DNA of 23,667 bases from the NCBI GenBank assembly GCA_918234285.1, contig CAKJXZ020000035.1, positions 1 through 23,667 of the forward strand, in the 5' to 3' direction. The position numbers and the translations under genes are program-made. Within the stretch, counting starts at the first letter, position 1. Each line of letters starts with the position of its first letter. The DNA is from Pseudomonadota bacterium. GTDB lineage: Bacteria; Pseudomonadota; Alphaproteobacteria; RF32; CAG-239. The notes under the pieces are model-generated. The model was not told the DNA's origin. It searched no databases and worked only from the letters and a program-made list of their open reading frames with translations. This document shows, piece by piece, positions 1 through 23,667 of the stretch.

Positions 1-7
1 AATAAAC

Positions 8-1198
8 ATGGCAAAAGAAAAATTTGAGCGGACGAAACCGCACTGCAACATTGGAACGATTGGTCACGTAGACCACGGTAAGACCACTTTGACAGCCGCC
101 ATTACCAAAGTATTGGCAGAAGAAGGCGGCGCCAGCTTCACGGCTTATGATCAAATTGATAAGGCACCGGAAGAACGCGCTCGCGGTATTACCATTTCGA
201 CGGCACACGTTGAATATGAAACCAAGAATCGTCACTATGCACACGTAGACTGCCCGGGCCACGCCGACTATGTTAAAAACATGATTACCGGTGCTGCTCA
301 GATGGATGGTGCAATTTTGGTAGTAAGTGCAGCTGACGGTCCGATGCCGCAAACTCGTGAACACATTTTGCTTGCTCGCCAAGTAGGTGTTCCGGCGATT
401 GTTGTATACATGAACAAAGTAGACCAAGTAGATGATCCGGAATTGCTCGAATTGGTAGAAATGGAAATTCGTGATTTGCTCAGCTCTTATGGTTTCCCTG
501 GCGATGAGATTCCGATTGTTAAAGGTTCAGCCTTGGCAGTATTGGAAGACGGCGACAGAAAAATCGGCCACGATTCGATTGTTGAATTGATGGAAAAAGT
601 AGACTCTTACATTCCGGAACCGACACGTCCGTTGGATCAGCCGTTCTTGATGCCGATTGAAGACGTATTCTCGATTTCCGGTCGTGGTACGGTTGTAACC
701 GGCCGTGTTGAACGCGGTGTATTGCATGTAGGTGACGAAATCGAAATCGTTGGTATTCGTCCGACACAGAAGACGACTTGCACGGGTATTGAAATGTTCC
801 GCAAGTTGTTGGATGAAGGCGAAGCCGGCGATAACATCGGTGTATTGTTGCGTGGTACGAAGCGTGAAGAAGTTGAACGCGGTCAAGTATTGGCTGCCCC
901 GGGAACGATTACCCCGCACACCGACTTCACCAGCGAATGCTACATTTTGACGAAGGAAGAAGGCGGTCGTCATACTCCGTTCTTCTCTAACTATCGTCCG
1001 CAATTCTATTTCCGTACGACCGACGTAACCGGTACGATTCAGTTGCCGGAAGGTACGGAAATGGTTATGCCTGGTGATAACGTAACCATTACGGTACAAC
1101 TGTTGAACCCGATTGCGATGAGCGAAGGTTTGCGCTTTGCTATCCGCGAAGGTGGTAGAACTGTTGGCGCCGGCGTTGTTTCTAAAATTTTGAAATAA
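8..1198 (+). CDS. tuf: Elongation factor Tu
   Basis: 396 aa starting [12 protein letters not shown]; G1 [10 protein letters not shown]2 RGITI, G3 DCPGH, G4 NKVD; C-terminal [10 protein letters not shown]. Confidence 0.99.
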
Positions 1199-1310
1199 CG
1201 TCTAGCTAGTAACTACTTGAGGGGCTTCTCCTCGTGTACGTTTTGTGTACACGTCGTCGAAGTCCCTCTTCGTATTTACACGCTATCCGTTATTTCCGTA
1301 AGTGTTCTTT
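1192..1310. repeat. Palindromic repeat element, copy 1 (MITE/RPE-like), overlapping the tuf stop codon
   Basis: Nested pairings: GAAATAACG 1192-1200 with CGTTATTTC 1288-1296; GAGGGGCTTC 1219-1228 with GAAGTCCCTC 1259-1268 (one G-U); apical CGTGTAC 1233-1239 with GTACACG 1247-1253. Right end GTGTTCTTT 1302-1310. Same architecture as 23375-23499. Confidence 0.75.
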
Positions 1311-1488
1311 AAGTGAAGTCCCCCGCGTCAAGGGACTTTCTGCGTATTTAAACGTTAATCTCGATTTTTCTTGTTAGGGGAATATTTATCTCGTTCTCCG
1401 TTATTTCCGTAAGTGTTCTTTAAGTGAAGTACACCGCGAGAAAAAGCCTTTTTCTATAAGCCTCGTTCTGCGAGTTTTTTCTTGTCAG
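1286..1488 (+). repeat. Tandem with 111-bp period: perfect 34-nt direct repeat plus a second conserved TTTTTCTTGT(T/C)AG block
   Basis: TCCGTTATTTCCGTAAGTGTTCTTTAAGTGAAGT at 1286-1319 and 1397-1430. TTTTTCTTGTYAG ends at 1377 and 1488, the same 111-bp offset. A third TTTTTTCTTGTTA lies near 1513-1525. Confidence 0.85.
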
Positions 1489-1538
1489 TAGCGTGAATCA
1501 GCGGAAACATTATTTTTTCTTGTTATAGGCATAGAATG

Positions 1539-1560
1539 ACGGAAACTTTTTCCGTTTTTT
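1539..1560 (+). terminator. Possible intrinsic terminator for the tuf transcript
   Basis: ACGGAAA-ctt-TTTCCGT stem-loop followed by TTTTT; the stem is weak and AT-rich. Confidence 0.4.
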
Positions 1561-1621
1561 GCCGTTGAACGGGGTGGAAGCGCCGTTATACATACTTCTT
1601 AACCGCCCGACCAAAATTAAT

Positions 1622-1650
1622 TTGACTTTTGGTATTTCGTACAATATATA
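1622..1650 (+). promoter_or_regulatory. Putative sigma70 promoter of the GT2 gene
   Basis: TTGACT (1622-1627), 17-bp spacer, TATATA (1645-1650), upstream of SD GGAG 1677-1680. Confidence 0.5.
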
Positions 1651-1685
1651 TAAAGGACACGACCAAAAATTCAGCCGGAGCGGAT

Positions 1686-2600
1686 ATGCCTTTAATTTCA
1701 GTCATAATTCCCGTCTATAACGTGGAAAAACACCTTAAAAAATGCTTGGAAAGCGTTTCCGAGCAGACTTTTCGCGATTTTGAGGTTATTTGTGTGAATG
1801 ATGGCTCTACCGATGGCAGCGCCGCAATTTTGCAAAAATTTGCCGACAAAGATAAGCGGTTTAAAATAATTACTCAGGAAAATAAGGGTTTATCGGTGGC
1901 GCGTAATGTCGGCCTGGCTCAGGCAAAAGCCAAGCATATTGCGTATGTTGACAGCGATGATTTTGTGCATAAGCGCTTTTTGGAGATTCTTTATAAGGCT
2001 TCGACAGATTTTGATGCCGATGTTTCCGGTTGCAACTTTTGCAAAATCTATGATGATGAGGATTTTCCCGAGTTGGAAAATGCAGTTGCACAAAAGTATA
2101 ATCCTGCCCTCAATGTTTTGATGCATCGCAAGAATTTTATCCATTTCAACGTTTGGAATAAGCTGTACAAACGTGATGTCATCGATGATATTTCTTTTGT
2201 TGACGGCATTTATTTTGAAGATTGGGTATATAATTGCTGTGTGTTTGCCAAGGCCAAGGATTTTGTGTGGGTAAACGAAAAACTATATGGTTATCGGATT
2301 TCGGAAAACTCCATTATGCGCAGCAGTTTTAATTTGAAAAAGTTGAATGATTATGTGATAGGAATTCACAGCGTGCGTAAGTTTTATAAAGAAAAATATC
2401 CTGATTTGTGGCCGTTGGTACGCGATACCCGTATTGCCCGTACCGTTAAAATGATGATGAACAGCACGCGCCGCAGCCGTAATTCCGAATTGATGGCCAG
2501 CGCTAAAATTGCCCTCAAAAAACTATATAATTTGAAACTTATCGGTTATAAGGGGCTGTCTTTACCTAATAAAATCAAGCTTTTCTGTTTTTTGCATTAA
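1686..2600 (+). CDS. Glycosyltransferase family 2 (GT-A fold)
   Basis: ISVIIPVYN, VNDGSTD, NKGLSVARNVG, DSDD (DxD), WNKLY and ED motifs. ATG 1686 follows GGAG and is preferred over the TTG at 1629. Confidence 0.95.
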   Translation: MPLISVIIPVYNVEKHLKKCLESVSEQTFRDFEVICVNDGSTDGSAAILQKFADKDKRFKIITQENKGLSVARNVGLAQAKAKHIAYVDSDDFVHKRFLEILYKASTDFDADVSGCNFCKIYDDEDFPELENAVAQKYNPALNVLMHRKNFIHFNVWNKLYKRDVIDDISFVDGIYFEDWVYNCCVFAKAKDFVWVNEKLYGYRISENSIMRSSFNLKKLNDYVIGIHSVRKFYKEKYPDLWPLVRDTRIARTVKMMMNSTRRSRNSELMASAKIALKKLYNLKLIGYKGLSLPNKIKLFCFLH

Positions 2601-2625
2601 GATTTTTGCTTTCATATATAAAGAT

Positions 2626-2804
2626 AAGCGACGAGACGCGGTCTTGCAACACAATGTGTTGCTTCAGTCACTCGGTTGCGATTTGTTCGCCGCGTGTCGC
2701 TTGCGCTAACTTGCTCAAAAGCAACCTTCGCCCGTCGTTAAAAATATCTCCGCCGGAGATATTTTTTCCCTCCGGCGCGACCTCTTCCGGTCACGAGTTC
2801 GAGT
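2626..2804. other. Structured intergenic element containing fragments of the adjacent tRNA-Asp
   Basis: Hairpins at 2646-2662, 2711-2724 and 2740-2766 (12-bp stem, GCC loop). Long-range pairing of 2626-2641 with 2690-2702. tRNA-matching pieces at 2627-2640, 2776-2789 and 2789-2804. Confidence 0.55.
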
Positions 2805-2819
2805 TACATCATTTACGGA

Positions 2820-2862
2820 ATCACAAAAAGACCGTTGCATGAAACAACGGTCTTTTTGTGAT
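2820..2862. terminator. Strong hairpin at the tRNA-Asp 3' end; probably a bidirectional intrinsic terminator
   Basis: ATCACAAAAAGACCGTTG-catgaaa-CAACGGTCTTTTTGTGAT is a perfect 18-bp stem with A5/T5 tracts, lying between the convergent GT2 and tRNA genes. Confidence 0.8.
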
Positions 2863-2938
2863 GGCGGGAGCGACGAGACTCGAACTCGCGACCTCTGCCG
2901 TGACAGGGCAGCGTTCTAACCAACTGAACTACACCCCC
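2862..2938 (-). tRNA. tRNA-Asp (GTC)
   Basis: Reverse complement GGGGGTGTAGTTCAGTTGGTTAGAACGCTGCCCTGTCACGGCAGAGGTCGCGAGTTCGAGTCTCGTCGCTCCCGCCA is 77 nt and folds as a cloverleaf, with anticodon loop CTGTCAC, TTCGA T-loop, G discriminator and encoded CCA. Confidence 0.98.
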
Positions 2939-2952
2939 GCAGAACAGTATGT

Positions 2953-2981
2953 CTTATATCTGAAGTTTTTTTAAATTGCAA
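2953..2981 (-). promoter_or_regulatory. Putative sigma70 promoter of tRNA-Asp
   Basis: On the - strand: TTGCAA (2981-2976), 17 bp, TATAAG (2958-2953), preceded by A-tracts resembling an UP element. Confidence 0.65.
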
Positions 2982-3061
2982 TACTTTTTTTGAGTTTTTT
3001 GCACTTTTTTTTGAAAAAAGCCGAAAAATAACGTTTGTTCGGGTATAACTTTATTATCTGC

Positions 3062-3089
3062 TTGCTTTTAATTCCAAACATTTTATCAT
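3062..3089 (+). promoter_or_regulatory. Putative promoter of the M23 peptidase gene
   Basis: TTGCTT (3062-3067), 16 bp, TATCAT (3084-3089). Confidence 0.35.
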
Positions 3090-3115
3090 CAGCACAACAT
3101 GGGGAATAACGGATT

Positions 3116-5026
3116 ATGCCTGCGTTTAAAAATTTTAGAAGAAAGTTACGCCGACGTCGGATAGAGACGTTTTTGTTGGCCGGTTATGCGTTTGCCGTAA
3201 CCTGCGCCCTGTTTCTATCTTTACTTAATAAGCCGTTTACGACAACACCGAAGTTGCCGATAACTCATGTGTCTGCCGATTCTTATGATTTCAGCGGTGA
3301 TATTTTAACACCGGCGTTCAATGATTCGGTCGGCGATAATCCGTTTGATACCGTTTATACCGAAATCAATAACATAAAGCTTTTGAGTGCCAACGAAGTC
3401 GTGCGTTCAAAGTTTGAAATCGTACAAAACGATAAGAATGTCGTGATGCCGATTGATGCCAAGCCGAAATATGAAGAAAATTCCAGCGAACTTTCCGGCA
3501 TTTACCAAAAAGAACGCCGCGTGCTGATGGTAGAAAGGGGCGATACATTTATCGGGCTTTTAACCAAACTCGGTATGAATACCAAGAGTGCAACCGAGGC
3601 ATATAACGTTTTGCGCAAAGTTTATGACGCACGCAAGTTACAAGTCGGGCAACATATCGAACTTACCGCTACTTTCGATGTGCGTTCGCATCAGTTGGAA
3701 ATGCTTGATAAGTTGACTATTACGCCGGAGCGCGGGGTTAAGTATATTTTGAGCGTTAACGAATACGATAAATATGTGGCAACCGTGGAGCGCGAAAAGT
3801 TTCAGCCGGATGTACGGGTAGTCAACGGTACGGTTAACGGTCCGGTGCTTAATTCCATGATTAGCGAAGGGGTTAATCGCCGAGTTGCCAATGAAGTCAT
3901 CAACCGTATGTCGCATATGATTAACTTCAGAACGGATGTTCGTAAAGGGGATACGTATAACATTAAATACGAGGTAAGTAAAGCGGCAAACGGCGATGTG
4001 GTTAAAATCGGCAATTTACTGTCGGCTTCGTTTAAAACCGCCAAACGCACTTATAAAATCTATCGTTTTAAGGACAATTATTATAATGAAAAAGGCGAAA
4101 CCAAGAAAACCGGTCTGGATATTAAACCGCTTTCAATGCGTAATGCACGGGTTTCTTCATTGTTCGGTTATCGTCGCCATCCGATTTATAAAACCATGAA
4201 GTTCCACAGCGGTGTGGATTATGCCGCACCGAAAGGTGTTGCTATTTATGCCAGCGGTCCGGGCGTGGTGGAAATGGCGCAATATGTCAACGGTTACGGT
4301 AACTATGTGAAAATCCGCCACAACAGCGAGTATGAAACGGCGTACGGCCACATGCAGGGATTTGCCCGCGGTATCAGAAAAGGCGTACGTGTACGGCGCG
4401 GTCAGGTCATAGGATATGTCGGCAGCACCGGTCAGTCCACCGGTCCGCATCTGCACTTTGAAATTTTGCGCAAAGGTCAGCGTATCAATCCGCTGAAGTC
4501 TAACGTGGCCACCGGTAATGATTTGGGTGGTTCACAACTGACAGAATTCAGACACAGAATGAATCAGATTGATGCCATGAAAGAAAAGGTGTTCAAAAAA
4601 GAGGAATCCGCACCGATGTTGGCATCGGTGGCACAGGCTGAAAAAGAAAAAGCCGAGGCCGAGGCCCAAGCCACTGCAGAACAGGGAAATGAAGCCGGAG
4701 AACAAACTCCGCCGGCCGCCGAACAGAATAAAGACGCCGCCGACGCAGAACCGGCAAAGCCGCAGGAAAACACGGCAGAAGCACCAAAGAATGATGCGGC
4801 AGAGTCGATAAAAGAAGAAAAAGCTGCCGAAAACGATAAGCAGGCAGAAGTCGCCGAGACGGAAGAAGCGGAAAAACAAATAACCGACAACTACAAGGGG
4901 AAACGTTATATGCCGCCTAGTATTTCCGCGGTTGCGGCGCGTAAAAAGCATTGGGCAACGGCCGGCAAAAAGGCGCAAAAAGCGGTTAAAACTCCGGCAC
5001 GTAAGCCGCGCTACGTAAAGCGCTGA
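3116..5026 (+). CDS. M23 family peptidoglycan DD-metalloendopeptidase (MepM-like), membrane-anchored, with a long charged C-terminal tail
   Basis: Basic N-terminus plus a TM helix; LysM/OapA-like VERGDTF...LQVGQ; SSLFGYRRHPI, HSGVD (HxxxD), GYGNYV, YGHM and STGPHLHFE (HxH). Confidence 0.93.
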   Translation: MPAFKNFRRKLRRRRIETFLLAGYAFAVTCALFLSLLNKPFTTTPKLPITHVSADSYDFSGDILTPAFNDSVGDNPFDTVYTEINNIKLLSANEVVRSKFEIVQNDKNVVMPIDAKPKYEENSSELSGIYQKERRVLMVERGDTFIGLLTKLGMNTKSATEAYNVLRKVYDARKLQVGQHIELTATFDVRSHQLEMLDKLTITPERGVKYILSVNEYDKYVATVEREKFQPDVRVVNGTVNGPVLNSMISEGVNRRVANEVINRMSHMINFRTDVRKGDTYNIKYEVSKAANGDVVKIGNLLSASFKTAKRTYKIYRFKDNYYNEKGETKKTGLDIKPLSMRNARVSSLFGYRRHPIYKTMKFHSGVDYAAPKGVAIYASGPGVVEMAQYVNGYGNYVKIRHNSEYETAYGHMQGFARGIRKGVRVRRGQVIGYVGSTGQSTGPHLHFEILRKGQRINPLKSNVATGNDLGGSQLTEFRHRMNQIDAMKEKVFKKEESAPMLASVAQAEKEKAEAEAQATAEQGNEAGEQTPPAAEQNKDAADAEPAKPQENTAEAPKNDAAESIKEEKAAENDKQAEVAETEEAEKQITDNYKGKRYMPPSISAVAARKKHWATAGKKAQKAVKTPARKPRYVKR

Positions 5027-5117
5027 AAATCAGATTACCGTAATACTTGATAATTATCTGGCAGAAAACTACATCTATAAACAGGCAGTGATTGAAGGTT
5101 GAGGAGAGAATATCAAA

Positions 5118-5564
5118 ATGGATAATTTGCCGGCATTGAGAGACATACATTTACCCGAGGGCGGTGTACCGTTTTTTCCTTTAGCCTACGGCTGGTGGAG
5201 TATTTTGGTCTGTGTGATTGCCGCGTGGGTGCTGTATAAAGTTCTGAAAATGCTGTGGCAGCAAAGCGCCAAAATTTACGCCCGAAGGATTTTACAATCA
5301 TTCAAAGATGATACCGATTTGGCGGCGGCGGTAAAAATGTCGGAAATATTGCGGCGCGCCTGTGTGCGTAAATATCCCGAGGCCGTTGCCGTATCGGGAG
5401 ATGATTGGATTGCCTTTCTTAACAGTAAATCCAAGTGGCCATTGAACGGTTCGGCTGCCGAATTGCTGAAAAATGCTCCGTTTATGGTGCATCAGAGTTA
5501 TGAAGCTGAGGATATGTCCAAAGTATGGCGCTATTGTTATGATTGGATAGGAGAAAATCTATGA
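5118..5564 (+). CDS. DUF4381 family membrane protein (Bat/MoxR-associated)
   Basis: LRDIHLP...PLAYGWW, a TM helix, LRR and GDDWIAFL are typical of DUF4381. SD GAGGAG 5101-5106. Position directly before the VWA gene fits. Confidence 0.85.
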   Translation: MDNLPALRDIHLPEGGVPFFPLAYGWWSILVCVIAAWVLYKVLKMLWQQSAKIYARRILQSFKDDTDLAAAVKMSEILRRACVRKYPEAVAVSGDDWIAFLNSKSKWPLNGSAAELLKNAPFMVHQSYEAEDMSKVWRYCYDWIGENL

Positions 5565-6565
5565 TTGTTTTTGCCAATCCTCAAGCTGCATGGTTATTTT
5601 TGGTGCCGATTTTGGTTTATTACATTCTGCCGGCGGTAGGCAAGATGTACGGCGATGCTTTGCAAGTACCGTTTGTAGCGGATATCGCGGCGATTAAGGG
5701 CAGTACTGCTTCCGAACGGCGGCGCGGTAAAGGTAAATCTGCAAATTCGTTTTCCAAGTTTTTGTTATTAATGGCTCTATGGGGATTGATTACGGTTGCC
5801 CTGTGTCGTCCGCAATGGGTGGGCGAGCCGCAGAAAGTTCATCACGAATCACGGGATATTATGCTGATTGTCGATGTTTCAAAATCAATGCTGGAAACCG
5901 ATTTTGTGTATCAGGGGCGGCATTATGACAGAATGTCGGTGGTTAAAAAAGTGGTGGCTGATTTTGCCGATGCTCGCACCGATGACCGGGTGGGGTTGGT
6001 GGTGTTCGGTACCCGTGCATATATGCAGGTTCCGCTCACTTATGACAAAGCATCGCTGAAAGAAACGTTGTTCGCGATAGAGCCGGGAATGGCCGGGGAT
6101 TCAACTTCCATAGGCGATGCCATCGGGGTTGCTTTGAAAAATTTGGCCTTAAGTGACGGTCCGGCTGAAAATAAGGTGATTATTCTGTTGACTGACGGCG
6201 AAAGCAATGACGGCAGTCTGTCGTTTCCGCAGGCAATAAAGTTGGCACAGGAAGAAAAAATAAAATTTTATACCATAGGCGTCGGCAGCGATTCTATCAG
6301 CTTTTTGGGCGGATTGTTCAGTGTGCCGATGGCCAACGGTTTGGATGAAACGAGTTTGCGGCAGTTGGCACAGGCAACCAAGGGAACTTATTTCAGAGCC
6401 AAAGATGTGAATGCACTGTTGCAGATATATTCGGAAATCAACCGTCTGGAGGCACAGGAACACGAAGGACGCTATGTTCAGGAAACCGAAGATATGTTCT
6501 ATTATCCGGCGGCGGCCGCACTTTTGCTGTTTTTGGCATTGTTTGCGCTGATGAGGAGAAAATAA
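5561..6565 (+). CDS. VWA domain membrane protein (BatA-like)
   Basis: N-terminal MIVFANP, ALCRPQW, MIDAS DVSKS, DRVGLVVFG, PLTYD, T(S)IGDAI, LLTDGESN and a C-terminal TM. ATG 5561 overlaps the upstream stop (ATGA). Confidence 0.92.
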   Translation: MIVFANPQAAWLFLVPILVYYILPAVGKMYGDALQVPFVADIAAIKGSTASERRRGKGKSANSFSKFLLLMALWGLITVALCRPQWVGEPQKVHHESRDIMLIVDVSKSMLETDFVYQGRHYDRMSVVKKVVADFADARTDDRVGLVVFGTRAYMQVPLTYDKASLKETLFAIEPGMAGDSTSIGDAIGVALKNLALSDGPAENKVIILLTDGESNDGSLSFPQAIKLAQEEKIKFYTIGVGSDSISFLGGLFSVPMANGLDETSLRQLAQATKGTYFRAKDVNALLQIYSEINRLEAQEHEGRYVQETEDMFYYPAAAALLLFLALFALMRRK

Positions 6566-6568
6566 GCC

Positions 6569-8647
6569 ATGGAAGTGTTGCAGGATTTTCACTTTTTACG
6601 TCCGTTATGGCTGGTTGCGTTGTTTATTCCGCTGCTGTGGGGCTGGTTTATTTATCGTAACGAGCGCGTGCAATCATCGTGGGCTGACGTTTGCGACGAA
6701 CATTTGCTAAACTTTTTGTTGATTAAGGGCGATAATCATCAGCGGCGGCTTTCATATGTTTTGGCGGTGCTGTTCATGATCTTCTCTATTTTAGCCCTGG
6801 CCGGTCCGACTTGGGTTAAAAAGCCTAATCCGGCGCTGAGCGTGGATAATCCGGTGATGATTGTTCTTAGCTTATCTTCAAATATGGAAAAGACCGATGT
6901 GGCGCCGAATCGTTTGGTGCGGGCGCGCTATATCATCAAGGACTTTATACAAACCCTACGCTCGACCGAAATCGGGCTGGAAGTATACAGCGACGAGCCG
7001 TTTATGATTTCTCCGCTGACCGAAGATGCGGCACTGATTGACAATTTATTGCCGGTGATTGAGCGTAATATTATGCCGGCTGACGGCGATAGACTTGATC
7101 GGGCTATCGATATGGCAGTGGAGCGCATGCAGAGCATAGGGTATGCTTCCGGCAATATTATCGTGTTGGCGGCCGATGTCGGCGAGCGTTTTGAAGCGGC
7201 GTTGGAGAGTGCGGCCAAGGCATATCGCAACGGCTTTGATGTTAATGTAATCAAGGTCAGTACCGAGGAAAATGAAAAATTGCAAATGGTGTCACAAAAA
7301 GGTTATGGGGTTTATTTGAATTATAACCAGAGCTATGCGCCGCTGAGCCGAAAAATCAATGACTTATATGCCAAAAAACTTAATGAAAGCAAAAATATGC
7401 AATCAATTTGGTTGGATTTCGGATATTATCTGTTCTGGCTTCCGGCCTTTCTGTTGCTGTATTATTATCGACGCGGGGTGATTGCCGGATTGTTGCTGTG
7501 TTTGATTTGCTCCGAGGCATATGCCGGATGGTTTATCAACGATAACCAGGAAGCGATGCAATATTTCAAACGCAAGCAATATGATAAGGCGGCACAGATG
7601 TTTCAAAATGCACAATGGCGCGGAGCCGCGGCTTATAAAAACGGGGATTTTGAACAGGCATATCAGGAATTTTCCAAGGAAAATGATGTCGTTTCTCTGT
7701 ATAATCAGGGCAATGCATTGGCTAAGTCGGGAAAAATCGACGAGGCGATTGCCAAGTATGAAGAAGTGCTTAAGCAAAAGCCGGATTTTGAAGATGCAAA
7801 ATTTAATCTGGAATACTTGAAAAAACTCAATAAAAATCAGAATCAGAAGCAAAATCAAAAGCAGGATAATGAGCAGGATCAGCAAAAGCAACAAAAATCC
7901 GGCGGCGATGAGAAAGAAAAAAATAACCAGCAGCAAAATAATCAGCAGCAGGGAAATCAGGAGCAAGAGCAACAGCAAGAACAACAGAAACAGCAGCAAC
8001 AACAAGAGCAACAACAGCAAGAACAACAGCAAAAGCAACAGCAAGACGGCACGCAACAAGAACAACAACAAGAGCAGCAGCAACAAGAGCAGGATGGTTC
8101 TAAACAAGAACAACAAGAGCAACAGTCGCAGAATCAGGAACAACAGCAGCAAAACGATTCACAACAAGGCCAGCAACAGCAGGAGCAGAAACAATCACAA
8201 GGAGAATCCGAACAATCACCGGAGCAGGAGCAGAACGAAAATCAAAACGGAGATGAGCAACAATCTTCTGCGGAAAATCAAGACGGAGAAAATAAATCCG
8301 ATGCCGCCGAGTCCGCGGAAAATGATGCAGAGCAAAATCAGCAGCAGAGCTCTGCCGAAGATAAGCAGGATGACCGGCAAAAAGGCAATTCTCAAGCTGA
8401 ACCGGCAGATAACAATTCTGATGATAAGGAAGAAGAACAAGAAGTACAGGCCCAATCAGGTCAGCAGGATGAAAACGGTAAAGAAGCGGAGGAAGTGCAG
8501 ATGCAAAACGGCGATAAAGCTGCCGATAAGGAAAAAATGCGCGCCCGTATGCAGAAATTCCGCGATATTCCGGAAGACAAGGGCGGGTTGTTGCGCGCCC
8601 TAATCGCCAAAGAATATCGCAAAAACAGATATAAGGATGAATACTGA
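6569..8647 (+). CDS. VWA + TPR protein with Gln/Glu-rich low-complexity tail (BatB/BatC-like fusion)
   Basis: FHFLRPLWL, ALAGPTW, DVAPNRL, PLTED; TPR segment YNQGNALAKSGKIDEAIAKYEEVL...DAKFNL; Q-rich tract; conserved tail IPEDKGGLLR. Confidence 0.9.
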   Translation: MEVLQDFHFLRPLWLVALFIPLLWGWFIYRNERVQSSWADVCDEHLLNFLLIKGDNHQRRLSYVLAVLFMIFSILALAGPTWVKKPNPALSVDNPVMIVLSLSSNMEKTDVAPNRLVRARYIIKDFIQTLRSTEIGLEVYSDEPFMISPLTEDAALIDNLLPVIERNIMPADGDRLDRAIDMAVERMQSIGYASGNIIVLAADVGERFEAALESAAKAYRNGFDVNVIKVSTEENEKLQMVSQKGYGVYLNYNQSYAPLSRKINDLYAKKLNESKNMQSIWLDFGYYLFWLPAFLLLYYYRRGVIAGLLLCLICSEAYAGWFINDNQEAMQYFKRKQYDKAAQMFQNAQWRGAAAYKNGDFEQAYQEFSKENDVVSLYNQGNALAKSGKIDEAIAKYEEVLKQKPDFEDAKFNLEYLKKLNKNQNQKQNQKQDNEQDQQKQQKSGGDEKEKNNQQQNNQQQGNQEQEQQQEQQKQQQQQEQQQQEQQQKQQQDGTQQEQQQEQQQQEQDGSKQEQQEQQSQNQEQQQQNDSQQGQQQQEQKQSQGESEQSPEQEQNENQNGDEQQSSAENQDGENKSDAAESAENDAEQNQQQSSAEDKQDDRQKGNSQAEPADNNSDDKEEEQEVQAQSGQQDENGKEAEEVQMQNGDKAADKEKMRARMQKFRDIPEDKGGLLRALIAKEYRKNRYKDEY
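7837..8500 (+). repeat. Coding low-complexity CAG/CAA/GAA tract (poly-Gln/Glu)
   Basis: Encodes runs such as QEQEQQQEQQKQQQQQEQQQQEQQQKQQQDGTQQEQQQEQQQQEQDGSKQEQQEQQ using mixed CAA/CAG codons. Confidence 0.85.
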
Positions 8648-10433
8648 GATGATGTGGAATAAAGTTAAAATTTATGCCGTTGCGGCATTGATTTGGTCGG
8701 CAGAATGTTGGGCTGGTCAACTTTCGGCAAGGGTTGAACCGCAGAAAATACAATATGGCGAAACGGTGCAGTTTGAGGTCAGTTATGAAGGGGATAATTC
8801 CGGCCTGCTGCAACCGCATTTTGAGGTGTTAAACAAAGATTTTGCGGTTTATTCCACTTCAACCTCAATGCAAACGCAATATACCAACGGTATTGCGCAG
8901 CAGAAGCGTGTTTGGTCTTTAACTCTGATGCCGCAAAAAGAAGGTAAGGTGATAATTCCGGCAATTAAAGCGGGGAACTATCAAACGGTGCCGCTCAATA
9001 TTGAAGTGTTGCCGTCGGGTTCTTCCTCTGTGCAATCGGGGGCGACGCAATCCTCGGGCGGAGCAGCCGCAGCGGCAGACAGTGCCGATTTTTGGATGGA
9101 TATGACGGTAGATGAAAAGAGCCCGTATGTGCAACAAGAAATCAACGGTACGTTGGTAATTTATGACAACAAGAACATTCAATTTACGGAAGATCCGACT
9201 TTTGAAAATGCCGACGATTGGGAAATCAGACAATTGGGCGAGCCGGTCATAACCAACAAGAACGGTCAGCGGATTATCAAGATAAAATACGCATTCTTTC
9301 CGCAGAAAAGCGGCAATTTGAGTTTACCGCGAATAACGGTAAAAGGGTATTATGTCGAGCGCAAACAGGGAGATTTGTCGCGTTCGGTTAACGGGTTATT
9401 CCAATTGTTCGAGATTAATTTTGACGTAACCGATTTGATGGCTCAGCAAAAGCCGGTAATGCTTAAAACTAAACCTGTTACAATTGAGGTTAAGCCGATA
9501 CCGACGGATTATGGTCATGATTGGTGGTTGCCGTCAACGGCGGTATCTTTGCGTACGCGCTGGGCCGATCCGCGCCCGGTATTTAAGGTGGGCGAAGCGG
9601 TAACACGGGAGATTACTCTGTCTGCCGCCGGCGTGGCAGAAAATCAGCTGCCGGTGTTGGAATTTGCGGAAAATGCTGCCTGGAAACAATATCCGGAGAA
9701 TCCGGTTACCGGTTCAACCGTTGAAAACGGCGAAATTATTTCAACGGCCGTAACACGGGTGGTCTATATTCCGCAACGCGGCGGTGAGCAAATTTTGCCG
9801 GAAATCAGGTTAAGGTGGTATAACGTAAAAACACATCATATCGAAAATGCGGTAATCCCGGCTGAAAAAATGTCCGTGGGCGGTGCTTCCGGCGGACCGC
9901 AGACGGCATCCGTACCGACGATGACAATGGCGGATACTCCGGATGCGTTGGTTGAAGCCGTAAAAAACAGATTGGATAATAAGCCGGAAAATCAGCCGAT
10001 AAATCAACCCGAGCAGCAACAACGCGATATTTGGTTGATTGCGGCAATAATTCTCGGAGCATTTTTATGCGGTGCAATTTGTAATTATCTGTTTTTACGC
10101 AGGAAAATTACTGATGGCAAAGAGGATTATTCCGGAGATTTTGTTAACGATATTGAAAAAAATCTGCGTCGTGCGGATTATCGGGCATTGCGTGACAGTC
10201 TGCTGCGTTGGGGCGAACAAATTTATGCCGATGCATATATCAATAATTTGAATGATTTGTCCGCACAAGTTAAGGTTCCGGAATTTACCGAACAAATGCA
10301 GTTGTTGAACCAAAATTTGTATGCCGGCGGAACGGAAAAATTGAATGATAAAATTATAATGAAATACATAAAAAATCAGCAAAAAGTAAAATCAAATCCG
10401 AAAAAACCGCCGTTACCGGACTTGTATAAATAG
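8637..10433 (+). CDS. BatD family protein (oxygen-tolerance domain family)
   Basis: Signal peptide, GETVQF, PYVQQE, YAFFPQKSG, WWLP, KVGEAVTREITLSAAG, QYPE, a late TM helix and a C-terminal LPDLY. The start could instead be 8649 or 8652. Confidence 0.9.
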   Translation: MNTEMMWNKVKIYAVAALIWSAECWAGQLSARVEPQKIQYGETVQFEVSYEGDNSGLLQPHFEVLNKDFAVYSTSTSMQTQYTNGIAQQKRVWSLTLMPQKEGKVIIPAIKAGNYQTVPLNIEVLPSGSSSVQSGATQSSGGAAAAADSADFWMDMTVDEKSPYVQQEINGTLVIYDNKNIQFTEDPTFENADDWEIRQLGEPVITNKNGQRIIKIKYAFFPQKSGNLSLPRITVKGYYVERKQGDLSRSVNGLFQLFEINFDVTDLMAQQKPVMLKTKPVTIEVKPIPTDYGHDWWLPSTAVSLRTRWADPRPVFKVGEAVTREITLSAAGVAENQLPVLEFAENAAWKQYPENPVTGSTVENGEIISTAVTRVVYIPQRGGEQILPEIRLRWYNVKTHHIENAVIPAEKMSVGGASGGPQTASVPTMTMADTPDALVEAVKNRLDNKPENQPINQPEQQQRDIWLIAAIILGAFLCGAICNYLFLRRKITDGKEDYSGDFVNDIEKNLRRADYRALRDSLLRWGEQIYADAYINNLNDLSAQVKVPEFTEQMQLLNQNLYAGGTEKLNDKIIMKYIKNQQKVKSNPKKPPLPDLYK

Positions 10434-10434
10434 C

Positions 10435-10463
10435 TTGCAAATCGAAAAAATATGTGTTCTAAT
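10435..10463 (+). promoter_or_regulatory. Putative promoter for the nuclease-fold/tsaE/hprK/mlaEF/radA/cvpA run
   Basis: TTGCAA (10435-10440), 17 bp, TCTAAT (10458-10463); SD GAGGA lies before ATG 10490. Confidence 0.45.
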
Positions 10464-10489
10464 GGCGTATCATTAAGCGAGGAACTTGT

Positions 10490-11509
10490 ATGCCTTTATT
10501 AAAAAAGACGATTATGTGGGGATTTTTTCTGGCGGCGATGTATTTCGGCGGCACAATGACGCAGAGCGGAAATAATTTGCTGCAGGGAATGGGCTTCATG
10601 TCAATCGTGATGGCGCTGATTTGTTTGTATCTGGTTCTAAAGCTGGTATGGGGACCTCTCAGCCATCTGATGAAATTGGCGCTTTGTATCGGGGTGGTAT
10701 GGTTTTGCGCGTATAGTATAGGTTTGTTTGACGGTAATACGTTAGACACATTTTTATCAGGTACTCCGGCTACGACGGCAACCGATGATTCCGCTTCTGC
10801 CGATAATGTTGTAACACCTGAGGAATTGGGGAACGAAATGTTCAGCGATGCCGAGCAAGTTAATGGTGAGAGCGGTAATTCGCAAAATGTGTCTCCGAAA
10901 CAGGCGACTCCGAATAATAAGGGCGGCTTAGTCAATAAAATCAAAGAATTTCTTTTCGGCAGTCCGGAGACGCCGCAAGCTTCCCCACAACGTGATTTTA
11001 ATCCGTTTGAATACCCTGAAATCAAAGGCTATACTAAAGTTTTAAGCGGCAGTATACTGTATTTGGAAGGTATTAAAATTAAGCTGCTCGGGATTGATGC
11101 GCCGGATCGTGACCAGGTATGTGTAAATCGCCTGGGAGATAACTACGATTGCGGAGAAATGTCGATGATGTGGTTGCAAGATTGGTTGAGCGGCAAAGAG
11201 GTAAGTTGTCGCATTTTGAGTAAAATCGAGCAGGGACGGGCGACCGGGAGCTGTTTTACGGATAATAATCAGTATGATGTGGCGGCGGTCGTTGTTAATG
11301 CCGGTTGGGCGGTTGCTTATACGCGTACCACCGATATTTATGCACCGTATGAACAGCAAGCAATGTCAGCCAGACGCGGTTTATGGAACGGAACTTTTTA
11401 TACACCGTGGGATTGGCGGAAAATCAAGAATCGCAAGTTTACCATTAAAATTAAGCATCCAGGCAAGCAATCGGGAGACGGCGGTTTTGACTTTTGGGGA
11501 TTGTTTTAA
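10490..11509 (+). CDS. Thermonuclease (SNase-like) family protein with N-terminal TM helices and degenerate catalytic residues
   Basis: KIKLLGIDAPD, QVC...YDCG, VVNAGWAVAY, EQQAMSARRGLW and PWDWR match the alphaproteobacterial SNase-like family; there are three hydrophobic N-terminal segments. Confidence 0.88.
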   Translation: MPLLKKTIMWGFFLAAMYFGGTMTQSGNNLLQGMGFMSIVMALICLYLVLKLVWGPLSHLMKLALCIGVVWFCAYSIGLFDGNTLDTFLSGTPATTATDDSASADNVVTPEELGNEMFSDAEQVNGESGNSQNVSPKQATPNNKGGLVNKIKEFLFGSPETPQASPQRDFNPFEYPEIKGYTKVLSGSILYLEGIKIKLLGIDAPDRDQVCVNRLGDNYDCGEMSMMWLQDWLSGKEVSCRILSKIEQGRATGSCFTDNNQYDVAAVVVNAGWAVAYTRTTDIYAPYEQQAMSARRGLWNGTFYTPWDWRKIKNRKFTIKIKHPGKQSGDGGFDFWGLF

Positions 11510-11962
11510 ATGAAAAAGATTTTTAATTCGGCATCGGAGCGGGAAACCGCAGACTTAGCGCGTAAATTGGCGGCCATTACCAAGCCGGGGGATATTTGGG
11601 CTTTGCACGGAACATTGGGAGCGGGAAAAAGTGTTTTTGCCCGCGCTTTTGTGCAATCATTGACTAATGCCAAAGAAGTTCCGAGCCCGACATTTACATT
11701 GGTGCAAATGTATGTGGCGCCGGAATTTGATATTTATCATTATGATTTGTACCGTCTGAAGTCTCCCGACGAGATTTTCGAATTGGGGGTTGAAGAAGCT
11801 TTTTACACCGGGGTCAGTTTAGTGGAATGGCCGGAAAAAATGGGACCGTTTGCCCCGCGTAATATGTGGACGGTGGATATAAAGGCAGAGGATAATCGGC
11901 GGGTTATAACTGTTTCGTCCGAGGATACCGAAAAATCGGGAAGATTGGAAAATGTCGGATAA
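11510..11962 (+). CDS. tsaE: tRNA threonylcarbamoyladenosine biosynthesis ATPase TsaE
   Basis: LHGTLGAGKS Walker A, VPSPTFTL, HYDLYRL and VEWPE. Confidence 0.96.
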   Translation: MKKIFNSASERETADLARKLAAITKPGDIWALHGTLGAGKSVFARAFVQSLTNAKEVPSPTFTLVQMYVAPEFDIYHYDLYRLKSPDEIFELGVEEAFYTGVSLVEWPEKMGPFAPRNMWTVDIKAEDNRRVITVSSEDTEKSGRLENVG

Positions 11963-12377
11963 AACCTGTTTGCATGCAACTTTAATCAAACTGAAATCCA
12001 AGGGGATATTACTGCTGGGTAAAAGCGGTAGCGGTAAGTCCGATTTGGCTTTGCGGCTGATTGAAAACAAGGCGGCTAAACTGGTGGCGGATGATGTGGT
12101 TTTTATTCATAAAAAAGGTAATTATATATACGGTACGGCGGCGGAAAATCTGCGCGGAATGCTTGAAGTTCGCGGTATCGGAATTGTTACGTATCCGTAT
12201 ATTGAGCAATCCAAAATAGATTTGGCGGTGCACTTGGTTGGTGAGGCGGTCGAGGTGGAAAGATTTCCGCTTAAGCAAAAAGAATTGATTTTAGGACTTG
12301 AAATTAAGCAAATAGATTTGTATGCTAAGGAAAGTTCGGCGCCGGATAAAATAGCGGCGGCGTTGCGGTTGTGTTAA
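11952..12377 (+). CDS. hprK: HPr kinase/phosphorylase, short alphaproteobacterial form (C-terminal domain only)
   Basis: LHAT, GILLLGKSGSGKSDLALRL, LVADD and LEVRGIGIV; 141 aa with no N-terminal domain. Confidence 0.9.
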   Translation: MSDKTCLHATLIKLKSKGILLLGKSGSGKSDLALRLIENKAAKLVADDVVFIHKKGNYIYGTAAENLRGMLEVRGIGIVTYPYIEQSKIDLAVHLVGEAVEVERFPLKQKELILGLEIKQIDLYAKESSAPDKIAAALRLC

Positions 12378-12401
12378 TGTATTGAAACAAGCAGGAGTAT
12401 C

Positions 12402-13193
12402 ATGCTGAAACAAAAGATAGAAACATTTTTACAGACTTTGGGTAAGGCTCCGGTCGGTTTTATCATGAATCTCGGCTATTTGACGCAATTTATCGCCAAG
12501 TCGATATATAATTGTTTTATGCCGCCGTTTTATATTAAATTGTTCGGCAAGCAGTTTTTGAATATAGGCTTTTATTCGTTGCCGGTGGTGGGGTTAACCA
12601 CTCTGTTTGCCGGTATGGTTATCGCTTTACAGACTTATTCGGGAATTTCAGAGTATGGTGCGGAGAGCGTGGTGGCCGGTGTGGTTTTGATTTCGGTGAC
12701 GCGCGAATTGGCGCCGGTGTTGTCGGCTTTGATGGTTGCCGGCAGAATCGGGGCGGCAATGGCGGCAGAAATCGGTACCATGCGGGTAACCGAGCAAATT
12801 GACGCATTGGTAACACTGTCGGCGAATCCTTATCGATATTTAATTGCTCCGCGCATTTGGGCCGCGGTGGTGGTAATGCCGCTGTTGGTGCTGTTTGGCG
12901 ATATCATCGGTATTTTTGGCGGGTATCTGGTCGGTGTTTATAAGCTCGGCTTCAATCCGGCCAATTATATCAACAACACCATGAATAATCTGACTTCGGT
13001 GGCGATTGTGATGGGTGTAGTCAAAGCCAGTGTATTCGGCTTTATTATTTCAATTATGGGTTGCTATCACGGATATCGTTCCAAGGGCGGAGCGCAAGGT
13101 GTGGGCGAGGCAACCACCAATGCGGTAGTAACGTCTTCGATTTTGATTCTTATTTTCAATTATCTGATTACGGAAATTTTCTTCTCGAGATAG
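12402..13193 (+). CDS. mlaE: MlaE family ABC transporter permease
   Basis: SLPVVGLT, RELAPVL, AGRIGAAMAAEIGTMRVTEQIDAL and GGAQGVGEATTNAVV. Confidence 0.96.
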   Translation: MLKQKIETFLQTLGKAPVGFIMNLGYLTQFIAKSIYNCFMPPFYIKLFGKQFLNIGFYSLPVVGLTTLFAGMVIALQTYSGISEYGAESVVAGVVLISVTRELAPVLSALMVAGRIGAAMAAEIGTMRVTEQIDALVTLSANPYRYLIAPRIWAAVVVMPLLVLFGDIIGIFGGYLVGVYKLGFNPANYINNTMNNLTSVAIVMGVVKASVFGFIISIMGCYHGYRSKGGAQGVGEATTNAVVTSSILILIFNYLITEIFFSR

Positions 13194-13203
13194 GGGTTGG
13201 CAA

Positions 13204-13956
13204 ATGTCGGAAAACAAAATTGAAATAAAAAATTTATATAAAGCTTTCGGCAAGAAACACGTTTTAAACGGGGTTGATTTGGATATCAAAAAAGGCGAAT
13301 CTCTGGTGGTTATAGGCGGCTCCGGTACCGGTAAGTCGGTTTTGATTAAGTGTATTCAGGGGTTGTTGACGCCGGATCAGGGTTCCATCAAAATCGACGG
13401 CGAAGAGACGATTGACAGCGGCAAAAACATTCATGAAAAAATGGGGATGTTGTTTCAGGGAGCCGCGTTGTTTGATAGTTTGAGCGTGTGGGAAAATGTG
13501 GCATTTATGTTGCTCGAAAACGGCAAATTATCGCGCAAAGATGCTAAACTGGAAGCTATCAGGGTGTTGCGGCAGGTCGGTTTGGCGCCTGATGTGGCGG
13601 ATTTGTCACCGGCTGAGCTTTCCGGCGGTATGCAGAAGCGCGTGGGTTTGGCACGAGCAATCATCAACAAGCCGGAGATAATTTTCTTTGACGAGCCGAC
13701 CACCGGTTTGGATCCGATTATGGCGGACGTAATCAATGATTTGATTATTGAATCGGCTAAGGGTTTGGGGGCAACCACCCTGACCATTACGCATGATATG
13801 GCTTCGGCGCGCAAAATTGCCGACCGGATTGCCATGCTTTATCAGGGCAAGATTATATGGATAGGCACGGTGGCGGAAATGGAAAGAACCGATAACCCTT
13901 ATTTGCAACAATTTATTTCGGGCAGTTCGCAAGGACCGATACAGATGGAATTATAA
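13204..13956 (+). CDS. mlaF: MlaF family ABC transporter ATP-binding protein
   Basis: GGSGTGKS, FQGAALFDSL, LSGGMQKRVGLARA, FDEPTTGLDP and THD; follows mlaE. Confidence 0.94.
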   Translation: MSENKIEIKNLYKAFGKKHVLNGVDLDIKKGESLVVIGGSGTGKSVLIKCIQGLLTPDQGSIKIDGEETIDSGKNIHEKMGMLFQGAALFDSLSVWENVAFMLLENGKLSRKDAKLEAIRVLRQVGLAPDVADLSPAELSGGMQKRVGLARAIINKPEIIFFDEPTTGLDPIMADVINDLIIESAKGLGATTLTITHDMASARKIADRIAMLYQGKIIWIGTVAEMERTDNPYLQQFISGSSQGPIQMEL

Positions 13957-13959
13957 ACA

Positions 13960-15339
13960 ATGGTTAAAAAGTCTACAATGTTTGTTTGTCAGAACTGCGG
14001 CAGCACTTATTCCAAGTGGCAGGGCAAATGCGATGCCTGCGGCGAATGGAATTGCATTGTCGAAGAAAGTGTGCAATCTGACGGATATTCCAAAATCAAT
14101 CGCAAAAAAGAAGGTCATATCATTGATTTTGTGCCGCTTAAAGGCAGCACGCAAACATATAGTCGTTTGCAAACAGGTATAAAAGAAATCGATCGTGTTA
14201 CCGGCGGCGGGTTAGTGCCGGGGTCGGTGATTTTGGTCGGCGGTGATCCGGGTATCGGCAAATCTACTTTATTGCTACAGGTTTGTGCCGGATTGGCGGC
14301 GGGTGCCGAAAAATATTCGTGCTATTACATTTCCGGCGAAGAAGCCATAGACCAGGTGCGTATCCGCGCCAATCGTTTAGGGTTGGCGGATAGTCCGGTT
14401 AATCTGGCCAGCGCTACTGACGTACGCAATATCATTACCACGCTTGAAAAAGCCGAGCCGAAAGTGGTGATTATCGATTCTATTCAGACCATGTATTTGG
14501 ATGAAGTTGAATCTACTCCGGGCAGCGTGGGACAAGTGCGTGCCAGCGCTTATGAGCTGATTAAATTGGCAAAACGCAAGGGTTTTGTGCTGTTTTTGGT
14601 CGGACACGTCACCAAGCAGGGAGAAATTGCCGGACCGCGTGTGTTGGAGCACATGGTGGATACGGTGCTTTATTTTGAAGGCGAGCGCGGACATCACTTT
14701 CGAATTTTGCGCGCGGTGAAAAACCGTTATGGTGCTACCGATGAAATCGGCGTTTTTGAAATGCAGGACAAGGGGCTGGTAGAAGTGGAAAATCCGTCGG
14801 CACTGTTCTTGGCCGAGCGACAGGGTAATATTTCCGGCTCTTGTGTGTTTGCGGGGATTGAGGGTTCTCGTCCGCTTTTGGTAGAAATTCAGGCTTTAGT
14901 CAGTCCGAGCGGATATTCCACCCCTAAGCGGGCGGTGGTTGGTTGGGATTCCAATCGCTTATCCATGATTTTGGCGGTGCTTGAGGCACGTTGCAGTATG
15001 AACTTCAGTGCACATGATGTATATCTTAATATTGCCGGCGGTTTAAAGATAAGCGAGCCGGCGGCGGATTTGGCGGTTGCCATGGCGGTTATATCTTCGC
15101 TGACCAAAAAGCCTTTGCCGGCCGATATGGTGGCATTCGGCGAAATCGGTCTTTCCGGCGAAATAAGGTCGGTAACGCAAACAAATCTGCGCCTAAAAGA
15201 AGCTCAAAAACTGGGCTTTTCCGGTGCAATCATTCCGCCGGTTTACGGCAAAGATAAAAAAGAAAAGGGAGCTAAGAATTATGATCTGTCATGCTATGAA
15301 ATAGGTCATGTTCAGCGCCTGATAAATTGGTTTAATTAG
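13960..15339 (+). CDS. radA: DNA repair protein RadA/Sms
   Basis: C4 zinc finger CQNC...CDAC, GDPGIGKST, IDSIQT, KNRYG and a Lon-like C-terminal domain (EPAADLA, GEIGLSGE). Confidence 0.98.
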   Translation: MVKKSTMFVCQNCGSTYSKWQGKCDACGEWNCIVEESVQSDGYSKINRKKEGHIIDFVPLKGSTQTYSRLQTGIKEIDRVTGGGLVPGSVILVGGDPGIGKSTLLLQVCAGLAAGAEKYSCYYISGEEAIDQVRIRANRLGLADSPVNLASATDVRNIITTLEKAEPKVVIIDSIQTMYLDEVESTPGSVGQVRASAYELIKLAKRKGFVLFLVGHVTKQGEIAGPRVLEHMVDTVLYFEGERGHHFRILRAVKNRYGATDEIGVFEMQDKGLVEVENPSALFLAERQGNISGSCVFAGIEGSRPLLVEIQALVSPSGYSTPKRAVVGWDSNRLSMILAVLEARCSMNFSAHDVYLNIAGGLKISEPAADLAVAMAVISSLTKKPLPADMVAFGEIGLSGEIRSVTQTNLRLKEAQKLGFSGAIIPPVYGKDKKEKGAKNYDLSCYEIGHVQRLINWFN

Positions 15340-15349
15340 GAGCATAACA

Positions 15350-16309
15350 ATGGAACAGCAACTCAATAACTTAGATGTCATTTTTCTGATTATTATCGGG
15401 ATTTCGTCTCTGGTCGGAATTGCCCGCGGAATGACCAAAGAATTATTATCCATCCTCGGGTGGGTTTTGGCCGCGGCGGCACTGTTTTATTTGGTACCGT
15501 TGTTAAATCCGTTTACCGAAAAATATATTGCCTCAAAGCTGTTGTCAAACCTTGTTACCGGTATGGCGGTACTGATTGTGTTCAGCATTATTTGGGTTTT
15601 GACGGTAGATAAATTGGCATCGCTTATTCGCTCCAGTAAGTTGAGTGCCTTGGACCGCATTTTCGGCTTTGTGTTCGGAATGGCGCGCGGTGCCATTATC
15701 ATTATTTTGCTTGCATTGATGTTTTCTACGCTTATTCCGGCAGAAACGCAAAAAGGTGCGTTTGCCGAATCTAAGATTTATCAGCAGGCTGCCGCTTGTG
15801 TTGAGCCGCTGAAGGCGATGATTCCGCAGAGTTGGGTTGATAGCTTTAAGGCCACCAGTGAGAGCTTCGGCTTCGGTAAACCTGCTGATGAAAAGGCCAA
15901 GGATGATGAAAAGGCGAAAGATGAGGAAAAGGGCAAAGATGAGGCTAAGCCGGCAGAGGGCGAAGAAAAAACCGCCGAAGATAAGGATAAAAAGCCGGGG
16001 CTGCTCAATACGCTCGAATTTATCGATAATAACTTTGATGTCTTACAGCAAAACGGCGAAGAATTGTTTAATCAACTGGCACAGCCGAAAACGTCTGACG
16101 AAAAGACCGGAGAAAGCGATGATTCTACCGCTGACGGCATTGTTTCGGATTTGGATAAAATACTCGATGTCTTAGAAGATGTCGTGACCGACGAACCGAT
16201 GCCGGAAACCAAACCGGATACGCCGCAGATGAAGAAATCAATCCGCGAATTCAATAATCCGGAACCGACTATTGAAGACGTTATCTCCAAGGAAGTGCCG
16301 GAAGAATAA
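15350..16309 (+). CDS. cvpA: CvpA family membrane protein with long acidic C-terminal extension
   Basis: LDVI...RGMTKELLS...LSALDRIFGFVFGMARG with four TM segments; follows radA as is usual in alphaproteobacteria. Confidence 0.9.
   Translation: MEQQLNNLDVIFLIIIGISSLVGIARGMTKELLSILGWVLAAAALFYLVPLLNPFTEKYIASKLLSNLVTGMAVLIVFSIIWVLTVDKLASLIRSSKLSALDRIFGFVFGMARGAIIIILLALMFSTLIPAETQKGAFAESKIYQQAAACVEPLKAMIPQSWVDSFKATSESFGFGKPADEKAKDDEKAKDEEKGKDEAKPAEGEEKTAEDKDKKPGLLNTLEFIDNNFDVLQQNGEELFNQLAQPKTSDEKTGESDDSTADGIVSDLDKILDVLEDVVTDEPMPETKPDTPQMKKSIREFNNPEPTIEDVISKEVPEE
15884..15949 (+). repeat. Imperfect 18-bp in-frame tandem repeat (~3.7 units) in the cvpA tail
   Basis: GCTGATGAAAAGGCCAAG / GATGATGAAAAGGCGAAA / GATGAGGAAAAGGGCAAA / GATGAGGCTAAG. 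Confidence 0.75.
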
Positions 16310-16325
16310 TCGCAATAAAAGCTCT

Positions 16326-16368
16326 AAAAAAGTATGCCGTGTTGTAAAATGCGGCATATTTTTTGTTT
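16326..16368 (+). terminator. Intrinsic terminator after cvpA
   Basis: AAAAAAGTATGCCGT-loop-GCGGCATATTTTTTGTTT forms a stem with a T-tract. Confidence 0.75.
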
Positions 16369-16463
16369 GTCCGGATTTTAAGGGAAAAAACTTGTAGATT
16401 ATTTTAAGGTTGATATGGCGTAATATGAACAAGCATATTATATTATCAGCGAGGTATTGAAAG

Positions 16464-16949
16464 ATGAGAAAATTGTTGTTTTGGGGTGTTGCCGCCATTA
16501 TATTCGCGTTTGGGGCAGACCAGCTCAGTAAAAGCCTGTTGGCGGCCTATGTGGCGGACGGAGAAGCATTTTCGTTCGGCAGTTTTTTTAATTTGGTAAA
16601 AGTATGGAATACCGGCGTCAGTTTTTCGATGTTTAATAATCACGGTGATATCGGTAGAGTGCTGTTATCGGTGTTTTCTTTGGTTGTATGTGCGTTTTTG
16701 TTGCATTGGATGCTCAAAGAAAGCAACTGGCTGAAAGTGGTGGCGCTCGGGTTGGTTATCGGCGGGGCGCTCGGTAATGTTGTTGACCGTATTCGGTTTG
16801 GTGCGGTGCTTGATTTTTTGGATTTTCATATTGCCGAATATCACTGGCCGGCTTTCAATTTGGCCGATACGTTTATTTGTGTAGGCGCTTGTCTTTTGAT
16901 TTTATTGGAAATATTTAAAGTAAAAACAGAAAAAACGGAGGAAAAATGA
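16464..16949 (+). CDS. lspA: Lipoprotein signal peptidase (signal peptidase II)
   Basis: DQLSK, NTGVSFS, GGALGNVVDR, AVLDFL and WPAFNLAD (catalytic Asp pair). Confidence 0.97.
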   Translation: MRKLLFWGVAAIIFAFGADQLSKSLLAAYVADGEAFSFGSFFNLVKVWNTGVSFSMFNNHGDIGRVLLSVFSLVVCAFLLHWMLKESNWLKVVALGLVIGGALGNVVDRIRFGAVLDFLDFHIAEYHWPAFNLADTFICVGACLLILLEIFKVKTEKTEEK

Positions 16950-17170
16950 AGAAATTTTATGTGGTTATTGCCGTTGCCGCAATTTTGGCGACAAGTTCTT
17001 GCGGCTGGAGCAAGAAAAAACTCGGATTTACACAATCGGGACCGGATGAAACTCTGGTACAGACCAATGATCCGTTGATTTTGCCGCCGGAATTTAATGT
17101 TCGTCCGAAGAAAACGGCCGGAGCCGAAGATTTGGAAAACAGTGATATAAAAGAAGACGATAATGAATAA
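16946..17170 (+). CDS. Small lipoprotein, DUF3035-like
   Basis: Lipoprotein signal MKK-hydrophobic-TSSC and GPDE...PLILPPEFNVRP; ATGA overlap with lspA. Confidence 0.8.
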   Translation: MKKFYVVIAVAAILATSSCGWSKKKLGFTQSGPDETLVQTNDPLILPPEFNVRPKKTAGAEDLENSDIKEDDNE

Positions 17171-18497
17171 ATTTTTGTTTCTGCCGCTATTGTTTATGCT
17201 CGCAGGTACGGCCGATGCCGCAATGTTTAAGGCTGAGGAATTTACGCTTGATAACGGCCTGCGGGTAGTGGTGGCAGAAAATCATAAGGCGCCGCTGGTT
17301 AAACACATGATGTGGTATCAGGTAGGAGCGGTTGACGAGTTTCGCGGCCGCGGCGGCAGTGCGCATCTTTTGGAGCACCTGCTGTTCCGCGGTACTAAAA
17401 AAGTCAGTGGTGATGAGTTTAATCGGATTATGGAAAAAAACGGCGCCGAATCAAATGCTTTTACCAGTCATGATGTTACGGCTTATCATCAATTTGCCGA
17501 TGTGAGCCGTTTGGAAATTTTGATGGCGCTGGAAGCTGATCGTATGCAAAATCTCAACATCAGCGAGGAAGATTTTGAAGCCGAGCGCAAAATAGTGTTT
17601 CAGGAGCGTAAACAGGTGGTGGAGAATAATCCGGCATCGCCTTTCGGTGAAAGGGTGCGCCAGATGATGTGGGGAACGTCACCGTACGGGCAGCCGGTTA
17701 CCGGTCTGCCGGAGGAAATTATGGCCTTAAAATATGCCGATACGCTGGATTTTTATCATAAATACTACGCTCCGAACAATGCGATTTTGGTGATTTCCGG
17801 CGATGTTGATACAAAGACCTTACGTCCGCTCATCGAAAAATATTACGGCGGATTGGAGAAAAGACCGGTGGAACGCGAAGTTCCGGCACCGCAGAATGAA
17901 AAATTACACCAATCCCTGCAAATGAGTTTGCCGCATATCGCAACGCCGCGGATTGCCCGGGCGTTTATGTTGCCGCCGCGGGAGCAAATGCAGGATATGA
18001 TATATGCTTATGATATTTTGGCCGAGTTTTTGGGCGGGGGCGAAACCGCCGAGCTCTATCGCGATTTGGTGTTGAGAAAGCGTTTGGCAGTAGGAGTTTC
18101 CGCCGGTTATAACTATATGACGCGCAGCAACACGGTGTTCAGAGTTAGTATGGTGCCGGATACGGATAAAGGGTTCGCGCCGGAAGCGGCAGTGCAAACA
18201 TTGAATGCGGCTATGGAGCGTGCAAAGATGGCTTTAACGGCAGAAAGATTGGCGCAAATCAAACGCAAAATCTCGGCCAATTTGGTTTATCTCAAAGATA
18301 ATCCGCAAACGGCCGCCAACTGGATAGGCTATATGCTTTCAATGGGTTTTACTTTGGATGATGTGCAAAATTATGAAGATAAAATCAAGGCCGTTACCTT
18401 AGATGAGGTTAAACAGGCTTTTGCCGCACTTTCCGAGGCGGCGGATATAACGGCGGTTTTGTTGCCGCAACAGGATGACGGAGGCAAAAATGAGTAA
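17163..18497 (+). CDS. M16 family zinc metallopeptidase, catalytic subunit, exported
   Basis: Signal peptide, TLDNGL, inverted zinc motif HLLEH, NAFTS and YYAPNNA. Confidence 0.95.
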   Translation: MNKFLFLPLLFMLAGTADAAMFKAEEFTLDNGLRVVVAENHKAPLVKHMMWYQVGAVDEFRGRGGSAHLLEHLLFRGTKKVSGDEFNRIMEKNGAESNAFTSHDVTAYHQFADVSRLEILMALEADRMQNLNISEEDFEAERKIVFQERKQVVENNPASPFGERVRQMMWGTSPYGQPVTGLPEEIMALKYADTLDFYHKYYAPNNAILVISGDVDTKTLRPLIEKYYGGLEKRPVEREVPAPQNEKLHQSLQMSLPHIATPRIARAFMLPPREQMQDMIYAYDILAEFLGGGETAELYRDLVLRKRLAVGVSAGYNYMTRSNTVFRVSMVPDTDKGFAPEAAVQTLNAAMERAKMALTAERLAQIKRKISANLVYLKDNPQTAANWIGYMLSMGFTLDDVQNYEDKIKAVTLDEVKQAFAALSEAADITAVLLPQQDDGGKNE

Positions 18498-19884
18498 GTG
18501 TCGTCGTTGGTGGGTCTTGGGGGCAGCGGTTGTTGTCGCGGCGGTTGTCGGCATGAGTTTTTGGCGCGGCAGTCGTATCGATACTGATTCCATTTTGGCA
18601 CATTCGGTTTTGAAAGATAAAACTTTCGGGGTTAAAGTACAACAAATCGAAGCGGACGGCATGAAGGCTTATTTGCTGGAAGAACATTCCAATCCGATTG
18701 TAGCCGTCAGTTTTATGTTTGATAATGCCGGTTCGGCATACGAGCCGAAAAATAAGCAGGGTTTAACCGCATTACTTTCCGAGATGTTGCTGAACGGCGC
18801 CGGAGAATATGAGGCTTTGCAGTTCAAAGATGTCGGAGAAGAATATGGAATAAGGTTGGGATTTGATGCCTCCGATGATGTTTTTGAAGGCTATTTACAA
18901 ATGCCTAAAGATAATCTGAATGTGGGGGTAAAGTTGTTTACTGCTGCCCTGTATAAACCGCATTTTACGCTTGATTACATCGCTATTGTTAAAAAGCAGT
19001 TACAAACAGCTATTCGCAATCATCAGGAGCGGCCGGAAGGTGTTTTGGGCGATAAATTCTCCGAGCTGATTTTTGCCGGGCATCCGTATGCTCGCCCGGC
19101 TATCGGTAAGCCGGAAACGGTGGCCGGTTTGAATCGTGGCGATTTGTTGAATTTTATGCGGACTCATTTTACTCAAGGCAATTTGATAATCGGAATTGCC
19201 GGTGATATTAATGCCGCTGAGGCCGAGCGCCTCATACACGATTTATTCGGCCGGTTGCCGCGACAGTTTGCCGAGAATACTTTGGCAGAATACAAAATCA
19301 ACAGTTCCGGCGCCACGCATAATGTAGAACGAGCAGCGCCGCAGGCAATCGCCGCTTTTGTGACGCAAGGGACACACCGCAACAGCGCGGATTTTTATCC
19401 GCTGTATGTGGCTAATTATATTTTCGGCGGGTCCGGGTTGAGTTCGCGTATATCTAAAGTTATACGTGAAGAAAATGGACTAACTTATGGAATTTACACA
19501 TATTTATCAAATAAAAAATCTGCAGTGATGTTGGCTGGCGGTTATGCTTCAACTCCGGAAAATTTTGCCAAGGCAAAAGATTTGTTGTTGGAACAATGGC
19601 GGCAGATGGCACAAAAAGGTGTCAGTAAAGAAGAGCTGCAACAGGCTAAAGATGCGTTGATTGCGGCGCATAATCTGCGTTTTGCCTCAACCGGCGGAAT
19701 TGCCGATATGTTGATGTCAATGCAGAAATATAACTTAGGTGCGGATTTTTTGGAAAAACGTAACGATTATATTCGGAATCTGACCTTGGACGAGGTTAAT
19801 GCCGCGGCAGCAAAATATTATGCCGCAATACCGGATTTTGTGATTATCGGTGCGCCGACAGTAACGGAAAAAGGAGAAAAGTAA
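18490..19884 (+). CDS. M16 family peptidase, non-catalytic partner subunit
   Basis: No HxxEH (LLSEML at the equivalent site); carries the R/Y pair (SSRI...IREENGLTYG); N-terminal membrane anchor. ATG 18490 after GGAGG is preferred over 18475. Confidence 0.92.
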   Translation: MSKCRRWWVLGAAVVVAAVVGMSFWRGSRIDTDSILAHSVLKDKTFGVKVQQIEADGMKAYLLEEHSNPIVAVSFMFDNAGSAYEPKNKQGLTALLSEMLLNGAGEYEALQFKDVGEEYGIRLGFDASDDVFEGYLQMPKDNLNVGVKLFTAALYKPHFTLDYIAIVKKQLQTAIRNHQERPEGVLGDKFSELIFAGHPYARPAIGKPETVAGLNRGDLLNFMRTHFTQGNLIIGIAGDINAAEAERLIHDLFGRLPRQFAENTLAEYKINSSGATHNVERAAPQAIAAFVTQGTHRNSADFYPLYVANYIFGGSGLSSRISKVIREENGLTYGIYTYLSNKKSAVMLAGGYASTPENFAKAKDLLLEQWRQMAQKGVSKEELQQAKDALIAAHNLRFASTGGIADMLMSMQKYNLGADFLEKRNDYIRNLTLDEVNAAAAKYYAAIPDFVIIGAPTVTEKGEK

Positions 19885-21524
19885 TGTTCGGAAAATCAAC
19901 AACGAAAGCATGGAAACAGTTGGAGAAGGTTTTTAAGCACTTTGACGGGACCGAAATGAATGATTTGTTTGCCGCCGATCCGAAACGCGGTGAACGCTAT
20001 ACGGAACAGCTTGAGAATATGTTGGTGGATTATTCCAAGAACCGGATAGACGACAATGTGATGAATGCGCTGTTCGAACTGGCAGAGGAGCGCGGCTTAA
20101 GGGAAAAAATCAACGATATGTTCGGCGGTAAAAAAATCAACAGCACCGAAAATCGCGCGGTATTGCATATTGCGTTGCGTAATCGCGGGAACACGCCGAT
20201 TTATGTTGACGGACGCGATGTAATGCCGCAAATCAATGCCACGCTCGAAAAGATAAAGGATTTTTCCGAGGCGGTGCGTTTGGGGCGCTTTACCGGACAC
20301 ACCGGCAAAAAGCTCACCAATATCGTCAATATCGGTATCGGCGGTTCGGATTTAGGGCCGTTTATGGCTTGCGAGGCACTGCGTCATTATTGGGCTAAGG
20401 ACATTAAATGCTGGTTTATTTCCAACATAGACGGTACCGGTTGTGCCGAGGTTTTGAACAAGGTTGATCCGGAAACCACGCTGTTTATCGTGGCCTCTAA
20501 AACTTTCACCACCATCGAAACTCTGACCAATGCTCGCACTTGCCGCAAATGGTTGACAGATGCTCTGGGCGAACATGCGGTAGCCAAGCACTTTATCGCG
20601 CTTTCTACCAACAAGGAAGAAGTCGAAAAGTTCGGGATTAATCCGGAAAATATGTTTGAATTTTGGGATTTTGTCGGCGGGCGTTATTCCATGTGGTCAG
20701 CCATCGGTATGATTATCGCCATTGCCGTCGGGTTTAAGAATTTTGAGCGGATGCTTGAAGGTGCTTATGCCATGGACGAGCACTTCAAAAACAGCGAATT
20801 TAAGCATAATATTCCGGTTATTCTGGCACTTATCGGTATTTGGTACAACAATTTTTACGGTATACATCGCTACGGGGTTATTCCGTATGACCAATATTTG
20901 CAATATTTGCCGGCATATTTACAACAGCTTGATATGGAAAGTAACGGAAAATCAGTAACTTCTGACAATAAATATGTTGATTATGCCACCGGTCCGGTGT
21001 TGTTCGGCGGTGCCGGTACCAACGTGCAACATTCGTTTTTCCAACTGTTGCACCAAGGGACGGAAATTGTGCCGATTGACTTGATTGTGCCGGCAATTTC
21101 GCATAATGAAATCGGTACTCATCAACAGATTTTGTTGGCCAATGTTTTGGCACAGGGCGAAGCGCTGATGCGCGGTAAAACCGAGGCTATCGCGGCGGCG
21201 GAATTAGAGGCGGCCGGCAAGTCGCAAGCGGAAATTATGCGTTTGAAGAAATATAAGAGCTTCAGCGGCAACCGCCCGAGCACTACGATTGTGCTGAAAA
21301 AAGTTGATCCGTATACTTTGGGAATGTTGGTGGCGATGTATGAGCACAAGGTGTTTACGCAAGGCGTGATTTGGAACATCAATTCGTTTGACCAGTTTGG
21401 GGTGGAGTTGGGCAAAAAATTGGCCCTCAATATTCTGCCGGAGTTGCAAGGTACGGCACATAACGTTCAGCACGACAGTTCCACTTCAAATTTGATAAAC
21501 CATATCAAAAAAATACGCAAATAG
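19884..21524 (+). CDS. pgi: Glucose-6-phosphate isomerase
   Basis: ENRAVLH, GIGGSDLG, SKTFTT, VGGRYSMWSAIG, QQLDMESNGK and FDQFGVELGK. Confidence 0.99.
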   Translation: MFGKSTTKAWKQLEKVFKHFDGTEMNDLFAADPKRGERYTEQLENMLVDYSKNRIDDNVMNALFELAEERGLREKINDMFGGKKINSTENRAVLHIALRNRGNTPIYVDGRDVMPQINATLEKIKDFSEAVRLGRFTGHTGKKLTNIVNIGIGGSDLGPFMACEALRHYWAKDIKCWFISNIDGTGCAEVLNKVDPETTLFIVASKTFTTIETLTNARTCRKWLTDALGEHAVAKHFIALSTNKEEVEKFGINPENMFEFWDFVGGRYSMWSAIGMIIAIAVGFKNFERMLEGAYAMDEHFKNSEFKHNIPVILALIGIWYNNFYGIHRYGVIPYDQYLQYLPAYLQQLDMESNGKSVTSDNKYVDYATGPVLFGGAGTNVQHSFFQLLHQGTEIVPIDLIVPAISHNEIGTHQQILLANVLAQGEALMRGKTEAIAAAELEAAGKSQAEIMRLKKYKSFSGNRPSTTIVLKKVDPYTLGMLVAMYEHKVFTQGVIWNINSFDQFGVELGKKLALNILPELQGTAHNVQHDSSTSNLINHIKKIRK

Positions 21525-21536
21525 AAGGTGTTATAA

Positions 21537-23375
21537 ATGAATATTCGTGTTTTACCTTCAAATCTTATCAACCAAATTGCGGCCGGAGAAGTTATCGAGC
21601 GACCGGCGTCGGTGTTGAAAGAATTGGTGGAAAACGCGATTGATGCCGAAGCGCGCAAAATCGAGGTTACTCTGACCGGTGGCGGCAAAAATATTTTAAC
21701 CGTGGCGGATGACGGTGTGGGAATGTCACCGGAAGAACTGAATTTGGCGGTGGAGCGGCATGCTACTTCAAAACTTCCCGACGACGATCTGTTTCAAATT
21801 AATTTTTTGGGCTTTCGCGGTGAGGCTTTGCCTTCAATCGGCTCGGTAGCGCGTCTGACGATTGTGTCGCGCAAAAAAGGAGCGGCGGAAGGGGCTAAAA
21901 TCAGCGTTGAGGGCGGCATAAAAAGTACGGTGGAGCCGGCGGCCATCGGCGGCGGTACCCGGATTGAGGTGCGGGATTTGTTTTATACCACTCCGGCACG
22001 TCTGAAGTTTTTGAAAGCGGACAGCGCCGAAGCGGCACAGTGTGTCGATATGTTGCAGCGAATAGCATTGGCTAATCCGAATGTGGCGTTTTATCTTTAC
22101 AGCGATGGCAAGAAAAAGTTGGCGCTGAACGTATGTACGGGCGAATTGCCGGAAGCGCGGCGCAAGCGGATTGCCGATGTTTGGGGTACGGAGTTTAAGG
22201 AAAATTCGGTACCGATTACGGCGCAGAACGAATTTTGCGACATCAGCGGCTTTGTCAGCGTTCCGACCTATAACAAAGCCAATTCGCTGGCGGAGTTTTT
22301 GTTTGTAAACAACCGTCCGGTGCGCGATAAGCTGATTTTGGGCGCGATTAAAGGCGCTTATCAGGATATGATGATGTCCGGCCGCTATCCGGTTTGCGCG
22401 ATTTTTATCAGGGTTAATCCGCGCTATGTCGATGTTAACGTGCATCCGACCAAAGCGGAAGTGCGATTTTATGACAACGGTGCGGTGCGCGGGCTGTTGG
22501 TCGGTGCAATCCGCAATGCTTTGAGTGCCGGAGCGCAGCACAGCGCCGACACCGGCGGTTTTGAAAATCTGTTGTTGCGGCAAATGACGGAACAAACCGC
22601 ACGTTTGCGTAATTTGCATCAACAGACGACGGATTTTTCGGTGCATGATACCGAGCCGGAGTTTGCCCGGCATAATCCTCTCGGTGCCGCCAAAAGTTCG
22701 CGCGGTGCGGCATTACCGGAGTTTTCCGAATGGCAGAACCGCTATTCGGTGCGGGTGGCCGATGAGCCGACGGCGGAAACGTTGGCCAATGTCGGCGAAC
22801 TCGGGCTGGCTAAGGCGCAATTTCATAACACTTACATCATTGCGCAAACCGAAGACAGTATCGTGATTGTCGACCAACACGCGGCGCATGAGCGGATTAC
22901 CATGGAGCGCATGAAACAGAGTATGGCCAAACACGAGCGCTTGCCGTCGCAATTGTTGCTTATTCCGGAAGTGGTTGAACTGGCCTTAGCCGAGCGCGAA
23001 AATCTGTTGGAATATGCCGATACGTTTGCCTCACTGGGTTTGAGCATTGAGGCTTTCGGCACCACGGCCGTTTTGGTGCGGGAAACTCCGGCACTTTTGG
23101 GCGATACCGATGTGCAAAATTTAATCAAAGACTTAGCAGAGCAAATCTCGGAATGGGGTAGTGCCTATGCCTTAACCGATAAAATTCATCACATTTGCGC
23201 TACCATCGCCTGTCACGGTTCGATACGAGCGGGCAGAGCGCTCAACACCGAAGAAATGAACCGTCTGCTTCGTGATATGGAGCAGACCGAGCACTCCGGC
23301 CAATGTAATCACGGTCGTCCGACGTATGTGAAGATTAGGGTGGCGGATATCGAGAAACTCTTCGAAAGAAAGTAG
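21537..23375 (+). CDS. mutL: DNA mismatch repair endonuclease MutL
   Basis: NQIAAGEVIERP, HATSK, GFRGEAL, DVNVHPTK; endonuclease motifs DQHAAHERITME, ACH and CNHGRP. Confidence 0.99.
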   Translation: MNIRVLPSNLINQIAAGEVIERPASVLKELVENAIDAEARKIEVTLTGGGKNILTVADDGVGMSPEELNLAVERHATSKLPDDDLFQINFLGFRGEALPSIGSVARLTIVSRKKGAAEGAKISVEGGIKSTVEPAAIGGGTRIEVRDLFYTTPARLKFLKADSAEAAQCVDMLQRIALANPNVAFYLYSDGKKKLALNVCTGELPEARRKRIADVWGTEFKENSVPITAQNEFCDISGFVSVPTYNKANSLAEFLFVNNRPVRDKLILGAIKGAYQDMMMSGRYPVCAIFIRVNPRYVDVNVHPTKAEVRFYDNGAVRGLLVGAIRNALSAGAQHSADTGGFENLLLRQMTEQTARLRNLHQQTTDFSVHDTEPEFARHNPLGAAKSSRGAALPEFSEWQNRYSVRVADEPTAETLANVGELGLAKAQFHNTYIIAQTEDSIVIVDQHAAHERITMERMKQSMAKHERLPSQLLLIPEVVELALAERENLLEYADTFASLGLSIEAFGTTAVLVRETPALLGDTDVQNLIKDLAEQISEWGSAYALTDKIHHICATIACHGSIRAGRALNTEEMNRLLRDMEQTEHSGQCNHGRPTYVKIRVADIEKLFERK

Positions 23376-23499
23376 AAAAATCCGTATAATGGTCTGCTAA
23401 TCAAAGGGTTTCTCGCTTATGTACCTTTTGTTGTACACCGCGCGAGAAACCCTTTTTCTATCAGACTCATTCTCCGGATTTTTCGGGCGTGTGTTCTTT
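23375..23499. repeat. Palindromic repeat element, copy 2 (MITE/RPE-like), starting in the mutL stop codon
   Basis: GAAAAATCCG 23375-23384 pairs with CGGATTTTTC 23475-23484. Perfect 14-bp stem AAAGGGTTTCTCGC 23403-23416 with GCGAGAAACCCTTT 23442-23455. Apical TGTAC 23420-23424 with GTACA 23433-23437. Right end GTGTTCTTT 23491-23499. Confidence 0.8.
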
Positions 23500-23584
23500 G
23501 AAGGGGATTCCTCCTTGTAATGACCTGTCTTTTTCGGCGGTTCCACTATGTTGTACAAAAAACGACTTTTTCCGCAAAAAACGC

Positions 23585-23616
23585 TTGCTTTTTGTGCTTT
23601 ACCATGTTATGGTAAA
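23585..23616 (+). promoter_or_regulatory. Putative promoter with an overlapping palindromic operator for the next gene
   Basis: TTGCTT (23585-23590), 17 bp, TATGGT (23608-23613); inverted repeat TTTACCAT-gtt-ATGGTAAA at 23598-23616. Confidence 0.45.
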
Positions 23617-23642
23617 ACATGTAAACTTGGGAGTAAAAATCA

Positions 23643-23667
23643 ATGGTCGGTAAATTGTGGCAAAAGC
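23643..23667 (+). CDS. Probable 5' end of a CDS truncated by the window edge (MVGKLWQK...)
   Basis: ATG 23643 is preceded by SD-like GGGAG 23629-23633; only 8 codons are visible. Confidence 0.4.

Follow-up and report, generated by a model that had tools for sequence, protein, structure and literature searches.

Positions 1286-1525 of the window (the whole analysed stretch of 23,667 nucleotides) are, in our judgement, probably the trailing by-product of a terminator-forming repeat that is anchored at stop codons and reshuffled by recombination, with right halves that lack an independent function. The parent family consists of order-wide palindromic DNA repeats of uncultured gut and rumen Alphaproteobacteria, and its members stand behind about twenty genes in this genome, most of them highly expressed. 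The first-pass annotation had described an array of two units behind tuf, each with a constant 34-nt block, a variable segment and a second constant block. Two units are indeed present, but they trail a full element of ~110 nt at 1190-1298, and a third fragment lies at 1381-1408. The features of the tuf and mutL loci, all on the forward strand, are as follows.

8-1198, forward: tuf (EF-Tu) coding sequence from the open reading frame list, with its TAA stop (1196-1198) in the left outer arm of the head element
1190-1298, forward: full-length "head" element, 89.6 bits with covariance model R1, model positions 1-111
1299-1319, forward: conserved tail copy 1 (TAAGTGTTCTTTAAGTGAAGT), an exact repeat and the second part of the 34-mer
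1316-1377, forward: unit 1, a copy with an internal deletion, in which the left-arm stub AAGTCCC is joined directly to CCGCG, followed by TCAAGGGACTT, the right outer arm and TTTTTCTTGTTAG
1381-1408, forward: third right-outer-arm fragment (AATATTTATCTCGTTCTCCGTTATTTCCG), from direct repeats D1 and D5 and alignment with the relative G001
1409-1430, forward: conserved tail copy 2, an exact repeat of 1298-1319
1429-1488, forward: unit 2, the right half of another subfamily, composed of GTACACCGCG, AGAAAAAGCC, TTTTTCTATAAGCCTCGTTCTGCGAGTTTTTT and CTTGTCAG
1488-1526, forward: distal flank (GCGTGAATCAGCGGAAACATTATTTTTTCTTGTTAT), common to the paralogous locus on contig C17 (BLAST, 96.7% over 30 nt) and to G001 (alignment)
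1538-1562, forward: small hairpin resembling an ordinary terminator, ACGGAAAC/UUCCGU and then six consecutive T
21537-23375, forward: mutL coding sequence from the open reading frame list, TAG stop at 23373-23375
23374-23485, forward: full-length element directly behind the mutL stop, 117.5 bits with R1, the top-scoring copy in the genome

The head element at tuf comprises a left outer arm, a variable stem, a conserved apical hairpin (GTGTAC..GTACAC), the complement of the variable stem and a right outer arm ending in CCGTTATTTCCG, and the tuf stop lies at +6 relative to position 1 of the model. It folds as a single long hairpin (-47.5 kcal/mol, z -8.9) and is 99% identical to the flank of a second tuf copy on contig C17. 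The mutL element folds similarly (-49.9 kcal/mol, z -10.5) and is also present in G001, where synteny with this genome breaks exactly at the 3' end of the element. The MutL C-terminus EKLFER[RK] is conserved in 30 genomes, and the element stands at this gene end in 10 of the 30.

The exact 34-nt identity between 1286-1319 and 1397-1430 that drew attention to the array is borne out, and the repeat extends to 47 nt (1281-1327 and 1392-1438, 91%) with a spacing of 111. However, the 34-mer is not an independent constant block, as it begins with the last 13 nt of the outer right arm of 1190-1298 and continues into the tail TAAGTGTTCTTTAAGTGAAGT, whose core is GTTCTTTAA. Tails of the GTTCTTTAA type also occur behind the mutL element (23486-23510) and behind family members in other species. 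The second constant block, TTTTTCTTGTYAG, lies at 1365 and 1476 as described, and a third copy (TTTTTCTTGTTAT) is found at 1514; the distal flank likewise includes a third TTTTTCTTGTT motif.

Both units resemble other family members. The unit 1 segment TCTGCGTATTTAAACGTTA (1339-1357) does resemble TCTTCGTATTTACACGCTA (1267-1285) in the right arm of the tuf element (84% alike). The counterpart of unit 1 is a complete hairpin at the paralogous place behind the second tuf copy on C17, and its variable arm also occurs at C59:10314 and C3:88421. The earlier statement that only right arms are present is nearly right, except that unit 1 retains a 7-nt left-arm stub, AAGTCCC (1316-1322). The fragment at 1381-1408 resembles the right arm of the head in G001. 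Unit 2 corresponds to profile positions 63-117 in an nhmmer search (E 8.5e-9). Its proposed likeness to the mutL element holds, with 42 of 51 ungapped positions shared between 1429-1479 and 23433-23483 against 26-27 of 51 for the next best 51-mers of the window on either strand, but its nearest relative in the genome is the head element at C3:119774 (91% over 35 nt) and not the mutL element.

The units do not fold better than shuffled sequence, with z values of -1.2, -2.0 and +0.07 compared with -8.9 and -10.5 for the full elements. No promoter-like site was found in 1100-1800, Rfam gave no match for the same interval at E up to 10 and chance-level matches alone (E above 1) for 23300-23667, and small open reading frames in the element, judged by eye, share no consistent frame. 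The hairpin at 1538-1562 has a predicted energy of -10.9 kcal/mol, but a z of only -1.3; it is conserved in G001 and is possibly the native tuf terminator, pushed downstream by the array.

Of the two readings that the first-pass annotation had offered, debris of a single palindromic, MITE-like family is essentially right, since the segments are 5'-truncated right halves of family members. The other, a constant-variable-constant cassette array yielding antisense RNAs, finds no support: the "constant" block belongs to the repeat itself, no promoter-like site was found in the interval searched and the units fold no better than shuffled sequence. Nor is the layout that of repeats and spacers, as the constant block occurs in two copies only, each made of element plus tail, and the "variable" segments are family right halves. 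The tuf array does not look like a new cassette system, and what had been put forward as the best candidate for an undescribed system reduces to relic half-copies of a palindromic repeat. The more interesting fact, which lay outside that view, is the terminator-like parent element with its stop-codon anchoring.

Within this genome, nhmmer returns 50 family matches. R1 identifies 21 full copies on the forward strand at 84-117 bits, and only 32-50 bits are reached on the reverse strand; 34 right halves follow behind heads. Across the order, 105 of 121 genomes carry the family (16 are negative). A pattern scan of genome contigs gave 72 loci (72 forward matches over all 91 sources searched), about 60 of which were confirmed by the model; the loci without confirmation comprise all records labelled outside Proteobacteria and four labelled Rickettsiales or Alphaproteobacteria. 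A literature search by topic returned no description of this repeat family, and its 12-nt and 16-nt arm motifs were not found in the papers searched.

Each full element is a single hairpin of ~110 nt, predicted to contain about 36 base pairs, with a 5' A-tract, a terminal T-run and ends that read TAAAAATCCG and CGGATTTTTA. Among 20 copies from this genome, 94.6% of alignment cells are paired and 25 of the 36 pairs have changed on both sides; the covariation score was matched by none of 500 shuffles, and slid controls pair at 35-53%. In 66 distinct copies from other genomes, 2179 cells are Watson-Crick pairs and 24 are G.T, with 125 mismatches of other kinds. Both strands of the full element fold equally well, and complementarity appears to be maintained at the DNA level. 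The outer helix of nine pairs (96.7% paired, five pairs covarying) has the form of the terminal inverted repeats of a MITE, and variability in the middle of the stem is about double that of the remainder, although complementarity persists there. Conserved unpaired positions give the element a direction. In one subfamily CGTC occurs near the apex, not as a terminal tag.

The placement of full copies is highly constrained. All 20 heads in this genome have a co-oriented open reading frame of at least 180 aa upstream, whose stop falls at -5 to +2 in 17. In other genomes a co-oriented upstream frame is present for 63 of 66 copies, with the stop at -7 to +3 in 53, and a converging frame for only 8. 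Random placement would give 3.0% for such anchoring (uniform in intergenic gaps) and 45% for co-orientation. The linked stops are TAA in 49 cases, TAG in 13 and TGA in 1 (n=63), compared with TGA in 21% of 1520 long open reading frames in the genome, although these counts include many orthologous loci and are therefore not independent. Where the stop is TAG, the element comes after the whole codon. The genes upstream, spread over many contigs, include those for EF-Tu, S1, S4, L1, RpoA, NusG, DnaK, PFOR and PPDK.

This placement is consistent with full elements that probably end the transcripts of their upstream genes, as predicted from their structure and position. Like intrinsic terminators, they combine a hairpin and a T-run (T107-T109, behind the stem, do not vary among 20 copies) with a 5' A-tract, and their position is where a transcription unit ends, downstream of a co-oriented gene in the 20 of 20 and 63 of 66 cases given above. 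Moreover, they occupy the terminator place of relatives: among 17 tuf flanks, 11 carry the element and the other 6 a plain hairpin with A-tract, stem and T-tract. An element can also shrink to a terminator, as the rpoA copy of G001 is reduced to the variable stem and six Ts, a terminator of normal size (z -6.1). In contrast to the 5-14 pairs of intrinsic terminators, however, the family stem has ~36 predicted pairs over ~100 nt, and it belongs to a homologous repeated family instead of being a locally evolved hairpin. Furthermore, the element starts at the stop codon, whereas the ordinary terminators of relatives sit 15-25 nt further on, and the sharp anchoring is therefore not explained by the terminator role alone. 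Contigs of the RNA run X15 cover 900-1189 only and carry 17 differences (a relative's tuf), and thus have no bearing on expression.

Truncated copies are almost exclusively right halves. The 231 distinct matches comprise 101 full copies, 115 right-only copies, 1 left-only copy and 14 that are partial or cut by the end of a locus. In all DNA examined, 105 arrays were found, of which 67 have trains behind full copies and 38 are heads without a follower; 95 begin with a full copy, and a full copy stands at a later rank in only 1. Median profile scores of right halves at ranks 0-4 are 39, 35, 40, 41 and 42 bits, such that followers equal heads and no decay is apparent. Old neutral debris is therefore disfavored, and fast turnover, conversion or selection would be needed.

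Turnover is also evident from comparisons among relatives. Unit number varies: G001 has one unit and the window two. The single follower in G001 is of the unit-1 type, and no right half of the unit-2 type is present in that genome. The head subtype at the same gene end differs between close species, and at two loci a single subtype forms the head in one species but occupies the second, truncated position in another. At rpsA the order of subtypes is reversed between this genome and G001, an arrangement that no simple model covers. Among the 34 followers in this genome, 8 are most similar to the head of their own array and 4 to a head elsewhere in the genome. Elements stand at the same gene ends in all matching relatives (a 20-kb stretch and two further loci, five relatives).

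Several known repeat classes share some of these properties. ERIC/IRU, Correia and RUP elements are MITE-like repeats of about 100-130 nt that form one long imperfect hairpin, occur tens of times in a genome, within transcribed intergenic DNA, have outer arms that are terminal inverted repeats and can serve as terminators or RNA-stability elements. The present family resembles them in size, long hairpin, copy number, intergenic place and terminal inverted repeats. It differs in that 80-85% of full copies begin on a stop codon and all share one orientation relative to the upstream gene, in that only right halves pile up behind (115 to 1), in a stem whose middle is about twice as variable yet complementary, and in that no target duplication or partner transposase was found.

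In PMC3733652 and PMC2817692, REPs are described as extragenic palindromes just downstream of genes that are thought to terminate transcription or stabilize mRNA and that are long-lived, vertically inherited and clustered in mosaics, with CGTC-tagged REPs common in Alphaproteobacteria without a dedicated transposase. An earlier study, as reported in PMC12306157, found that REPs less than 16 nt away from a stop codon influence translation of the gene in front of them. REP, BIME and REPIN sequences thus share with the family their place downstream of genes, a suspected role in termination or mRNA stability and arrangement in mosaics, and CGTC REPs likewise lack a transposase. Nevertheless, REPs measure 20-40 bp, have stems of 5-13 bp and bear an unpaired, conserved GTAG or CGTC tag (PMC3733652), whereas the family forms one 110-nt hairpin of 36 predicted pairs without a terminal tag. 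Similarly, REP clusters alternate in orientation or form head-to-head dimers (PMC3733652 and PMC2817692), whereas the family trains are all direct and one-sided.

Taken together, we favor a reading in which 1286-1525 would be the trailing part of a compound repeat made of a full head of ~110 nt and two 5'-truncated right halves, each with a conserved tail. The full copy, whose start coincides with the stop codon of a co-oriented and usually highly expressed gene or lies only a few bases from it, would most likely provide the intrinsic terminator and a 3' protective hairpin for that gene. Recombination would exchange copies between loci and rearrange them. The head's own right half may be duplicated in tandem, ectopic exchange with other family members is a second candidate route, and break repair at the hairpin apex is a further possibility. 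The outcome would be a single intact head followed by a changing train of right halves that lack a hairpin partner and probably have no function of their own. The 111-bp period could then correspond to one duplication step of the right half of the head. The conservation of tails across species is not explained by a pure by-product view.

An unlikely but credible alternative is that the element is an active miniature transposon targeting the TA of TAA and TAG stops or its own left end, such that trains are scars of repeated insertion at one site, with each newcomer displacing and truncating the resident copy. The ends can be read as TA-AAAAATCCG...CGGATTTTT-A, and the outer stem would therefore act as terminal inverted repeats. 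The scarcity of TGA among linked stops, the variable presence at the tuf and mutL gene ends and the two loci at which a head subtype reappears as a second truncated unit all fit this scheme, and other repeats in this genome do have a clear 8-bp target duplication. For the family itself, a target duplication could not be shown because a search at tuf, at mutL and among the loci of this genome compared with five relatives yielded no filled and empty pair in which both flanks are conserved. In addition, the A after the T-run is part of the conserved tails, and in TAG cases the element follows the complete stop codon. Most copies must be old, since the same gene ends carry them in five species. 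A simple head-insertion model fits the two loci mentioned but fails at rpsA, where the subtype order contradicts it.

The search for a mobilizing enzyme (Y1_Tnp, DDE_3, Y2_Tnp and RVT_1 in this 71-contig draft) likewise identified none. An autonomous relative or transposase with the same ends is not apparent, as Y1_Tnp and DDE_3 (IS630-type) are absent from this genome and a single left-only copy among 231 matches leaves no series marking a longer element. Y1 (RAYT) transposases occur in 9-10 of 31 genus genomes, and the three loci checked are without a family element; the REPIN-RAYT arrangement, a Y1 gene flanked by repeats, was thus not seen. The IS91-type Y2_Tnp profile gave no match, but control genomes were silent too, which makes this result uninformative; GTTC and CTTG in the tails resemble IS91 targets. 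RVT_1 is found in 6 of 31 genus genomes and is missing from the element-rich G001, G007, G009, G003 and G016, which speaks against a reverse transcriptase as the mobilizer. The RVT_1 copy in this genome is a 343-aa RT-only open reading frame on contig C27 with no family element nearby.

It is also conceivable, but rather doubtful, that the trains are not debris but a record of directional exchange at gene ends, a self-renewing "terminator cassette" system at the stops of highly expressed genes. The invariant apical mini-palindrome (TGTAC-loop-GTACA) would then be a break or fold-back point at which the head is repeatedly rebuilt or replaced, with other family members or its own right halves as the source, and one right half would remain behind it per event. 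On this reading, the near absence of TGA and a left arm that would lie under the terminating ribosome could hint at a tie to translation termination, and the position of that arm could make termination dependent on translation.

We regard it as improbable that the right-half units are themselves functional, either as tandem protein-binding sites or as RNA complementary to left arms on other transcripts. The absence of decay among followers, the tail motifs conserved across species, the trains at 67 of 105 arrays and the matches of follower variable arms to heads at other loci fit such a role. Conversely, the closest relatives disagree in the number and type of units, followers are missing behind 38 of 105 heads, and the tuf array has neither a promoter-like site nor structure above that of shuffled sequence. 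The followers also lie behind a probable terminator, and an intramolecular hairpin of 36 pairs would presumably outcompete pairing in trans.

Slightly less probable still are recombination sites like integron attC sites, at which a tyrosine recombinase acting on the folded strand would insert new units next to the gene end. An attC site is likewise an imperfect palindrome of about this length, in which the ends are conserved, the center varies but stays self-complementary and conserved unpaired bases define the strand, and the family elements match this description, including their place directly behind an open reading frame. The single intact copy is always gene-proximal, the synteny break with G001 falls at the 3' end of the element, and the genome has 12 Phage_integrase-family matches. 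Nevertheless, the elements lack the consensus attC core sequences at their ends, stand behind dispersed housekeeping genes and not cassettes, and carry no open reading frames in their units. Outside the 12 integrase loci, no recombinase gene was found linked to the elements.

Finally, it is highly improbable that the two-unit arrangement is an assembly artefact of collapsed or chained repeats. In its favor, the window is an entire contig that starts in tuf (the second copy of which ends contig C17), several family arrays lie at contig ends, the two 34-mers are never covered together by a listed contig of the best-holding run and no listed DNA contig spans the whole array. Against it, the overlapping short contigs of that run tile positions 900-2000 and all 30 bins have depth, each 34-mer has its own flanking sequence on either side, similar trains lie inside long contigs in many genomes and G001 has the same layout with one unit fewer. 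Assembly support for the arrangement in the sequencing runs, compared as Logan contigs, is partial. Short contigs in two other runs (X3 and X4) skip 1376-1492, but this is weak evidence of turnover, as the joint from 1375 to 1493 rests on sides of 22-23 letters.

The parent family is unusual among bacterial repeats in that about four of five copies start on stop codons, in its concentration behind highly expressed housekeeping genes and in its accumulation of right halves only, without decay by rank. If the hairpins are working terminators of tuf, rpsA, rpoA and dnaK throughout the order, a repeat family would have taken over a core regulatory role. The hairpins would also be a cause of breaks in assemblies and in synteny at gene ends, and they would be useful strain-typing markers for these uncultured gut and rumen lineages.

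The exact 34-nt repeat that the first-pass annotation had placed behind tuf (1286-1319 = 1397-1430) is present, and lies inside a 47-nt repeat of 91% identity at 111-nt spacing. The match proposed between this array and the element behind mutL likewise holds: 1429-1479 agrees with 23433-23483 at 42 of 51 positions, and all other 51-mers of the window score at most 27 of 51 against 1429-1479. Motifs resembling TTTTTCTTGTYAG occur at 1365, 1476 and 1514. The array region is not called by Tandem Repeats Finder and has no entry in Rfam. The window is the complete contig C35 of a source genome of 2.0 Mb in 71 contigs, with the following landmarks.

Landmarks of the array and its surroundings in the window
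8-1198: tuf; the contig begins inside the gene
1190-1298: head element (full copy) behind tuf; 89.6 bits with the covariance model, tuf stop codon inside the left arm
21537-23375: mutL; the contig stops shortly 3' of the gene

Elsewhere in the window, tandem repeats rich in CAG/CAA (7961-8091, periods 12-42) encode a low-complexity Gln/Glu-rich stretch of ORF 6569-8647.

The units behind tuf are truncated or deleted copies of a family of hairpin repeats that we uncovered in the source genome by motif scan and profile search, which supports the earlier suggestion of debris from a palindromic family. The 34-mer consists of the final 13 nt of the right arm of the tuf head and a 21-nt tail. Unit 2 is made of a third right-arm fragment (1381-1408), a second tail and a right half from another subfamily (1429-1488), and is closest to the element behind rpsD (C3:119774; 91% over 35 nt). 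When the tuf-glycosyltransferase spacer was used as a BLAST query against the whole source genome, the initial 110 nt 3' of tuf were found in a 99% identical copy at the end of contig C17, which holds the 3' end of another copy of tuf. There, at the paralogous place, stands a single complete hairpin, AAAGTCCCTTGAC-TTATGTAC..GTACACCGCG-TCAAGGGACTTT; unit 1 of the window retains no more than AAGTCCC, fused to CCGCGTCAAGGGACTT, and so is a copy with an internal deletion. Between C17:65000-65374 and window 1064-1308, the gene end and the first 110 nt behind it are 99% identical and the sequences diverge beyond, such that the head element seems to be included in the homogenization of the two tuf copies. 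An assembly artefact as the source of the array is opposed by the short contigs that tile the region, although no contig among those listed spans both 34-mers.

The family element spans ~110 nt and is built of five parts. It opens with the left outer arm (consensus TAAAAATCCGTATAATGG..CTAC) and a variable stem of 14-16 nt; an apical hairpin follows, conserved as TTATGTAC-loop-GTACACCGCG or CTCGTGTAC..GTACACGTCG, and then come the variable stem's exact complement and the right outer arm (..CATTCTCCGGATTTTT). When aligned, 20 full copies fold into one 36-pair hairpin, with changes on both sides at 25 pairs and 94.6% of cells paired; its covariation score was reached by none of 500 shuffles, and slid controls were paired at 35-53%. 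Variability is about twofold higher in the variable stem than in the remainder (column entropy 1.1-1.28 versus 0.43-0.81 bits), and 54 distinct left-stem strings occur in 66 distinct copies from other genomes. In these 66 copies, 2179 cells are Watson-Crick and 24 are G.T, with 125 mismatches of other kinds, so that G.T is not in excess over other mismatches, and the two strands of the element fold equally well. Because G.T is not favored and both strands fold alike, the data point to complementarity maintained at the DNA level, and not by RNA selection alone.

The covariance model finds 21 full copies in the source genome. It has matches in all 24 other genomes sampled from the genus and, across the order, in 105 of 121 genomes (19 of 19 sampled genera), but in none of 15 other families of the class. 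A pattern scan taking one genome per species returned 72 loci, of which ~60 were confirmed by the model; all of these are from metagenome-assembled genomes labelled Alphaproteobacteria or similar, with rumen predominating.

Full copies are anchored to stop codons. In the source genome all 20 heads examined stand behind a co-oriented ORF whose length is 180 aa or more, and for 17 of them the stop codon begins at -5 to +2 of model position 1. For the 66 distinct copies of the other genomes, the counts are 63 with a co-oriented upstream ORF, 53 with the stop at -7 to +3, and only 8 with a converging ORF at the far end. For a 110-nt element placed uniformly in intergenic gaps, the expectation is 45% co-oriented and 3.0% at -7 to +3. 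The stop codons linked to elements are TAA (49), TAG (13) and TGA (1), counts that are non-independent since many loci are orthologues; long ORFs of the source genome use TAA 986, TGA 322 and TAG 212 times. Upstream genes encode EF-Tu (twice), S1, S4, L1, RpoA, NusG, DnaK, IleRS, PFOR, pyruvate phosphate dikinase, a FabG-like reductase, thymidylate synthase, cyclophilin, OmpA-, FadL- and TolC-like proteins, RecR, MutL, a histidine kinase and a DUF748 protein, a set that we take to be rich in highly expressed genes.

Every element in the alignment of full copies terminates in an invariant T-run. Behind tuf in relatives, a family element comes directly after the stop in 11 of 17 flanks; in the remaining 6 the stop is followed, 15-25 nt on, by an ordinary A-tract/stem/T-tract hairpin. 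At mutL, an element lies 0-9 nt past the stop in 10 of 30 genomes and leaves the MutL C-terminus unaltered. In G001, the closest relative, the rpoA copy (L218:2606-2680) retains the left arm and a short hairpin formed by the variable stem and six Ts (z -6.1), and is an example of the repeat shrunk to a terminator of ordinary size. On the basis of the T-run, the tuf and mutL flanks and this reduction, we infer from anatomy and position that full elements provide their genes with an intrinsic terminator and a 3' protective hairpin. In E. coli, REP hairpins separated from a stop codon by less than 16 nt are described as stalling ribosomes and lowering translation (PMC12306157, referring to an earlier study).

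The profile gave 231 distinct hits in the source genome and relatives' loci, the latter picked around full copies and the former unbiased: 101 full, 115 right-only and 1 left-only, with the other 14 mostly internally deleted or cut by locus ends. No left-only copy was found by profile search in the source genome. Arrays hold at least two units in 67 of 105 cases; a full copy comes first in 95 and later in only 1. Right-only units start mainly at two places, 80 at profile positions 30-49 (the end part of the left variable stem) and 21 at positions 55-64 (the right side of the apex). Among right-only followers in the source genome, 8 of 34 are tandem copies of their own head's right half, 4 are closest to the head of another locus, and the rest are more diverged. 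At every rank, follower right halves fit the profile as well as those of heads.

As the first-pass annotation had proposed checking, unit number and type differ among close relatives. G001 is collinear with the window from array to mutL and has one unit there versus two in the window; the point at which its synteny with the source genome breaks off coincides exactly with the mutL element's 3' end. At rpsA the source genome has a head of subtype A1 followed by a half of subtype M, and G001 has an M head, two M halves and an A1 half. At two other gene ends, one species has as array head a subtype that another species has as second unit, in truncated form. Judged by comparison of these loci, train composition and unit changes between relatives, taken together, show frequent recombination among family members, of which the trains are probably by-products. 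The intact head would be maintained by selection, and downstream left arms would be lost because they would pair with neighboring right arms. The by-product reading does not fully account for the undiminished conservation of followers and tails. One and the same 63-nt right-half unit forms at least three repeats at the start of one contig and the end of another (C51:1-200 and C7:38000-38216), and this array probably broke the assembly.

A transposon origin for the family is less likely: no target duplication or empty site was found at the compared loci, none of which offered a filled and an empty version with both flanks conserved, and left-only ends are scarce (1 among 231 hits, none in the source genome). 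Y1 and DDE_3 transposases were not found in the source genome; within the genus, 9-10 of 31 genomes carry Y1 genes, which are unlinked to the family at the three loci examined. Copying by reverse transcription is opposed by the distribution of RVT_1 in the genus, with a match in only 6 of 31 genomes. The cassette array yielding antisense RNAs that had been suggested is unsupported: no promoter-like site was found in 1100-1800, and folding gave no structure for the units.

Small repeats abound in the genus. One, an insertion of ~200 bp with respect to G001 (L171:4960-5155; C3 ~105359-105554), has the direct repeat TTTCAGAA at both sides and similar copies in relatives G007 and G009; it is a MITE-like element of conventional type that has a clear empty site and no relation to the hairpin family. 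Three more short families (L171:286-504, 16817-17118 and 18429-18556) have many copies at 75-94% identity on various contigs of G001, G007 and G009. A ~150-nt repeat starting GGAGGAA.AAAAACAACCTCAAAATGTTGTTTTT is found at C36:22075-22230 of the source genome and on contig C61 of G007, there in two tandem copies behind rpsA; each time it is inserted directly behind GTACACGTCGCC in a hairpin-family unit's right half, as though that position were its target. Separately, a 343-aa ORF with RVT_1 as its sole domain (C27:9493-10524; L092:1261-2292, minus strand) has neighboring ORFs without Pfam match and an integrase-family match on the same contig, and is possibly a retron or other defence-type reverse transcriptase.

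The hairpin family resembles REP elements in its inferred role as terminator and stabilizer, but it does not show what defines REP/RAYT systems or attC sites, and neither it nor the tuf array shows what defines repeat-spacer arrays. Its arm motifs were absent from the papers searched, and topic searches gave no description of it. Presumably, the family works like long palindromic intergenic repeats of the ERIC, Correia and RUP types. The interest lies in the parent family, with its stop-codon anchoring, its bias toward highly expressed genes and its one-sided trains.
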